A DNA stretch of 63,573 nt, filler included, from an uncultured Methanosarcinales archaeon (GTDB lineage: Archaea > Nanobdellota > Nanobdellia > Woesearchaeales > CAZKBD01), in assembly GCA_964550945.1 (NCBI GenBank). It is 5 parts of 5 records of this genome, joined end to end, with 100 filler letters (N's around TTAATTAATTAA, not from the genome) between each part and the next. Parts side by side here need not be neighbours in the genome. Positions count along the whole stretch, not along the records: positions 26,948 to 40,155 come from CAZKBD010000052.1; 4 more parts are not named here. One strand, 5' to 3'. This document shows positions 1-63,573 of the stretch, one piece after another. A program made the position numbers and the translations under genes. The notes beneath the pieces are model-generated. The model was not told the DNA's origin. It searched no databases and was given only the letters and a program-made list of their open reading frames with translations. How positions within the stretch are numbered: position 1 is the stretch's first letter; each line of letters begins with the position of its first letter.

Positions 1-2808
1 ATAAGCTGTTGAATTATCTGAATTGACTGAGCCAGTGTTTTCAATGGCAACTGTAATGTTTATAGTTTCTTCTGACTGAGGTGTTAATGAAGAAAAGCCA
101 AGAGCGATTGGCTCTAGATCAGATTGAGGAAGCACAACATTAGCAGTATAATAATAATCATTGCCTTCTTTAACATATGAAGATATTTTAGCTTCTTCAA
201 TCAAAGCTCTTGTTGCATTTGATATGCCTCCTGTTTGGTTTACATTGGCATTATACCAGCTAATCCCCCCATATACATAATAACCAGAATAGCCTGGAAT
301 CCAGTATAGAAACTGGCTTGATTGTCCGCTCCAATAATTTGCATCAAATGCACTATCTGCTTCTAGTCCAGAAACATTGTTTGAGTCAATTATATCTCCG
401 TAAGGTATTTGTTCTCTTGGCAGTGTTTTATACCACTGGGCTAATGTAATTGCAGGATAAACAACCTCCCTTAGATATTCAAATTCCGGGTCATTGTTAA
501 CAGCGCTTTTTTCAAGAGGCAGCCTTTCATTTTCTAGTTTATCGCTAAAATAATCTTTCCATGATTCTATATCGGGATGGTTTCCTGAGGCAGACATTAA
601 CTCTGTATCAACATTCATCGTAACATTAACAACTGATATCTCGCAGTTTGTTGCATTTACAACAACATTTCCTGCTATAATTGCCGTCCTAAACCACCAG
701 TTAGGCATTCCAGAGCCACCTGTAGAAAACCACTCATCATAAACATCCTTGATTATATTTGGCTCGCCTTTGTCAATAGCTCCAAACTTCAAGTCAACAT
801 CATCTTCTAATAACTGCCTGCTGACCCATGTCTCAGAAAAAGTTTTGTCTAAGTTGACTCCCCCAAGAGGCAGAGAAACCCACATATTGTGGTTTGGTAT
901 AACCAAGCCTGTTTTGAAGGCTTCCATTATTTCTTCTGTTCTTTCTGTGATGTTTATAATAGAGTCTCCGGCACTTACATTTGCCTCTTTGGCTTTAAAA
1001 ACTAAAACAGCGTCTTTGGCAGGGTCGCATGTAGAGATAAAAGATATTTGCGTTGAAGTGAAGTTGATGCCTCCAAGATAATCGCCTGCATCATTTGATC
1101 TATTTTTATAAGTAAGAATCCTAAATGTTGAATCTACACCGGCTGGAACATAATCTGCATAAACCTTTATTGTCCAATTTCCCTCAGTAATATCTGAACT
1201 GCTAATCTCTAATATTTCTATAAAATCTAGCTCAGGTGCAGGATGTTCATCTCCGTTAGGATCAATCAATGTTAAATCTAAATCATGGTTAAAGTTATCT
1301 TCTTTTAATCTTACTTCCATATTAAAGCCCTGCATACCAGTAACATTTAATTTTGTATACCATGTCTGCCCATTTCTAACAGAGCCATTAAATTCATCTC
1401 CTAATCTATGGGTTGTCAGGTAAGAAATTGCCGCCATTACGTCTATTCGAGGGAAGGTTAATCCTGTATCCGAATCATAAATAGGAACACCAGTATCATT
1501 CAAAGCTTGTTTTATCTGGTTAGGGTTCAACGTAGAATCCTTTTCTAACAACAAAGCTGCTGCTCCAGAAACATGTGGTGCAGCCATTGAAGTACCACAT
1601 TCAGTAGCATATGTACTACTAATATTGGTTGATCTTATTTCACAACCTGGAGCTAATAAGTCCAGTAGTGTTTGCCTGTTTGTAAGACAAGCGATATTAT
1701 CTACAATTGTATCTTCATCAGGATCGGAACAAATGAACTGTCCATTCTTCCAATAAAATTTTATTCCCACTGAACTATCATCATAAGTAGCACCGACTGA
1801 TGTAGCTCCAGAAGCACAGGCCGGTGCAGGAATACCATCAACAGTTTGACCATCATTACCAGAAGCAACAGCTACAAAAATGTCTGAATTAAAAGCTTTA
1901 TTTACAGGGATACTAAAAGCATTAAAATCACATAAATCTTCATTAGTATAAAGGTTATCTCCACCCATGCTTATACTGATAATAGAAATATTATAATCCT
2001 CACTTTTATTATAACACCAATCCATACCCGCAACAAAATCATCATTATTTGGAACGCCACTGGCATTAGTCACTTTTACTACTATAATCTCTGCATCTGG
2101 TGCAACTCCATTTTCACCAACGACAATTCCTGCTATATGTGTTCCGTGGCCAGAATCATCATTAGCATTATTGTCCTCATCAAGTCCATTTGGACAACAA
2201 CCAATTGGTCCTTCTCCATCTTCTCCTTTACAATAACATTTTTCTGCTTTAATTTTTCCTGTAAGTTCGCTATGGGTATCATCAACCCCTGTATCAACAA
2301 TACAGATTGTTTGGTCTTTACCTGTATACCCCCTCTCTTGCACCTTGTTTATTTTGAGTAGGGGCATACTCTCTGAACGAAACAATCTGCCGCTCTCTAC
2401 TTTATATATCCCTTCAATCTTAGGGTTGTTTTTTAATTTGTTGAACATATCTTTAGTAATTTCAGCAGAAAAACCAGGGATTAATGAAAACTTATGTCTT
2501 ATTTTATCAATTGGCAATGACGTGGAAGAAATCAGCTCTGCTTGAGTTTGTTTTACATTAAATCTCTTTTCATTTAGAATTTTTGAGTTTAGTTCCTTTT
2601 TATTTTTAGTGGAGTATAATAGACTATCTTCTTTAAAAAATACTATCACTGCTACTTCTGTTTTAGTATCTAGCTCTTCAATTACTTTTGTATCAATATA
2701 AGGCTTAGACTGTTTAGATAATACTATTGCAGGTAGCAACAATAATATCAAAGTGAAAAGAACAAACTTTAAATTCTTAATTCTATCCTTATTTTCTGAT
2801 TTATACAT
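1..2808 (-). CDS. Secreted subtilase (S8 peptidase) with C-terminal PPC/CARDB-like domains; runs off the window edge
   Basis: Not in the ORF track (no stop in window). Manual translation from ATG 2808 gives a signal peptide and the triad motifs ICIVDTGVDDTH, SGHGTHIAG, CGTSMAAPHVSGA, then DLDLTLIDPNG and a CARDB-like DLEPIALGFSSLTP...ITVAIENTG. Confidence 0.92.
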   Translation of the reverse strand, partial: MYKSENKDRIKNLKFVLFTLILLLLPAIVLSKQSKPYIDTKVIEELDTKTEVAVIVFFKEDSLLYSTKNKKELNSKILNEKRFNVKQTQAELISSTSLPIDKIRHKFSLIPGFSAEITKDMFNKLKNNPKIEGIYKVESGRLFRSESMPLLKINKVQERGYTGKDQTICIVDTGVDDTHSELTGKIKAEKCYCKGEDGEGPIGCCPNGLDEDNNANDDSGHGTHIAGIVVGENGVAPDAEIIVVKVTNASGVPNNDDFVAGMDWCYNKSEDYNISIISISMGGDNLYTNEDLCDFNAFSIPVNKAFNSDIFVAVASGNDGQTVDGIPAPACASGATSVGATYDDSSVGIKFYWKNGQFICSDPDEDTIVDNIACLTNRQTLLDLLAPGCEIRSTNISSTYATECGTSMAAPHVSGAAALLLEKDSTLNPNQIKQALNDTGVPIYDSDTGLTFPRIDVMAAISYLTTHRLGDEFNGSVRNGQTWYTKLNVTGMQGFNMEVRLKEDNFNHDLDLTLIDPNGDEHPAPELDFIEILEISSSDITEGNWTIKVYADYVPAGVDSTFRILTYKNRSNDAGDYLGGINFTSTQISFISTCDPAKDAVLVFKAKEANVSAGDSIINITERTEEIMEAFKTGLVIPNHNMWVSLPLGGVNLDKTFSETWVSRQLLEDDVDLKFGAIDKGEPNIIKDVYDEWFSTGGSGMPNWWFRTAIIAGNVVVNATNCEISVVNVTMNVDTELMSASGNHPDIESWKDYFSDKLENERLPLEKSAVNNDPEFEYLREVVYPAITLAQWYKTLPREQIPYGDIIDSNNVSGLEADSAFDANYWSGQSSQFLYWIPGYSGYYVYGGISWYNANVNQTGGISNATRALIEEAKISSYVKEGNDYYYTANVVLPQSDLEPIALGFSSLTPQSEETINITVAIENTGSVNSDNSTAY

Positions 2809-2809
2809 T

Positions 2810-3376
2810 TTAATCTTTTTGTTTTGTTTTAAAAGTTTCGTCCACAATAACAGATTTCCCATTCAAATTGTATAATCGGTAGTCAACCAAAACTTCTGTA
2901 GCTTTTCTTGTGTCTTCAGCAGTATACCCCGCTATAATTAATTGAGTATTATTGTATTTGTTGTAAACTTTGATACTTCCCTCTTCGACATCAAATTCAC
3001 TAGCACAATCTGGCCAACTACTTGTAGTACCCATTATTTGTGCAGTTATCTGATTCGCACATGGACCACCAACTAAAATAGCATTTTTTTCTTTTAACAA
3101 CCCATCTCTAATATCTGAGTCAGAGGTAACAACACCAATGTTTTCTTTACATTCATTGGAAATTTCGTTAAAGAGTCTTGCTTCTTGCAGTACATTTACT
3201 AGAAGGTGTAAAGTTTCCATATCTTTTGTATTATTCCCAGCAATAAATACAACCGAAAGACACCCGTCTGTAATAAATGGTTCTGGAAATTCACTCAAAT
3301 CATAACCCAACCCTATTTTTACCAACAGAATAATCACACATAAAATCACAACACCCTTTGTAACTTTTTTTTTCAT
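2810..3376 (-). CDS. Secreted protein with S-layer C-terminal-like domain
   Basis: Signal peptide; NAILVGGPCANQIT and LIIAGYTAEDTRKA motifs of archaeal S-layer outer domains. Confidence 0.7.
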   Translation of the reverse strand: MKKKVTKGVVILCVIILLVKIGLGYDLSEFPEPFITDGCLSVVFIAGNNTKDMETLHLLVNVLQEARLFNEISNECKENIGVVTSDSDIRDGLLKEKNAILVGGPCANQITAQIMGTTSSWPDCASEFDVEEGSIKVYNKYNNTQLIIAGYTAEDTRKATEVLVDYRLYNLNGKSVIVDETFKTKQKD

Positions 3377-3486
3377 CCTTCCCCCATCATTTAATTGTTT
3401 TTCCTTCTTTATTTAAACTTTTTGTTAACTGATTGTTAGTTAATCGTAAAATAGATATTAATATAATATCTATTGATTGTTAAGTT

Positions 3487-3732
3487 ATGCTTAAACTAAA
3501 GTCTTTTATAATAAGGTCAAAGCAAAGACAGTTAATCCTAAAAACAATAACAAAACAAAAAACACCTACACAAATTGCTGAGGAAACTAAACTGGCAATC
3601 TCGCATGTAAGCAGAACTTTAAGTGAATTCAAAGATAAAGGAATTGTTGAATGCTTAACTCCAGATGAGAAAATAGGCAAATTATATGCTTTAACTAAAA
3701 AGGGTTCTAAAGTTTTGAAAAGTTTATTTTGA
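3487..3732 (+). CDS. Winged-helix (ArsR-like) transcriptional regulator
   Basis: KTPTQIAEETKLAISHVSRTLSEFKDKGIVECL...YALTKKG. Confidence 0.85.
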   Translation: MLKLKSFIIRSKQRQLILKTITKQKTPTQIAEETKLAISHVSRTLSEFKDKGIVECLTPDEKIGKLYALTKKGSKVLKSLF

Positions 3733-4284
3733 AACATTTTGATCACCATCTAAAACATCTGGTTCATTTATCATTGAAAAATTATCATCATTAATTGTTT
3801 CATTATTTCCTACAGAATTATTTAATAAATCGGTTTCGTTGATTATATCAATAATGGATATATTAACACTATCAAAAGCAGTTAAATTATCACTATCTAT
3901 AGTAGAAACCGTTATTGCATGTGTTCCTATAGATATCGTTCTATTAAATTGATTTCCACTCCCAATATTATCATTAATATTTGAATTCCAATTTATTTTA
4001 CTAGCCAAGTCACCATCCTGTGGATCAGAAGCGGTAGCTGTGAAGTTAATATTTGCTCTGTAAGTAAATTGTTGATTATTGGACGGAGAACTTACTGATA
4101 ATGTGGGAGTCCCTTCTTCAATAATTAAACTAATACTCTCACTACCAATCACTCCAGTAGAATCAACAGCAGAAAAAGTTATAGTGTGTGTACCAACTGA
4201 TAAAGATGAACTTGAAAAAGAATCACCATTTGATAAGAATCCATCAATTGAAGAAGACCAGTTTAATGAATTACCATCAAGAGT
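3724..4284 (-). pseudogene. 5'-truncated PKD/Ig-like surface protein fragment
   Basis: Frame is open from 4284 with two repeats (WSSSIDG..G...LSVGTHTITF; FTATASDPQDGDL..INWNS...GTHAITV); no signal peptide; upstream in-frame stops at 4285-4299. Confidence 0.6.
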
Positions 4285-4343
4285 TCAATCCCAATACTAA
4301 ACAAGGGGTGTGTTAGAAGTAGAGCTTGGGGCATTAATTATCA

Positions 4344-5099
4344 TCAATCATGTTTTTCTAAATACCGTTTCATTGATTTAAATATCTTAGAGCCAGGGCC
4401 TGGCTGTTCTGACATAACAGCATCTGGAAGCTGTCTCATCCAGCTGCACCTTTCTGGATGGGGCATCATTGCCATGACATTCCCTTCCTTGTTGCAGATG
4501 CCGGCAATATTGCTCATGCTGCCATTTGGATTAGATTGTTCTGTGATCTTGCCATCTTTGCCGCAATACTGGAATAATATCTGGTTGTTTTTCATCAATC
4601 TGTCTATAAGCCCTTTTTCCCTTGTCACAAACCTTCCTTCTCCATGAGCAATTGGTATTGGCATGATCTCATCTTTGCCTAAAAACAGGTTGAAAGCATT
4701 TTTTATGCTGCTGGAGTTTTTTATATAAGCCCATGTGCAGTAATATCCTGAAAAATCATTGTTTATATTAGGGGCTAAAGCGATTTCTATTTTGTCTTGC
4801 AAGCCAGGTATCAAGCCAGATTCGGCTAATATCTGGCACCCATTGCAAATGCCCAAGACTGGCTTGCCTTTTTTTGCCTCTTTTTTTATTATGTTAAGGA
4901 TAGGGTCCTTTGCAGATATAACTCCTGCTCTTACCCTATCTTCGTAGCTAAATCCTCCTGGGAGGATGTATCCATCATAATCTTCTATATTGCCAGAGTT
5001 CCACCTAACAATATCTGCATTTAAGCCAACAGAATTGCAGGCCCTCATGGTTTCTTCTTCGCAATTTGTCCCAGGAAATAATATTACTGCTATCTTCAT
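4344..5099 (-). CDS. purQ: Phosphoribosylformylglycinamidine synthase glutaminase subunit
   Basis: FPGTNCE, PGGFSYED, GICNGCQIL, AHGEG, NPNGS, MMPHPER. Confidence 0.97.
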   Translation of the reverse strand: MKIAVILFPGTNCEEETMRACNSVGLNADIVRWNSGNIEDYDGYILPGGFSYEDRVRAGVISAKDPILNIIKKEAKKGKPVLGICNGCQILAESGLIPGLQDKIEIALAPNINNDFSGYYCTWAYIKNSSSIKNAFNLFLGKDEIMPIPIAHGEGRFVTREKGLIDRLMKNNQILFQYCGKDGKITEQSNPNGSMSNIAGICNKEGNVMAMMPHPERCSWMRQLPDAVMSEQPGPGSKIFKSMKRYLEKHD

Positions 5100-5338
5100 T
5101 TTTTATGCTTCTTTTTCAGCTCTGAAAACCTCTCGCCTCTGCCGTTTTCTTCAAATATGCTCTTCAAATCATCTTCAAACATCTTTCTTGAATCCTGATT
5201 ATCCAAGCTGTATAAAGATTCCACAGCATCATTTTCTGCTTTTTCCAGGTCGTCACCTTCAAGCACATAGTCATCATAAAGGCCTTTTAGCTTGTCTTTT
5301 GCTATGGTAAATCTTCCTAATTGTTTTTCCAGGGTCAT
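5096..5338 (-). CDS. Hypothetical protein between purL and purQ
   Basis: 80-aa ORF overlapping both neighbours by 4 nt. Confidence 0.6.
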   Translation of the reverse strand: MTLEKQLGRFTIAKDKLKGLYDDYVLEGDDLEKAENDAVESLYSLDNQDSRKMFEDDLKSIFEENGRGERFSELKKKHKK

Positions 5339-7656
5339 TTTATTGCCTCCCTAAAGCCATTTTTCCAGGCTTTATTTATTTCATCAATTTGTACAGTTAT
5401 CAGTTTGTTATTATTACATTTTACCACTAACTCTTTATTTGCAGTCGTTTTTCCTAATTCTATAGGGTCAATATCGTATTTGCCAAATATTTTTTTTATT
5501 TTGGTTATATCTTCTTCAGCAACTTCAAAAACAAAACCTGAGTTTTCAGAAAATAGGGCTATATCAGCCCTTAAACCACTAAAATCAATATCAATTTCAG
5601 CTCCAATACCTGCTTCAACAATCATCTCGCTGATTGTTGTTATTAAACCCCCATCGCTGATGTCATGGCAGCTCAATAATAATCTTTCATTAATAGCGTC
5701 AATTATACTGTGAATCATGTTTCTCTCTTTTTCAAAATCTATCTTAGGGATATTTTTTCCGAGCTCATTATTTAGTTCGTAATAGGCAGAGCCGCCTAAT
5801 TCGTTTTTTCGCTCTCCAATAAGGAATAATCTTGAATTTATTTTCTTGACTTTAGTGGTTATCGCTTTGCTGTAATCGTCTAAAAAACCAAGGCACGCTA
5901 TTATTGCGCTTGGGTCAACTGATTTTCCTGAAATGCTTTCGTTATAAAAGCTCACATTGCCGCTGACAAAAGGAACTGGCTTTTTGGTTCCCTTAAGATA
6001 GATATTTTTAGCTGCATCACTGATTCCTTTAACAGCTTCAACAAAATCATAGAATGATTCTGGCTTTTCAGGATTGCCAAAATTCAAGCAGTCAGTCATT
6101 CCATAAGGAATCGCTCCAACTGCAGCAACATTCCTCATTGCTTCAGCAACTGCATTTATGCTTCCCATATAAGGATCAATCCTGCAATATTTTGGATTGC
6201 AGTCAGTTGATAAAGCAACTGCTGCCTTATTACCTGGTATGGGAGCCATAACACCTGCATCAGCTTCTCCAGGCCTTATAACTGCCAATCCCTGGACTTC
6301 AGTATCATAATGCTTGTAAACAACTTCTTTAGAAGCAACATTAGGATTAGATAATACTTTTAACAGCACTTTATTGTAATCAGACGGCTCTTTTAATTCT
6401 GGCTCTTTAAAATTGCGTTTTGGCGCTTTGTATTCGCGGTCATAAAATATCCCAGAGGTAACTGCATCAATAGGGGCATTGCAGACTATTTTTCCATTGT
6501 GCCTTAGGATATAATCTTTATTTTTGGTTACCTTGCCTATTACAGAAGCTCTTGCTCCTTCAGCTATATTTGGCAGCTCAAAGTCTTTATTGTATATTTC
6601 TAATAGCCTTTTTGTAAAGCTTGGAGGAGATATCCATGTAAACCTTTCCTGGGTTTCAGCGCAGGCAATAATATAAGGAGGGAGGTTCATTGAAACATGC
6701 ACTTTATCTAGGTCTATATCAGCTCCATAGTTGCTGCTTTGGCAGAGCTCTGAGCTAGAGCACATTATGCCGCCAGCCCCCATATCCTTAAAGCCTAATC
6801 CTATATTATTTTTTCTGGCTTCTTTAAAGACAGCTTCAGTTGCCCTTATTATCACATTTTTTAAAAAAGGATCTGGAACTTGGACTGCTCCTTTGTTGAA
6901 TTCCTCTTCTCCTTCGTCTAAAACCAAACTAGCGAAAGCTGCTCCTCCAAAGCCCGAGTTATCAGTTGCTTTTCCTATAATTACAATATCATAGCCTTCT
7001 GCATTTTTTGGCGCTCTGCTGTGGATTATTTCACTTTCTTTTATCAAGCCCAAGCTAACCACATTTACTATGCAGTTTTCATCAAAGCTGTCATTAAAAT
7101 AGACATCTCCTGCAAGATTTGGCACTCCAATTGGATTGCCATAGCCTGCAATTCCATCTATAACTGAATTTGCAACATATCTCACATAGCCTTTCTTTTT
7201 TCCATAAGGGTTTCCAAACCTCAAGGGATCTGCTGTAGCAATGATTCTTGCGCCCATGCATAAAACATCTCGTACAATGCCTCCAATGCCTGTTGCAGCG
7301 CCTTCATAAGGAACTACCTGGCTAGGATGGTTATGGCTTTCATGCGCAAAAACAATCCCATAATCTCCTGTAAACCTTATTATTCCGGCATCTTCCTCAG
7401 GGCCTTGCATTACTGTTGGCCCTTGAACTGGGAGGTATTTTTTCAGCCATTTCTTTGAGCTCTTATAGCTGCAATGCTCGCTCCATTCTGTATTAAAGAT
7501 ATGGAGCTCTGTCAATGAGGGATTCCTTTTGATTAATTCTACAATTCTTCTGGCTTCGTTAATCTTCAGAGAAATAGCCTGCTTTTTCATAAACTCCTGA
7601 AGCTCTTTATCCGGCATCTCTTTTACATTTATTAGCTCTACGTCCACCTCTCCCAT
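5335..7656 (-). CDS. purL: Phosphoribosylformylglycinamidine synthase synthetase subunit
   Basis: WSEHCSYKSS, ESHNHPS, GAATGIGGIVRD, DMGAGG, DCLNFGNPEKP, HDISDGG. Confidence 0.98.
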   Translation of the reverse strand: MGEVDVELINVKEMPDKELQEFMKKQAISLKINEARRIVELIKRNPSLTELHIFNTEWSEHCSYKSSKKWLKKYLPVQGPTVMQGPEEDAGIIRFTGDYGIVFAHESHNHPSQVVPYEGAATGIGGIVRDVLCMGARIIATADPLRFGNPYGKKKGYVRYVANSVIDGIAGYGNPIGVPNLAGDVYFNDSFDENCIVNVVSLGLIKESEIIHSRAPKNAEGYDIVIIGKATDNSGFGGAAFASLVLDEGEEEFNKGAVQVPDPFLKNVIIRATEAVFKEARKNNIGLGFKDMGAGGIMCSSSELCQSSNYGADIDLDKVHVSMNLPPYIIACAETQERFTWISPPSFTKRLLEIYNKDFELPNIAEGARASVIGKVTKNKDYILRHNGKIVCNAPIDAVTSGIFYDREYKAPKRNFKEPELKEPSDYNKVLLKVLSNPNVASKEVVYKHYDTEVQGLAVIRPGEADAGVMAPIPGNKAAVALSTDCNPKYCRIDPYMGSINAVAEAMRNVAAVGAIPYGMTDCLNFGNPEKPESFYDFVEAVKGISDAAKNIYLKGTKKPVPFVSGNVSFYNESISGKSVDPSAIIACLGFLDDYSKAITTKVKKINSRLFLIGERKNELGGSAYYELNNELGKNIPKIDFEKERNMIHSIIDAINERLLLSCHDISDGGLITTISEMIVEAGIGAEIDIDFSGLRADIALFSENSGFVFEVAEEDITKIKKIFGKYDIDPIELGKTTANKELVVKCNNNKLITVQIDEINKAWKNGFREAIK

Positions 7657-7775
7657 AGGCTTTAGTTAGAAAGAGATTGTTTTTAAAACTTGCGGTTAGG
7701 TTTTGTCTAAAACCAAAAGATTTAAATATGTTTAAATAATTCCAAATCATATTAAATGATATAAGGTGATTTGAA

Positions 7776-8036
7776 ATGACTTCCATGAGCATAAGTGTCA
7801 ATGAATACACCCATAGGGTGTTAGGGGTTATAAAAGAAAAATTTGGCCTAAGGGATAAAGCGCAAGCCCTGGATAAATTTGCTGAGATGTATGGCGAGGA
7901 ATTTGTAGAGAAAGAAGTAAAAGACGAAGTTGTGCAGGAGATGATTAAAGATTGTGAAGCCTGGGAGAAAAAGTATAAGTTTAAGCGAAAAATGACTATA
8001 AAGGAGTTAGATAGATTGTGCGGCATTGAGTCTTAG
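7776..8036 (+). CDS. Putative antitoxin (DUF2683-like)
   Basis: ISVNEYTHRVLGVIKEKFGLRDKAQA pattern; directly upstream of a RelE-like gene. Confidence 0.7.
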   Translation: MTSMSISVNEYTHRVLGVIKEKFGLRDKAQALDKFAEMYGEEFVEKEVKDEVVQEMIKDCEAWEKKYKFKRKMTIKELDRLCGIES

Positions 8037-8043
8037 GTGTGTT

Positions 8044-8322
8044 ATGTTTGATTTTGATTCATCTGATGAGTTAAAGATTTTAATCAGGAAGCTATCTAAG
8101 AAAAATGCAACCAGAGCTGCTATCTTAAACAATAAAATAAAAGAAATCATTAACAATGATGCCACTTCTATAGATAGATACAAAAATTGTAAATATGACC
8201 TTAAAGTATGCAAAAGAGTGCATATAGATAAAAGTTTTGTATTGTTATTTAAAATTTATAAAGAAAAAAATATGATTTATTTCTGGAAATTAAAACATCA
8301 TGACGAAGTTTATAATAGGTAA
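8044..8322 (+). CDS. RelE/ParE-family toxin
   Basis: Basic small protein, YKNCKYDLK...RVHIDKSFVLLFKI...LKHHDEVY. Confidence 0.8.
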   Translation: MFDFDSSDELKILIRKLSKKNATRAAILNNKIKEIINNDATSIDRYKNCKYDLKVCKRVHIDKSFVLLFKIYKEKNMIYFWKLKHHDEVYNR

Positions 8323-8323
8323 A

Positions 8324-8436
8324 TCACTTAATTATCTCATATTCCTTCACTATGATTATAAGGAACAGCATCAATACAACTGCGCCAACAACAATCCAGG
8401 ACAATCCTGATAGAAATGTATCAGAGGTCATCTTGT
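8324..8436 (-). repeat. Orphan copy of the 3' end of gene 9007-9219
   Basis: 113-bp direct repeat of 9007-9119 with 8 differences; encodes ...VLMLFLIIIVKEYEIIK* versus ...VLILFLIIIVKEYEIIK*. Confidence 0.95.
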
Positions 8437-8478
8437 TTTTCAGATAATTATTTAAATTGCGTTAAGTATATCCCCTAT

Positions 8479-8763
8479 ATGCCTAATATCTTTGAGATTA
8501 GAGACAAGTCGGGAAGAAATATACACCTGTCAAAAGAAAGATGGTCCCATATTCAGAAACATCCTGAGATGTCAGGCCAATTGGAGCAAATCAAAGAAAC
8601 TCTCACCTGTCCAGACACCATTAGTAAATTTGGATATGACTCTAGTGTGCACTTTTATTATAGGTATTGCAAGGGAAGGGGTGATTACCTTTTAATTTCA
8701 GTAAAGTATTTAAATGGGGAGGGGTTCATTATAACTAGTTTTTATACAGATAAAATAAAATGA
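8479..8763 (+). CDS. Putative toxin paired with DUF2283
   Basis: IHLSKERWSHIQKHPEM...IKETLTCPD...GFIITSF; ATGA overlap with the next gene. Confidence 0.7.
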   Translation: MPNIFEIRDKSGRNIHLSKERWSHIQKHPEMSGQLEQIKETLTCPDTISKFGYDSSVHFYYRYCKGRGDYLLISVKYLNGEGFIITSFYTDKIK

Positions 8764-8990
8764 AAGGAGAACTGCAGTTGTATTATGATGAGGAAGGGGA
8801 TTTTCTAGAGATTCAAATAGGCGGTTATACAGAAGGTTCTTTTAAAAATCTAGGGGATGGCATTTTCGAACGATTAGATAAAAAAACAAAAAAGGTTACA
8901 GGGATAGCTGTCATGGGATTTAGAAAAAGAACCGAATCCCTTGGAGATGTGAAAGTTTCTTTACCTGTAGAGATAAAAATTGGTTCTTGA
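8760..8990 (+). CDS. DUF2283-family putative antitoxin
   Basis: YYDEEGDFLEI...GIFERLD...VTGIAV. Confidence 0.8.
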   Translation: MKGELQLYYDEEGDFLEIQIGGYTEGSFKNLGDGIFERLDKKTKKVTGIAVMGFRKRTESLGDVKVSLPVEIKIGS

Positions 8991-9006
8991 ATATAATTTT
9001 TTATAG

Positions 9007-9219
9007 CTATTTGATTATCTCATATTCCTTCACTATTATGATAAGGAATAGTATCAATACAACTGCGCCAACAACAATCCAGGACAATCCTGATAGAAAT
9101 GTATCAGAGGTCATCTTGTAAAGCCCAAAGCCCATTATGACAAATCCAAGCCATAAAAACTTATCCAAAACAAGCATCATTACCTGGAATTCTTCTGATT
9201 GAGTTAATCTTTTTTTCAT
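9007..9219 (-). CDS. Small two-TM membrane protein
   Basis: 70 aa, two hydrophobic helices, GAGGTG RBS upstream. Confidence 0.75.
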   Translation of the reverse strand: MKKRLTQSEEFQVMMLVLDKFLWLGFVIMGFGLYKMTSDTFLSGLSWIVVGAVVLILFLIIIVKEYEIIK

Positions 9220-9230
9220 GATTGCACCTC

Positions 9231-9611
9231 TTATTTTTCAAAACTGAACTGTTTTTTCCTTTCATCAAATATGATCAAAAAATTTTCAAAAACACTTAAT
9301 CTGCCTAACATATTAAAGGAAGTTCCTAAATCATCTGAAAACGCTATCTTGCATTCAAATGAATTTCCAGCGACCTCTGCGTGAACTTCGTGAATATAAC
9401 CTACTAGTTTTGAAGAGGCAGTTTGAAAAATTTTCTTTTCACCATCCTCTAATTTTATTCCCAGCTCCCTAGCAACACTTCCTTTAAATAAACTAATTGC
9501 TGCCCCTGAATCAACAACTGCATTAACCTTTATGATATTTTTTGAGTTGGTTAATGTGACATCAATCAATGGTATATGGGTATTTTTCTGAAATGTATAA
9601 TCAAAAATCAT
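9231..9611 (-). CDS. Retropepsin-like aspartyl protease
   Basis: AVVDSGAAISL and NMLGR motifs. Confidence 0.85.
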   Translation of the reverse strand: MIFDYTFQKNTHIPLIDVTLTNSKNIIKVNAVVDSGAAISLFKGSVARELGIKLEDGEKKIFQTASSKLVGYIHEVHAEVAGNSFECKIAFSDDLGTSFNMLGRLSVFENFLIIFDERKKQFSFEK

Positions 9612-9817
9612 AATATTAAAATCTCCTCATCTTCTCTAGGAACTTGATTTATCAGAGCTTTTCCAGCAAGGTTTCTTTTGTTGACCTCTAAGTTAACTTC
9701 ATGCAAACTTTCACCAACTGCTATAATCTTATCCTCCCAAATAGCAATCCACTTACCACCATACTTATCCATAACCTTAGGGTGTTCAGATATCCATTTT
9801 AATTCTTTTGATTGCAT
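9608..9817 (-). CDS. DUF5678-family protein
   Basis: KYGGKWIAIWEDKIIAVGES; usual partner of this protease type. Confidence 0.8.
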   Translation of the reverse strand: MQSKELKWISEHPKVMDKYGGKWIAIWEDKIIAVGESLHEVNLEVNKRNLAGKALINQVPREDEEILIL

Positions 9818-9911
9818 TTTAATGATGTTGTTAGTTTATTACTATTTAAATATTACCCAAGTGTCCTTATCCACACCCCTTGTTATATTATTTTTTAATT
9901 AATGAAAATGA

Positions 9912-10733
9912 TTATCTGTTGACCCTTATAGTCAGGTCTTTTGTTTCTGTGATGTTACGTGCAGAGTCTTTTACTGAAATTGTGCAAAGTTTCAAACCCC
10001 CAGTAGCGTCATTTTTTATAGTAAAAATTAAAGCGATGATTGCTGATGCTCTAGGCCCTATGGTTTTATTAACAACTGTCTGGATATTAGTAGTGTTCAA
10101 GTTTGTGCATGTTATATTTGCAGTTGCGTTAGTAGCATTCCCGCCAGGATTGAAATAGCCTACTTTTATCACAACTTCCTCTCCAGCGCCAGCCACAATA
10201 TTTTCCCTTGATAGAGTGACTAACTGACCAGAATTAGGGGTAGGAGGTTCTGGTTCTTGACTAGCAATCTCTTCCAGATTTCCTGTTACTTTAGTAAACA
10301 TGCCCCTGATGAAACCTAGGCCTAAGCCAAGGATGGTTATTGCAAATATTATTATGATAATAGCTTCAACTGAGATGTTTAAAGAAGCCTTTTTGCCTAA
10401 ACCCAGTTTGATATTATGGTTGTATACTCCAAAGAAGATAAGGGCAGCAATAGCATAGATAATCATTATAATCGCAGTTTTTATCTTGCCATCAAGATAA
10501 TAAAAATAGATTGAATCCTTTGTATTAACAGCTTGGTACATTAAAAAGTCCGCATTACCAGCTATGCTTACTAAGGGTGTGACTTTGCCAAATTCGCTTG
10601 AGCCAGCTTCATTAGAAGCTATTTGTTGGCTTACAACAAGAGGTTCTTCAGCAAGCACAGCAATAGGCAATAGCAATAGGTTAATCAAAACCCACGATAA
10701 AATAAAAATTCTTGATGCTTTTTCAAATAACAA
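9912..10733 (-). CDS. Pilin-like protein with internal class III signal peptide (paralog 2)
   Basis: KKA/SLNISVEAIIIIIFAITILGLGLGFI after a ~115-aa N-terminal extension. Confidence 0.75.
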   Translation of the reverse strand: MLFEKASRIFILSWVLINLLLLPIAVLAEEPLVVSQQIASNEAGSSEFGKVTPLVSIAGNADFLMYQAVNTKDSIYFYYLDGKIKTAIIMIIYAIAALIFFGVYNHNIKLGLGKKASLNISVEAIIIIIFAITILGLGLGFIRGMFTKVTGNLEEIASQEPEPPTPNSGQLVTLSRENIVAGAGEEVVIKVGYFNPGGNATNATANITCTNLNTTNIQTVVNKTIGPRASAIIALIFTIKNDATGGLKLCTISVKDSARNITETKDLTIRVNR

Positions 10734-10745
10734 TGTTACACCCCT

Positions 10746-11600
10746 TTATTGGATTATCTTGATTGTGAAATCTCTGAATTGAGCTGGATTTACGTTTGGG
10801 AATCCTACTTTGCATAGATGCACTCCTGCTCCAGCAGTAGTTCCAGTAGGCACATTAAAAACAATCACGAAAGTTTCTTTTCCCTGTGATTTGATTATCT
10901 TTGGGTTGACTGACTCATCTGGCAATAGATCATCCGGCGACTCAGGATGTGATTCATTCCCCCAGTTTAAACAGCTTATATAAGGGGCACTAATATTAGT
11001 ATCTGTTCCTCCTGAATTGTAAACACCCACTTTTAAAACCTGCTGCTGCCCTTGATTTGAGATTATCTGTTCTCTGGATAATGTGATTGGTATCGCTCCA
11101 TTAGGATCAGAAGGCTCAGGCTCCTGCGCAACCTGCTGCTCTAGCTGTGTTGAGACCTTGCCAAACATCCCTCTTATAAAACCCAAGCCAAGGCCGAGCA
11201 TCGTAATAGCGAAAATAAGAATTATAATAGCTTCAACTGATATGTTTAAAGAAGCTTTTTTGCCTAAACCCAGTTTGATGTTATGGTTGTATACTCCAAA
11301 GAAAACAAGAGCAGCAATAGCATAGATAAGCATTATAATTGCAGTTTTTATCTTGCCATCAAGATAATAAAAATAGGTTGAGTCTTTTGCATTAATCGCG
11401 TTATACATCAAAAAATCAGCATTGATTGCAAGGCTTCCTAATGGCGTGACTTTGCCAAATTCGTTTAAACCAGCTTCATTAGAGCCTATTTGTTGGCTTA
11501 CAACAAGAGGTTCTTCAGCAAACACAGCAATAGGCAATAGTAACAGGTTAACCAAAACCCATGATAAAATGAAAATCCTTGATGCTTTTTCGAATATCAA
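10746..11600 (-). CDS. Pilin-like protein with internal class III signal peptide (paralog 1)
   Basis: N-terminal half nearly identical to 9912-10733; C-terminal Ig-like half divergent. Confidence 0.75.
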   Translation of the reverse strand: MIFEKASRIFILSWVLVNLLLLPIAVFAEEPLVVSQQIGSNEAGLNEFGKVTPLGSLAINADFLMYNAINAKDSTYFYYLDGKIKTAIIMLIYAIAALVFFGVYNHNIKLGLGKKASLNISVEAIIILIFAITMLGLGLGFIRGMFGKVSTQLEQQVAQEPEPSDPNGAIPITLSREQIISNQGQQQVLKVGVYNSGGTDTNISAPYISCLNWGNESHPESPDDLLPDESVNPKIIKSQGKETFVIVFNVPTGTTAGAGVHLCKVGFPNVNPAQFRDFTIKIIQ

Positions 11601-11737
11601 TTTTACACCTCTTTTTTAATAACGATATAAATACTGATAAGTGATTAATTGCACAACTAGTTTATAAATGTTTTGATTTTTTGATTCTACAAAATTTAAT
11701 AGGAAGGTTTAAATATTCTCTAATTTTTACTAAAATC

Positions 11738-12055
11738 ATGAGAAAAGAAGTTGGTTTATTGCTAAAGGAATTCAAGAAAAACCTTGCTAGGAAGATTAAA
11801 GTAGACAAATTGATATTATTTGGCTCAAGAGCAAAAGGTAAATCAGAAAAATCCAGTGATATAGACCTATTAATTGTATCCAGGGATTTTAGAGGTAAAA
11901 AATATTTCAAAAGGTCTCCTGAGTTTTATTTGATGTGGGATTACCCCTATGATGTGGATATATTATGTTTGACTCCCGAAGAATTAGAAGAGAAAAGAAA
12001 TCAAATAGGAGTAATACAAGAAGCCCTTAAAGAAGGCAAGCTGATTGCAGGTTAA
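11738..12055 (+). CDS. Minimal nucleotidyltransferase (MNT)
   Basis: ILFGSRAKG...SDIDLLIVS; no adjacent HEPN gene. Confidence 0.88.
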   Translation: MRKEVGLLLKEFKKNLARKIKVDKLILFGSRAKGKSEKSSDIDLLIVSRDFRGKKYFKRSPEFYLMWDYPYDVDILCLTPEELEEKRNQIGVIQEALKEGKLIAG

Positions 12056-12070
12056 TTCGAAGGAGGTATT

Positions 12071-12739
12071 TTGATGCAAAAAAGAGGAGCAATTGAATTA
12101 TCCGCAAATTTTATAGTGATGCTAATAATTTCTATTGTTGTGTTTGGCTTTGCAATCTACATGGTAACAAGGATATTTGGATTTGCAGAAGATGAAAGGC
12201 TTAGGCTTGACCAGCAGACAGAAAGCATGATTGAGAGCGCATTAGACAGAGGCGACAGGGTTTTTATCCCAAGAGAGCGGAGAACATCATACCCAGGAGA
12301 TACACAAGTGTTTGGAATGGGGATACTTAATGTTTTGGGGAGTGGGAATCCAGAAGATACGTTTGGGGTTATAGTAAATTTTACTAGAGCTTATGATAAG
12401 AGTGATAACCCTATTTGTAGTGATGCAACTTGCATTAACGATATGAACAAGAACTTATTAACCGCAGGCACTTCAACAGTAAATAACAAAGGATTGTATA
12501 CTGAAAAAACTATAAAAAATAATGATAAGACCACTTTTTTGATTGGAGTCAAAATACCTAATGATAAAAAATCAGGGACTTATATCTACAATCTTTATGT
12601 TGCGTATGATATAGATAATAGTAATAATATAGAATGCGGTGACTTTGGAGGGGTTGGCTCTAATCCTGATTGCCAAATCGCTAATCCTAACAATTTATAC
12701 GATTCTCAAATACACAAATTGTATGTGGTTGTGCCTTAG
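12071..12739 (+). CDS. Class III signal peptide (archaeal pilin-like) protein
   Basis: KRG/AIELSANFIVMLIISIVVFG. Confidence 0.75.
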   Translation: MMQKRGAIELSANFIVMLIISIVVFGFAIYMVTRIFGFAEDERLRLDQQTESMIESALDRGDRVFIPRERRTSYPGDTQVFGMGILNVLGSGNPEDTFGVIVNFTRAYDKSDNPICSDATCINDMNKNLLTAGTSTVNNKGLYTEKTIKNNDKTTFLIGVKIPNDKKSGTYIYNLYVAYDIDNSNNIECGDFGGVGSNPDCQIANPNNLYDSQIHKLYVVVP

Positions 12740-12988
12740 CCAGCTCGTTTTTCGATAAAGGATAGTTAAAATCAATCGAGGGGACATTTCGTCAGTTAGG
12801 TGTTTAGTCTATAGTCTGGGGAGATTTCGTTCAAAACAAATAAGATTTATATACGAGTAGGTTTAAATTGGCATTGGGAGGATAGCTTATGAAAATTTGC
12901 GGACAACTTCTAAGATGTAATTCATTAGTTAAGAGTAAGGCTAATTTTGAATTTGAAGGCATTGCCCCAAATAATCCTGGAGAGTAGA

Positions 12989-13415
12989 ATGGACAAAGAT
13001 AATGCTCTTGTTGTATTCCAAGGCAAAAAGATCAGAAGGGCTTGGTTCAATGATGAATGGTGGTTTTCGGTAGTTGATATAATCGGAGCATTGACACAAA
13101 CCGATAGAGCCAGAAAGTATTGGTCTGACTTAAAAACTAAGCTTCAAGATGAAGGTTTTGAAGTGTCCGAAAAAATCGGACAGTTGAAATTAATGGCAGA
13201 AGATGACAAATCAAGGATTACAGACTGTGCCAATACAAAAAATATGTTTAGAATTATCCAGTCCATTCCATCTCCAAAAGCAGAGCCATTTAAGGAGTGG
13301 CTAGCCCAAGTCGGCTATGATAGGGTACAAGAGATAGAGAACCCTGAACTAGCCCAAAAACGAATGAAAGAGATTTACAAGCAAAAAGGCTATTCTGACG
13401 ATTGGATTGAAAAGA
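12989..13415 (+). CDS. BRO-N domain (antirepressor-like) protein, cut by contig end
   Basis: IRRAW...WWFSVVDIIGAL...RKYWSDLK...IIQSIPSPKAEPFKEWLA. Confidence 0.88.
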
Positions 13416-13515
13416 NNNNNNNNNNNNNNNNNNNNNNNNNNNNNNNNNNNNNNNNNNNNTTAATTAATTAANNNNNNNNNNNNNNNNNNNNNNNNNNNNN
13501 NNNNNNNNNNNNNNN
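13416..13515. other. Artificial contig linker
   Basis: N-run + TTAATTAATTAA + N-run, 100 nt. Confidence 0.98.
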
Positions 13516-13613
13516 TAGGCAACTAATAACTTAAGGGTTGTAATATCACATTTGCACATACTTTGTAAATAGCTCCTTTTGTTGGAAAAGATAGCAAAAG
13601 TTAAATAGAAGTG

Positions 13614-13957
13614 TTACAAATATGTAATTAATTTGTAAATAATAAGTTACTAATCTGTAAAGATAGTAATTTCCGAACCGAAATATTTATATATAAGTGT
13701 TACAAATATGTGATTAATAATTAGTTAATTTGTTAATAAATTGTTACAGATTAGTAAAAATGGCAGCAACGTTAAAAACCACCCCCTAAACGGGCGGCAT
13801 ATTTTGAGATGGCCTCCTTTTTATTGTGTGGTTTTTAATCGTGCTCAGAAATGATTTACATTTCTGACACACCAAAACCGAAATATTTATATATGAGTGT
13901 TACAAATATGTATACTATTTTACATAAATTAGATATTTAGTTGTTACAAATTTGTAA
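13614..13957. promoter_or_regulatory. Cluster of six TTAC-N6-GTAA-type operator palindromes with duplicated TATA promoter
   Basis: Sites at 13614, 13647, 13700, 13744, 13900, 13944; AACCGAAATATTTATATAT(A/G)AGTGTTACAAATATGT at 13676 and 13876. Confidence 0.75.
13841..13869 (+). repeat. Short hairpin element of the TGCTCA...TGACA family
   Basis: GTGCTCAGAAATG-ATTTA-CATTTCTGACA. Confidence 0.75.
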
Positions 13958-13967
13958 ATGAGCTAAA

Positions 13968-14129
13968 TTGGCAAAACGAATTTCGATTTCAATAGACGAA
14001 CAGCAGCTCGCTATTTTGAAATCCCTGAAGGGATATGGAAAGAAGGAAGCTGAGATTGTCAAGAATATCATGATGTCTTTCCTCTCAGAGAGGGGTTACA
14101 TTGAGCAATTCAATAAAAAAAGAAGGTGA
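13968..14129 (+). CDS. Small ribbon-helix-helix (CopG-like) regulator, 53 aa
   Basis: Below ORF-track cutoff; TTG start; MAKRISISIDEQQLAILKSLKGYGKKEAEIVKNIMMSFLSERGYIEQFNKKRR. Confidence 0.75.
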   Translation: MAKRISISIDEQQLAILKSLKGYGKKEAEIVKNIMMSFLSERGYIEQFNKKRR

Positions 14130-14170
14130 TAGAAACTAAGTTTCTAGCACATTTTAAAAAGGTGATGTAA

Positions 14171-15565
14171 ATGGCTAAAGAAAGAATAAAAAAAATGAAT
14201 AACATCCTGTTAGGTGTTATGATCCTTCAGATTATGATTCTTCCTTTAGCCACAGCGCAGGAAATAGGCGCTAGCGTGAGCTCTACAAAGATTGGAGAAG
14301 ATCAAATTATTACAGGCAACTTTAACAAGATAACTTCAATTGATAATACAAATTCAAAAACAAAATCTGAAAAGATTGGCCTGCTTGCCACAACCAATGT
14401 TAATATCCCTATCCAGGGAAAAGTCAGCTACCTAAATGCTCCTTACAATGGTGCTGTTCAAGTGTGCATTGCAGATGCAGCTACAAGCACATGTAATTCG
14501 AATGTTATAGTTACAAATGGGACATTTTATGCAAATATCCTAAATGTGCCAATAGAAGATCCCCATTCAGTGCATATATTGACAATCAACGTAAACGGAA
14601 CACAGGTTGTTAATGAAGAATTTTATCCAGCAGGCGCTCCTCAAGGCGATTTGACAGTAAATGGAAAGCTAATGGTAACTGGCGCTGGAATAACATTGGG
14701 CAATATTGATGCTCCTGGATCCATTAAATATGACAACGGTGATTTCTATGGATATACTAATGCCTGGCAAAGCTTAACTTCAGGAGGAGGTAGTGAATCA
14801 GGGCTTTGGATAAACCAAGGCAGTTATATTTACCCAACTATATTTGATACATTAACAATAACTAATTCTGGTTTAGGTATAGGGGTCACAAACCCTCTTG
14901 CTCCTTTACATGTTAATGGCTCTGCAATATTTGCAGGAGACGCACTTCCACCTTATAGTTCAGGAGAGCTGATTTATTCCCCAAGCGGCAATTACTACCA
15001 ATATTACAATAGCACTGATTGGGTTTTGTTTGGAAATGGAGCTATTAATTATAATGGCACCCTCTGGACAAGAAATGGCACAACCATCTACTATATAGAT
15101 GGGTATGTAGGAATAGGGACAGACAATCCTCAGGAATCTTTAGACGTTAACGGCACAATCCAGGCATCAGTTGATGTGTGTATTGATGGCGGCCGCTGCT
15201 TGAGCGCAGGCCCAGAAGCGCCTGTATTTGCAGGTGTAACAAATAGCTCTTATTCAGGGTTTATTACTTTCAATTTACTAACTGGTTATCAAGCAGCAAA
15301 TGCGATTTGCGGTAATGAATATTCCAGCAGCCACATGTGCACTCAAGATGAAGTTCTAAAGATAATTGCATACTCAGGCCCTCCATCTTATTCTGGAAAT
15401 GCTTGGCTGCAAAAAGGATCGCCAGGATACACAGCAGATGCAAACGATTGTGTTGGATGGACAAGCAACAGCAACCAAAAGCTTGCTGCATATTGGAGAT
15501 TCGCTGACAATTATGGGATCATGATTAACTGCCAAACGCAATTGCCTTTGGCGTGCTGCAGGTGA
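14171..15565 (+). CDS. Secreted fibre/adhesin-like protein with Cys-rich C-terminal domain
   Basis: Signal peptide; GIG(V/T)xNP repeats; C-terminus AANAIC...HMC...NDCVGWTS...LACCR. Confidence 0.75.
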   Translation: MAKERIKKMNNILLGVMILQIMILPLATAQEIGASVSSTKIGEDQIITGNFNKITSIDNTNSKTKSEKIGLLATTNVNIPIQGKVSYLNAPYNGAVQVCIADAATSTCNSNVIVTNGTFYANILNVPIEDPHSVHILTINVNGTQVVNEEFYPAGAPQGDLTVNGKLMVTGAGITLGNIDAPGSIKYDNGDFYGYTNAWQSLTSGGGSESGLWINQGSYIYPTIFDTLTITNSGLGIGVTNPLAPLHVNGSAIFAGDALPPYSSGELIYSPSGNYYQYYNSTDWVLFGNGAINYNGTLWTRNGTTIYYIDGYVGIGTDNPQESLDVNGTIQASVDVCIDGGRCLSAGPEAPVFAGVTNSSYSGFITFNLLTGYQAANAICGNEYSSSHMCTQDEVLKIIAYSGPPSYSGNAWLQKGSPGYTADANDCVGWTSNSNQKLAAYWRFADNYGIMINCQTQLPLACCR

Positions 15566-15570
15566 TCAAA

Positions 15571-18500
15571 ATGAAAACAAAAAATAACCACGGACAAAAA
15601 AACAAAAAATATAGTTTTATTGCTTTATCATTGATGATGATAATTAGTTTAAGCCCTTTAGCTTTCGCTGTTCAAGAAGATAATCCAATGACTAGCAGTA
15701 TCATCGCTAATAACAATGATTCATCTGGAGCATTTAACAAGATAACTCCAATCAACAAAAATATCCTAACAGAAAAATCAGAAAAAATAACTTTGTATGC
15801 TGTATGGAGAGATAATCCTGCAGCTTGTCCAACCATCTATGAAGGGGGAGGACAGCAATGCTCGCAAGCAGGAGAGGTTATGTGCGGTATTAATCCAAAT
15901 GGGAACACTCTTCAATGCTATCAATCTAGTAATCTCAATCCACCAGGAACAAGCAGAACAAGTTCTTCAATGCCTACATCTGGTTTAAGCGGTGGTTTTG
16001 TTATTGATTGCGGATACTATGACGGAACTGCTCCTCATTGCGACCTTGGTGGGCTATACTGGTGCAATAGTGATAGCTCCTGCTATAATGCTCACAGGCA
16101 AACAGAATGCACTGCCAATTTATGGAGTAACTTCACATGTAGCGACTGTATATCTGGTTATAACAATTGTGATACAGATAATAACGATTGCGAAATAACA
16201 AATGGTGTATCTTGCGGTTCTAATACAGGAACATACTCTAGTTGTCTCACAGTTGGTTCAGGAGGAACTGGAAATTGTGTTTCTACTGTTAATTCAGATT
16301 GCGATGATGATGACTCAGATACAGTTCAATCAACTTGTAATGGACTAAATGGTTGTGAAATCCATCCTGGAGAAAGCTGCACTATAATTGGAATTGGATT
16401 ATCAGGAACTTGCCAAGGTTGTGGAACTTCAGGAATAGACTCGCAGGGGAATCAGTGTAATTGCCAAGGCCAGCCAGTAAATTTCCAAACAGGAATAGAA
16501 GCAACATATTCCACATCTAACCCATTGCTATGGGGCAAACAATACGGCGAAGGTTTTTTAATTAATTTTACAAATACAAATGGTGAGTTCTGGGGCGTAA
16601 ATAATTCAGGATGCATTGTTTTCAATGACAGCACGGTTCAATGCAGCGCTGGTGTAGGCTCTGGAACTGTAGCAGACATCTGGGTAAATGAAACAGGAGA
16701 TACGATGACTGGAAATCTGAATCTCATCACCAATGCAAATCTAAGTGTTGATGGCAATGTTGGAATCGGAACAGCAACTCCAGGAGAAAAGCTGCAGGTT
16801 GAAGGCAACATAAATGCAACTGGAGATATCTGCATCACAGGAGGAAATTGTTTGAGTAACGTAAGTACAGGAACAGGAGATATTACAGGAGTAATTGCAG
16901 GAACAGGGCTTACTGGTGGTGGAACATCAGGAGAGATTACATTAAGCGCAAATACAACATATTTACAGCAAAGAGTTACAGGAACCTGTAATGCAAGCAA
17001 CAGCATCAGAACAATAAACGCTGATGGGACGGTTGTATGCGAAGCAGACGATGTTAACGATGCAGATTTTAATGCAACAAACGAAATACAAACACTAGGG
17101 ATATCTGGAAACAATATCACCCTTACTAGTGGAGGGAGTATTATAGCGCCTTATGCAACTAATGCTACATATGCAACTAATGCAACAAGACTGGCAGCAG
17201 ACGGCACAAACTGCGGAACAGGAAACTTCTCAACAGGAGTAGACGCGTCAGGAAACGCGCAAGGATGCGCTGCACCAACACTCGCAGAAGCAGACACACT
17301 GCAAACTGTTACAACTAGAGGAAACACAACAACAGCAAATATAACAACAGCAGGACTAACAGTAGATACAAACACATTATATGTAGATTCAACAAACAAC
17401 AGAGTCGGAATAGGAACAGCAAACCCAAATTCTACATTATCAGTAGGCGGTGATGGGGAGACATTTGCCAGCATTTACTCAACTGGCAAAAATTATGGAA
17501 TTATGGCTTATGGTACAACAGCTGGCGGTTGGTTCAGGGGGTCTGGTATAGGGACTACAGGCGTATACGCAATTTCAGAGGGTACTGCAATTCATGGAGA
17601 GGCGTTTGGACTCACTGCAACAGCAGGATATTTTGAGAAAGATGAATCTGGAGGTTCAGGTAGTGTTCTTAATGTATGGCAAAAAAACATAGGAGATTTT
17701 AATTCGACAGTTTTAACAGTCAGGCAGTCTGGTACAGGCAATATAATAAGCGCATCTAATTCTGGTGGACAAGTATTTACTTTGAAAAGTGATGGCAAAG
17801 TTGGAATAGGGACAACAACACCAAATGTAAAACTAGAAGTTAATGGAACAGTAAATGCCACAGAAGTCTGCACAACAAGTGGAAAATGCCTCAGCAATTT
17901 AGGCACAGGAACAGGAGATATAACAGGAGTAATTGCGGGAACAGGGCTTAGTGGTGGTGGAACATCAGGAGATGTAACACTAAACGCAAACTGCACTGCA
18001 ATTCTTGGCCATGCTTGTGGAACAGATAATGTCAATGATGCAGACAATTCAACAACAAACGAAATACAAACATTAGGGATATCTGGAAATAATATTACAT
18101 TATCACTAAACGGAGGAAGTGTGATTGCGCCTTATGCAACTAATGCTGATACTGTTGATGGCCAGCATGCAAGCGCATTTATGAATGCAACAACAGACAA
18201 TTGGGTCAACACAACAGGAGATACAATGACTGGAAATTTAAACATATCCAATAACGCAAATTTGACTGTTGCTGGCAGAGTAGGGATTAGAAATAGCAAT
18301 CCTACTTACTCTTTGTCTATTGGTGAGAATGTTACTGGTGGAGGAGAGATAATACAATTGATTAGTAATTCCACTGGTATAAGTGGCTATATTTTCTCCA
18401 GTAATGGCAATAAAGGAGGTATATATTATAACATGAATGGTGATTTGCTGAGATTCAGGACTAATGGAACAGACAACAGGCTAGTTATTGATGGCTCTGG

Positions 18501-20196
18501 AAAGGTAGGAATAGGAACAGCAAGCCCAGGAGCAAAATTGGATGTTGAAACTGCAGCTGGGCAAGGTGGAGCAGCAACAATTGGAAGCTCATCTAATAAT
18601 GCGAGTGGAGATTATGCAGTAGCAATGGGAAACGGTGCACAAGCAACAGGACAAGCATCAACAGCAATGGGATGGGGTGCACAATCATCAGGAATGTATT
18701 CAATAGCTATGGGAAGCAACACACAAGCAATAGGAATGTCCTCAGTTGCAATGGGAGAGAACACAAACGCATTAGGGGTAAGTTCAACAGCAATGGGAAA
18801 GTTAACAAACGCAACAGGAAGTTATTCGACAGCAATGGGATACGACACAAGCGCAACAGTAAACTATGCAACAGCAATGGGATACCAAACAACAGCATCA
18901 GGATTTTACACAACAGCAATGGGATATAATACAACAGCAGACGCAGGAAGTGCTGCGACAGCAATGGGATACAGTACCCGAGCAACAGGAAACTATGCAA
19001 CAGCAATGGGATACCAAACAACAGCATCAATGGCATCCTCGACAGCAATGGGATACAACACAAGCGCAACAGCAAACGATGCAACAGCAATGGGAAGAGG
19101 TACCCGAGCAACAGGAACAGCAGCAACAGCAATGGGATACAACACACAAGCAACACAAATGTATGCAACAGCAATGGGATTCAATACCCAAGCAACAGGA
19201 ACAGCTGCAACAGCAATGGGACAAGCAATAACTGTGTCAGGAATAAACTCAGTAGGAATAGGATTAGATACTACAGCAAGGACAGTTTCTCAGAATAATG
19301 TAATGGTAATCATGGGTGGCAATGTAGGAATAGGAACAACAACCCCAGAATCTGATTTAGAGATTGGAAACGCAACTGCTGATGGCAAGGCCACTCTTAA
19401 GCTAACTGGAGAATCGAGTATACGTCTCTTTGGCTCTGAAATATATGACCAGCCTAGTCGTTTAGGTACAGACCAGATAGGCAACCTAAACTTTAAAGGA
19501 GGTGGTTGTTCAGCTGCTACTGGGAATATAGCGCTAGTAACCTGTAATAATGAGTCAGCTTTATTCATGGAAGGATCGACAGGCCATATAGGGCTAGGAA
19601 CAAAAGATCCTGCATTCTTGCTTGACATGAACACAACAAATGCCCAAGGGCTAAGGATAAGGAATGATGCAGGAAACAAAAACAATGGGCTAGCGATTAT
19701 GACAGGAAGCATTGGAACATGGATAGACATAGTAAACACCTCAAGCCTTGCAGTTTATTCTAATAGTTATGCTAACCTTGGCAACTGGGTAGGTGGAAGA
19801 ACATATATAGTGTATATCAACGGCACTAGTGGGAATATAGGGATTGGTACAGGAAGCCCATTAGGAAAGTTAGACGTCAATGGAACAATTTACCAAAGAG
19901 GCGCATTATTACATGCAGATTATGTCTTTGAAGACAATTACAGCCTAGAATCAATCGAAGAACATTCTGACTATATGTGGAATAACAAGCACTTAAAAGC
20001 AGTTCCAAAGGCAATGAAGGATGAAAGTGGCCAGGATATTGTTAACATCGGAGAGCAGAATAAGGGAATGCTTGAAGAATTAGAAAAAGCGCATGTATAC
20101 ATCGAGCAATTAAATGGTGACCTAAAAGGATTAGAGCAAGAAAACCAAGCCCTGAAGCAAAGGCTCGATAAGATAGAGCAGGAATTAACACGATGA
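15571..20196 (+). CDS. Large secreted fibre/adhesin with YadA-head-like repeats and C-terminal chaperone-like coiled coil
   Basis: Signal peptide, Cys-rich N-terminus, repeated GNVGIGT motifs, 14-aa ATAMGY repeats, ADYVFEDNYSL...LEELEKAHVYIEQLN tail. Confidence 0.85.
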   Translation: MKTKNNHGQKNKKYSFIALSLMMIISLSPLAFAVQEDNPMTSSIIANNNDSSGAFNKITPINKNILTEKSEKITLYAVWRDNPAACPTIYEGGGQQCSQAGEVMCGINPNGNTLQCYQSSNLNPPGTSRTSSSMPTSGLSGGFVIDCGYYDGTAPHCDLGGLYWCNSDSSCYNAHRQTECTANLWSNFTCSDCISGYNNCDTDNNDCEITNGVSCGSNTGTYSSCLTVGSGGTGNCVSTVNSDCDDDDSDTVQSTCNGLNGCEIHPGESCTIIGIGLSGTCQGCGTSGIDSQGNQCNCQGQPVNFQTGIEATYSTSNPLLWGKQYGEGFLINFTNTNGEFWGVNNSGCIVFNDSTVQCSAGVGSGTVADIWVNETGDTMTGNLNLITNANLSVDGNVGIGTATPGEKLQVEGNINATGDICITGGNCLSNVSTGTGDITGVIAGTGLTGGGTSGEITLSANTTYLQQRVTGTCNASNSIRTINADGTVVCEADDVNDADFNATNEIQTLGISGNNITLTSGGSIIAPYATNATYATNATRLAADGTNCGTGNFSTGVDASGNAQGCAAPTLAEADTLQTVTTRGNTTTANITTAGLTVDTNTLYVDSTNNRVGIGTANPNSTLSVGGDGETFASIYSTGKNYGIMAYGTTAGGWFRGSGIGTTGVYAISEGTAIHGEAFGLTATAGYFEKDESGGSGSVLNVWQKNIGDFNSTVLTVRQSGTGNIISASNSGGQVFTLKSDGKVGIGTTTPNVKLEVNGTVNATEVCTTSGKCLSNLGTGTGDITGVIAGTGLSGGGTSGDVTLNANCTAILGHACGTDNVNDADNSTTNEIQTLGISGNNITLSLNGGSVIAPYATNADTVDGQHASAFMNATTDNWVNTTGDTMTGNLNISNNANLTVAGRVGIRNSNPTYSLSIGENVTGGGEIIQLISNSTGISGYIFSSNGNKGGIYYNMNGDLLRFRTNGTDNRLVIDGSGKVGIGTASPGAKLDVETAAGQGGAATIGSSSNNASGDYAVAMGNGAQATGQASTAMGWGAQSSGMYSIAMGSNTQAIGMSSVAMGENTNALGVSSTAMGKLTNATGSYSTAMGYDTSATVNYATAMGYQTTASGFYTTAMGYNTTADAGSAATAMGYSTRATGNYATAMGYQTTASMASSTAMGYNTSATANDATAMGRGTRATGTAATAMGYNTQATQMYATAMGFNTQATGTAATAMGQAITVSGINSVGIGLDTTARTVSQNNVMVIMGGNVGIGTTTPESDLEIGNATADGKATLKLTGESSIRLFGSEIYDQPSRLGTDQIGNLNFKGGGCSAATGNIALVTCNNESALFMEGSTGHIGLGTKDPAFLLDMNTTNAQGLRIRNDAGNKNNGLAIMTGSIGTWIDIVNTSSLAVYSNSYANLGNWVGGRTYIVYINGTSGNIGIGTGSPLGKLDVNGTIYQRGALLHADYVFEDNYSLESIEEHSDYMWNNKHLKAVPKAMKDESGQDIVNIGEQNKGMLEELEKAHVYIEQLNGDLKGLEQENQALKQRLDKIEQELTR
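18610..19230 (+). repeat. 42-nt-period coding tandem repeat
   Basis: Recurrent ACAGCAATGGGA every ~42 nt. Confidence 0.9.
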
Positions 20197-20229
20197 TTAA
20201 ACAGATACGCCAAAAAACTTAATAAAAAA

Positions 20230-20330
20230 ATGAAAGAACAAGAGCTCAAATTCATTTTGCAGGAAGGGGAAGGATATAATGTAGAGTTCAAGGAAAGCTA
20301 TTCGGGCTCAATAGATAAAGAAATCTGGAG
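20230..20330 (+). pseudogene. 5' stub of an AlbA_2/Schlafen-like gene
   Basis: MKEQELKFILQEGEGYNVEFKES...IDKEI, after which similarity ends. Confidence 0.7.
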
Positions 20331-20390
20331 CATATCCAAAAAAATGAATCAAGAAAACAAAGACAGAGAATTATTAAGGGCTTCGAATAA

Positions 20391-20810
20391 TTATTCTGAT
20401 CTGTATATTAATGACAACGCTTCTGACGGCGACAAAACCTTAACCTTTGTTTGTTCCTTAAGCCCCTTATCCCCTGAAAGTATGGGGCAATTAAGTTTTA
20501 ATGCCAAAGCTAAATATGGCGAGTCTTTAGAATTCAGTTCAATCGCTTCTGGAAGCTTATCTAAAAACTCAGAAGAAGGAATAATGCTTATTTCCCCTTT
20601 AATAAATGAAAGAACACTCGATAGATCTTCTTTTGTTAGTTTAGTTTCTGACAATAGCTTACCCTCCTTTTGGTCAAGTTCAGAAAATAGAAATTCAGGA
20701 GCAATAAATTCAAAAACCGCAAATACCTTATTAGATTCAAACACCTCAAAGGGTATGCCTCTTTTAACCAAGGCTGAAAACACAACATTCACATCAACGA
20801 CCAATAACAT
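20391..20810 (-). CDS. PIN-domain (VapC-like) toxin
   Basis: LVVDVNVVFSAL...KDSPYLALALKLNCPILSGDKGL. Confidence 0.9.
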   Translation of the reverse strand: MLLVVDVNVVFSALVKRGIPFEVFESNKVFAVFEFIAPEFLFSELDQKEGKLLSETKLTKEDLSSVLSFIKGEISIIPSSEFLDKLPEAIELNSKDSPYLALALKLNCPILSGDKGLKEQTKVKVLSPSEALSLIYRSE

Positions 20811-20813
20811 CTC

Positions 20814-21047
20814 CTATCTTCCTTTTAATAATCTTGTATATTTTTTAGCTAACGATAAATTTACGTCATCAGCTAGCTCCTTAGCCTGTTTTTCAGTCAA
20901 TTCAGATTTAGCTGCAATTCTTTTGATCTTTGCTAGCTCTTCAAACTCCTCTTTTAGTCTTTTCTCCACTGCTAGCTGCCAATTTATTCCAGATGCAGAT
21001 TCTAACTCTTTCAATTCCTCAGGTATTTCAACTTTTAGTTCAGTCAT
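20814..21047 (-). CDS. Antitoxin (VapB-like)
   Basis: LKVEIPEEL...INWQLAVE; immediately upstream of the PIN gene. Confidence 0.75.
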   Translation of the reverse strand: MTELKVEIPEELKELESASGINWQLAVEKRLKEEFEELAKIKRIAAKSELTEKQAKELADDVNLSLAKKYTRLLKGR

Positions 21048-21099
21048 GTTAACATCACTAAATACTAAAAGCACTGATTACTATTTAAAGCTTTTGGAA

Positions 21100-21345
21100 A
21101 CAAAAAAAGCAATGACCCCCCAGAAAACCCCCCAGAAAACTACCCAGAAAGTTCTTGATGCAATAAGGTTGAATCCTCATATATCGAGGGTTGAATTAGC
21201 CTCAATATCAGGCATAACCGAAGATGGCATAAAATATCAGTTGAATGCTCTCAAGAAAAAGGGCCTGATTAAACGAGTTGGCCCAGACAGAGGAGGGTAT
21301 TGGGAGATAGCAAAAAAACAGGCAAATCTCCCCATAACAAAATGA
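21100..21345 (+). pseudogene. 3' winged-helix remnant of the AlbA_2-type gene
   Basis: TPQKTPQKTTQKVLDAIRLNPHISRVELA...LKKKGLIKRVGPDRGGYWEI. Confidence 0.7.
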
Positions 21346-21399
21346 AAAAATTGATTTATTATCAGGAAGGCAGGCATTGCGAGTTAATGCTAAAATTAC

Positions 21400-21452
21400 A
21401 AAACCAAGCCCTAAAGCAAAGGCTAGACATTATTGAACAAAAGATAAGATGA
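21400..21452 (+). repeat. Orphan copy of the 3' end of the large fibre gene
   Basis: 21400-21427 matches 20141-20168 at 26/28 nt; NQALKQRLDIIEQKIR* versus NQALKQRLDKIEQELTR*. Confidence 0.85.
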
Positions 21453-22339
21453 TCCAGTCTAAAATGCAAAACACAGTTTTCAATTGCTTAGCAGTGTTTC
21501 TGGTTATCTTAGTTATAGCTACATTAGTGTCTATCAGGCAAAACGAGACAATAACTGGATATGCTGTATCCAACATATTCCTAGGAGTGCAGGACCAGTC
21601 AGCAACACTTGGCTTTGTTGCCAGGGAATCCCAGGACACATCCAATTCAGGCTACAAGATTGAAAACTTCGTGCTTATGCCATCAGGAGAATTTTCAGCA
21701 GGAGAGTACACTGTTACAATCCCCTACCTTGGAATGGATCTAACTGAGGAGATAGCTGCTGAACAAGATAGAACCTCATCAGGTGGTGGTGGCCAAGATT
21801 TAATAAGAGGAAGCTCATGTGAAGGATCTTGGCAGTGCGGTAATTGGGGAGAATGCCAGCCTTCTAGCCTGCAATATCGTGTTTGCATTGCTGTCAGCTG
21901 CGAATATACTGCTAATATAAACATGCCTCCAAAGCCTTCTGAAGTAAAAGGCTGCGAATATAAAAAGCCAGCAACTCCAGTCGCAGAACCGCCTGCTGTA
22001 GTGCAGCCACCAGTTCCAGAAAAGTTTGAGTTTTACGTTATACCTAAGGTTGAAAAAAAATACACGCCAGGAGAAGATGTCATATTGCATACCTATATTA
22101 ACAACCCGGGCAATAAGCTTGATAAATTAGAGATAGAATATAACATAGATGATGGCACTGAAAGGACAATGTATGTCGAATATGAGGGTGTTTTTGATGT
22201 CCAATCCAAAGGCAAGTTCAGCAAAGACATCCCTCATTCATTAGATGGTTACCAAAATAAAAAATATAGGATTCATGCAACTTTATACAAAAATGGAGAA
22301 AAGGTTGCTGAAAGCTATCATGATCTTGATTTAAGTTAA
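21449..22339 (+). CDS. Membrane-anchored surface protein
   Basis: N-terminal TM + ITGYAV; Cys motif CEGSWQCGNWGEC; Pro-rich linker; Ig-like tail. Confidence 0.7.
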   Translation: MIQSKMQNTVFNCLAVFLVILVIATLVSIRQNETITGYAVSNIFLGVQDQSATLGFVARESQDTSNSGYKIENFVLMPSGEFSAGEYTVTIPYLGMDLTEEIAAEQDRTSSGGGGQDLIRGSSCEGSWQCGNWGECQPSSLQYRVCIAVSCEYTANINMPPKPSEVKGCEYKKPATPVAEPPAVVQPPVPEKFEFYVIPKVEKKYTPGEDVILHTYINNPGNKLDKLEIEYNIDDGTERTMYVEYEGVFDVQSKGKFSKDIPHSLDGYQNKKYRIHATLYKNGEKVAESYHDLDLS

Positions 22340-22363
22340 GAAAATAAAAAAGAGGCGATAAAA

Positions 22364-22921
22364 ATGATAGTATTTGGGCAGAACATTCCGTTAGTGGAGG
22401 CGTTATTCATTTCTTTAGTTATCATCATTTGTATATTGATAACAAATGTAGTATATATGATACTGATGATGTCAGACCTTAAGAAGCTAAAAGCAAGCCT
22501 AGTAACTGAAAGGGCAAACATTTACAAGCTTGAAGGTGACATAAGCAATTTTGAAGGCGATAAATACAAGACAGAAGCATCCCAAAAAACAGCGATCGGC
22601 ACTTATATCCATACTGCATTTGACAAAGGTTATGACAGGAACGAGATTAAGTCTGTCCTGATAAAAAAAGGATGGCCAAAACAGACAGTAGAAGCAGAGC
22701 TGGGCAATTCTGTTAAGCATCTGAAAAAGTTCTATGAAAACAGCGAAGACAAAGAATCTGATCAAGGCGCTATAAGGGGCTACATCCACAAGGCATTTGA
22801 CAATGGGCTTGACAAAAACGAAATCCGGCAGGCGCTAGTGCAAAATGGGTGGCCAAAGCAGAATGTAGGAACAGAATTAGATAATGCTGTCAATCACTTA
22901 AGAAAAGTATACTCAAAATAA
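22364..22921 (+). CDS. Membrane protein with two internal repeats
   Basis: YIH(T/K)AFD(K/N)G...EI...L...GWPKQ occurs twice. Confidence 0.75.
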   Translation: MIVFGQNIPLVEALFISLVIIICILITNVVYMILMMSDLKKLKASLVTERANIYKLEGDISNFEGDKYKTEASQKTAIGTYIHTAFDKGYDRNEIKSVLIKKGWPKQTVEAELGNSVKHLKKFYENSEDKESDQGAIRGYIHKAFDNGLDKNEIRQALVQNGWPKQNVGTELDNAVNHLRKVYSK

Positions 22922-22931
22922 AGGCTGTAAA

Positions 22932-25127
22932 ATGCGATTTTACTCTGGCTACCATCCGATGGTTGATTATGTTAGTGCCATGGATCCGGAATTCTATGGA
23001 AAAGATGCATCAGAAGATCTTAGGCCTGTTGGAATAGGCATCAAAGATATTGGAATGTCTGTGCCAATGGGAATCTCTGCTCAAAATGTCTCTGGGATTT
23101 ATGCAAAAATAAGGTCAGGAGCAGGCAATATCGAGATTGGCTTTCCAGGCGCTGTGCGAGGGCAAAGGCAGGCGCAAACGCCAGAGATGTATGGAGAAGA
23201 GCAAAGGCAGGCGATAAGAGAATTAGGAGCTATTAATGAAGTGAAATTCACGACACACGCAAGCTATGGGATTATGGGCCTAAGCGGATTTACTGGAGAT
23301 AATCCTTATAATGTATGGTTCCAAAGAGAGATGAGGAAGCAGGCTGTTGATGAAATCAAAAGAGCAATAGAGTTTGCAAGAGATACTGCAGGAGGGGGCT
23401 CTGTTGTTGTGCATACTGGTGAGGTTGATCGTCCAATATCAGAGCAGCCATGGGCGCAGGAAGGCAAACTATTTAGGCATTTTGAAGAAGAGCCAGGCGT
23501 TGCTAGGATGAGGGTAGTAGATGAAAGGTCTGGCCAGGTAATGCAGCAGGTTAGAAAAAATGTAAGGATCGCAAGGCCAAGATGGTTAACCGCAGGGTAT
23601 TATAAAAAGTACATAAATTCATTAACCGGAACAGACATAAACGAAAAACATATTGAGTTAAGCAATGTCCATGATGATGATTATGTTGACTATATGGGAA
23701 GAGTGATCCCAAAAGAGTCATGGTTCAGCCCAGAAAAAGGAAGGGTTCCAGTATACAATGACAAAACAGGAAGGTTTGAGAATGAATTATATGATTGGAA
23801 CAGAATCCTTCAGGAAACCCAAAGAAGAAATGAATGGCTTGCGTGGAGGAAAAAGGTTAAAGTTGGGGAATTAGACCCATCTGAAAAGTATACGCCAGAC
23901 GAAGTTTATCTGAGATCAACATTAGAAACAAATGAAGGGCATTCAAGAGGATGGGCATTGCAGTATGGGCACCAGACAGATAGTGAATTAGAGCAAATAA
24001 AAAAATTAAGAAAAGCTGTTGATTTTTATAAGAAAATAGAAGAGTCTACTCCTAAAGACGAACTTTGGAAACTAATGAAAAGAGACCCCATATTTGGCAG
24101 CGCTGTCGGCGAACTTATCCCGCCTGATGTGAAAAAACCCACTGAAATCCTGAAAGAGAATCTAAAGAGGACTGAAAGGGCGCTTGAATTCGCGCGCCAA
24201 GCATCTGCATCCCAGGAATTACAGGCAGAAGACAGCCATGAAACGCAAGAGCATTTAGTAAATGCGGATAAATATGCAATTAGAGAAGCGATCAAAAGCT
24301 ATGCAGAAGCTGGAATTCATGCAATGGACTGCACTATTAATAAGAACAATCCAGTTATGATTACAATGGAAAATATATTCCCAGAGAGATATGGGGGCCA
24401 TCCGCAGGAGCTAAAAACATTAATAGAAAAATCAAGAGAAGAGATGGTCGCAAGATTATCTCATAATATGATTAAAGACCCAGCTGGAAGAAGATGGGGT
24501 TGGGAAGAAGAAAGAAAAGGCCTATGCACAAGAGACCAGGTTGGGCAGATGAAACTGATACAAAACCCTTATTATAGGGGAATGCCTGAAGAAGACGCAA
24601 GAAAAAGAGCAGAAACCCACATTAAAGCTACATTAGATACAGGCCATCTTAATATTTGGCGCAAATACTGGCAGAATGACCCCAGCAAAACCTTGCAGGA
24701 AAATGATGCTGCATTCAAAAATTGGTTGCTTGAGCAGGTAGATGACTTAGCAAAAAACAAGATGATTGGAAATGTTCATTTGACAGACAATTTCGGCTAC
24801 CAGGATGACCATCTAGCGCCTGGCCAGGGAACAACTCCTGTAAATGAAATAGTAAAAGTATTGAAAAAACATGGTTATGACAAAGCTTTTACAGTAGAGC
24901 CTGGAGCAGATGCTTCAACAGATGTCTCTGATTTCCATGGATTGATGAAAGCATGGCGTTATTTTGGTTCTCCAATCTATGGTGTTGGAGCGAGAGCTGG
25001 CGCTCCTCAAACATGGACTGAGGTTCAGTATTCCTACTTTGGACAAAACAAGCCCCCTTATTTCGTCTTTGGAGCTTATTCTCCATCTAATGAATGGACA
25101 TTATGGTCAACAGTGCCGATGGAATGA
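22932..25127 (+). CDS. AP-endonuclease-2/xylose-isomerase-like TIM-barrel protein with large insertion
   Basis: FTTHAS, VVVHTGE, ITMEN, ATLDTGH, NVHLTDNFGYQDDHLAPGQG. Confidence 0.8.
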   Translation: MRFYSGYHPMVDYVSAMDPEFYGKDASEDLRPVGIGIKDIGMSVPMGISAQNVSGIYAKIRSGAGNIEIGFPGAVRGQRQAQTPEMYGEEQRQAIRELGAINEVKFTTHASYGIMGLSGFTGDNPYNVWFQREMRKQAVDEIKRAIEFARDTAGGGSVVVHTGEVDRPISEQPWAQEGKLFRHFEEEPGVARMRVVDERSGQVMQQVRKNVRIARPRWLTAGYYKKYINSLTGTDINEKHIELSNVHDDDYVDYMGRVIPKESWFSPEKGRVPVYNDKTGRFENELYDWNRILQETQRRNEWLAWRKKVKVGELDPSEKYTPDEVYLRSTLETNEGHSRGWALQYGHQTDSELEQIKKLRKAVDFYKKIEESTPKDELWKLMKRDPIFGSAVGELIPPDVKKPTEILKENLKRTERALEFARQASASQELQAEDSHETQEHLVNADKYAIREAIKSYAEAGIHAMDCTINKNNPVMITMENIFPERYGGHPQELKTLIEKSREEMVARLSHNMIKDPAGRRWGWEEERKGLCTRDQVGQMKLIQNPYYRGMPEEDARKRAETHIKATLDTGHLNIWRKYWQNDPSKTLQENDAAFKNWLLEQVDDLAKNKMIGNVHLTDNFGYQDDHLAPGQGTTPVNEIVKVLKKHGYDKAFTVEPGADASTDVSDFHGLMKAWRYFGSPIYGVGARAGAPQTWTEVQYSYFGQNKPPYFVFGAYSPSNEWTLWSTVPME

Positions 25128-25220
25128 CACCCTAATAGTACGGCTTCCTGTTTTTATCATATCAAAAACCGCAATACTGCGGGTAAAATTAATTATTAAA
25201 CATATACCTATCTTAATAAA

Positions 25221-25589
25221 ATGATGCAAATTGACTTCAAAAAATTAAATGGGCTGGTTCCAGCTATTGCGCAAGACTACAAAACAGATGAAGTGCTGAT
25301 GCTGGCATTCATGAACAAAGACGCATTAGACAAAACCATAAAAACAAAAAAAGCATGGTATTACAGCAGGTCAAGAAACATGCTTTGGATGAAAGGCGAA
25401 CAATCTAAAAACATACAGGAAGTAAAAGAGATACTAGTTGATTGCGATAATGACACCATATTATTAAAAATAAAGCAGGTTGGAGATGCAGCTTGCCATA
25501 CTGGCTACAAAACATGCTTTTACCGAAATATCACCGGCAAAATCAAAAGCAAAAAAATTTTCAATCCAGAGGAGGTTTACAAAAAATGA
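25221..25589 (+). CDS. hisI: Phosphoribosyl-AMP cyclohydrolase
   Basis: [28 protein letters not shown]. Confidence 0.96.
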
Positions 25590-26455
25590 AGTTAAAATTA
25601 GGGCTGCCAAAAGGAAGCTTGCAGGAAAATACATTCAGGATATTCGCTAAAGCGGGATTTAACATATCTGCAGATGGAAGAAGCTATTTTCCGAGAATTG
25701 ATGACGATGAGGTTGAATGCATGCTGATTAGGGCTCAGGAGATGTCCCGCTATGTCGAAGATGGCGTTTTAGACTGTGGTATCACAGGAAAAGACTGGAT
25801 AATGGAAAACAGCTCAGATGTTATTGAAGTTAGCGATTTAATTTATTCAAAACAAGGCTTTGGAAAAGTGAAATGGGTTTTAGCTGTTCCAAACGACAGC
25901 AGGATCAAATCAGTCAAGGATTTACAAAACAAAAGAATTGCGACAGAAGCTGTCAATCTAACAAGCAGCTATCTGAAAAAAAACAATGTCAAAGCTGATG
26001 TTGAGTTTTCATGGGGCGCGACAGAAGTAAAGCCTCCAAGATTAGCAGATGCGATAGTAGAGATTACAGAAACAGGATCTTCGCTAAGGGCAAACAATCT
26101 GAAAATCATTGAGACAATATTAGAATCCACCACTAAGCTTATTGCCAACAAGCAATCATGGAATAATCCATCAAAAAGAAAGAAGATTGAGCAGATAAAC
26201 ATGCTGCTTCAAGGCGCGATAAACGCTGCAAGCAAGGTTGGCTTGAAGATGAATGTAAAAAAAGACAATGTGAGCAAGATCCTTAACATATTGCCTGCAT
26301 TGCAAAAGCCGACAATTGCAGAGCTCAGCGACAAAAACTGGGTGGATGTTGACACAATAATTGATGAAAAGATAGTAAGAGACATAATCCCTAGATTAAA
26401 AGATGCAGGAGCCCAGGGGATTGTTGAGTATCCGCTAAATAAGATTATTTTATAG
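25586..26455 (+). CDS. hisG: ATP phosphoribosyltransferase (long form)
   Basis: [41 protein letters not shown]; start reassigned to ATG 25586. Confidence 0.96.
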
Positions 26456-26465
26456 AGAATCAAGA

Positions 26466-26771
26466 GTGGCTTTCAGTAGTTAATAATAAAATGATATTAC
26501 AACCAATAAAAATTAAAGTCAAAAGATAAAAGTTCAATTTTAAGATACTAACAGTCATCCGTAATTTTAAAATCAATGGTGATTATTAACCATCAAAAAT
26601 CGAAGATTTTTGAGTGTGCTCAGAAATCTTTGATTTCCGACACATTGCAGTGAAAATCAACGGTTAAAAACCTATTTTGAATATAAAAATTGAAGAATAA
26701 CTTTAAATTGATAGTTATAAAAAATAAATAATGATTAACCAACTACTATCGCAGGTAAACAACACTTTGTA
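26466..26771 (+). repeat. Dispersed AT-rich non-coding element, copy A
   Basis: Aligns by eye with the reverse complements of 28697-28895 and 40777-41038. Confidence 0.8.
26591..26642 (+). mobile_element. 52-bp double-hairpin insertion
   Basis: CATCAAAAATC-GAA-GATTTTTGA-GTGTGCT-CAGAAATC-TTT-GATTTCCGACA; absent at the equivalent position of copy C. Confidence 0.75.
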
Positions 26772-26847
26772 TGACAACCAAAAAGCAAGAAAATGATCAA
26801 GATAATTAAATCAGAAGACAAAAAAGAACTGGAAAGGATAAAAAAAA

Positions 26848-26947
26848 NNNNNNNNNNNNNNNNNNNNNNNNNNNNNNNNNNNNNNNNNNNNTTAATTAAT
26901 TAANNNNNNNNNNNNNNNNNNNNNNNNNNNNNNNNNNNNNNNNNNNN
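26848..26947. other. Artificial contig linker
   Basis: N-run + TTAATTAATTAA + N-run. Confidence 0.98.
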
Positions 26948-27415
26948 TAAACCACTGGTCGCTAAACTGGTAGTCAAAGGTATCTAATTTGCAGGTTCTC
27001 ATTGTCAGCTCTTTTATCTGCTTATGAAAAAGATCCTGTATTGTTTCATGGCTCAAATCGATTTTAATCACCTCATTTTTTAAAAAATAGGCAGAGCAGG
27101 GGGTTTCAAAGAATTTGCCCTGCCTAATTCAGTTATTAGCATTAATGCCCATCTGCCTCATAAACTCGACTTTGTTGATGAGCTCCGGATAAATGCTGGT
27201 TTCAATTTCCTCTTTTTTATTTTCTTTTTTCATTGTAAAACATATTAAGAATTTCCAGTTTAAATACCCTACGCGCAAGAATGTCCAGTGTCCAATGACA
27301 GTGTAAAAAAGCCTAAAACCCAAGAATTTTCAGCTTACAAGCCTTGCAGCCATTGGACATTTTAGGCTGTCCAGTGACCAAAAGATATTAAAATATCTCT
27401 ACTTTCTTTAGCTTA

Positions 27416-27688
27416 ATGAAATGCATCCATCTGATAATCTCAGGCCGTGTCCAGGGAGTTTTCTTTAGGCATCACACAAATATAGAAGCTAATAAACTAG
27501 GCCTGAAAGGCTTTGTTAGAAACACGCCTAATGGAGATGTTGAAGTAATCGCAGAAGGCCCTGAAGATAAACTAAATCAACTTATAGCATTCTGCAAAAA
27601 AGGCCCAGATTCAGCTGAAGTAACTGATGTTAAGATAGAATACCAAGAGCCAAAGAACGAGTTTAATTCTTTTAGTGTTAGGTATTGA
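27416..27688 (+). CDS. acyP: Acylphosphatase
   Basis: ISGRVQGVFFR, GFVRN..NGDVE. Confidence 0.95.
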   Translation: MKCIHLIISGRVQGVFFRHHTNIEANKLGLKGFVRNTPNGDVEVIAEGPEDKLNQLIAFCKKGPDSAEVTDVKIEYQEPKNEFNSFSVRY

Positions 27689-27839
27689 TAATATTGGCAA
27701 TGCCTGCTAGCCGAACCGACCTCTACAAAGTAAGGGGAAAGAGGTATGACGGAACCGCCAAATGTTAGAAGCACAAATAACACAAAGAGCCCATCTTCGT
27801 AGAAGCTTTTAAATATTAGATATTCATATTAAAATAGTA

Positions 27840-28649
27840 ATGGTAAACATAGGAGTAGTAGCTCAAAATTTTGAAATTTTTAAAGGAGATGGATTAGATA
27901 AATTTGCAAGAACAGGAGAAATTAGTGCAAACCATATTCTGAAGGCAGGTTCACAAGGAGTAATACTTGGTCATTCTGAAGTAGGAGATAATACAGAAAC
28001 AATACATAAGAAACTAAAATCTATTATAGATGGAAAAATTTCTCTAAAAAAAATAGTGATTTTGATTGGTGAAAGCTGGGATGAATTTGAGAACAACAAA
28101 CCAGAGGAAGTATCATTATTGATGAAAGAAAAATGTGAGATTATTTTTAATGGTATTCCTAATGATTTTATAAAGAAAATTATAGTCGGATATGAGCCAA
28201 AGTGGGGTTCAAGAGGAAGTGGAAGAGATGATATGCCTCCTCCTCAACCAGGATTAATATCTGCCTGTATCTCTGAAATGAGAAATTTTTTAAATCAAAA
28301 ATATGGGAATGATACTCAATGTTTCTTTATATATGGTGGAAGATCAACTCCAGAAAGAACTAAACAAATTCTTGCAGACAAGAATATTGACGGTTTAATT
28401 TTGGGTTCTGCATGTAATACAATTAAAAAGACCCTAGATGTTGCACATACAATGAATGAAGTTAGTACAGCTAGAAAAAAAGTGTTAGTATGTAATTTCA
28501 AGGCATATGAATTGTCTGACCCTTATGAGGGCTATGTAGACGAATTAAGTAAATTATCTGAGGAGTTTATTGTTCTTTTATCTCCACCATACACGGACAT
28601 TCAAATTGTAAGAAATATCCTTGAAGAAAAAGGGCTCTTTCTAAAATAA
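27840..28649 (+). CDS. tpiA: Triosephosphate isomerase homolog, circularly permuted
   Basis: AQN, TGEIS, ILGHSE, IGE, YEPKW, YGG, DGLILG in order, then NFK and SPPY at the C-terminus. Confidence 0.85.
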   Translation: MVNIGVVAQNFEIFKGDGLDKFARTGEISANHILKAGSQGVILGHSEVGDNTETIHKKLKSIIDGKISLKKIVILIGESWDEFENNKPEEVSLLMKEKCEIIFNGIPNDFIKKIIVGYEPKWGSRGSGRDDMPPPQPGLISACISEMRNFLNQKYGNDTQCFFIYGGRSTPERTKQILADKNIDGLILGSACNTIKKTLDVAHTMNEVSTARKKVLVCNFKAYELSDPYEGYVDELSKLSEEFIVLLSPPYTDIQIVRNILEEKGLFLK

Positions 28650-28696
28650 TTATGTAATGGTTTGGCAGCGAGTAATATTTTGGCTAACTATTAATC

Positions 28697-28895
28697 TACG
28701 AAGTATTGTTCGCTTTGGAGAGCAGCTGGTAATAATTAATTATTTTTATTATTAATTTGTATTTTTTAATGGTTAATAATCTGCCATTGATTTTAAAATT
28801 ATGGAAGATAGCCTTTATTTTAAAATTAAATCTTATTTTTTGACTTTATACTTATGTTGTCAATATTATTTTTATTATTATTAAACTAAAACCAC
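28697..28895 (-). repeat. Dispersed AT-rich non-coding element, copy B (internally shortened)
   Basis: Reverse complement contains AAAGTCAAAAAATAA and TAATTTTAAAATCAATGGCAGATTATTAACCAT, matching copy A. Confidence 0.7.
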
Positions 28896-29076
28896 ACCTA
28901 ACACTATATCAATCTCTTTGTGTTAAAGTGCAAAAGAATCATTTTAAGCTCATTTTAAGTCAAAGCGGAAGTTACCAAAGGAAAATTTTGGAATACGCAA
29001 AACAGTGTTTAATTTCTTATTAGGTCCTACCCAAACATCTACATTTAAATAGGCGTTACACTTTATTTGTATTGCA

Positions 29077-29397
29077 ATGGTTTATGAAATAAAAGAAACT
29101 AAAAAGTTCAGCAAGTTGTTTAAAAAATTACCTCGTGAAGTTCAAGCAGTTTTTGTTAAAAAGCTGGAAGAGGTGAGGATAAGGCCTTTGGAAATCGGGG
29201 ATAAGATAAAAGTGTATGATTGGTTTAGAGAATTAAAATATCAAGATTATCGGCTCTATTACTTAGTTTATGAAAAAAAAGTTATTGTTTTATTGGTTAG
29301 CATCTCTGATAAGAAAAACCAGCAGGAAATAATTGATTCAATATTGGAAAACATAAAAACCCTTAAAGAAGATATCGACTCAATTTGCAAAAAATAA
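29077..29397 (+). CDS. RelE/ParE-family toxin
   Basis: YEIKETKKFSKLFKKL...FRELKYQDYRLYYLV. Confidence 0.82.
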   Translation: MVYEIKETKKFSKLFKKLPREVQAVFVKKLEEVRIRPLEIGDKIKVYDWFRELKYQDYRLYYLVYEKKVIVLLVSISDKKNQQEIIDSILENIKTLKEDIDSICKK

Positions 29398-29441
29398 TCC
29401 AAAAAGTTTATATATTCAATAGGTATTATTAATATCATAAC

Positions 29442-29667
29442 ATGGAAAAAGAAATAAAAGAGCTTTTGGATGAAAGGCAAAAATTAATGGACAAAGTTTG
29501 CTTTGAACTGATAGACATAGATAGACGTATGAAACATGAAACATGCAGATTTTAAGAAAGAATTGAAAGAAAACAACAGATTTCTAAAAGATTTAGTTGA
29601 AAGTCTAGAAGACATAAAGAAAGGCAGAATACAGGATTTTAAGTTTCCGAAAGCTTGTAAGCAATAA
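29442..29667 (+). pseudogene. Putative antitoxin frameshifted by a 7-bp tandem duplication
   Basis: ATGAAAC-ATGAAAC at 29529-29542; removing one unit gives a 72-aa ORF ending ESLEDIKKGRIQDFKFPKACKQ. Confidence 0.65.
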
Positions 29668-29682
29668 CCCTCAGTTTAATTA

Positions 29683-30753
29683 TCAAAATTCAGTCAATTT
29701 CTTCGTTTTAGAGCATCCAACAATTGTAGTTTTCCCTTCTTTTCCGCCAGCCAATTTTTCAACAGTCACAAAATTATTCATATTAAGCTTGTTAATCTTC
29801 CTCTGGAATGTCTTATAAGTAGAAGTCCCTCCTTTTTCCTGGTACAATTTATACAAATCACCTATCTTCGAATCAGGATTTTCTCTTACAATGCCTAGAA
29901 TGAAATTCTCATCTTCCTCTAAATCAGTTGATTTTTTAATGCTGAACTCATCCAGTTTATTGATGGCTTCTTTTGCATACTCTATATTTATCTTTTTAGA
30001 GCTTTTATTCTCAGCCGCTAAGCCAGATTCCCTCATCAAATAAAGGCCAGCTCTTATGTCTTCCAGCTCTGCTGCCTTGTTGGCAACCAGCTCAAAGGCA
30101 TCATCTTCCCACACTCCGGGAACAAAAGCATAATCCCTTCTCTGCTTCAATATCCCTTTGGTTTCCTTTGCATCATAAGGCTTAAACTCAAGCAGCTCAG
30201 CAGTCAGCCTTGATTTAATCCTGTGGTCTAATTCATCAATATAACCTTTATAATTTGTTATCAAGATTATAGATTTCCTGTAAATTTCCTCAAGAATAGT
30301 GTACATAAAATCAAAATCCTGCAATTTATCAATCTCGTCAAAACAGAATACAGCAGCTTTCTTGTTAAGCATTTGCTTCACAACCTCAAACAAATCTTCG
30401 GTGCTTTTATTTAATGTAAACTTGTATCCAACAGCATCGCAGATCTCAAGAATTATCTTATAACTAGTATTCTTTTGCCAGCAATTTATATATATAGGAA
30501 TTACATCTTCTGTCGTTTCTTCCAGCTCATTAAATATATGCTTGCATGCAACAGTTTTTCCAATGCCTGGCTTTCCATGGATAAAAATATTCTTTCCATT
30601 CCTTTGCTGAAGCAAGGGCTTTATGCAATTAGCGACATACTTCTGTTGAGCCTCTCTATAAGGGATCAGTTTAGGAATAAAATTGTAGTCTAGAGCAAGG
30701 TCATTCTTAAATAAAGATTCATTCGCGCTTAAAATATCCTTGAATATTGCCAT
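29683..30753 (-). CDS. cdc6: Cdc6/Orc1-family AAA+ protein
   Basis: LDYNFIPKLIPYRE, GKPGIGKT, YINC, FDEID, FKPY, DIR motifs. Confidence 0.88.
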   Translation of the reverse strand: MAIFKDILSANESLFKNDLALDYNFIPKLIPYREAQQKYVANCIKPLLQQRNGKNIFIHGKPGIGKTVACKHIFNELEETTEDVIPIYINCWQKNTSYKIILEICDAVGYKFTLNKSTEDLFEVVKQMLNKKAAVFCFDEIDKLQDFDFMYTILEEIYRKSIILITNYKGYIDELDHRIKSRLTAELLEFKPYDAKETKGILKQRRDYAFVPGVWEDDAFELVANKAAELEDIRAGLYLMRESGLAAENKSSKKINIEYAKEAINKLDEFSIKKSTDLEEDENFILGIVRENPDSKIGDLYKLYQEKGGTSTYKTFQRKINKLNMNNFVTVEKLAGGKEGKTTIVGCSKTKKLTEF

Positions 30754-30779
30754 TCTTACATCAATGAATACTTGCTTAT

Positions 30780-31052
30780 TTAAATCTTTTTTCTAATTCC
30801 TTTCTTAAACTCTTTATCAAGGCAGGTTATTTGGTTTTGCAAATATTTTTTGAGCAAAGTCCATTCATACTCTTTAAGGGTCTTGCCCCTATATCTATTA
30901 TAATATTTCTTGTTTAGTGCCTTTGGAGCCTCTTCAAGCTTCATCAATCTTCCTCTCCAAAAGATAAGGGCATAAATATTCCCATTATGAAGCTCGAAAG
31001 GAACATACCAGCCAAAAACCATCACTGCGTAAAAATAGCTAATTTTTCGCAC
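30780..31052 (-). CDS. Hypothetical protein, possibly a gene remnant
   Basis: ORF only; GTG start. Confidence 0.4.
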   Translation of the reverse strand: MRKISYFYAVMVFGWYVPFELHNGNIYALIFWRGRLMKLEEAPKALNKKYYNRYRGKTLKEYEWTLLKKYLQNQITCLDKEFKKGIRKKI

Positions 31053-31076
31053 TTGTAATGCGAAAAATTTATAAAT

Positions 31077-32393
31077 ATGGGCAAATTACAGCTATTTATG
31101 GCTGATTTAACCAGATTATTGAGAGATCAAAGGCAGGAATTAGAAGACGGATTAAAAAACAAAAGAATAATGCCTAGGGAGATAGAAGCCGTATTCAAGA
31201 AAGCCATTAACTCAAGGCTGATTAAGGTAATAAGCGGAATAAGAAGGTCAGGCAAATCCGTATTAATTTACCTTTTATTAAAAGACAAGAATTTCGCGTA
31301 TATGAATTTTGATGATGACCGCATTTCAAATGTGAATACAGATGATGTACTCTCTTCTTTCTATGATATATACGGAAAAGATTTGAAGTATATATTCCTT
31401 GACGAGGTACAAAACCTGGATAACTGGGAATTATTCGTAAACCGCCTTCATAGGGCTGGATTTAACATATTTATTACTGGAAGCAATTCTAAGCTGCTTT
31501 CTAAAGAGCTTGCAACACACCTCACCGGAAGGCATTTAACAATTGAGCTGTTTCCATTCAGCTTCAGGGAGTACTTAAAAGCATCGCAATTCAATGAGGA
31601 TATAAAAACAACAAAAGGAATAAGCCTTCTAAAAAGAGAGTTAAAAAATTATTTGGATTTAGGGGGTTTCCCTGAAATAGTTGCAGATAGTGAGGACCCT
31701 AAGCTGTATATTCGGAATTTATACAGCAAATTGATAGATAGGGATATAATCAATAGGCATGACATATCCTACAAACGGACTTTTAAGGAGATCTCAATAG
31801 CTGTCCTTAGCAACCCTTCCAAACCAATAAGCTACAACAAATTAAAGAATCAATTCAATTTAGGAAGCGAACACACAGTAAAAAATTATTTGTCTTATTT
31901 AGAAGAGGCTTACCTTATATTCTTGATTGATAGGTTCTCTTTCAAGCCGCAGGAAATAGAAAAGAGCGAGAAAAAGGTATACGCAATAGACACAGGGATA
32001 ATCCATAGTATAGGGCTAAGGTTTAGTGATGATATAGGAAGGATATATGAGAATGTAGTTGCAATAGAGCTTATGAGGATAAAGGCCCGGGATTCAGATA
32101 TTGATATATACTATTGGAAGAATACAGGCCATGAAGAAGTGGATTTTGCAGTCAAAAAAGGGATTAAAGTAGTACAACTAATACAGGTGTGCTTTAACAT
32201 TGATAATCCAAAAACTAAAGATAGGGAGATTAGGGCGCTTTTAAAAGCAAAAGATGAAACTAAATGCGATAATCTACTAATATTGACTGAGGATTATGAA
32301 GCTCAAGAAGAGATGGAATGGTTTGGATTTAAGGGAAAGATAAAATTTATGCCGTTATGGAAATGGCTAATCCAAAAAAATTATGCCTACTGA
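31077..32393 (+). CDS. AAA_14/DUF4143 ATPase
   Basis: GIRRSGKS, LDEVQ, TGSNS, GGFPE, KVYAIDTG, EVDF, PLWKWL. Confidence 0.92.
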   Translation: MGKLQLFMADLTRLLRDQRQELEDGLKNKRIMPREIEAVFKKAINSRLIKVISGIRRSGKSVLIYLLLKDKNFAYMNFDDDRISNVNTDDVLSSFYDIYGKDLKYIFLDEVQNLDNWELFVNRLHRAGFNIFITGSNSKLLSKELATHLTGRHLTIELFPFSFREYLKASQFNEDIKTTKGISLLKRELKNYLDLGGFPEIVADSEDPKLYIRNLYSKLIDRDIINRHDISYKRTFKEISIAVLSNPSKPISYNKLKNQFNLGSEHTVKNYLSYLEEAYLIFLIDRFSFKPQEIEKSEKKVYAIDTGIIHSIGLRFSDDIGRIYENVVAIELMRIKARDSDIDIYYWKNTGHEEVDFAVKKGIKVVQLIQVCFNIDNPKTKDREIRALLKAKDETKCDNLLILTEDYEAQEEMEWFGFKGKIKFMPLWKWLIQKNYAY

Positions 32394-32577
32394 TCCTTTG
32401 CAGTTTCTAGCTTAGTTCAGCCATTATGTTGGTATAATGTTATCATATTATTACTCTGTTATTTGTATCATACTAACTATATTTTCTAAACTATACTTTC
32501 AATAACAACTATATATATACCCTAAAATAGAGTGTGTGATAAAAGGGATATTTATTCCCTAAACAAGAGGTGTTAAA

Positions 32578-33657
32578 ATGGAAGGTAAAAAAATGAGACA
32601 TGACAAGCATCATGTTTTGGCGATTATTTCTATTGTTGCTGTTGTTGCGATTGTTGCAATTGTAAGCTTTTTTGTTGGAAGAGGAAGCACTAGTTCTGGT
32701 GCTGCTGCTGAATTTGGGCAGGCTGATTTAGCAGGGCAAGCATATAACCCAAATACTCCCATTGCAGGCACTGATACAGTGACTGGTAATCTTGTTGTGC
32801 CGTCTGGGAAGGTAGGTATAGGGACAACTTCTCCAGCTGCGCTTTTAGAAGTAGGAAGCAATAATTACGCAGGACCAGCATATGTTCGTGTTAATTCTGC
32901 AGCTGAAAGAGTAGCTGGTGTTCAATGGGCATCAGCAGGAATTCCGATATGGTGGTTATATAAAACTAATGACAATTCAAATAAACTTCTGTTAGGATAT
33001 GGATCACCATCTACTACCTTAATGACGTTTACATCTAATGGTAATGTTGGGATTGGAACAACAACTCCAGCAGCAAAGTTGGATGTTAATGGGAACATAA
33101 CGACCGGGAACATAACATCTTCAGGAACGATTTGTGATAAAAACGGATGCATTGGAAGTGGAGGAAGTAGCGGTTCTGCTGGCTGGACAGAATCAAGTGG
33201 AGTGACTTCTACGAATAATAATGTTGGAATTGGAACAACAACCCCTCCAACAGCAAAGTTGGAAGTTAAAGGAGGGGGTATAATCTGGGATGGCAGTTTT
33301 TCTGCTAAAACTACGGCTACACAAAATAAAAGAGTATTTTTTAATGCTGACTGTGGTGACTATTACACCTATAACGGTCCTTGCGTTTATTTGACTGACT
33401 ACTATGATTCTTCAACAAAGGTCTTGTACTTAACTCCACATAATATCCGATTCAGAGATGGAACTTGGGGAAAGGAAACTTTAATAGATTATACTAAAAT
33501 TACAATCAGTAAAGTAGATGGTACTGGATCAGATATAGCTGAATTAGGCATAGATGGATTAACAATAAGCAAATTAGCAGGATCAGGTTATGCAAAGGCG
33601 TGCATTGATGCTAATGGGCAGTTATGTAGGAATGGTGTTGGCAGCTGTTCTTGTTAA
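32578..33657 (+). CDS. Membrane-anchored fibre-like protein
   Basis: N-terminal TM; three VGIGTTxP..KLxV repeats. Confidence 0.75.
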   Translation: MEGKKMRHDKHHVLAIISIVAVVAIVAIVSFFVGRGSTSSGAAAEFGQADLAGQAYNPNTPIAGTDTVTGNLVVPSGKVGIGTTSPAALLEVGSNNYAGPAYVRVNSAAERVAGVQWASAGIPIWWLYKTNDNSNKLLLGYGSPSTTLMTFTSNGNVGIGTTTPAAKLDVNGNITTGNITSSGTICDKNGCIGSGGSSGSAGWTESSGVTSTNNNVGIGTTTPPTAKLEVKGGGIIWDGSFSAKTTATQNKRVFFNADCGDYYTYNGPCVYLTDYYDSSTKVLYLTPHNIRFRDGTWGKETLIDYTKITISKVDGTGSDIAELGIDGLTISKLAGSGYAKACIDANGQLCRNGVGSCSC

Positions 33658-33683
33658 TCCTTTTTTTCTCTTTCTTTTTATTA

Positions 33684-33968
33684 TCATCTAATCCTTGCGC
33701 CACAGAAGTGGCAATAATCTCCTTCATAATTAATTTGAGCTCCACAAAATGGGCAAAATCTCTGATGATGCCCCTGAGCAGCAGGTTGTTTCTGCTTGAC
33801 AACTCTCTCTTTGGACATTGCTGCAAATATTAATTTAAAGATGCCAACCATAATTAACACTAAACCAGCATAAATAAACAATACTAATTTCTGTTTATCA
33901 ATGTAATAAGAAGCAGCTGCTACTAAGCAACCAATAATCAGATAAGCGATTCCATGGATTTTTACCAT
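33684..33968 (-). CDS. Membrane protein with zinc ribbon
   Basis: Two TMs; CPFCG...CHFCG. Confidence 0.8.
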   Translation of the reverse strand: MVKIHGIAYLIIGCLVAAASYYIDKQKLVLFIYAGLVLIMVGIFKLIFAAMSKERVVKQKQPAAQGHHQRFCPFCGAQINYEGDYCHFCGARIR

Positions 33969-33971
33969 TTT

Positions 33972-34121
33972 TTATTGCTTGCGCACTTTCTTAGATTTCT
34001 TCTTTTCTTCTGGCGCAAACTCCTCAACTATTGCGCCGCAGTCATTGCAGATTATCTGATTCAATTCTTTCTTAGCAAACACCTTATCGCTTCCGCATTC
34101 CGGGCATTCTTTTTGCTTCAT
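33972..34121 (-). CDS. TFIIB-type zinc-ribbon small protein
   Basis: CPECGS...ICNDCG; ATG 34121 overlaps the lon stop. Confidence 0.75.
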
Positions 34122-35482
34122 TTTGTTTTCAAAATCTTCCTTAATATATCTTCCTTGCCTTTCCATACTAATGCTTCTTTCAAAACCTCTCCAATAGTTT
34201 CAACCGCTATTATCCTTACTTTGCCTAATTTTTTCGGTTCGACAATAATATCCTGGAGATTGGATTTAGGAACAATGATATTCTTAATGCCAGCTTCAAT
34301 AGCAGCCTCAACCTTTGATGTTACGCCTCCAATAGGCAATACATCTCCTCTGACAGATAACGAGCCAGTCATTGCCGTATTCTGCTTTATAGGTATGTTC
34401 TTAAATGCAGATATCACAGATGTTGCAACAGCAATAGAGGCAGAATCGCCCTCAACTCCTTCATATGTTTGTAAAAACTGCACATATATATCATATTTTT
34501 CCTTTAAATCCTCGCCAAAATACATTTTTATTATTGCAGAGACATTCTTTATAGCTTCTTTTGCAATCTCTCCTAGCTTACCAGTTGCTATTATCTCTCT
34601 TTCCTTGCCTCCAGGCGTTACTTGGCTTTCAATAGGCAATATTATCCCTGAATAAGCCTCTTCTCCTCCGATAACAGCTAATCCATTAACTCTGCCAATT
34701 TTATTGCCTTCTGTGATAATAACTTCATATTCTTTTTTCCTTTCAATATATTTGTCAGCAAGTTGCTTTTCCAAAGTTCTAGCAATCTTCTTGGATTCTT
34801 TTATATGCTCTTTTTCAACAGTCTTCGCTCCTTTTTCCTTTGCTAAATCTCCTGCTGCCCTGATCAATCCTCCAAGTTCCCTTAGCCTTAAAGTAAGATG
34901 GCCTTTCCTGTTTGCCATCCTTCTAGCTAACTCAATTATATCATCAACAGCATCCTTTGAAAATGGAGGGATCCTTTTATCCTTAGCAACTTCTTGCGCA
35001 ACAAATATCGCTATCTTATTCCTATTTTCTTCTGTGTCAATCATTGTTTCGTTCATATAGACTTCATAACCATACCCCCTTATTCTTGATCTCAGCGCAG
35101 GATGCATATGCCTTATTGTCTCTAGATTTCCAGCAGCAATCAAAATAAAATCGCAAGGAACCGGCTCTGTATGCACCATTGCTCCAGCACTTCTTTCACT
35201 CTGTCCAGTTATTGAAAATTTTCTCTCTTGCAATGCAGATAATAACTCTTGTTGCGTATGAGGCTCTAATGTCGCAATCTCATCAACAAATAACACGCCT
35301 TGATTTGCTTTGTGGATCATTCCAGCTACAACCCTTTCATGAGCTGGTGTTCCTAGGCCTCCTGAGTTTTTGCATAACATGCCGTTAACTATCACATTTC
35401 CAGAACTAGTTGTAACATTGTACAACTTACCTTTATAATTGATTTTTTCTACTTTTATTACTTTTTGCTTTGTGAGTTTCAT
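34118..35482 (-). CDS. lonB: LonB C-terminal part preceded by a 39-aa C-intein
   Basis: MKLTKQKV...LYNVTT...[30 protein letters not shown] catalytic Ser; PIGGVTSK. Confidence 0.93.
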
Positions 35483-36906
35483 GCTTCAGCTTTTTTTAGT
35501 ACGAATCTTTTATTGTTCAAAATTTCATATAGTGAATTTGGCGTTAAATTTAATAATTTCATGCAAGTCTCTGCCCCATAGCCTCGTTCAAGCAACTCTT
35601 CATATCTGCTTCTTTTTATTCTTAAGAATTCATTAATTGTGCTAATTAATTTCTCTTTTTTATAAAAACAGTAGTTCACCTTCATTTTCCTTATGAACAC
35701 TAGTAAATTATCAATTTTGGTCGATATCAACAGCCTATACAAGTACACCTTTTCGGTATGTGTTTTCCTCTTTATGATGGAAGTAGTTTTAATTCCCTTG
35801 CTTCCCAAGAATGCCTTTATTTTATGCATAAATTCGTATCGATTTTTTTCCAAGTCTTCGGTCCCGGTTATAGCTATATCAAACGTATTCAGATAAAATT
35901 TGTTCACGTGGACTTTAGGAATACCAACCTCTCCACCAAAAATTGAACCAAAGAATTGATCTTGAAACTCATCTTTTAAATATACCCAATCTGGGATTTC
36001 AAGTTCTAATGAAGATTTATTCCCTCTTGGAGCTCCCAACGCCAAGAAAAACCTTATAACCTTCCTATTAGTATTTTGGTAACACCACGAATGCCCTTTT
36101 TCTCCGCCCTCTATTACTCTTGAGTTCTTATTCAATCCAAAGATGTTTTCAATATCTTTCCCAAATTCTTTTACTGCTTCTAACTCTGAACTTGATAAAA
36201 AAATGCCATTTAAATTATCAAAGATTCCTCCATCCCCATATGTAGTTCCGAGAACTCGTGTAATTAAGAGTAATCTTTGATTATCGAGTTTTAATGGTAA
36301 TAATCCTTTTTCTTTTAACCAGTTTGCTGCCTGTATTGGAACAGGGATATGCTTTTTTGCATGCCACCATCTAGTCTTCCCTATTTTCTGACCCATGGCT
36401 TTTGCAATTCTCTTATATCCCCAAGTAGGATTTTGTGCTTTGATATCCAAATAATTGTAATACAATCTGCATTGTTCTTGTTGTCTTTCATCGTAAGTAT
36501 TTATTATATCCTGTTCATCAATTATAACATCCTCTGATTTAGAGATAACATCATCATCGGCTCTGATATCTCTTGCTTCCCTATAATCAATCTTCCCATT
36601 CTTATTGATAGCTATCTTATGTTCTGGGGTTACAATAAGTTCTTTATTTTCGGAAGTTGTTAGTTTTATCATTTTACCATTGTAATCATATCTGTTGCAT
36701 GATAAAACTTCAACTGGAGAAACTGAACCGTTTGTTTCACCTAGAACAGACAGCGCATTTTTTGGAAGAAATATTGCTTGGTAATTGTTCTGCCTCTCTA
36801 TTTTCTCGCTATGGTTGGAAAATAGGAGGTCAATTTCTCGCCCAATCTCGACATTTGTCATGCTACCCTCTCCTACTTTTGTAATTACTTGAGAAGGACA
36901 AAAAGT
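35366..36906 (-). mobile_element. Intein with LAGLIDADG endonuclease, split across two ORFs
   Basis: Inserted at HDPFQ/SGG; block [17 protein letters not shown] and FGSIFGGEV motifs; terminal KN followed by Ser. Confidence 0.9.
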
Positions 36907-37521
36907 TTGGAAAGGATCATGAAGCACATCGCCAAGAAGAGCGCCAGCATGCGCTCCTGTTGCATCCCAAAAAGGCGCTTGTTTTTTGTTGTAGTTATCT
37001 ACTATTACCTTGGGATTCTTGGTCTTATTATCCATCCTCTTGCCTAAATTAAGGAATATGATAAATGCTGCCAAAAATATCATGCCGCCAAGGAAAAAAG
37101 CAGCAAACATTACATCACTATTGTAATAAGACCTAACCCACCACGGAGCAATCATTGCAAATATCACTAAAATAAACATGAATACATTCTGGTTTTTGAA
37201 AAGATTCATGCCCTCAATTCTAGAGCGCATAACTAATTCTCTGCCTTTGCCAGCTGGAACAGTCCTGATTAAAGGCTGGTTTTCATCATTTGGATTAGGG
37301 AATGAAACCACATCAACCAATTTTTCCTTGGGCATTAGCTCTGCTAGACCAATGCCTAACATGGATTTTCCTGTTCCAGGCGCGCCAATCAAAAGAACAT
37401 GCCTGTGCTGCAGAGCAGCCTTTTTGATTACCTCAACCGCATCATCCTGGCCAATAACCTGGTCTATTATATTTTTCTGGACCTTGATGTCCTTTGTTGA
37501 TTTAAACTTAAGTTGCGCCAT
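35479..37521 (-). CDS. lonB: LonB N-terminal part (205 aa) fused to N-intein + LAGLIDADG
   Basis: [16 protein letters not shown], two TMs, [20 protein letters not shown] followed by intein sequence. Confidence 0.93.
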
Positions 37522-37564
37522 ATATATTCTAAATTATACATAACTATTTAAAAAAGTTTGTGTT

Positions 37565-37927
37565 TTGTTTGAAATGATGAATGAAAAAACCTTGTTGATA
37601 ACAGCCCTGATCTGCTCAATCATTGGCCTTGCATTATTATTTTTTATTTCTGGCAGCATCCCAATAAGCGAAAAAACCATCAATGAGCTTAACAAAAATA
37701 ATCTTGATGAGGTTGTTAAGGTTAAAGGCACTGTAACAAATATGATCAACACCAGCAAAGTCACAATAATTGAGATAACCCAGCCGCAAAGCACATCTAT
37801 CGTCCTGTTTAACGATAAAACCAAGGTTGGGCTTAGCAAAGGAGATTACATAGAAGCTATAGGCAAAGTGGCAGAATACAATGGTAAGATGGAACTGATA
37901 GGCCAAAGAGTAAGGGTTATAGGCTAG
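37565..37927 (+). CDS. Membrane-anchored OB-fold protein
   Basis: N-terminal TM; VKVKGTV...GDYIEAIGKVAEYNGKMEL. Confidence 0.78.
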   Translation: MFEMMNEKTLLITALICSIIGLALLFFISGSIPISEKTINELNKNNLDEVVKVKGTVTNMINTSKVTIIEITQPQSTSIVLFNDKTKVGLSKGDYIEAIGKVAEYNGKMELIGQRVRVIG

Positions 37928-37932
37928 CTTTG

Positions 37933-38145
37933 TTATTTGTTATGTTCTACTTTAATTATCTCTATAAACGCTTTGACAATAGAAACAAACGAGAAAAACA
38001 TCACCAGATAATCTTCTGTGTAATATGGAAGCCCGATATCCATAACCGACTCTTTCCTGGATAGCTTATAGAATGCCCATACGAATATAACAAAGAAAAT
38101 CAGCATGAGCATTAGAAATGCTCCCAGCGCTTTTCTGCGGTACAT
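37933..38145 (-). CDS. Small membrane protein
   Basis: 70 aa, two TMs. Confidence 0.6.
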   Translation of the reverse strand: MYRRKALGAFLMLMLIFFVIFVWAFYKLSRKESVMDIGLPYYTEDYLVMFFSFVSIVKAFIEIIKVEHNK

Positions 38146-38430
38146 CTAACCCTCCAGGTTTATAGCTCCGCTTCCAGACAATCTTTTAAATCCTTTTATA
38201 AGGTGTATTCTATTCTTAATTGTATCATATATTTCTTCAAACTCAGCAGGCGTTAGTTCCACTATTCCAGAAGAAGTCTCATTCCTAAACCCAAGAGCGA
38301 TTGACTCATTTCTTGGGTTCAATATATCCTCATTGATCATTACTTCCATTAACTCTGTTTTGTTTTCAATTCGCAAAGAATTACCCTTAAGCACAGATTT
38401 TAATTTTATTATCATCTTAACCTCCCCCAA
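38146..38430 (-). CDS. Hypothetical protein
   Basis: ORF abutting the downstream gene. Confidence 0.6.
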   Translation of the reverse strand: MGEVKMIIKLKSVLKGNSLRIENKTELMEVMINEDILNPRNESIALGFRNETSSGIVELTPAEFEEIYDTIKNRIHLIKGFKRLSGSGAINLEG

Positions 38431-38586
38431 GAAAAATAATATTTCTTATTTATTTAAATGTTTCTATTTTAAAATAGTAATTTTAATGCGCAAATGCAGA
38501 ACAATAATACCCAAATCTTCAAATATAACCTAAAATAGTAAACTATTTAAATTACTTAAAGAAACTGGTTTTGGAGGGGGATATCT

Positions 38587-39312
38587 ATGGAAATAAAAAA
38601 AATATTTTCAACAAAAAGAATTGTATTCTTATTGGTGTTTATGGCAATGGTGTTTATAGGAAATAAAATAAACTTTTCAGCAGTGGTTGGAGCTAACAAC
38701 CAATACTTTACTTTGTTCCAGTTCTTTGGCCCGATTGCTGGTTCTTTCTTAGGCCCAATTTTTGGAACAATAGCTGTTTTATTCGCTGAGATAACTGATT
38801 TTTTTGTGGTTGGCAAATCATTTACATTAATCAACATTATAAGGCTGACACCAATGCTGTTTGCAGCTTATTATTTTGGCACTAAGAAGAAAAGCATCAG
38901 CATAATTGTGCCTTTAGTAGCTATGGCTGCTTTTATGCTTCATCCGATTGGAAGGCAAGTGTGGTTTTTTTCACTGTATTGGACCATCCCTATTATTGTG
39001 AAGTTGTTGCCAAAGAAATATTCCGCTAATGTTCTACTAAAAAGCTTAGGAACAACTTTCACAGCACACGCTGTAGGAGGGGCAGCATGGATTTGGACAA
39101 TCCCCATGACAGCTGGCCAATGGGTAGCTTTAATTCCCGTTGTGGCTTATGAAAGATTATTGTTTGCAGCTGGGATAGCAGGCTCTTATGTCTTAGTAAA
39201 TACAGTCTTAGACAGATTAATAGTGAAATTCAAGTGGAATATTCCAACAGGCATATTGCATATAAATAAGAACTATCTGCTGTCCAAGAAACTATTTAGG
39301 CTAAACGCTTAA
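38587..39312 (+). CDS. Multi-pass membrane protein, possibly an ECF S-component
   Basis: About six TMs; GPIAGSFLGPIFG motif. Confidence 0.6.
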   Translation: MEIKKIFSTKRIVFLLVFMAMVFIGNKINFSAVVGANNQYFTLFQFFGPIAGSFLGPIFGTIAVLFAEITDFFVVGKSFTLINIIRLTPMLFAAYYFGTKKKSISIIVPLVAMAAFMLHPIGRQVWFFSLYWTIPIIVKLLPKKYSANVLLKSLGTTFTAHAVGGAAWIWTIPMTAGQWVALIPVVAYERLLFAAGIAGSYVLVNTVLDRLIVKFKWNIPTGILHINKNYLLSKKLFRLNA

Positions 39313-39365
39313 TTTTTTCTTTTTTATAGCAACATTTTAATACCTTTATTTATTCTCTTTAGCTA

Positions 39366-40034
39366 ATGCAAGCTTTTATCCATAAACTGATCAGCAAGCC
39401 AAAACTAACTAGGACTCAAGTTACAATTATCCTGGCAGGCGTTTATATATTTCTTCAGATGGCAGCAGATATTGCTGCAGTCAAGGTGATTGTCTTAGGT
39501 AAACTTGTTATGGACGCAGGGATAATCTATTCTCTCACTTTTACATGGAGAGATCTTATACATAAGCAGCTTGGAAAAAAAGCAGCTCAAACAGCCATTA
39601 TCCTTGCAGGAGTAATCAATGTAATAATGGTCATGTATTTTATATTTGTAGTAAAACTGCCTCCTGAGTCTTCATGGGCTGCTCTTGGAGGCCAAAAAGC
39701 ATTCGAGTTTGTTTTTGGGATTATCCCTAGAATAGTCATAGCCTCTATCCTTGCAGAAATTGTTTCAGAATTAGTTGATACTGAAGTCTATCAGTGGTGG
39801 GTTAGTCGTATAGAAAAGAAAAAGCCCCAGTGGTTAAGGGTAGTGGTCTCAAACTCAATATCCATCCCCATTGATAGCGTAATATTCCCTGTAGTTGCCT
39901 TTTTTGGAACATTGCCTTTGAATATATTATTTATCATGATGTTAAGCAATATCCTTGCAAAAGCAGTTATTACAGCTTTGTCATTTTGGATGATATATCT
40001 TGTTCCAGAAAAGCCTATTTATGTTGATGATTAA
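39366..40034 (+). CDS. Queuosine precursor transporter (YhhQ/VUT family)
   Basis: ADIAAVK, TFTWRDLIH..LGKK, PRIVIASILA..VSELVD, SIPIDSVIF. Confidence 0.88.
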   Translation: MQAFIHKLISKPKLTRTQVTIILAGVYIFLQMAADIAAVKVIVLGKLVMDAGIIYSLTFTWRDLIHKQLGKKAAQTAIILAGVINVIMVMYFIFVVKLPPESSWAALGGQKAFEFVFGIIPRIVIASILAEIVSELVDTEVYQWWVSRIEKKKPQWLRVVVSNSISIPIDSVIFPVVAFFGTLPLNILFIMMLSNILAKAVITALSFWMIYLVPEKPIYVDD

Positions 40035-40046
40035 GGGGTTTAACAA

Positions 40047-40155
40047 TTGTTTAGCCACATTATAATCGCTATGTTAGCTGGCATAGTAGCAGGCACAATC
40101 ACAGGCCTAGTTCCAGGCATCCATATAAACTTGGTTAGCTTATTGCTGGTCAGTT
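40047..40155 (+). CDS. TctA-family membrane protein, 5' part cut by contig end
   Basis: MFSHIIIAMLAGIVAGTITGLVPGIHINLV. Confidence 0.75.
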
Positions 40156-40255
40156 NNNNNNNNNNNNNNNNNNNNNNNNNNNNNNNNNNNNNNNNNNNNT
40201 TAATTAATTAANNNNNNNNNNNNNNNNNNNNNNNNNNNNNNNNNNNNNNNNNNNN
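40156..40255. other. Artificial contig linker
   Basis: N-run + TTAATTAATTAA + N-run. Confidence 0.98.
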
Positions 40256-40288
40256 GTTTGAAATAATATAAAAAAAAGAACGAGCTAT

Positions 40289-40717
40289 TTACTCGCCAAT
40301 ATTAGCTTCCACTTTTGGCAGCGGTATTGGAGGCGGCAGATTGATATCCCTGCTTATAATCAAAGCTTGAATATTGCACTTTGACAGGATTGTATTGAGA
40401 ATGGCAGTCATTACATCTTTAGGAATCTTTTTATCTTTCTTCCAGCTGTCAAGAATCTCTTTTGCTTTCTTCTGGTCAGCCATATAAAGAACATCTCCTC
40501 CAAGCAAAATACTGCCTAATTTTGGCTCATACTTTGATGTGAATTCAAATGTGAACTTCAAAGCGTTCTGTTTTTCCTTTCCCAAAGCGAGATTCTTCTC
40601 TTCAACATCCTTTATTGATACATTATTATTAATATTTATCTTGCCTTTTATCCCTTCATCTCTTTCTGCACTCATTTTTGTAAAATTAAATCCAACTATC
40701 ATAGTTATCACCACCAC
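40289..40717 (-). CDS. Hypothetical protein
   Basis: IVGFNFTK...FEFTSKYEP...INLPPPIPLP; beta-rich. Confidence 0.7.
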   Translation of the reverse strand: MVVITMIVGFNFTKMSAERDEGIKGKININNNVSIKDVEEKNLALGKEKQNALKFTFEFTSKYEPKLGSILLGGDVLYMADQKKAKEILDSWKKDKKIPKDVMTAILNTILSKCNIQALIISRDINLPPPIPLPKVEANIGE

Positions 40718-40776
40718 TAAGGTTTTGTTGGTTATTTATAAATTTTTCTAGTTTTGGTTTACTACTAATTGCAATA

Positions 40777-41038
40777 TACAAAAGTATGTGCAACCTAGGA
40801 CAGTAGTTGGTAATAATGAATCATTTTTATTTTTTTATCATCATTTATTTAAAAAATCGTTTTTGAAATCTCAAATTCAACTTGAATTTTCTCCTTGGAT
40901 TTTCACTGCAATGATAAATAATCACCATTAATTTTATAATTACAGGATGCCCTATTTATTTTAAAATAGAACATTATCTTTTGGCTTTAAACTTTTATTG
41001 GTAATGTTATTTTTAATTAACTAGAAACTGAAAATCAC
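40777..41038 (-). repeat. Dispersed AT-rich non-coding element, copy C
   Basis: Reverse complement shares ACCAATAAAA, AAAG(C/T)CAAAAGATAA, AATGGTGATTATT, CATTGCAGTGAAAATC, ACCAACTACT with copy A. Confidence 0.8.
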
Positions 41039-41085
41039 GTTTGCAAACCAATAATATTAAATAATTTGCTTAACATCCAAGAAAT

Positions 41086-41745
41086 ATGAAATACAAGTTA
41101 ATCTGTTTCGATGTTGATGGCACTTTAGTTGATAATGTGGAGTATTCCTGGGAGCTTTTCCATAACGCTTTCAATGTTGACATGGAAAGGCGAAGAAAAG
41201 CTCGTGATAAATTCTACAACAATGAAATCTCCTATCTGGAGTGGGCAGAGCACGATATCGGATTGTGGTGCGAAAAGAAGATAACAAAGCAGCAGTTTGT
41301 TGATGCAATAAAAAAAGGAAATCTTACGTTAATGAAAGGAGCGCTTGAAACATTAAACACATTAAAATCAAAAGGGTATAAGCTGGCAATAATCTCCGGC
41401 TCTTTGAACATCCTTCTGGATACTCTGCTTCCAGACTATAAAAAAATATTCAATGATGTATTCCTTAGCAAACTATATTTTGACAAAAAAGGAAATATCT
41501 CAAAAGTAGAAGCCACACAATATGATATGGCTGGCAAAGCAGAAGCTTTAAAGATAATTGCGAAGAGGGAAAAGATACCCTTAAGCCAGTGCGTCCATAT
41601 TGGCGACCATCATAATGATGTAACAATAGCAAAGATCGCAGGCCTTTCGATAGCATTTGATGCAAAAAACGAAGAATTAAGAAGGACCGCAGATGTTGTT
41701 ATTGATAGAAAGGATTTAAGGGAAGTTTTGAAATATATTGTTTAG
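41086..41745 (+). CDS. HAD-family phosphatase (phosphoserine phosphatase-like)
   Basis: FDVDGTL, IISGS, K, IGDHHND. Confidence 0.85.
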   Translation: MKYKLICFDVDGTLVDNVEYSWELFHNAFNVDMERRRKARDKFYNNEISYLEWAEHDIGLWCEKKITKQQFVDAIKKGNLTLMKGALETLNTLKSKGYKLAIISGSLNILLDTLLPDYKKIFNDVFLSKLYFDKKGNISKVEATQYDMAGKAEALKIIAKREKIPLSQCVHIGDHHNDVTIAKIAGLSIAFDAKNEELRRTADVVIDRKDLREVLKYIV

Positions 41746-41776
41746 TTAGGGTATACATAACCTTCTTTAATTTTGT

Positions 41777-42286
41777 TCATTCTTCTACTAGCTCTTTCGT
41801 TTTTTGAATAATCTTTTTCGCTAATTCAAGCTGTTCATCATAGAGGTTATCTGTGAGAGTAAGGCTCGTTCCATATTGATATTGTTCTCTTACTTTGACA
41901 GTTGTCTGTTCTTTGCTTTGTTTCTCGTCAAAGCTTGATATCTTGTCTAATAGGTTCTTGTCAAAATCAATCTTTTTATCTTCAATCAGATTATTAATCA
42001 GCGCAAAGGTACATTCTTGGTTTCCTGATTTATAGCCAAATTTTGCTGCAATCGCCAATAAACAGTGATACATTGCATAAAACACAGTACTTGCGCTAAT
42101 GTCGGAGAAATTTCCTTCCTTTAGATAAATTGTTGCTTCTAGATAATGCTCTGCTTTGCTTATATGTTCTTTAGCCTTTTCTTTATTGGGATTAGATTTA
42201 ACAAGGCCCCTATGGGTGTCAGAACCTTTTAGCTCTCTTTCGGCTTTTTTTAAGCACCATTCAACTTTATTTTTTGTGTGGCTCAT
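41777..42286 (-). CDS. HEPN-domain protein
   Basis: HISKAEHYL...FYAMYH...REQYQYG. Confidence 0.85.
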   Translation of the reverse strand: MSHTKNKVEWCLKKAERELKGSDTHRGLVKSNPNKEKAKEHISKAEHYLEATIYLKEGNFSDISASTVFYAMYHCLLAIAAKFGYKSGNQECTFALINNLIEDKKIDFDKNLLDKISSFDEKQSKEQTTVKVREQYQYGTSLTLTDNLYDEQLELAKKIIQKTKELVEE

Positions 42287-42864
42287 TTCTCAATCAAATT
42301 GATAAATTTATCTTCACCAAAAGCAACAATACCATTTATAGCATTTAATAATGCTTTGTCCCCTTTTTTGATATTCCCTTTCACATCTTTTTCAGATTGG
42401 TATAGGGGGTGCAATTTCTTTATATTTATAAGATTAATCTTTTCTACCTCTTTCTTTAATTTTGGGAATCTTTTTTGATCAGTCACCAATAAGACATCCA
42501 CATCATTAACTTCCTTTTTCCTTAAAATAGATCCAAATAATATGGCAACATCTGCACTTTTAATCTTTCTAAGTTCGTTAATCCACACTTTTACATAACT
42601 ATTAGCCTGTTCAGCTTCCATCCTTAATAGAAACTTGATATAACCTCTTACATAATCATTGGAGGTATTTAGTTGATATATTATGGCTTTTCCTATAGCC
42701 TTAGATTTCAATATGTTCTCATTTTCTAGCCTTCTAGCTATTTTAAGAGCGCCCATAGGGCTAATCCCTAGCAATCTAGCTATTTCGCTGGTGTTATGCT
42801 CTTTTTCCGGACTCTTGAATATGCTCAATACAAAGAGCATTTCATTATTTGTTATATCCCTCAT
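42283..42864 (-). CDS. wHTH + minimal nucleotidyltransferase (MNT-HEPN antitoxin)
   Basis: SEIARLLGISPMGALK; ILFGS...NDVDVL. Confidence 0.85.
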   Translation of the reverse strand: MRDITNNEMLFVLSIFKSPEKEHNTSEIARLLGISPMGALKIARRLENENILKSKAIGKAIIYQLNTSNDYVRGYIKFLLRMEAEQANSYVKVWINELRKIKSADVAILFGSILRKKEVNDVDVLLVTDQKRFPKLKKEVEKINLINIKKLHPLYQSEKDVKGNIKKGDKALLNAINGIVAFGEDKFINLIEK

Positions 42865-42903
42865 TTAAACTCCAAGTTTAAATATATAAACTACAAGTTT
42901 AAA
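42864..42903. promoter_or_regulatory. Tandem inverted-repeat operators upstream of wHTH-MNT
   Basis: TTTAAACT-CCA-AGTTTAAA followed by TATAAACT-ACA-AGTTTAAA. Confidence 0.65.
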
Positions 42904-42988
42904 TACCTTTCGGTTTTATTGTCAAATAAGAAGCAAGATGGTCCTACCGAGAATAAGTATCTAAAACTCTCTCCAAAAATTAATCTTT

Positions 42989-43714
42989 TTAACCAACCTC
43001 CCCAGAACGAATAACCTTAACAGCTTCTTCCAAAACCGCTTTATTATCATAATCTTCAATAATATTTTTCAATTGTTTCTTATTAATCTTTTTTATCTCT
43101 TTTATCAACAAAGGCATCGCCCTAATTATATTATCAACAATCGTTACATTAGCTTTCTTTGCAGTCCTTGACAATGGATTTAAATCAATAGTAATGACAT
43201 TCTTCCCCATCTTGCGCAAAGCTTCGCACCTATCACCATCTTCCAAGGGAACAAAAACAACATCTGCTTTGAAAATTCCATTTGGATTGCAATATCTTCT
43301 GTTAGACTCAATATATTTAATCAATGACTTTGTTGGCATTAAAACCTCTTTCGCTCCATTTTTAACTAACCAATCCCTGATTTTCCTTTCTCTTTCCTTA
43401 GAAGCATGGAATATATTTACTTCCAATCTAGCTGGAATAGCTTTTGACAATTGAACTAACTCCTTTGCACATAAAACAGCAGCATTCCCATTAACAGAGA
43501 TCACTGGATATTTAGCTGATAACAACATTGCTGCAGCAGCTTGAATAGCTTTCCTTGCAAATGGCTGCGTTCTTTCTTTAATCAGATAATCAAAAGCCTC
43601 TCCTCTTCCATGTGCAATAAGTCCATGGATAGAAGCAACCCCTTTATCCACCCCTTCAACTATCTTATCTCTTATCTTCAAAGAAATATACCTTGGATGT
43701 GATTTTGGTATCAT
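42989..43714 (-). CDS. Archaeal 4-phosphopantoate--beta-alanine ligase (PPS)
   Basis: IPKSHPRY, GLIAHGRGEAFDYL, VISVNGN, VPLEDGDR, IDLNPLSRT. Confidence 0.95.
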   Translation of the reverse strand: MIPKSHPRYISLKIRDKIVEGVDKGVASIHGLIAHGRGEAFDYLIKERTQPFARKAIQAAAAMLLSAKYPVISVNGNAAVLCAKELVQLSKAIPARLEVNIFHASKERERKIRDWLVKNGAKEVLMPTKSLIKYIESNRRYCNPNGIFKADVVFVPLEDGDRCEALRKMGKNVITIDLNPLSRTAKKANVTIVDNIIRAMPLLIKEIKKINKKQLKNIIEDYDNKAVLEEAVKVIRSGEVG

Positions 43715-44538
43715 AACAGATAAGCACCTTTTTTTGCAATGCTTAATCTCTTTGCTTCCTTAAATGGCTTATCGCTAAAAACAGCATTTCCCAACATTAT
43801 CATGCTTGCATTGCCCTTATTCTTTTCAATATCTTCGATTGTTTTTATAACTCTCTTATCCCTTAACAAGCCGCTGTTCAAAGCAAACTCTTTTGAAATC
43901 TTTATTACATTAGCTAGATTAATCTCTCTTTTTCTTAATTTCTTTATCTTTCTTAACGCCAGGTCACCAGCTTCATTTATCTCTATCTTCTTGCTTTCAT
44001 CAGTTATCACTTTTTTGGTCTCAAGCTCGCCAAATACCTTGTAATAGACAACTCCTTCAATCTTTAACCTTTTAGCGCGCAAAGGAAATCCTTTCCTGTA
44101 TTTTATCAAAAATCCGCCATTAAACTCTCCTGCAATATCTCCTAATCCAGTCCTGTTCTCTACTTCAGCAATATGTGCAATAATCGCTAATTTTTTATTT
44201 GATTGTTTTAAATTAAGTTCTTTATTTATCGCATAAGCAGTTGCTAATGCACAAGCTCCTGAAAGCCCAAATCCGCAGCCAAAAGGAAGCTCAGTTTTTA
44301 TTTCTATTTTGAATTGTTCATCTGTCAATTTACCTATCACAGATTCTACAGTAGGTATTGCCTTAATCCCTTTTCCGTTCAAGAAATAATTATTCATATT
44401 GTTTCTTTCAACAGAAACAGTAACACCTTTATCTACAGTAAATCCCACTCCTAAAGAATGCATCTTTTTAGGTTTTTTATGCTCTACTATCCTGAATATG
44501 CAGCTTACATTTCCAGGGCAAAAGGCTTTTGAGGTCAT
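43711..44538 (-). CDS. Archaeal pantoate kinase (GHMP family)
   Basis: AFCPGNVSCIF, LPFGCGFGLSGA, AHIAEV...TGLGD, MIMLGNAVF. Confidence 0.92.
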   Translation of the reverse strand: MTSKAFCPGNVSCIFRIVEHKKPKKMHSLGVGFTVDKGVTVSVERNNMNNYFLNGKGIKAIPTVESVIGKLTDEQFKIEIKTELPFGCGFGLSGACALATAYAINKELNLKQSNKKLAIIAHIAEVENRTGLGDIAGEFNGGFLIKYRKGFPLRAKRLKIEGVVYYKVFGELETKKVITDESKKIEINEAGDLALRKIKKLRKREINLANVIKISKEFALNSGLLRDKRVIKTIEDIEKNKGNASMIMLGNAVFSDKPFKEAKRLSIAKKGAYLL

Positions 44539-45728
44539 TTTATCATCTCAATAATCTTATTCGCAACAGCTCTTTTATCAGCAAGTCCAAAGTGAGTTAT
44601 CTTTTTATTTTTATCTATAATATAACCCTCATTCTTATCAGAGCCGAATACCTTGTTCCTGCCAACATCATTCGCAACAATTAAGTCACAATCAGCCTCT
44701 TTCAATTTATTGTAAGCATTATCAATCAATTGCTTTTCTGAAACATTATGCTCTGCCTTAAATCCAATCAGAAATATTTTTTTATTTAATTTTTTTATAT
44801 TATCGATTATCTTTATTGTTGGCTTTAATTTTAATGATATTTTTTTATCAGATCTTATTTTTTTGTCTGATTTTTCAACACTAAAATCACTTACAGCAGC
44901 AGCATGTATCAAAATGTCATTATCCCTTATTATTTTTTTAAGATTATCAAACAAATCGCTAACCCCCTTAACTTGAATATCTTTTATTTTTCCTTTTGGC
45001 TCAACATCAGTATGTCCCCTTATTAATGTGACATCAGCTCCCATTTTAGCAGCTTCTTCCGCTATCATTATGCCCATTTTGCCAGAGCTTTTATTGGTTA
45101 TAACCCTGACTGGATCAATTTCTTCAACAGTTGCTCCAGCAGTAACCAGAATTCTTTTTCCTTTCAATTGGTCTTTTTTAACCAAAATATTCTTTATATC
45201 ATTGATTATCTTGTTCAAATCTGCTAATCTTCCAACACCTTTATAGCCGCAAGCTAGCTCTCCATACTCAGGCTCAACAAAATAATAACCTGAACTCATC
45301 AGCTTCTTAACATTCTCCTGCACAATTTCATTCTCCCACATATTGGTATTCATTGCAGGGCAAATAACAACCGCTGCTTTAGTTGCCATTACAGAAGTTG
45401 TCAACAAATCATCAGCAATCCCATTGGCTATTTTGCCGATAATATTAGCAGTTGCAGGGCATATCAAAAACAAATCAGCAGAATCCGCTAGTGATATATG
45501 CTTTATTTTCTTATTATTCTTCAAATAACCCTTATAATCAAATTCCTTGTCAAACAGCTCAACCGCAATATTTTTACCAAGAACATTCTCAAAATCCTTT
45601 TTGTCAATTAAATTAAGGGTATTCTTGGTTATTATCACATCTATCTCAAAATCTTTCTTTAGCCTACTGATTAGATCAATCACCTTGTAGCATGATATGC
45701 TGCTGCTAATCCCAATTACAATCTTCAT
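44535..45728 (-). CDS. coaBC: Phosphopantothenoylcysteine decarboxylase/ligase
   Basis: PATAN, PAMN, LACG..G.GRL, TAGAT.E.IDPVR, NKSSGKMG, AAVSDF, VANDV. Confidence 0.96.
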   Translation of the reverse strand: MKIVIGISSSISCYKVIDLISRLKKDFEIDVIITKNTLNLIDKKDFENVLGKNIAVELFDKEFDYKGYLKNNKKIKHISLADSADLFLICPATANIIGKIANGIADDLLTTSVMATKAAVVICPAMNTNMWENEIVQENVKKLMSSGYYFVEPEYGELACGYKGVGRLADLNKIINDIKNILVKKDQLKGKRILVTAGATVEEIDPVRVITNKSSGKMGIMIAEEAAKMGADVTLIRGHTDVEPKGKIKDIQVKGVSDLFDNLKKIIRDNDILIHAAAVSDFSVEKSDKKIRSDKKISLKLKPTIKIIDNIKKLNKKIFLIGFKAEHNVSEKQLIDNAYNKLKEADCDLIVANDVGRNKVFGSDKNEGYIIDKNKKITHFGLADKRAVANKIIEMIK

Positions 45729-45784
45729 ACAGCCTTAGAACTCATTCTATTTTAATAAGCTTATTGTTTTAAAAGGAAAAAAGG

Positions 45785-47140
45785 TTAGTCTCTTTTCGCC
45801 ATTACATTCCTTTCGTAAGCTGCCACTTCATTAAGGTAACTTATGCCGATCGGGACATTGTGGCTAAGGCAATACATATCCCACACAGCGCCAAAAGGGA
45901 GGGTTGTTCTCTCTTCACTGATAGCTAATTTTGCCATATCACAATCAGCGTTCTCAGCACTTGCTAACACATTATACGGATCTAGATTAGACCAAAGAAG
46001 CGCTTTTCTAGTAGTACGTCCCCCTATAGCAATCATAGCAATTGGGTGTGCTCCAGGTTGGAAATAATCATTGCCATACCACACATCTTGGCTGCGTCCG
46101 CTTCTTCTGACAGAATCAGTTATTGCCCTCAACCAATCAGTTGTCCTAGCTACAAAATCAGAATCCCACTTATCGGGATAACTTATATGGGTCAAGATCC
46201 CTCTTCTTTCTTGAGGGACTAACGCTTGGTCAATCACGTCAGCAAGGTACGCCAAATCAGTCAAGTTATTGAAATGCCCGGTATCTATGCATAACAAAGT
46301 ACCTCTGCTGAGAGAATAGTCACTATAAAATTGATGGCTACCAACAACATAATTTTCAGACCCTAAGCCAAATAATTTCCCCTCAACAGCATCTATAACT
46401 AAGGGGTGTTTTTCTTTTAAACCTTCATCCAAACTAGCCCATAATTGCACCCTAGGTCCATGCCTTTGTACTCGAGCATCGAGAGCGCCATCAGGAATCC
46501 ATACATTTAATACGCATGGTGCTCCTTGTGACTCCCCCATATATTGCGCTATCCTTCGTGTAGCCTTTAATTCTTCTACCCAAAAATATCTTATAGCTGA
46601 ATCCGGACTTGAAAGCGTAAATCCAGTTTGAGCCATCTTATGCCTAAATGGAGAAGGGTTCATATGCAGATGGTATTCATTCTCTTTTGCCCATTCAACC
46701 CATTTTTGAAAATGTTTTGGCTCTCTTTCATTCCTATCCACAAATTTTCCTTCAGTGTCAGCATAAAGGTTATGCACCAACACCGCATTTGGTCCAGGCA
46801 CTAATCTTAAGGCTGCCAGTAAATCACCTAGATGCTCGTCAAGATTTCTAGGCCCTCCTTCTTTTCTTTCAGGAGGCTGTATTCCACCAGCGCTTAGCTG
46901 TGCTGGATTAACAGACGGATCAGAAACTTCATATCCACCAACACTATCTATTGCCCAACAAGGATGCCCAATTCTAACCCTATCAGTTTCTGCTATAGCT
47001 ATATCAGTATCAATACCTAAACTTAAATACCTCTCTTTAGCAGCTTCATAACTCCTTATTACCTTTGTTCCGCTCGGCACACCCTTAATTGCAAGGCTAA
47101 TACCATCTGACTTCAAAGCCTTTAATAAATTAGATTCCAT
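45785..47140 (-). CDS. rhaA: Divergent L-rhamnose isomerase homolog
   Basis: NVWIPDG, DAVEGKLFGLGSE, CIDTGHF, THIS...WDSD, LPFGAVWDMYC. Confidence 0.8.
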   Translation of the reverse strand: MESNLLKALKSDGISLAIKGVPSGTKVIRSYEAAKERYLSLGIDTDIAIAETDRVRIGHPCWAIDSVGGYEVSDPSVNPAQLSAGGIQPPERKEGGPRNLDEHLGDLLAALRLVPGPNAVLVHNLYADTEGKFVDRNEREPKHFQKWVEWAKENEYHLHMNPSPFRHKMAQTGFTLSSPDSAIRYFWVEELKATRRIAQYMGESQGAPCVLNVWIPDGALDARVQRHGPRVQLWASLDEGLKEKHPLVIDAVEGKLFGLGSENYVVGSHQFYSDYSLSRGTLLCIDTGHFNNLTDLAYLADVIDQALVPQERRGILTHISYPDKWDSDFVARTTDWLRAITDSVRRSGRSQDVWYGNDYFQPGAHPIAMIAIGGRTTRKALLWSNLDPYNVLASAENADCDMAKLAISEERTTLPFGAVWDMYCLSHNVPIGISYLNEVAAYERNVMAKRD

Positions 47141-47238
47141 ATCAACCCCTCCAACAATATTATTTCTTATTGAATCAAATGCTTATTTATATACTTTTTC
47201 AAAAAATCCGTCGAGAATTAGTGCCAAACTGGTGACAA

Positions 47239-47604
47239 CTATACTAATTTAACAATCTTATTATCATCATCAACCAGCACAGTCTTTGCTTTAAAGCTCT
47301 TTACCTCTTTCTCATCAACATTAATATAACTGATGATTACGACCTTATCGCCAACCTTTCCTTTCAAGGCAGCAGGCCCATTTAAACATATAACCCCAGA
47401 GCCTTTCTTGCCTTTAATAGTATACGTTTCTAATCTCTCACCATTCCTCAAATTAAGGACCTGGACCTTCTCTCCAACCAATATGTCAGCAGCATTTAAT
47501 AATTCTTCATCAACAGTTATTGATCCTTCATAATCCACATTAGCTTCAGTAACAGTCGCTCTGTGAATCTTCCCCTTAAACATTATGCGTTCCATTTTAA
47601 TCAA
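47239..47604 (-). CDS. panD: Aspartate 1-decarboxylase
   Basis: KGKIHRATVTEA, YEG/SITVD self-cleavage site, RLETY, CLNGPAA. Confidence 0.96.
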   Translation of the reverse strand: MIKMERIMFKGKIHRATVTEANVDYEGSITVDEELLNAADILVGEKVQVLNLRNGERLETYTIKGKKGSGVICLNGPAALKGKVGDKVVIISYINVDEKEVKSFKAKTVLVDDDNKIVKLV

Positions 47605-48364
47605 AACTAAACTCCGTTGTTGGGAACTCTCCCTTTTTTACCTCTTCTTTATAATTAGCAGCAGCTTTAGTGATCTCTTCTGCTAGGTTTGCATAATTCT
47701 TTACAAACTTAGGCTTTATCTTCTTATACAAGCCAAGCATATCATAGCTGACTAACACTTGGCCATCACAATATTGCCCTGCTCCAATCCCTATAGTGGG
47801 AATAATTAAGTTAGCAGTTATCTCTTTAGCCAACTTTTCAGGTATGCATTCTAAAACAATTGAAAATGCACCAGCTTGCTCAATTTCTTTAGCTAATTTT
47901 ATTAAATTCTCAGCCGATTTTTTATCCTTGCCCTGAACCTTAAACTCTTTAACAGTCTGCGGAGTTAACCCAATATGTCCCATAACTGGAATTCCTTCAT
48001 CAACCAGATACCCCACAATATCAGGGCAATTCTCAGGCTTCACAGCTCTTGCTCCAGCATTAATCAATTTCTTGGCATTCATAAAAGCATGCGCTTTTGT
48101 ATCATAAGTTTTGCAAGGCATATCAGCCACAATTAAGCTATTCCCAACAGCCTTTGCAACAGCGGAAACGCTTTTAATAATATCGTCCATTGTTACCTTC
48201 AATGTATTATCTTCTCCATAAACAACCATGCCTAAAGAATCGCCCACAAGAATGACGTCAATTTCAGCCAAATCAATAGCTTTTGCTATGCTATAATCAT
48301 AAGCAGTTAAAACTGCAATCTTCTCCTTGCCTTTCATTGCCTTTATCTGAGCTGTTGTTTTCAT
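47597..48364 (-). CDS. panB: Ketopantoate hydroxymethyltransferase
   Basis: LTAYD, LVGDSLGMV, VADMP, GHIGLTPQ, IGIGAG..CDGQVLV. Confidence 0.97.
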   Translation of the reverse strand: MKTTAQIKAMKGKEKIAVLTAYDYSIAKAIDLAEIDVILVGDSLGMVVYGEDNTLKVTMDDIIKSVSAVAKAVGNSLIVADMPCKTYDTKAHAFMNAKKLINAGARAVKPENCPDIVGYLVDEGIPVMGHIGLTPQTVKEFKVQGKDKKSAENLIKLAKEIEQAGAFSIVLECIPEKLAKEITANLIIPTIGIGAGQYCDGQVLVSYDMLGLYKKIKPKFVKNYANLAEEITKAAANYKEEVKKGEFPTTEFSFD

Positions 48365-48503
48365 AGTTCTAGTTAATCATTTTTCATATATAAATATAGC
48401 TTTTTTCAATATATTTATAAATAATTGCATATTTTAAGAACAATATGGATACTGTTAGAGCTCACGGAGCATAAGAATTCTTTTTTATAAATAGAGATTT
48501 AAA

Positions 48504-49490
48504 ATGAAATCTAAACCCCATTACCAGCTTAAGCCAAGCGTAGACATTTCAAAGCTTCCAAAAGTTGAAGGATATGACTTTGAAGCAAAATTCGATTTAG
48601 ATAAATTTATCGCCTCTTATTACTCTACAGGATTCCAGGCAAAAGAATTAGCCAAAGCAATAGAAATTGTCAATATCCTGATTAGGGAGAAAGTGCCAAT
48701 ATTTTTATCGTGCACGTCTAACATAATCTCCTCAGGATTAAGAGATATAATAAAATACCTAATCAAACATGATTATATCAAGGTATTAGTAACCTCAGCA
48801 GGAGGCATTGAAGAAGACATTATTAAGGCAATCGCTCCTTTTAGGATTGGCTCATTTGATGCAAAAGGAAGCATCCTTTCAGATGCAGGAGTCTCAAGAA
48901 TAGGCAATATTTATGTTACAACAGAGCATTATCTACATTTTGAGCGATTCATAAACGCTTTTCTTGAGAGAATCTACAAGATTCAAAAGAAACAAGGCCC
49001 TCTTGCGTCATCTGAAATAATTTACGAGCTGGGAAGAGAGGTTTCAAAATTAAAAAACAAGGAAGAATCAATCTTATACTGGGCCTATAAAAACAAGATT
49101 GATGTATATTGTCCTTGCATAACTGATGGCTCATTTGGCGATTTGGTTTATTTCTTTAAAAAAAGAAAAAAAGACTTCATTATTGATATCACAGCTGATA
49201 TAACCCAGATAGTTGATTTCACAATGAACTGTGAAAAGACAGCAGCAATCATTCTTGGAGGTGGAATCGCAAAGCATTACGTTTTAAATGCAAACATATT
49301 CAAAGACGGCCTTGATTATGCAGTTTATATATCCACCGCTGATTTTTATGATGGCTCTGATTCCGGCGGAAATCAGGAAGAAGCAATCAGCTGGAATAAA
49401 ATCAGCCCTAATGCGCCTCATGTTAAGGTATATGCTGAAGCTACGTTGGTGTTTCCTTTATTGGTTGCATCAACTTTTGCAAAAAAATAG
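48504..49490 (+). CDS. Deoxyhypusine synthase family
   Basis: TGFQA, TSNIISSGLR, SAGGIEED, RIGNI, TDGSFGD, LGGGIAKH, EAISWNK. Confidence 0.93.
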   Translation: MKSKPHYQLKPSVDISKLPKVEGYDFEAKFDLDKFIASYYSTGFQAKELAKAIEIVNILIREKVPIFLSCTSNIISSGLRDIIKYLIKHDYIKVLVTSAGGIEEDIIKAIAPFRIGSFDAKGSILSDAGVSRIGNIYVTTEHYLHFERFINAFLERIYKIQKKQGPLASSEIIYELGREVSKLKNKEESILYWAYKNKIDVYCPCITDGSFGDLVYFFKKRKKDFIIDITADITQIVDFTMNCEKTAAIILGGGIAKHYVLNANIFKDGLDYAVYISTADFYDGSDSGGNQEEAISWNKISPNAPHVKVYAEATLVFPLLVASTFAKK

Positions 49491-49596
49491 ATTTACTGTA
49501 ATATTAAATAATTAGCATATGTGGCTGTAAATTCTACGAAAACTTCCGGTTAAGTAGTCAACTTTTATATAATCTACTAGATTCCCTGCTTTCAGA

Positions 49597-50196
49597 ATGA
49601 ACAGCAGATTTAAAGTCCAAGGTGATTGGGAAAGATTGAGAAAAGTTTGGAACTATACAGTCCAATCAACTTATGATGCTATGATGGATGTTTACATGCT
49701 GGATATGGGCTATGGACAATGTTTATTTTTTAGGCACCCTAGGCCTAGCTCTCCAGACCTTGAAGCAAGAGCTTTCTTTAAAAAGGATAAGGGCCAATTA
49801 ACAGCTTACAACCAGCATATTATGTGGAAGCACTCATTTGCTCAAGGGGCGTGTATTCAAGATAATGAAATGGCATGGGAGGATTATGATCAAAGAGTAT
49901 TCCCTACAAGTAGGTATGCTTCTTTTATGAACTGGCTTTTACCATCAGCTTTTCCCATTTATGAACGCCATATTGTGGGGTGGTGTTTTTCTTATCCTAC
50001 CTCCCAAGAGTGGGTTACTAACAGAATCGATTTAACTGTATGTTCAACCTTTGTTGAAGTGGATTCAGAATTCAGGAAATTCCCTATTTTAGAAGAATTG
50101 CTTCATCAGAGGCTCAAAAGTTATGATTTAGCAATCAGTCGTCGCGCCTCTGCTAGTCCTCCCGTATATGATATAGGTGATAGTGGAACTTTATAA
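49597..50196 (+). CDS. Hypothetical protein
   Basis: 199-aa ORF with a TATA-like sequence upstream. Confidence 0.55.
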   Translation: MNSRFKVQGDWERLRKVWNYTVQSTYDAMMDVYMLDMGYGQCLFFRHPRPSSPDLEARAFFKKDKGQLTAYNQHIMWKHSFAQGACIQDNEMAWEDYDQRVFPTSRYASFMNWLLPSAFPIYERHIVGWCFSYPTSQEWVTNRIDLTVCSTFVEVDSEFRKFPILEELLHQRLKSYDLAISRRASASPPVYDIGDSGTL

Positions 50197-50345
50197 ACTG
50201 CCAGTATATTGCTCCAGCCCATTGGACAACAAATTATGTAATTGAACAATCAGAAGCTCAAGATTTTATTTTGTTCAGTTTGTTTAGCAGTAGGTTCAGA
50301 AAAGCATATAAACTATAGCATTCTATAGCTAACTGGGGTGATAAT

Positions 50346-50825
50346 ATGAAATTCGCAGAAAAAGAGTTCAAAGATTATTGGAAAATAATTAAAATATCTA
50401 CCTACATTCTAATTGCATGGAGTCTCGCTGCTCTAATCGTAAGCAAAATATCTTTCTCATTATACCTGACAATCTTTTCAGCACCAGCAAACTGGGCTTT
50501 AACAATTGTAGCATTTGCCTTTATTGGCTGGACAGCTATAAAAGATTATAAGGGAACAATAAAGATTGCAGCATGGGCAGGCGCTTTAGCTGGCATAATC
50601 GTAGGCTTTGCTGGTGCCCTAATTGGAATACTCACCTTTTACCTTGTTCCAGAGCTAGTAGAGTATGCAATCACGCAGGCAGCTGCTCAAGGAGTTCCTG
50701 CAGATACTATAAGGGGTTTCATGTCAATTAGCATTTATGTTGGGTTAGTTACAGGCCCATTAATAACTAGTTTAATTGGGGCTGCATTATCTTCTATTGC
50801 AGCTTTGATTGCGAAGAAAGTATAG
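50346..50825 (+). CDS. Four-TM membrane protein
   Basis: Hydrophobicity pattern; GGGGTG RBS. Confidence 0.75.
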   Translation: MKFAEKEFKDYWKIIKISTYILIAWSLAALIVSKISFSLYLTIFSAPANWALTIVAFAFIGWTAIKDYKGTIKIAAWAGALAGIIVGFAGALIGILTFYLVPELVEYAITQAAAQGVPADTIRGFMSISIYVGLVTGPLITSLIGAALSSIAALIAKKV

Positions 50826-50860
50826 AAACTTTATTATATTCTTCTTATTTCTTTTTCTTT

Positions 50861-51835
50861 ATGTCCTCAGTTAAATTCGTCAAGCAGAAAAGCATTCATT
50901 TGCTAGATGGTTTGCTGAAAGAAGATTTAGGCCTTATTTTCAAAAAAGGAGAAAAAATCGCTATAAAACTCCATATGGGTGAGCCAAAAAATAAGCACTT
51001 CATCAGCCCTAATTTTGTTAAAAAAGTCGTTGATATTCTAAAAGAAATTGGTGTTAAGCCTTATCTGTTTGACAGCCCGGTTATGTACTCAGGCCCTAGG
51101 GATACAGAAGAAAAATACCTCAAAACAGCAGAAAAAAACGGTTTCAATAAATCAAATTGCCCAATCATAATATCAGATGAAGCTGTTCCATATAAAACTC
51201 AAAACTTAAATGTTGAAGTTTGCAGGCCATTGATTAAAGCTGATGGAATCCTTGTTCTAAGCCACGTAAAAGGCCACGCTTGCTCTGGTTTTGGTGGAGC
51301 AATAAAGAATCTAGGAATGGGCGGTGTTACAAAAAAAACCAAAGAAAACATACACACAGCCAGCCAGCCAATAACTAGCGATTTATGCAAAGGCTGCGGC
51401 ATTTGCGCTGAAAACTGCTTTTGCAATGCAATGAAAATCGAAAATGGAAAAGCCATCTGCAATTATGAGGATTGCTGGGGATGTGGAATCTGTATAAGCT
51501 ATTGTCCTAACGACTCTTTAAAGCCAAGAGTAGCAAGCTTCGATAAATTACTGGCAGAATCAGCTTATGCTGTTGTGAAATCAGTTAAAAAATCATTCTA
51601 CATAAATTACCTATTTGACATAACCAAATGGTGCGACTGCGCTTCTGACCCAGGCCCAATAATTGCAAAAGATTTAGGGATTTTATTCAGCGATGATATA
51701 GTGGCAATTGACAAAGCAAGCGTTAATCTGGTAAACAAGGCAATGGATAAAAATGTCTTCCTTGAAGCAAATAAAAAAAGCCCCTTAATCCACATTAAAG
51801 AAATGGAGATTTTATTGAAAAATGATTATAGTTGA
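50861..51835 (+). CDS. DUF362 protein with 2x[4Fe-4S] domain
   Basis: AIKLHMGE, SHVKGH..SGFGGAIKNLGMG, CKGCGICAENC, CWGCGICISYCP. Confidence 0.92.
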   Translation: MSSVKFVKQKSIHLLDGLLKEDLGLIFKKGEKIAIKLHMGEPKNKHFISPNFVKKVVDILKEIGVKPYLFDSPVMYSGPRDTEEKYLKTAEKNGFNKSNCPIIISDEAVPYKTQNLNVEVCRPLIKADGILVLSHVKGHACSGFGGAIKNLGMGGVTKKTKENIHTASQPITSDLCKGCGICAENCFCNAMKIENGKAICNYEDCWGCGICISYCPNDSLKPRVASFDKLLAESAYAVVKSVKKSFYINYLFDITKWCDCASDPGPIIAKDLGILFSDDIVAIDKASVNLVNKAMDKNVFLEANKKSPLIHIKEMEILLKNDYS

Positions 51836-52597
51836 TACACATTCTCATCTTGATCATGAAGATTTTAATAAAGACCTGGCTGATGTTATAAAAAGAGCAG
51901 AGCAGGCTGGCGTCAAAGCCATTATCAGCTGCGGCATTGATAAAGCCACCAACAGAAAAACGCTTGAGATTGCAGAAAAATTTAATCTTGTCAAGCCCGC
52001 GTTAGGAATCTATCCAATTGACGCATTAGAGCGATCTAATATCCCTTTTGATGTTGACCAGGAAATAGAGTTTATAGGGCAAAACAAGGACAAGATTATC
52101 GCGATTGGCGAATGCGGCCTAGACTATTATCACGGAAAAGACAAGAAAAAACAAAAAGAGGTATTCCTGAAACTTTTAGATATTGCGAAAAGGATTAGAA
52201 AGCCGATGTCAATCCACTCAAGAAAAGCTGAAAAAGACGTTATTGAACTCTTGNNNNNNNNNNCTTGGAATGTTCTTCCTTAAAAAAGAGCCAGATAATT
52301 CTCCATTGCTTTTCCGGAAAAAAAAGCCTGATAACCAAGGCAGCCTCACATGGATGGTCTTTTTCAGTGCCAACAAATATTGTCAGGGCAGAAAACTTCC
52401 AGAGCTTAGTTAGAAACGTTGATTTAAGCCAATTATTGACAGAAACAGACGCTCCGTGGCTAAGCCCTTATAAGGAAAAAAGGAACGAGCCTGCCTTTGT
52501 CATTGAAACAATAAAAGAGATTGCAAAGCAAAAAAGCCTTGATTCAGAAGAGGTTGCTAATAACATATTTATGAACTACCAAAAAATATTTCTATGA
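51822..52597 (+). CDS. tatD: TatD-family DNase, interrupted by a 10-N gap
   Basis: DTHSHLD, IGECGLDY, IHSR, ILHCFSG, LTETDAPWL. Confidence 0.93.
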
Positions 52598-52656
52598 AAA
52601 AAACAAAATATTATTCTTACAAATTAGGAAATCTGCCAAGAGGCTGCCAGTTATGA
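52594..52656 (+). pseudogene. 5' stub resembling an archaeal radical-SAM gene
   Basis: ATGA-coupled to tatD; MKKTKYYSYKLGNLPRGCQL*. Confidence 0.5.
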
Positions 52657-52819
52657 CAAAATCTTTAATTTTTCAATTTTTCTTCATTTCAAGTCACATC
52701 TACCGTAGTTCAACTAGCAAATTATGATTTCTGCTCATTAGCACTGGACATTCACGCGTAGCGCTTATAAACAGAAACCATTTACCTAGTTTCACCAAGT
52801 TAATTTTTGGTGATTTAAA

Positions 52820-53331
52820 ATGAAATTTAAAAAAATCGACAATTTTAATTCAAATAAATATGAAGCCATCCATTTTTGGAATCTTAGATTAAATAAACTC
52901 TATTTTAAGTTAGATGAGGAGTATAATCACCTCTTTTATAGCAAAGTCTACTCATATTTTAAAAATAGTTTCAGAGTTGGAGATTACCTCCTGAATATTT
53001 CTAAGAAATATGGAATTAAAACCAATCCAAAAAATTTGGCAAAAGATTTAGAAACTACAAATCAAATGGATGGATAGCCGGATGGTTTTTATATGAATTG
53101 GCCAAAAAGGTCAATCTAAACCTCAAAAAAATCGAAGACAACATAATCCTATACAAATTAACTAATGGTGCTCAAATGGAAAATCCAAAATTACCAATTA
53201 TAACCAATCCAGAGTTTTATTCTATTGTTGCCAACCTAATGTGCGACGGAACAGATAGAGTTTGTAGGGGTTATCGAGTTGGAAGATATTCTAAGTTTAA
53301 TTCGGATTTGATGATTTTATTTCATAACTAA
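52820..53331 (+). pseudogene. Frameshifted, truncated LAGLIDADG endonuclease-like gene
   Basis: Two ORFs joinable by a 1-nt shift near 53048; PIITNPEFYSIVANLMCDGT helix. Confidence 0.6.
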
Positions 53332-53378
53332 ACTTTCACAGTTTATTTAAATAGGCGTATCTATTTATGCCTATATGG

Positions 53379-53478
53379 NNNNNNNNNNNNNNNNNNNNNN
53401 NNNNNNNNNNNNNNNNNNNNNNTTAATTAATTAANNNNNNNNNNNNNNNNNNNNNNNNNNNNNNNNNNNNNNNNNNNN
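53379..53478. other. Artificial contig linker
   Basis: N-run + TTAATTAATTAA + N-run. Confidence 0.98.
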
Positions 53479-53692
53479 ACAAGATATTCTCTTTGTTTAC
53501 CTGTTTTAATAAATCATTTATGATCAGATACATCAAGGAAGTTTTTCCTCCCCGCCTTACCCCCAATATCCCAACTATCTCTTTTCTTTCAACCCATTTT
53601 ATTATTTCTTTTTTTAATTCTCTATCAATGAGATTAAACTGGGTTTCTCCTTGCCACCAGGGGTTCCATTTAGTTAGTATTTCACTGTCCAT
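53479..53692 (-). CDS. AAA_14-type ATPase, 5' part cut by contig end
   Basis: WNPWW...GVRRGGKTS. Confidence 0.85.
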
Positions 53693-53844
53693 ATCAGATT
53701 GTAATCGAACAATATTTATAAATCTTTCGATTATAATCGAATGATTATGTTAATAGCCTGGCTGTAAAACACAAACTTTCACTTTTCAAAGAAATGTTTA
53801 TAAACACATCCGTATTTGCATACTGCGTTGTAAGGGTGATTTAT

Positions 53845-55971
53845 ATGGAAAAATATGATAGTAGTTCAGGTGAATCAGGAAGTTATAATACATTACGAAC
53901 TGTAGCTCAGTCTTTAGTTGGCCATTTAAAAGATATTTCTAGAGTAGGGGTTATCACTGGAGCTGGCATCGCAGCACTTATAGGCGGATATTCATTGCCT
54001 GCGCATGCATCCAGGACTGATGCTCCGATGATAGCAGCAGTTAGTAGTATGGCAAATTCAATTATTCCTAATTTAGGTACTGATTCCGATGGTGATGGAT
54101 TAAGCGACGATTTCGAAAATGATGCCTTAGGAATTAATGGTTACACAACTAATCCAAATAGCGTTTCTTCTAATGGTTACGGGTTTCATGATAATATCTG
54201 GACTCATGGAACTGGTCCCGGAGTAGGCTACAATCTTATGGACTACAGCCAAAATGTAAGCGCAGTTGCTGCCAAAGCAGGAACTGCTGATATTCCAGTC
54301 TGCTGGAGCAGTGATGGAACAGCCCTTTATTTCATGAGGTCAAATACTGATGGAACAACTCCTCAGGTCTGGAAAGTCACAAGGGGAGATCCAGCCTCTG
54401 CAGCTAGGATTGCTGATAATGCAGGGGTTGCATATGGATTAAACCGCGGTGCACCTAATTTTACCAATGATGGAATCTACGTTCACTTTCGCACAAGTTC
54501 AGAACCAGGCAACTATGGAGGAGATATCTATGAAGTTTTTGATAATGCAACTGATCCTAGGTTAGTTCTGCAATTTCCAGATGGAAGAAAAGCAGGAAGC
54601 CTCGATGCCAGGACTTACTCGGCAATTGGAGATGTTATCCTAACTCAAGTTTATGAATCTAATAACTCTTCAGCGCATATTGCTGCATTTAGAATTGAAG
54701 GAGGGGTTGCTAATTTAGATAGCGAGAACAAGGTTGCAGATGCATTAGAAGGCTCTTACCTTTCTAATGCTTGGGCTCTTTTTCCTATTATTAGTCCAAG
54801 TGGCCAAAATCTAATATGGACCAATGTAGGGTATTACGGAGATCCTGATTATCCTTATATGAATGCAGTTCTTGTTAGCACTAACAATGACCTTGAGTCT
54901 AAGATATCAACATCAAGTTATTATATCCACGCCCATGACACTTCTGGTTCTAGAGTTTTAGATACAAAACCTGGCTTGTTAGGGGTTGGTTGTTTAGGTG
55001 AAGGTACATATTTAGTTACTGATGACAGATCACTTCTTTCTATTGGTGCAGTCAGGGAGGGAACGTATGATATACTAAACCCTTTAAATTTTTCAGGAAC
55101 TGATTTTGATATTAGGATTATTAACGAAACCACAAGCCAACAGACGTTTATTAGAGCTATGGGCAACCAGTATTTTCCTGCGCTAAACAAGCCAGATAAT
55201 ATTATTGCGTATACTGAAACTGATGGGGCAAGCTTTGCCCTTAAGTTGGCTAGTTTAGAAACAAGGGTGTACATTAGTTCAAGTGCTGGGGACGGCGTTG
55301 ATGAAAGAATTGAGTATGTTGACTCAAGCGGCTCTCTGAGAACAATTGAGCAAGGAACTCCAGTTATTACTCCTTTTGGTGAATTAACACTTACAACAGT
55401 GCCTTCTATTGACTTAACAGCTACTATTGCAGAACTAGAGCCCATTGCAAGCTTGCATAACGGGCCTGATGGAACAGTGTTTGGAACAGCAAAGCAATTA
55501 GGCCACGAGACTGTTGAAAAGCCGATTAATCAGTATATTCTTGATAAATTAGGCGCAACTATTAATGATGTGGCTGTTTATGACAATTTAGGGATCCCTA
55601 TAGATGTCATATCCACAAATCCAGCTATTCCTTCTGTTACTGTCCATGTAAACCATTATTCGGATATTATATTTGGTGTTAGAAGCGCATCAAACCCCGA
55701 TTCAGACCATGATGGCTTGGCAAACATCGTTGAAACCAACACAGGAGTTTATGTCAGCCCAACAAACACAGGGACAGACCCTAACAATCCGGATACTGAT
55801 AACGATGGAGTCAATGATGGAATAGAAGTTCAATTTGGATACAACCCTTGCGACTTAAACGATACACCGCAACTTCCATCTGCATTGAATACCGGATTAG
55901 CAGCGCTGGCCGCAGCATTAGCTGGAGCTGGAGCATTCGCTTTAAGGCGCAGGGAAAGCACAAGGAATTGA
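53845..55971 (+). CDS. Secreted surface protein with TolB-like region, Ca-binding DxDxDG repeats and C-terminal membrane anchor
   Basis: Signal ending AHA; DSDGDGLSD, WSSDG, DSDHDGL, DTDNDGVNDG; LPSALNTGLAALAAALAGAGAFALRRR tail. Confidence 0.8.
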   Translation: MEKYDSSSGESGSYNTLRTVAQSLVGHLKDISRVGVITGAGIAALIGGYSLPAHASRTDAPMIAAVSSMANSIIPNLGTDSDGDGLSDDFENDALGINGYTTNPNSVSSNGYGFHDNIWTHGTGPGVGYNLMDYSQNVSAVAAKAGTADIPVCWSSDGTALYFMRSNTDGTTPQVWKVTRGDPASAARIADNAGVAYGLNRGAPNFTNDGIYVHFRTSSEPGNYGGDIYEVFDNATDPRLVLQFPDGRKAGSLDARTYSAIGDVILTQVYESNNSSAHIAAFRIEGGVANLDSENKVADALEGSYLSNAWALFPIISPSGQNLIWTNVGYYGDPDYPYMNAVLVSTNNDLESKISTSSYYIHAHDTSGSRVLDTKPGLLGVGCLGEGTYLVTDDRSLLSIGAVREGTYDILNPLNFSGTDFDIRIINETTSQQTFIRAMGNQYFPALNKPDNIIAYTETDGASFALKLASLETRVYISSSAGDGVDERIEYVDSSGSLRTIEQGTPVITPFGELTLTTVPSIDLTATIAELEPIASLHNGPDGTVFGTAKQLGHETVEKPINQYILDKLGATINDVAVYDNLGIPIDVISTNPAIPSVTVHVNHYSDIIFGVRSASNPDSDHDGLANIVETNTGVYVSPTNTGTDPNNPDTDNDGVNDGIEVQFGYNPCDLNDTPQLPSALNTGLAALAAALAGAGAFALRRRESTRN

Positions 55972-55972
55972 G

Positions 55973-57370
55973 TTATCCTTTCTTTAATATTTTATCTATA
56001 TCTTTCAAATCAAAGCAACTAACCTTTTTGCCATTATATTCTTTAATCTTTTTAAGAAAGGATTTAGAAAATATAGCGTAGCTTTCAATTCTATTGTTGC
56101 TCTTCCATTCTACTCGTTTTGATTTTTCTTCTAATTCTTTCAGAATTTCTCTTGCGTCAACACGCTCTTTCCATTTACACTCAACCAAGAGGATGTTATG
56201 GCTCTTTTCGTCGAGTGCTACGCAATCTATTTCCGTATTTTTGTTCCACCATCTTCCAAACCTGTTATATGGCCCTATTTTGGTTAGGGGAATTAGTTCC
56301 AATACTAACTTCTCAAACTTCCTGCTTATGTAGCTGTTTATTTCCTGTTTAGCAGCTTCTAGAACATTTTTTGTTTCCCCCATTTCCAACTCTTGCCTGT
56401 ATAGATATACAAATCTAAACCAAAAGTCAAAAAAGTTGTCCTTCAGCAAGTATAATGACCCTTTTGACTTTAATTTTGATTTATAATTCTCTGTCACAGG
56501 CATTATCCGTTCAATTATCCCTAAGCTCTCAAGTGTATAAAGATATTTAGATAACAGGCTCTTATCCAGTCTTGTCCGGTCATAAATATCGCTGAATTTT
56601 GTTAGTCCACCTGCAATTGATGAGATTATAGACATATAATTGGAAGGGTCTCTAAATTCCTCTCTTAACAATATCTCAATCTCTTCATATAAGAATTCCC
56701 CCTTGGAGAATATCCTATCCCGTATATTCTCAAGCACATCTTTATCCTGAGAGAACTTTACTAAATAGCCAGGTATGGTGTCTAAACAAGAGTACAGCTT
56801 AATTATCTCTTCTGCACTATATTTTGGAAAAAATTTTTTTAGGCAGGGCGCATCCATTTTTTCTATCTTCCACTGTCCAGTCCTCCTGCCATATAACGGA
56901 CTTTTGAGATCTAAAGTATATTTTTCCATCATGCTTATGCTGGAACCGCATAAAATAAGCATTATTTCAGAGAATTTTAATTTTGAGTCCCATTTATCCT
57001 GTAATATTGAGATAATCTCTGGGAATCTTTCTGCTAAAAATGGAAATTCATCAAAAACAAGAACTATTCTGCCTCTTGCCTTTTCAGCTACATAGTCAAA
57101 AATTCCATCCCAATTTGTAAATGGGTTGTTTAGTATATTTTTGTCATTAAAATTCTCAATTAGAAGATTATTGAACCTTTTTAAAGTACCCTCTCTTGAC
57201 TCAAGCCTCCCAATAAAATACATGTACTTCTTGCCTTTGCAAAAGTTCAATATAAGCTCTGTTTTGCCTATCCTTCTTCTTCCATAAAGTATTATTAATT
57301 CAGCCTCTTTCGAAGAAAATCTTTCTTCCAAAAATTTAAGTTCCCTTTCTCTGTTGATAAATGTCATCAT
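55973..57370 (-). CDS. Archaeal ATPase (ATPase_2 + DUF234-like PD-(D/E)xK tail)
   Basis: FINREREL, YGRRRIGKT, FDEFP, PLYGRRT, EIDCV...VECKW. Confidence 0.92.
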   Translation of the reverse strand: MMTFINRERELKFLEERFSSKEAELIILYGRRRIGKTELILNFCKGKKYMYFIGRLESREGTLKRFNNLLIENFNDKNILNNPFTNWDGIFDYVAEKARGRIVLVFDEFPFLAERFPEIISILQDKWDSKLKFSEIMLILCGSSISMMEKYTLDLKSPLYGRRTGQWKIEKMDAPCLKKFFPKYSAEEIIKLYSCLDTIPGYLVKFSQDKDVLENIRDRIFSKGEFLYEEIEILLREEFRDPSNYMSIISSIAGGLTKFSDIYDRTRLDKSLLSKYLYTLESLGIIERIMPVTENYKSKLKSKGSLYLLKDNFFDFWFRFVYLYRQELEMGETKNVLEAAKQEINSYISRKFEKLVLELIPLTKIGPYNRFGRWWNKNTEIDCVALDEKSHNILLVECKWKERVDAREILKELEEKSKRVEWKSNNRIESYAIFSKSFLKKIKEYNGKKVSCFDLKDIDKILKKG

Positions 57371-57453
57371 AAGTATATACTCATGATTCAACTATTTAAA
57401 TGTTTCGGTTTAAGATAGGCATGATTATCAGATAAATACGCCAAATATTGGCA

Positions 57454-57677
57454 TTTATGTCAGCCCAACAAACACAGGGACAGACCCTAACAATCCGGAT
57501 ACTGATAACGATGGAGTCAATGATGGAATAGAAGTTCAATTTGGATACAACCCTTGCGACTTAAACGATACACCAGAACTTCCATCTGCATTGAATACCG
57601 GATTAGCAGCGCTGGCCACAGCATTAGCTGGAGCTGGAGCATTTGCCTTAAGGCGCAGGGAAAGCACAAGGAATTAA
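57454..57677 (+). repeat. Orphan 3'-end copy 2 of the surface protein gene
   Basis: 224-bp direct repeat of 55748-55971 with about 6 differences. Confidence 0.97.
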
Positions 57678-57742
57678 GCCTTTTTTTCTGATTATTAAAT
57701 CATAATGAGCATATCTTAAAGTATTAGAAGCAGCTAATTTTT

Positions 57743-58501
57743 TTACTTGGACAATATAGTATCAAAAACCCTCTTGATTTCTTCAGCATCATGGCCTATC
57801 TGAATTCCAGCTTTGGAGTAATCTTCCCTGTTTATGATTTGATGACATTTTTTGAGATTCTGCTTTTGGACATATTTTAGAAGGTTGATTTTCTCAACAT
57901 TTAATCCAGTATACCAAGCTAAGGAGAATATATCACAAATGTCTTTTATCCGCTTATGCTCCTTATCCCTGCAAGGAAGAGAGTTTATCTTCATTGCCAA
58001 CAGAAGCTCTGGTTTTGGAAGTAATAATTTCTTTTCAAATTCAGTCAGGAGTATATAGCCATTTTTCTCAAAAACAAACTTAAGCAAAGGCTCGTCAATT
58101 GGATCAAATCCAAATATTTTCCTAAAATCCTTAGGAACCTTATCCACAATCAAATCCACACACATTGGAAATATGAAATGAGCAGGGATTATCTCTCCAT
58201 CATTTATTTCCTCTTCAGTTTCAGTATAAATCTCTTTAACAAACCTAAAACTTAACGGCTTAAAATTGAGATTTTCTACCAGCGTTTTAATTGTCTGTGC
58301 TAATGTGGATTGCTTGCCTATATTAAACCCTAAATCAATATCCCTGCTCCCCAAATAGGGCCTTCCTTGCGCTTTCTCAAATCTGTTATTAACATGAAAG
58401 AAAACCGCCCAGCCACCTAGTATGCAGATTGGCTCTTTTAGACTGTTGATTACATCTTTAAGATATCTGTATGATGTCCTTGTCTCGAATTCTTTGTACA
58501 T
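57743..58501 (-). CDS. AbiEii-like nucleotidyltransferase toxin
   Basis: ILGGWAV, SRDIDL, LLAMK, KRIKDICD. Confidence 0.8.
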   Translation of the reverse strand: MYKEFETRTSYRYLKDVINSLKEPICILGGWAVFFHVNNRFEKAQGRPYLGSRDIDLGFNIGKQSTLAQTIKTLVENLNFKPLSFRFVKEIYTETEEEINDGEIIPAHFIFPMCVDLIVDKVPKDFRKIFGFDPIDEPLLKFVFEKNGYILLTEFEKKLLLPKPELLLAMKINSLPCRDKEHKRIKDICDIFSLAWYTGLNVEKINLLKYVQKQNLKKCHQIINREDYSKAGIQIGHDAEEIKRVFDTILSK

Positions 58502-59070
58502 TATATCCTTTTCATCAGCATTTCAGCTGCCTCTTGGCATGGTCCGCCTTCATTAGTAAGATCTACTATAAGCTGAGGTACTGAAACTATAAACATATCA
58601 TTTATCTTTCTTTTGCCGTACATAACCTGTTCATCAGTTATTATAATCCTGAAATTTCCCCTCCCATATAACCCCCTTTTAGTTATCAGTCTATGCCATT
58701 GTTTTAAATCAGCTTCTTTTATGTATATGTCTACTCGTGAAGGAAAAAGGTGGTGTTGCACAATGTTTTCAGCCTGATAAGTTGTTAGAGCATAATCTAA
58801 TTTAGATACTTTAAGAAGTTCCAATGGTTCTTTTACCATATAACCCCTGAACCTCTTTGGCTTCTTTGAGATGGTGATCCAATAACCTATAAGTTTTTTC
58901 CTGTCAATAGGCGTTGTATATCTAACAAGCTTCTTCTTTTGTAGCTCTTTCAGGAAAAGAATAACCCACTGTCTGGTACACCCTGCACGCTTTGAGAGGT
59001 CATTCTTGCTTAAAGCTTCCTCGCTGTTAAGCAACACTCTTAATATCCTTTCTCGTTTATCGCCTCGCAT
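58501..59070 (-). CDS. wHTH + AbiEi-like antitoxin
   Basis: N-terminal HTH; YALTTYQA...VDIYI...VSVPQLIVDL...EAAE. Confidence 0.78.
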   Translation of the reverse strand: MRGDKRERILRVLLNSEEALSKNDLSKRAGCTRQWVILFLKELQKKKLVRYTTPIDRKKLIGYWITISKKPKRFRGYMVKEPLELLKVSKLDYALTTYQAENIVQHHLFPSRVDIYIKEADLKQWHRLITKRGLYGRGNFRIIITDEQVMYGKRKINDMFIVSVPQLIVDLTNEGGPCQEAAEMLMKRI

Positions 59071-59103
59071 ATACCTGTAAGTATAGGGACTTGTATATAA
59101 ATG

Positions 59104-59121
59104 TTACTTACATGTAAGTAA
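59104..59121. promoter_or_regulatory. Perfect 18-bp palindrome, likely operator of the antitoxin
   Basis: TTACTTACATGTAAGTAA next to a TATA-like sequence. Confidence 0.65.
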
Positions 59122-59161
59122 TATAGAGGATTAATAAACGATAGTTCGGTCAGAGATAATT

Positions 59162-59366
59162 TGTCAAAAACCACTCTTCAGAGATGAGTAGTATGATTGT
59201 AGCATAGCTAGCATCATTCAAGTGGTTCATCAAAAATCTTTGATTTTTGACTGTGCTCAGAAATGCAAAGCATTTCTGACATTTGAGCATGCTCAGAAAC
59301 TTTCCATATCACAAAGGAAGATTGGCTTTCAGCCACCAGTTAGAAACTGGTGGAAAGTTTCTGACA
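59162..59366. mobile_element. Nest of three hairpin elements
   Basis: TGTCAAAAACCACT...AGTGGTT[54-bp insert 59228-59281]TTTGAGCATG, head-to-head with CATGCTCAGAAACTTTCCA...TGGAAAGTTTCTGACA. Confidence 0.75.
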
Positions 59367-59398
59367 TTTCTATTGCAACTATTTTTGTAATTGGCTTA

Positions 59399-59569
59399 GA
59401 CAATGATGGAGTTCTAACAAGAGATGAACTAACTTTTGGTTATAACCCCTATGACCAAAATGATGTTCCAATCTTGCTAACATCAACACCTATCGGATTA
59501 GCAGCGCTGGCCACAGCATTAGCTGGAGCAGGGGCATTCGCCTTAAGGCGCAGGGAAACAAGAAATTAA
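59399..59569 (+). repeat. Orphan 3'-end copy 3 (diverged)
   Basis: Encodes DNDGV...FGYNP...GLAALATALAGAGAFALRRRETRN*. Confidence 0.92.
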
Positions 59570-59674
59570 ACCTGTTTAACTGGATTATTTTTTCTTTGAA
59601 TATATCTTCTGAGAGCGCAGTAATTGGCCCAAAAATAGAAATATTTATAAAGTATAACTCACATTATACTTATT

Positions 59675-60880
59675 ATGATTATAGATAGGCCAAATGAGAT
59701 AAAAAGAATAAATGAAGTAAACAAATGGATTTTAGTATATGGCAGGAGAAAGACCGGAAAAACATTTATTATTAGCAACTTTATCAGGCATGATGAATAT
59801 TTTTTTGTTAAAACAAATAAAACTATCCTGACTAAGAAAAACGAGTCTTTAAGTTACGATACTTTTATTGAGCTCTTGAAGAGAGACCTTAATGATGGGA
59901 AAGTTGTTGTAGTTGACGAATTTCATAGGTTACTTGACGACTTTTTTGATTTCCTCCATTTTACAGAAAAAAAAGGAAAGCTAATACTAATCTCATCAAC
60001 TTTGTTTCTATCGAAAAAATTGATATCCAGCAAATCTGCGCTTTTGGGCTTATTTACAGAAATCCCTATCGGATTGATAAGCTTGGAAGATTCTTTAAAA
60101 TCCCTAAAAAGGCTTAATTTTACTAAGAAGGATAAATTGGAATTGGCAATTTTATTAAAAGAGCCTATAGCAGCAGAGTATATTGACGAGAAGAAAACAG
60201 CCAGAGAAACAATTAGCACGATTCTTGCCGGATCAGTTAGGACAATCCCCGCATTAATAGGCGAGATATTTAGTGAAGAAGCAAGGGAAATCTCTGGGGT
60301 ATACGAAGGCGTATTGAGGGCCATTGCAATCGGTAAAATTAATTCTGGAGAAATATCAAGCTACCTTTTTTCAAAAAAGCTCATCAAAAAAGATGATCCT
60401 AGCATAATTCAGCAATATTTGAATAACCTTCTTCTATTTGGAATTATAAAAAGAATAAAACTTTTCAATAAAAAGCGGTTTGTGTATAAGTTAGTATCGC
60501 CTTTATCCAGGATCTATTATTATGCTGATGAAAAATATAATATCTCTGAAAGAAGAAATAGTGAGGAAGAATTAAAGAGAATCATTGATGAATTAATGCC
60601 CAGAATTGTTGAGGATTCTGTCAGAGAACATCTTGCTGAGAAATACGGCTTAATAGAAAGCATAATAGAAGAGAAAGACTATGATATTGACGCATGCCTA
60701 TTGAAATTTAAGTCTATTGAACTGGCAGTTGAGATCAAATGGAAGAAGATTGATAGAGAGGATATCAGAAAAAGCGAGGAAACCCTATTGAAAATCAAAT
60801 CAAAAGGAAGGATTATTTTTGTACCTGACAAAAAGGGCATAAAATCAAATATTGAGCTTTTTGACGTTGATGATCTCTGA
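59675..60880 (+). CDS. Archaeal ATPase with PD-(D/E)xK-like tail
   Basis: YGRRKTGKT, VVDEFH, DIDA...VEIKW. Confidence 0.88.
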   Translation: MIIDRPNEIKRINEVNKWILVYGRRKTGKTFIISNFIRHDEYFFVKTNKTILTKKNESLSYDTFIELLKRDLNDGKVVVVDEFHRLLDDFFDFLHFTEKKGKLILISSTLFLSKKLISSKSALLGLFTEIPIGLISLEDSLKSLKRLNFTKKDKLELAILLKEPIAAEYIDEKKTARETISTILAGSVRTIPALIGEIFSEEAREISGVYEGVLRAIAIGKINSGEISSYLFSKKLIKKDDPSIIQQYLNNLLLFGIIKRIKLFNKKRFVYKLVSPLSRIYYYADEKYNISERRNSEEELKRIIDELMPRIVEDSVREHLAEKYGLIESIIEEKDYDIDACLLKFKSIELAVEIKWKKIDREDIRKSEETLLKIKSKGRIIFVPDKKGIKSNIELFDVDDL

Positions 60881-60922
60881 CTTATTCACGCATGATTTTC
60901 TAGGAAGCAGCCCAAAAATAGA

Positions 60923-60997
60923 GGATTAGCAGCTTTGGCATTGATGTCAGCAGCAGGAGCATTCGCCTTAAGGCGCAGGGAAAGCACAAGAAATTAA
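60923..60997 (+). repeat. Orphan 3'-end copy 4 (short)
   Basis: GGATTAGCAGC...GGAGCATTCGCCTTAAGGCGCAGGGAAAGCACAAGAAATTAA. Confidence 0.9.
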
Positions 60998-61049
60998 ATC
61001 CATCAATCATATCCTTTTTTATTTTAATCTATCTTGTATTATACTCCTC

Positions 61050-62363
61050 TTAAATTCCATCCCCTAATAGCCATTTCCACAGCGGAATGAATTTAACCTT
61101 TCTTTTTATTCCAAACCATTCTAAACTTTCTTCTCCAGAATACTCTTGATTAATCACCAAAAGATTATTGCATTTCAAGTCCTTACTTGCTTTTAATAAA
61201 GCCTTAATCTCTCTTTTTTTTGTATCAGGATCAGTAATATCATAACAAACCTGTATTAACTGATTTATTTTTGCGGCGCCCTTTATAACAAAATCAACCT
61301 CTTCTTTTTCCATATTCTTCCAATAGTAACACTCTTTTTTTTGCCTTTTTAGCTCAATCGCAACAATATTCTCATAAAGCCTTCCTAAATTATTTAAAAA
61401 CTTTGTTGAAATTGAATTAATAAAGGCATTGTCTATAAAATATATTTTCTTGGGATATTGCATCTGATCTTTTATTTTATAAGAAAAGATAGGCAAGCTA
61501 AATGCAAAATAGGAGTTCTCGATGTAAGAAATATATTTTTGCAATGTGGATTTACCAATTTCATAACCTAAACTTTTAAGATTATTGTAACTTTTGCTTA
61601 TAGAGTATTTTTTTGAGTCAAGAAGCAGTTTTAGGAGAGCTTTTAAGGATTCTTCATTTTTTACATTATACCTCTCAACAATATCTCTTTTTATAACAGT
61701 AGAATAATAAGACTGTGCTAATTCGAATTTTTTATTTTCGTCTATAAGAACTGCTTCAGGCAACCCTCCATAGGTGAGGTATTCTGTAAGTGCTTTAAGA
61801 ATAAGGGGCTTTTCTTTCTCTGAATAGTCTAATATTTTAAAGTCAAAATTAAGTTTCTTAAAATTTAAGAACTCTTTAAAGGAAAGAGGAAACATCTTAA
61901 TTTCTAAGAATCTCCCCCTTAATTCTGTTGGTATTTCATCTTCAGACATTCTTGAAGAAGAACCAGAGACAAAGATCCTTATATTTTGATTATCATATGT
62001 TCTTCTAAGCCACTTGCTCCAATTAGGGATATTATGCAATTCATCTAAAAATAAGTACTTAATCTTTTTATTGAATATCTCATCTGTAACTGGGAGCAAT
62101 CTGCTTAAGAATTCTGTCTTTAGAGGTATTCTTTCATCTTCAAAATTAATGAGGACAACCTCTTCACGAGAGTTAGATTTAAGAAGTTCGTTTATTATGC
62201 CATATAGAATATATGTTTTCCCGACTCTTCTAAAACCATTTAATACAATTATCTTATTAATCTTCATAGTAAGATAATCTTGAATATTAACTTCTCTGGG
62301 GATTATTGCTGGAATGTCTTTCCCTTTCCATTCAGCGAGTATTGTTTTTATTGTTTTATCCAT
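61050..62363 (-). CDS. AAA_14/DUF4143 ATPase
   Basis: GFRRVGKT, LDELH, SGSSS, GGLPE, EVDF, PLWKWLL. Confidence 0.92.
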   Translation of the reverse strand: MDKTIKTILAEWKGKDIPAIIPREVNIQDYLTMKINKIIVLNGFRRVGKTYILYGIINELLKSNSREEVVLINFEDERIPLKTEFLSRLLPVTDEIFNKKIKYLFLDELHNIPNWSKWLRRTYDNQNIRIFVSGSSSRMSEDEIPTELRGRFLEIKMFPLSFKEFLNFKKLNFDFKILDYSEKEKPLILKALTEYLTYGGLPEAVLIDENKKFELAQSYYSTVIKRDIVERYNVKNEESLKALLKLLLDSKKYSISKSYNNLKSLGYEIGKSTLQKYISYIENSYFAFSLPIFSYKIKDQMQYPKKIYFIDNAFINSISTKFLNNLGRLYENIVAIELKRQKKECYYWKNMEKEEVDFVIKGAAKINQLIQVCYDITDPDTKKREIKALLKASKDLKCNNLLVINQEYSGEESLEWFGIKRKVKFIPLWKWLLGDGI

Positions 62364-62450
62364 GGTACAATTTTAGTATACTATTGTCCTATTTAAATCT
62401 TTTGGTTTTTTTGGGCATTGGAAAGGAAGATATACCTTTTTCAACAAAAT

Positions 62451-62562
62451 AGGCTATGCAATGAAAAATAATAACCCTCGGGATGGCACAGTATTAGGAA
62501 AAGCATTTGACTTTTGTACAGAAGAAGAATGCAGGATACCTATAATTGTTGCGTTGAGCTAG
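62451..62562 (+). repeat. Orphan 3' end of a fibre/chaperone (peptidase G2-like) gene, copy 1
   Basis: GYAMKNNNPRDGTVLGKAFDFCTEEECRIPIIVALS*. Confidence 0.8.
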
Positions 62563-62639
62563 AAGATTCAAATATAGAAAAAGATATAAATATAAGGGCT
62601 TTCTTCAGCTATGTTGTAAATGATTATACCTAATGGCAA

Positions 62640-62927
62640 ATGATTAAGATAAACTATACAGAGCATCTAAAATTACGGCTGAAAATCAGAGCCATACCTG
62701 AAGAATATCCAAAGAAGATTTACATGGATCCTGAACAAAAATTTTTTGATAATATCGAGAAAACATTAATAGCCACAAAAAAACTTTATTATAATAATAA
62801 ATTAAGAAATATGATGATAGCATATGAAGAAAGGGATGGGGGGATCGATATTGTAACGATACACCCAATAAGCGAAGAAAAAATAATAAATAGGCTAATG
62901 AGCCAGAGGTGGACAAAAAATGAATAG
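62640..62927 (+). CDS. DUF4258-like putative toxin
   Basis: YTEHLKLRLKIRAI...IVTIHP...RW. Confidence 0.72.
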   Translation: MIKINYTEHLKLRLKIRAIPEEYPKKIYMDPEQKFFDNIEKTLIATKKLYYNNKLRNMMIAYEERDGGIDIVTIHPISEEKIINRLMSQRWTKNE

Positions 62928-63135
62928 GTACAATTACGACAAAAAATCAGACTCTCTTTTCATCTACTTAAAAGAAGGAGAGGAAGCGGATTTTGAAGAG
63001 ATAGCCCCGGGTATTAACATAGAATTGAATAAAGATAATGAAGTTATAGGGGTAGAAATCCTTAAAGCATCACGCTTCAGTGCTAGTTTGAAGAGCCAAA
63101 TAGCAAAAAAACATATAACTAAGATACCAGCATAA
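62920..63135 (+). CDS. DUF2283-family putative antitoxin
   Basis: YDKKSDSLFI...EIAPGINIE...IGVEILKAS. Confidence 0.85.
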   Translation: MNRYNYDKKSDSLFIYLKEGEEADFEEIAPGINIELNKDNEVIGVEILKASRFSASLKSQIAKKHITKIPA

Positions 63136-63190
63136 TCTTAATGCTACTTCTTTTCTGTTAGAACTAGAAGAGGCCCCCTTGCTCAAATCC

Positions 63191-63302
63191 AGGCTATGCA
63201 ATGAAAAACAATGAGCCAAAAGTCGGCTCAATCGTAGGAAAAGCGTTTGACTTCTGCGATAAAGAAGAATGCAGGATATTGATGTTTGTGGCTTTGAGTT
63301 AA
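63191..63302 (+). repeat. Orphan 3' end of a fibre/chaperone gene, copy 2
   Basis: GYAMKNNEPKVGSIVGKAFDFCDKEECRILMFVALS*; same 112-bp span as 62451-62562. Confidence 0.8.
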
Positions 63303-63352
63303 GCGTTAGTTAATAGCCATTTCCAAAGCGGAATGAATTCAATTTTTTTGCC
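63299..63352 (-). pseudogene. Orphan 3' end of a DUF4143 ATPase gene
   Basis: GKKIEFIPLWKWLLTNA*, compare KVKFIPLWKWLL at the end of 61050-62363. Confidence 0.8.
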
Positions 63353-63487
63353 TGTCAAGAACCACCCGTCACAGATGGTGCATAGATGGTATAGTCATCT
63401 ACTGCACTAGGAAACGTTAGTTTCCGTTGGTGGAATGACGCGCTTAGCGTCCTTTCCTAAATGATTGGTTGGTGGTTCTTGAGCATG
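63353..63487 (-). mobile_element. 135-bp multibranch hairpin element
   Basis: CATGCTCAAGAACCACC...GGTGGTTCTTGACA with internal stems. Confidence 0.75.
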
Positions 63488-63573
63488 AACTGAGAAATTT
63501 GCTTTGCAAATTTCTGGCGGTATATAAAGTATAGAATCCTTTTTCCATAAGAAATAAAACCCGCTAACTATTT

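Follow-up and report, generated by a model that had tools for sequence, protein, structure and literature searches.

The lonB locus

The window, the whole stretch of 63,573 nucleotides that was analysed, comes from a groundwater archaeon. LonB is a membrane protease. The lonB locus lies in the interior of contig C52 (window 26948-40155), clear of the contig ends. It consists of two genes, with the break inside an intein that is thereby divided into a 475-aa N-part and a 39-aa C-part. Conservation is given below for an alignment of 131 members, from which P0005 was left out because it ends in unrelated sequence. All features are on the minus strand.

35479..37521, minus: lonB N-half gene, ORF1, 680 aa; TIGR00764 positions 2-196 plus intein models
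36907..37521, minus: LonB N-extein, 205 aa, ending HDPFQ; frames read, Foldseek matches to Thermococcus Lon 3k1j/4zpx
37363-37386, minus: Walker A, on the N-extein
37138-37185 and 37051-37107, minus: two hydrophobic helices of the N-extein, a putative membrane anchor
35482..36906, minus: intein N-part, 475 aa, starting TFCPSQ and ending at KKAEA and a stop; intein models, fold matches to 2cw7, 7qss and 1dq3
36904..36906, minus: Thr1 (ACT), predicted first nucleophile; only Cys, Ser or Thr in 131/131 members
36688..36690, minus: Tyr73, following Asn71-Arg72 and occupying the motif-NX position; varies together with residue 1
36619..36630, minus: block B TPEH (Thr93, His96); Thr and His in 131/131
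36364..36423, minus: putative helix-turn-helix (HTH)-like segment preceding the endonuclease; model helices, conserved, Pfam weak
36226..36255, minus: LAGLIDADG motif 1 (intein Asp225); Asp in 130/131, fold matches to I-DmoI and I-Tsp061I
35923..35955, minus: LAGLIDADG motif 2 (intein Glu326); Glu in 130/131
35518..35583, minus: conserved HTH-like helix pair at the C-terminus of the N-half, from the model; the nearest contiguous relatives also have a helix pair
35479..35482, minus: ATGA stop/start overlap, the split point; identical in many relatives
34118..35482, minus: lonB C-half gene, ORF2, 454 aa; TIGR00764 positions 195-605, Lon_C, LonB lid
35366..35482, minus: intein C-part, 39 aa, net charge +7, ending Cys-Lys-Asn at 35366, no His
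35408-35422, minus: block F, YNVTT, in the intein C-part
34121..35365, minus: C-extein, 415 aa, starting SGGLGTP; Ser+1, lid, protease domain
35279-35296, minus: Walker B, on the C-extein
34436-34450 and 34301-34315, minus: protease motifs GDSAS and KVEAA of the C-extein, which we take to be the Ser-Lys dyad

Reading of the frames agrees with the earlier note in placing the intein at HDPFQ/SGGLGT, the end of ORF1 at KKAEA and its stop, the overlap at the split point, the endonuclease in frame on the N-part, and the two Walker motifs on separate polypeptides. The intein has blocks A, B, F and G. The splicing region takes up about residues 1-130 of the N-part and the endonuclease follows, with 345 aa of nuclease fused in frame. 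An intact second lonB, which the earlier note had named as part of one refuting condition, was not found in the genome (92% complete); TIGR00764 scores above its cut-off at this locus only, and the other Lon_C match, 624 aa long, has no Walker A. No Pfam model matched the C-terminal helix pair of the N-half. There is no Shine-Dalgarno-like word before the C-half start in the window, and one is present in 14 of 30 loci, a count that has no null beside it. A promoter and terminator scan gave 20 sites against 14.1 +/- 3.7, using a sigma-70 model that is uninformative for an archaeon.

The break is natural and conserved

A TGA, in the frame of ORF2, sits two codons upstream of the C-half ATG. Adding one A to the adjacent A7 run leads into that TGA and removing one leads into the third frame, so that neither fuses the genes, as had been argued before against a homopolymer error. 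The argument is correct but insufficient by itself, because a single extra base between the TGA and the ATG would join the frames (all read by hand). The bridging contigs decide the matter. In three of four sequencing runs compared, from two studies, contigs span the junction, including the interval 35460-35500 singled out earlier, with no gaps: X1 (34840-35572, 7 substitutions), X3 (35352-35559, none) and X6 (35393-35569, 1). These contigs are 2.6-3.9 deep, and run X1 or X3 may be the assembly's own source sample. The contig of run X5 ends at 35448, short of the junction.

The break recurs in relatives, where the earlier note had proposed to look for it. It was found in 20/20 complete loci read from an order-level sample and in 12/12 loci of another set (one a duplicate). 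The C-extein was on the same chain in none of the best 120 of 221 homologues, and both longer homologue matches stop at the identical break. Over 100 proteins share it, with identities of 55-72%. One search for relatives sampled 20 of 40 matching genomes, and a further search listed 150 of 363 matches. Loci L033, L046 and L053 (unpublished genomes) were left out, and the stretch fetched for L031, L037, L048, L051, L079, L080 and L135 held one half only.

Thus the split of lonB is confirmed as natural and conserved, settled by the bridging contigs and the relatives. A homopolymer or assembly error, for which the shallow contigs and the one base that would fuse the frames could be cited, is rejected: no indel occurs in three contigs from two studies and the break is kept in relatives. 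A dying pseudogene fits no better, as the break is shared so widely and this is the sole LonB found in the genome; either account is scarcely credible.

A programmed frameshift or read-through, giving one polypeptide that splices in cis, would be suggested by the A7 run before the stop and by the -1 frame of the C-half in the window and many relatives. It is very improbable. A -1 slip on A7 runs into the TGA, and across relatives (L067 and four mini forms left out of this and the Shine-Dalgarno comparison) the C-half occurs in all three offsets to the N-half, with gaps of -11 to +4180 nt that in some cases hold entire genes. The C-part also opens on a start codon that is conserved, some 39 residues upstream of Ser+1. 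The 58-76-aa ORFs within the gaps had no Pfam match.

Splicing residues, class and fold

Residue 1 is Cys in 53 members, Thr in 43 and Ser in 35, and nothing else. The Thr1 of the earlier note is therefore real and common, though not fixed. Depending on the tree, 18-33 switches took place within this set, whereas only 20 of the 75 single-base amino-acid changes from Cys, Ser and Thr codons remain within it. Terminal Asn, Ser+1 and Asn F:4 are kept in 47/47 split loci. Class 1 inteins are defined by Cys, Ser or Thr at both 1 and +1, a terminal Asn and a block B His (PMC5222942), and the family has all of these. The class 3 WCT triplet (Trp B:12, Cys F:4, Thr G:5) is absent, as the earlier note had seen for its Cys: B:12 is Ile, Val or Leu in 131/131, F:4 is Asn in all split loci, and G:5 is mostly Cys or Val. 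Cys3, present in merely 6/131 members, is rejected as an alternative nucleophile, and the C3A mutant that had been suggested would be uninformative.

The window intein lacks Asp F:4, His F:13 and a penultimate His. The penultimate Lys and Asn F:4, from which the earlier note had inferred possibly atypical chemistry, are rejected as new chemistry, and the missing block F His is no sign of novelty either: contiguous Thermococcales Lon inteins at this site have all three traits, which are inherited from there. What is new is the restriction of residue 1 to Cys, Ser or Thr and the NX position that follows it.

The fold was modelled on L130, a natural re-fused member of 171 aa, rather than on the paired chains of the window. 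The model is a HINT fold with pLDDT 94, and its top structural match has Z 23.7, rmsd 1.6 Å and 161 aligned residues. The halves are complementary in charge, +7 in the C-part and -7 in residues 100-140 of the N-part, and the C-part is positive in 45/47 split loci.

Thr is a poor nucleophile at position 1. This, with the missing Asp F:4 and NX His, could mean that step 1 is skipped, Ser+1 attacking the N-terminal junction directly as in class 2 inteins while residue 1 is merely small and structural. Class 2 (KlbA) inteins have no nucleophile at position 1; here Ala or Gly occurs there in 0/131 members, though Ala is one base away from Ser and Thr codons. The NX residue moreover shifts with the sulfur or oxygen nature of residue 1, and 2jmz ranks just 23rd among structural matches of the L130 model (Z 19.8, the best match having 23.7). 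Such a route is improbable. An engineered S1T intein splices (PMC2807308).

The absence of three usual catalytic helpers, and the poorly conserved start of the N-part (over its opening 40 residues the top residue has a mean frequency of 0.31-0.44, where the rest mostly reaches 0.6-0.9), would also fit intein parts that do not splice and serve as a docking clasp for a two-chain LonB, the intein staying in the AAA+ domain. There is little likelihood of this: the residues that form covalent intermediates are all invariant or restricted to nucleophiles, a 500-aa insert next to Walker B would fit poorly in a hexamer, and contiguous Thermococcales inteins also do without those helpers. The best reading we infer is class-1-type trans-splicing with Tyr-assisted oxyester chemistry, and most likely the two LonB chains are joined by a naturally split, still-mobile intein.

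Residue 1 and the NX position

The NX residue, preceded by Arg or Lys in 126/131 members, is Tyr in 76/78 Ser/Thr members and in 0/53 Cys members, which carry His or Gln. The Ser/Thr members with His are P0060, P0105 and L133. The register comes from sequence alignment: the profile pairs Tyr73 with the His of K-H in 9hth, and one relative pairs it with R-H in 5o9i. On the endonuclease tree, 6-7 of 7 independent pairs are concordant and none opposite (median p 0.03); trees of the splicing region only give just 3-5 starred independent pairs (p 0.125-0.5). A second lineage has Tyr in 8/9 Ser/Thr and 0/3 Cys members, and among 50%-cluster representatives it is found in 12/12 Ser/Thr with the motif matched and 0/5 Cys. 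No clear link to residue 1 was seen for His covariation at columns 46, 32 and 75. Recombination could be what links positions 1 and 73. In contiguous relatives (L131, L132, P0139, P0154, P0156, P0157), NX is Arg with Cys, Ser or Thr alike; in these relatives, therefore, residue 1 can be a hydroxyl without Tyr.

The published rule is that Ser1 inteins have NX His, with two exceptions of which one is Tyr, and that Cys1 inteins have nothing conserved there; in three Ser1 inteins put to the test, NX His proved essential (PMC10189870). Where this Ser1 motif has His after Arg or Lys, the window has Tyr73. The covariation in split LonB inteins is new and appears to reverse the His-with-Ser rule.

Endonuclease, spread and origin

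Both LAGLIDADG motifs and both catalytic acids are in place, and Foldseek matches I-DmoI and PI-PkoII; Pfam PF14528 is weak on this domain (E 0.038). The window intein, with its fused nuclease, is not a mini-intein. Relatives L068, L070, L138, L141 and L143 fit that definition, and in 8 relatives the endonuclease is free-standing. The C-terminal helix pair was considered as a trait of split forms only and is refuted as such by contiguous P0139, P0140 and P0142.

All split forms fall in a single clade, placed within the contiguous Lon inteins. As far as the sequences go, this shows one origin of the split forms from a contiguous intein. The C-part is present in 23 of 401 genomes of the order and the lonB C-half in 378 (150 of 388 matches listed). 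The empty alleles collected, reading DPFQ/SGG, number 29, with junction DNA compared in 28. On the extein tree the split status changes 20 times over 31 rows, a figure biased toward intermixing since the empty alleles were picked within the families that have split ones. In AU tests on the intein tree, three of six extein clades were rejected, two were not and one was already in the tree; of the two reverse tests completed, one fails to reject. Between L068, a Cys1 member, and L018 the N-part is 93% identical in nucleotides and the exteins 58%/72%. The intein tree disagrees with the host tree and neither endonuclease acid has been lost, so the intein probably still homes. The earlier note overlooked this mobility across families, as well as the tracking of residue 1 by Tyr73.

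Proposed mechanism

A likely account of the locus is a bifunctional intein, naturally split, mobile and predicted to trans-splice, that occupies DPFQ/SGG, the classical Lon site. Both halves would be translated from one transcript, the ATGA overlap coupling their translation. The basic 39-aa C-part would pair with the acidic end of the N-part splicing region to complete the HINT fold. Thr1 would then perform the N-to-O shift, aided by the block B Thr and His and by Tyr73 in place of the usual NX His, and the N-extein would be transferred to Ser+1. Asn would cyclise with neither a block F nor a penultimate His, and the product would be full-length LonB of about 620 aa. The released N-part, carrying the LAGLIDADG nuclease, may cut empty lonB alleles. 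Repair would copy the entire element along with its stop and start codons, and every homing event would thereby split another lonB.

The fuller proposal, that a homing element splits an essential gene on landing and that a single second-shell residue switches its splicing chemistry, NX Tyr permitting residue 1 to be Ser or Thr (oxyester) as His or Gln goes with Cys (thioester), is put forward tentatively, its chances being a little short of even. If true, Thr1 trans-splicing would occur in nature with just one active-site His, and nature would have supplied a recipe that converts Cys1 split inteins into cysteine-less ones.

Implications

Known natural split inteins are described as mini-inteins or as products of invading foreign nucleases; in the LonB family a whole bifunctional intein seems to have been broken once. 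After the break it appears to have kept spreading, shed its nuclease, gained cargo genes and, in one genome, been re-fused. Tori et al. state that Thr1 is not observed in nature (PMC2807308), and a 2026 paper still gives Cys or Ser for position 1 (PMC13014065); against those statements, Thr1 is found in a third of the split LonB family. According to Pasch et al. (PMC10189870), selection of the position-1 nucleophile is unclear and no Cys1 intein has usefully been made cysteine-less. The LonB family made the switch between Cys and hydroxyl, with a coupled NX change, about 8-14 times, so the selection question is open to double-mutant testing. Members free of the nuclease are candidate compact split inteins, ready for protein engineering, with splicing predicted.

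Comparison with known systems

In the literature covered, which excludes subscription journals, nothing was found on a split Lon intein, split inteins of Woesearchaeota or a natural Thr1 intein. The contiguous Thermococcales Lon inteins (Pab Lon, Pfu Lon; comparison set P0121-P0128) share the insertion site, the Thr-x-x-His block B and an HTH-like plus LAGLIDADG insert. The Pab Lon intein splices. The C-end of these inteins is like that of the window: F:4 is Asn, F:13 has Gly where His is usual, and Lys precedes the Asn/Ser+1 junction; PfuLon and PabLon are described as having no penultimate His (PMC3906313). In contrast, they are single polypeptides with Cys1 (8/8) and NX Arg, whereas the window is split, with Thr1, NX Tyr and a C-part that opens with a longer basic strand.

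The cysteine-less Ser1 class 1 inteins PolB16 OarG and Aes123 PolB1 (Pasch et al. 2023, PMC10189870) share the hydroxyls at 1 and +1 and the block B His. Structures 9hth and 8cpn match the split LonB family in sequence and fold. The PolB16 OarG/Aes123 PolB1 type pairs Ser1 with NX His, whereas the LonB family pairs Ser1 or Thr1 with Tyr and Cys1 with His or Gln.

Cyanobacterial DnaE and Nanoarchaeum equitans Pol are, like the window intein, broken between blocks B and F with a short basic C-part. Split inteins have been defined as mini-inteins (PMC4760082), and the canonical ones are described as old and immobile with halves at separate loci (PMC2677866); the window intein differs in its kept nuclease, adjacent halves and horizontal spread.

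The fractured genes of Dassa et al. 2009 (PMC2677866) resemble the window in having a single locus, both parts on the same strand, an endonuclease between them, a C-intein of 33-54 aa, overlap with the downstream start, and opposite charges. LonB relatives with a free-standing or lost endonuclease fit steps II and III of that scheme. The nuclease of fractured genes is an invader of the free-standing GIY-YIG or Vsr-like kind, found mostly in phage. In the window the nuclease is the intein's own LAGLIDADG, joined in frame to the N-part, and the host is a cellular housekeeping gene. Since contiguous bifunctional inteins surround the split clade in the tree, the LonB break would be a fission and not an invasion.

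The split lonB locus

Two minus-strand ORFs encode LonB in the window, and they match the description in the earlier note down to their ATGA overlap:

35479-37521, minus strand: ORF1, 680 aa, consisting of 205 aa of LonB ending in HDPFQ and a 475-aa intein part whose first residue is Thr
34118-35482, minus strand: ORF2, 454 aa, consisting of 39 aa of intein ending in Cys-Lys-Asn and 415 aa of LonB beginning with SGGLGTP

A profile search places positions 2-196 of TIGR00764 on ORF1, which carries Walker A and two hydrophobic helices, and positions 195-605 on ORF2, which carries Walker B, the lid and the protease domain. The locus is well within contig C52, and the G+C content of the intein (0.33) is lower than that of the exteins (0.41 and 0.38). 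No second LonB was found in the genome, which is 92% complete.

The window joins five contigs with N spacers at 13416-13515, 26848-26947, 40156-40255 and 53379-53478, and gene neighbours across these are not real. Two small zinc-ribbon ORFs lie downstream of lonB on the minus strand, at 33972-34166 (a TFIIB-type ribbon, E 3.8e-8, overlapping the C-half end by 49 nt) and 33684-33968. A 359-aa Gly/Thr-rich protein at 32578-33657 (plus strand), with an N-terminal hydrophobic helix, repeated VGIGTT motifs and no Pfam match, is perhaps a surface protein. A pattern search found one other intein end in the genome, a His-Asn/Ser inside a P-loop-like motif of a 1065-aa ORF on contig C4. The NCBIfam model for intein-containing RtcB is a further match to the lonB intein (E 1.5e-23), and distant homologues (24-35%), mostly of the nuclease part, occur in other ORFs of 223-1139 aa (loci L005-L017).

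Reality and conservation of the split

The split of lonB is real and conserved. First, contigs from three of four runs in two studies, at low depth and with one run possibly equal to the source sample, cross 35460-35500 without a gap. The second and stronger evidence is conservation in relatives. All 12 loci of a genome scan are split (one duplicates L003); their titles read Woesearchaeota, or Methanosarcinales for records that trees place among Woesearchaeota. In an order sample of 401 genomes, the lonB C-half is present in 378 and the window-type C-part in 23. These counts take in unpublished genomes, with G315 as one of the 23, and nothing else stated here depends on those. The 20 genomes in which both halves could be read are all split, with a C-part of 37-39 aa. 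The best 120 of 221 protein homologues never include the C-extein, even though the length range admitted a fused 1134-aa form, and the two longer hits among them are N-halves with an additional intein. An artefact, be it an assembly error or a dying pseudogene, is barely conceivable.

The stop-to-start distance ranges from -11 to +4180 nt across all loci and all three frame offsets occur, which excludes a conserved frameshift. Recoding across the junction faces the same spacing and offsets and is very improbable.

Six loci (L018, L020, L021, L023, L026 and L027) are titled "uncultured Methanosarcinales archaeon" yet group with Woesearchaeales-type LonB in trees; these titles may be wrong. A further intein in Walker A, besides the one at this site, is present in lonB of P0072, P0129, P0130 and L078.

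The gaps between halves hold MazG, DUF3795, TrmB, radical SAM, RHH, small HTH and ORFs of no assigned family. Cargo genes at L070, L072, L028, L029, L136 and L140 (MazG, DUF3795, TrmB, radical SAM, RHH) are unrelated, and L136 and L140 have in common a 106-130-aa ORF of no assigned family. A related basic ORF of 58-76 aa, for which no Pfam family was found, lies at L025:3854-4027, L027:4386-4613 and L060:4330-4554, and in two of the three its start overlaps the N-half stop as ATGA.

Residue 1 and the C-terminus

Residue 1 in 131 aligned N-parts is Cys (53), Thr (43) or Ser (35) and nothing else, so that the Thr1 singled out in the earlier note recurs widely. Positions 3-12 show 7-19 residue types each, and Cys3 is found in six N-parts. 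In trees built without it, residue 1 switches 18-33 times; its codon varies at all three positions, and of the 75 amino-acid changes that one base can make from these codons, just 20 remain within Cys/Ser/Thr. This restriction despite repeated switching makes residue 1 look like a required nucleophile. Residues 1-40 (36787-36906) are much more variable than the remainder of the element, with recurring types.

Across 47 split loci the terminal Asn, Ser+1 and Asn at F:4 never vary. Lys (36), Ser (8), Ala (2) or Thr (1) occupies the penultimate position, and the last 18 residues contain no His. The penultimate Lys and Asn F:4 that the earlier note had taken as unusual are present but not novel; they are family traits, and contiguous Thermococcales inteins end alike (PMC3906313).

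The window intein belongs to the Lon-site intein allele, and by its sequence falls within the class 1 definition. It fits neither class 2 nor class 3, and a class-2-like direct attack is improbable. Tori et al. report Thr1 as unobserved in nature and functional in an S1T mutant (PMC2807308); reviews, in the parts available, place Thr1 in class 1 with no natural example (PMC4031507, PMC5222942, PMC7765530).

Covariation at motif NX

Residue 1 covaries with position 73, which lies directly after Asn-Arg and 23 residues ahead of the block B His (Cramer V 0.97). With Cys1, position 73 is Gln (27), His (25) or Asn (1), with Ser1 Tyr (34) or His (1), and with Thr1 Tyr (42) or His (1); the window pairs Thr1 with Tyr73. 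In the family profile, position 73 lines up with the histidine of Lys-His in 9hth (Aes123 PolB1), and an alignment of the relative L143 pairs it with Arg-His of 5o9i. Since the motif NX His follows Arg/Lys, position 73 fits motif NX in this alignment register. That His is reported as Ser1-specific and essential in three Ser1 inteins (PMC10189870, PMC12707363). The window's family reverses the pairing, with Tyr accompanying Ser1/Thr1 and Gln/His accompanying Cys1, and the window intein lacks the NX-His signature.

On the nuclease tree 6-7 of seven independent pairs agree in direction and none is opposed (median p 0.03); splicing-region trees give 4/5 and 2/3, numbers too few for significance. 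In a second lineage Tyr is found in 8/9 Ser/Thr and 0/3 Cys members, and among split representatives (50%-cluster set) in 12/12 and 0/5, with one row unmatched and some possibly overlapping earlier ones. Contiguous relatives have Arg at NX with Cys, Ser or Thr at residue 1, which speaks against generality of the coupling. One of them, P0139, a contiguous LonB intein of the group nearest the split clade, combines Thr1 with Arg.

Origin and probable mobility

Of the 47 split loci, 33 carry the nuclease as a fusion to the N-part, 8 have it as a separate gene and 6 have no intact nuclease. Contiguous nuclease-bearing homologues occur in Thermococcales and also in L131 and L132, from two small genomes of the same class that are complete; P0139, P0140 and P0142, one labelled Micrarchaeota, are closer. 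In the whole-element tree, its bootstrap not fully settled, all 27 split rows form one clade (100/99) within two successive contiguous groups. A single origin of the split follows: a bifunctional intein broke where the nuclease meets the C-part. Nested in the fused-nuclease group is a contiguous 171-aa Ser1 mini-intein in lonB (L130:4184-4696, genome G578) that appears to be a split intein re-fused after nuclease loss. In three genomes of the same order (G011, G166, G201; loci L076-L078) the Lon site is occupied by a second, distant contiguous allele, 428-429 aa long, with Cys1, a His-Asn end and also Asn F:4. Empty alleles exist as well; family f59 holds three intein types, and genus g237 both split and empty states.

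The extein tree largely follows family grouping. On it, split status requires 20 changes among 31 rows, and starred branches force 12 of these; shuffling gives 22.5, with 81/500 shuffles as low; the empty alleles were picked from families of split ones, a choice that favours mixing. The identity of two inteins says little about that of their exteins (rho 0.22). When the extein clades were imposed on the intein tree, AU tests rejected three of six (p 1.7e-5, 2.7e-31, 0.004) and left two standing, and one was already present; in the reverse direction one of the two finished tests rejected. L068 (G286) and L018 have near-identical N-parts in distant hosts, with 93% nucleotide identity, whereas their exteins share 58% and 72% of amino acids; in L068 the nuclease is lost and a 61-aa HTH gene sits between the halves. 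The predicted nuclease structure resembles I-DmoI and PI-PkoII, and each catalytic acid is kept in 130/131 N-parts. The intein is probably mobile, presumably by homing, and repeated loss adds to the presence/absence pattern.

Proposed mechanism

The sequences point, with good probability, to a homing split intein with class-1-type trans-splicing. Translation of the halves would be coupled and the C-part would dock onto the N-part; their charges are opposite (+7 and -7), and the single-chain natural member L130 is predicted to form a HINT fold (pLDDT 94, Z 23.7). An N-to-O shift at Thr1, helped by His96 and Tyr73, would pass the N-extein to Ser+1, Asn would cyclise without a C-terminal His, and complete LonB would assemble. 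The nuclease would be freed from its membrane-anchored precursor only once spliced, and homing would copy the stop and start codons along with the element. A clasp of the two halves that does not splice is an unlikely reading of the same pair.

Comparison with known systems

No prior description of a split Lon intein was found in the openly accessible literature, subscription journals lying outside the search, and within that literature the architecture is undescribed. The coupling of residue 1 and NX opens a direct test of a question on intein chemistry that has been stated as open. PMC4760082 defines split inteins as mini-inteins; the window element is naturally split without being a mini-intein. 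Strictly, it does not count as a fractured gene (PMC2677866) either, since the nuclease is the intein's own and in frame.

Follow-up and report, generated by a model that had tools for sequence, protein, structure and literature searches.

A stack of defence-like cassettes behind an archaeal surface-protein gene, probably built from diverged relatives' DNA through ordinary recombination

At rhs loci, orphan 3′ ends that belong to other alleles and are still in frame stand behind an intact gene, for which excision of a circle between repeats, its transfer and its single-crossover integration without an integrase have been proposed (PMC2935791, Jackson et al. 2009). Long target duplication of restriction-modification (RM) genes leaves inserts of <20 kb between direct repeats that vary in length and exceed 30 bp; mobility genes are absent, and selfish or defence genes are enriched over average genes (PMC2853133; Furuta, Abe, Kobayashi 2010). 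This class is defined by empty-site comparison, and the survey retained no archaeal case in its repeat screen. In Vibrio, ordered arrays of T6SS effector-immunity genes are ascribed to homology-facilitated illegitimate recombination (HFIR), with repeated insertion at one gene and no integrase, and the authors likened them to integrons (Kirchberger et al. 2017, PMC5361080). Duplications of 109-950 bp have been attributed to single crossovers of recircularised donors (PMC3240628). Finally, toxin-antitoxin (TA) cassette arrays occur in archaeal integrons and CALINs, and attC sites have been described for Nanoarchaeota (bioRxiv 10.1101/2022.02.06.479319).

The locus described here shares features with each of these systems and differs from all of them. 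In rhs, the payload is a variable tip and the repeat a core fragment, whereas here the repeat is a conserved gene end and the payload consists of unrelated TA/ATPase genes; the tail encodes a membrane anchor, with no variable toxin tip and cognate immunity gene, and scars of this type hit many unrelated genes, at 3′ and 5′ ends, in archaea. Unlike in long target duplication, the cargo is TA/ATPase rather than RM, the copies are diverged alleles rather than fresh duplicates, and the arrays are stacked. Where the T6SS arrays retain immunity genes of one system, whole independent cassettes are kept here, each with its own TATA-like site. Unlike those of integrons, the spacers are remnants of coding sequence that show neither the imperfect palindrome nor the R''/R' boxes of attC; the cassettes lie in both orientations rather than one, and there is no IntI. 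As in target-restoring integrative elements, an intact parent gene is accompanied by an orphan end, and the silent-biased divergence fits a replacement gene end; unlike in such elements, there is no integrase on C68, and no single attachment core was visible by eye at the repeat edges.

The window, i.e. the whole stretch of DNA analysed (63,573 nucleotides), consists of five contigs with N linkers between them. Positions 53479-63573 are one complete contig (C68; 10,095 nt) of the source genome (G000). The features are as follows:

8328..9119, minus strand: second example, with a 70-aa gene (9007-9219), its in-gene copy (9011-9119) and an orphan 3′ end (8328-8436); copies 95% identical
53479..53692, minus strand: AAA_14 ATPase gene truncated at the contig end, 5′ piece with aa 1-71 (Pfam AAA_14)
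53845..55971, plus strand: surface-protein gene, 708 aa; full-length homologues P0027, P0030 and P0041 at ~30%
55748..55971, plus strand: c0, in-gene tail copy (sequence self-comparison)
55973..57367, minus strand: cargo A, ATPase_2 + DUF234 (Pfam; PADLOC PDC-S27-like), own TATA-like site
57454..57677, plus strand: c1, orphan tail
57743..58501, minus strand: cargo B, toxin-like AbiEii-like nucleotidyltransferase (weak Pfam match, E 0.0065; Atlas look-alikes 0.96-0.97)
58501..59070, minus strand: cargo B, antitoxin-like HTH + AbiEi-like protein (Pfam; Atlas AbiEi look-alikes)
59159..59372, no strand assigned: multi-hairpin repeat, genome-wide, unrelated to the tails (matches on >20 other contigs)
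59399..59569, plus strand: c2, mosaic orphan tail of 171 nt, with a diverged linker and a near-identical anchor
59675..60880, plus strand: cargo C, AAA_14-type ATPase, 401 aa (Pfam)
60923..60997, plus strand: c3, short orphan tail whose anchor allele differs
61050..62363, minus strand: unit D, AAA_14 + DUF4143 ATPase (Pfam; PADLOC PDC-S01-like)
62451..62562, plus strand: first orphan 3′ end of a gene for 1567 aa that lies on contig C41; the 36 codons compared have 17 nt differences and 4 aa differences
62640..63135, plus strand: two-gene cassette, unannotated 95-aa ORF + DUF2283 (Pfam)
63178..63353, plus strand: second orphan 3′ end of this C41 gene, together with a convergent AAA_14 gene's 3′ end (63311-63342)

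The tail copies have kept the anchor reading frame and the stop codon. As the first-pass annotation had reported, the 3′ end of the surface gene recurs as c1 at about 97% identity (218 of 224 nt the same as in c0), the first 121 nt showing no difference at all, and as a short copy of 75 nt, c3. Its description of c2 as diverged applies to the 5′ part (identity with c1 in 55 of 95 columns) and not to the membrane-anchor-coding part (72/80), so that c2 is a mosaic rather than an evenly diverged copy. The longest identical run of c2 sits where the diverged part turns near-identical; within the anchor-coding stretch, identical runs reach 36 nt between c1 and c2 and 24 nt between c2 and c3. The tails encoded by c2 and c3 are clearly different and were once functional. 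No further copies of the surface-gene tail were found in the genome outside this array. The copies do shorten with distance from the gene here (224, 171 and 75 nt), but not as a rule, since the giant C41 gene has two orphan tails that lengthen outwards, from 112 to 176-179 nt.

The cargo is defence-like, as had been proposed, in the form of TA-like and ATPase units lying in either orientation (A and B on the minus strand, C on the plus strand) and followed by a third ATPase, unit D. A TATA-like hexamer is found 31-34 nt ahead of the start codon in all four units. Relatives of cargo A, at 31-66% identity, come from several archaeal phyla, while cargo C has matches at E<=1e-20 in five of 300 other genomes of the order. 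The DUF234 part of cargo A contains a D...E-x-K stretch that presumably resembles PD-(D/E)XK nucleases. No restriction or modification genes were found in the inserts, either by Pfam and PADLOC on C68 or among the cargo of the other scars. The gene arrangement of the cassette at 62640..63135 suggests that it, too, is TA-like. Its flanking tails (62451-62562 and 63178-63353) belong to a larger second tail set, missed earlier, in which the surface-gene array is probably nested. The end of contig C41 matches aa 72-433 of the paralogue unit D and is probably the remainder of the truncated ATPase gene at 53479..53692, a putative join that would need a small gap.

The same succession of gene end, cassette and orphan copy of that end is found at about a dozen other genes of the genome, including serS, argB, ribB, thiI and a giant surface gene. 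In a genome scan of the kind that the first-pass annotation had suggested, for orphan 3′ ends beside TA/ATPase genes, gene-end repeats bracket 16 of the 55 TA/ATPase Pfam matches in the source genome, against 35 of 1431 other genes, and 14/53 when the C68 array is left out. The remaining 39 of the 55 matches lack such repeats, which counts against the reading we prefer below. Parent genes include those of SerRS, an ArgB-type kinase, RibB, ThiI and a LeuD-like protein, and the cargo comprises HicAB, HepT-MNT, ParE, PIN, YhcG and AAA_14 genes as well as one cation/H+ exchanger. In the second example within the window, the copies at 8328-8436 and 9011-9119 bracket a 76-aa ORF along with a gene resembling PBECR2 nucleases. 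Because the same scar sits at housekeeping genes across the genome, a special surface-gene hotspot system of the kind first suspected is not supported, and the cassettes were likely stacked by ordinary recombination with DNA of diverged relatives.

The parent and orphan copies differ mostly at silent sites (pS 0.24, pN 0.054; 0.42/0.022 for the serS pair and 0.31/0.019 for the argB pair) and are therefore diverged alleles. Across 13 parent/orphan pairs, 109 nucleotide differences correspond to 42 amino acid differences, whereas a null for in-place duplication (kappa 2-8) gave a mean of 58-64 (p about 0.001, the floor for 1000 runs). Since the two copies come from different lineages, the scars record transfers between relatives and do not stem from local duplication.

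We therefore favour, with a probability of roughly 55%, a reading in which the orphan tails are the scars of three successive insertions by single homologous crossover, without a dedicated integrase. Each time, a small cassette would have come in with a short stretch of a surface-gene end from a diverged relative attached to it. In the donor, a cassette lying between two copies of a gene end might pop out as a circle; alternatively, a linear fragment could be trimmed and then circularised. After transfer to a related cell, by whatever route, a RadA crossover within the shared arm would leave the gene intact with a donor-derived end and push the old end behind the cargo. Repetition of this event at the intact gene would make the unit nearest to it the newest. 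The anchor-coding stretch common to otherwise different surface genes could supply the necessary identity, and loss of the cassettes would then be held in check by an addiction or anti-virus benefit. The silent-site bias and the mosaic c2 favour different functional alleles as the origin of the tails. Two earlier proposals are supported, that insertion recurred at one gene end with the old tails pushed downstream and that the route was homology-driven. The genome encodes RadA; DprA, ComEC and other uptake genes were not found in this 92% complete genome, and neither an empty allele nor a circle or a donor was seen, which weighs against this reading.

Sequence alone cannot separate the integration of a circle from one-sided recombination with a linear donor. 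Of 11 simple pairs, 9 have the higher identity in their gene-interior half (28 vs 72 mismatches), which a plain circle model does not predict; six older array pairs, outside this count, mostly show the opposite. HFIR, the strongest competitor although we consider it unlikely, would involve a linear donor carrying an allele and downstream cargo, one homologous crossover, and illegitimate joining of the far end within the resident gene, whose last 75-224 nt would be left as an orphan. Layout and silent-site bias would be the same, orphans could vary in length, and their edges would need no motif; HFIR has also been proposed for the T6SS immunity arrays (PMC5361080). An illegitimate joint upstream of the crossover would also naturally give an identical gene-interior stretch such as the 121 nt shared by c0 and c1. 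However, the mosaic c2 would require an extra, earlier recombination, every orphan is short although the parent genes measure 0.2-4.7 kb, and 56 of 60 clones in PMC3240628 carried duplications, not true HFIR.

Two further explanations appear improbable. If several whole surface genes with accessory genes had once stood in tandem and deletions had left only their 3′ ends, the different, once functional tails of c2 and c3 would be expected, and paralogous gene starts do alternate with ATPase-DUF234 genes in L183. Such decay gives no account of scars at the normally single-copy serS, argB, ribB and thiI, and does not fit the 97% identity and sharp edge of c1. Equally hard to sustain is a strict long target duplication, in which the cargo, perhaps through the nuclease domain of an ATPase, breaks its target and repair copies it in place. 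The D...E-x-K stretch of cargo A, with its presumed nuclease likeness, would suit this. The excess of predicted over observed amino acid differences (58-64 against 42) could be reconciled with it only if the copies alternate as the working gene end, and the cargo types are mutually unrelated, one being the exchanger. Architecture and repeat lengths do fit the class as described in PMC2853133: the direct repeats exceed 30 bp, the inserts stay below 20 kb and mobility genes are lacking.

Insertion by an integron or another trans-acting site-specific recombinase is very improbable. The array looks like an integron, TA cargo is common in archaeal integrons according to bioRxiv 10.1101/2022.02.06.479319, and the genome has one tyrosine recombinase (PF00589, on contig C24). 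This protein, however, lies below all NCBIfam cut-offs (67 bits vs 265 bits for integron integrases), the folds of the tail copies are no more stable than those of shuffled sequences (z -1.05 to +0.62 over five tail stretches), and the only attC-like pair (RYYYAAC...GTTRRRY) in the 55.6-61.1 kb scanned lies inside the AbiEi-like gene, none being at the tails. No integron integrase or serine resolvase was found in the genome (92% complete), and no integrase on C68, in agreement with the first-pass annotation, which saw no recombinase nearby. The repeats have sharp edges, and inspection by eye of those of 22 repeat pairs revealed no common motif. The label "integron-like" thus cannot stand as a family claim, and because the edges share no visible motif, even at a dozen unrelated targets, trans-acting recombination is without support.

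The tail repeats are real. Logan contigs contain both entries into the 224-nt repeat, including the junction from the cargo-A promoter to c1 in X1 and in X5, the latter from another study; c3 is spanned by an X1 contig (60670-61237), and X1 depths of the surface gene, A and B are alike (about 2-7). Least likely of all is an artefact in which strain variants that differ in the genes following the surface gene were joined in tandem: the Logan contigs end at the repeat, none of those listed spanning two tail copies or showing a repeat-to-repeat joint, and X1 and X3 are possibly the source sample, but these junctions and depths, a divergence of c2 and c3 too great for collapse and the same architecture in other assemblies speak against it. 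Stretches without Logan cover carry no weight either way. By hand reading, the c2 frame does not run on into a loose end that X3 has before 59379. The small share of runs X6 and X7 was not counted as habitat evidence.

Among other DPANN genomes, the same scar is present in G058 and G059 and in a Micrarchaeota MAG (L164), where four of four differences are silent, and an Aenigmatarchaeota MAG (L186) has five tail copies with ATPase, PIN and MNT units between them. Repeats in L178 and L197 were doubtful by eye and were set aside. The pattern is rarer in other genomes of the order than in the source genome, again a point against the crossover reading: 5 of 89 TA/ATPase matches are bracketed (3 strictly) vs 3 of 578 controls. 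As to the locus itself, the surface protein found matches in 60 relatives through its TSP3 repeats only, 400 order genomes gave two marginal matches to the surface-gene tail and 400 class genomes two weak matches to the family profile. Protein-based locus scans of other genomes returned no match, locus DNA patterns were not found in viral or metagenome contigs, and no relative examined carries the C68 locus or provides an empty allele or donor. At serS (29 loci examined, the G131 locus left out), 0 of 28 relatives have kae1 or an orphan there, and none keeps the serS-kae1 order. Literature searches, covering few subscription papers, found none on Woesearchaeota TA insertion with direct repeats or on DPANN TA homologous-recombination hotspots; those on archaeal orphan C-terminal displacement returned bacterial papers only, and those on TA long target duplication mostly RM papers.

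Small archaea carry many scattered TA/ATPase genes without visible means of movement, and the scars offer a countable footprint of one route. If circles were confirmed, host recombination by itself could produce integron-looking arrays, and polymorphism in populations as well as mis-joining in assemblies would be expected of cassettes flanked by repeats. The surprise is limited because the mechanism has already been proposed in bacteria. More speculatively, DPANN archaea may share an integrase-free mobilome of small TA/ATPase-nuclease circles that pass between species with gene-end arms of 40-230 nt and are integrated by RadA into integron-sized arrays, with the anchor sequence of many surface genes as a universal plug and defence islands growing without any mobile-element enzyme.

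The 708-aa surface protein comprises an N-terminal signal-like region, TSP3-like repeats and a C-terminal membrane anchor with a basic tail; among its full-length homologues, one cluster bears the name Nanoarchaeota. An AlphaFold model gave TolB/propeller matches, and because its pLDDT is 45, the possible beta-propeller is kept as a low-confidence lead only. Scores for an IPTL-CTERM-type sorting signal (13.0 for c0 and 15.2 for c2 vs a curated cut-off of 20.5) and for the other CTERM models were all below cut-off. That insertions swap the anchor, as had been suggested, is literally likely, but the change is small; because c0 and c1 differ in two of 73 residues, it looks like a by-product.

Similarity beyond the stop codon is weak (p 0.013 for c1/c2 and 0.007 for c2/c3 vs shuffles, in six tests). 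A convergent cargo-A-like gene whose 3′ end would form part of the repeats was considered and dropped (p 0.10 for c0/c1 and 0.17 for c0/c3 vs shuffles). There was no Rfam match at E<=0.1. The multi-hairpin repeat at 59159..59372 folds strongly as DNA (z -7.6) and has a high depth in metagenomes; c2 starts 27 nt past its end, and the repeat may have caused the truncation of c2.

On contig C68 (window 53479-63573), one of five contigs that make up the window and part of a 1.97-Mb genome (G000) that is 92% complete, a 708-aa surface gene is followed by three further copies of its tail, with cargo units lying between and after them:

55748-55971, tail within the surface gene (c0)
57454-57677, orphan tail copy c1
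59399-59569, orphan tail copy c2
60923-60997, orphan tail copy c3
Between or after the tail copies: cargo A, ATPase_2+DUF234
cargo B, AbiEii/AbiEi-like pair
cargo C, AAA_14 protein
cargo D, AAA_14+DUF4143

The pattern is real, and the first-pass annotation's claim that the surface-gene 3' end recurs three times between cassettes is borne out. c1 matches c0 at 218 of 224 positions, with all six differences within the last 103 nt, and c3 is 75 nt long. c2 had been described as a diverged copy, which holds for its 5' part (55/95 identical to c1); the remainder is close (72/80), making it a mosaic. A TATA-like hexamer lies 31-34 nt 5' of each cargo unit. A genome-wide search did not find the surface-gene tail in the remainder of G000. 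Two genome-wide hairpin repeats (window 59159-59372 and 63353-63517), each opening with a similar GTCAA..AACCAC motif, adjoin orphan edges; they are abundant in metagenomes and have no Rfam match. The first of the two, which lies 5' of c2, is unrelated to the tail copies.

The runs sharing most words with G000 are groundwater metagenomes, and Logan contigs from four of the seven listed runs were compared with C68. In run X1, a surface-gene contig and a contig carrying the cargo A promoter each stop 30 nt inside the repeat, a third extends from c1 through B, and a further one covers c3. A contig of X3 joins c0 with the end of A, while one of X5, from a different study, joins the A promoter with c1. 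The tandem order of the tail copies is supported but not proven, since none of the listed contigs covers c2 or two tail copies.

The C68 array is one instance of a genome-wide pattern. A gene-end scan of G000, in line with the first-pass suggestion to look for orphan 3' ends beside toxin-antitoxin (TA) or ATPase genes, revealed a gene end, cargo and orphan end at argB, serS, ribB and genes of 633 aa, 333 aa and 70 aa (the last at window 9007-9219). Mirror-image orphans, formed by 5' ends, were found at thiI, leuD and a 941-aa gene, and contigs C4, C37 and C45 carry further cassettes between repeats with no intact parent gene in view. The cargo is mostly HicAB, HepT/MNT, ParE, PIN, YhcG or AAA_14, with a cation/H+ exchanger in one case. 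At the 941-aa gene, three orphan 5' ends form an upstream mirror-image array (G000:C1:28394-31636, L121) with YhcG, MNT pairs and a PIN-like ORF as spacers. Elsewhere, 110-nt repeats enclose a 6.8-kb island (G000:C7:11421-18481, L124) with ParE-like, PIN-like, RadC, YhcG, GMT-wHTH and radical-SAM genes. Near its right end, C68 also carries two orphan tails that belong to a 1567-aa gene on contig C41. C41 itself terminates within an AAA_14 gene, the 5' part of which is probably the fragment at the left end of C68; the array is therefore probably nested inside a larger one.

An independent count kept 69 of 78 Pfam hits; the nine dropped either scored below cut-off, were truncated at the end of a contig or formed part of a large conserved protein. 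Repeats bracketed 16 of the 55 TA/ATPase hits away from contig ends (14/53 without the C68 array), compared with 35/1431 other genes and 12/1264 genes more than 1.5 kb from any hit. The resulting odds ratio of 16 is overstated because neighbouring hits are not independent.

We also surveyed 24 genomes of the order in 80 regions picked around MNT and ATPase hits, setting aside a conserved 600-aa protein and any hit close to the end of a contig. Five of 89 hits were bracketed, three under a strict gene-end rule, against 3/578 control genes (two strict). Genome G059 supplies two of the strict cases, at a nucleotidyl transferase gene and an rmlD-like gene, and G058 the third, at a GatB/GatE-family gene; the cargo in each is MNT or HEPN/MNT. 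Relatives of cargo A were found at 36 loci, 25 of them eligible and six bracketed: L164, L182 and L186 are clear, two are doubtful, and the repeats of L183 may be whole paralogues. L186, from an Aenigmatarchaeota MAG, has a gene tail in five copies separated by ATPase, PIN and MNT units; its nine scanned ORFs include no integrase, and no intact parent lies in the 17 kb examined. The pattern is real outside G000, yet far denser in it. Comparison with related MAGs, also suggested earlier, found no empty site in the genomes searched.

The paired copies are diverged alleles, judging from their substitutions. Across 13 parent/orphan pairs, excluding c2 and c3, pS was 0.24 and pN 0.054. Their 109 nucleotide differences comprise 42 amino-acid differences, whereas simulated in-place duplication, in which the orphan evolved neutrally, the gene was under full constraint and transition bias was 2-8, gave 58-64 (p about 0.001); the nine nearest or single pairs gave 14 against 27-30. 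Both copies therefore served as working gene ends for most of their history, which fits an origin of one of them in a relative. Alternatively, repeated excision and re-entry would let the two alternate as the end of the gene. c2 and c3 are still in frame, though further diverged than the pooled pairs.

We favour single-crossover integration of short-arm cassettes, at a probability slightly above one half (about 0.55): a cassette with a short homologous arm would enter by a single crossover. In the mosaic c2, divergence gives way to near-identity at a 36-nt identical run, in keeping with a crossover within the sequence that encodes the anchor. According to PMC3240628, most recombinants in such an experiment carried 109-950 bp duplications, which that study ascribes to recircularised donors. 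Circles, uptake and a role for RadA, which G000 encodes, are parts of the model that we infer. In 9 of 11 simple pairs, identity is higher in the half towards the gene interior (28 vs 72 mismatches, from hand-entered counts), a tally that omits older array pairs, which mostly show the opposite trend. Such a bias is not a prediction of the plain circle model; it may stem from gene conversion or from a joint lying upstream of the crossover. One-sided recombination of linear DNA ranks below single-crossover integration and seems unlikely.

No dedicated insertion machinery was found in G000, where neither a serine resolvase nor matches to DprA or ComEC were detected (genome 92% complete), and the edges of 22 repeat pairs, inspected by eye, share no motif. 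The search for candidate recombinases did yield one tyrosine recombinase, away from C68: a short 215-aa protein (G000:C24:17504-18007, L021) below all NCBIfam cut-offs, its best match being archaeal XerA at 130 of 220 bits. The tail copies showed no fold in a folding test and lack attC boxes, and the array, called integron-like in the first-pass annotation, does not qualify as an integron. Its proposed mechanism parallels rhs C-terminal displacement (PMC2935791), and in look the array resembles both T6SS array growth (PMC5361080) and insertion with long target duplication (PMC2853133). A literature search, with thin coverage of subscription journals, found no paper on the pattern in DPANN; the present analysis adds a stacked array, an enrichment for TA/ATPase cargo across the genome and a pooled test that copies are alleles.

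The surface-gene tail (window 55700-55971) comprises TSP3-like repeats, a proline linker, an anchor and a basic end. It is 57-63% identical to the tails of the proteins P0013, P0025, P0060, P0074 and P0111, whose N-termini are unrelated; in P0013 and P0025 the tails are nearly identical and the bodies more diverged. These five proteins presumably resemble Hydrogenedentota surface proteins. A cluster of homologues of the 708-aa protein carries the name Nanoarchaeota. One member of the surface-protein family, P0167 (601 aa), ends without the repeat-anchor tail. Within a long surface gene, a unit recurs in ten copies at 42-nt spacing (window 18614-19263), and several related intragenic repeats occur at 16.7-19.9 kb and 32.8-33.3 kb. 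The start of contig C51 (window 13596-13944) carries four 63-nt AT-rich repeats with the common core TGTTACAAATATGT. Finally, a 451-aa gene among pantothenate/CoA genes (window 45785-47140), which may encode a sugar isomerase, differs in wording from its neighbours.
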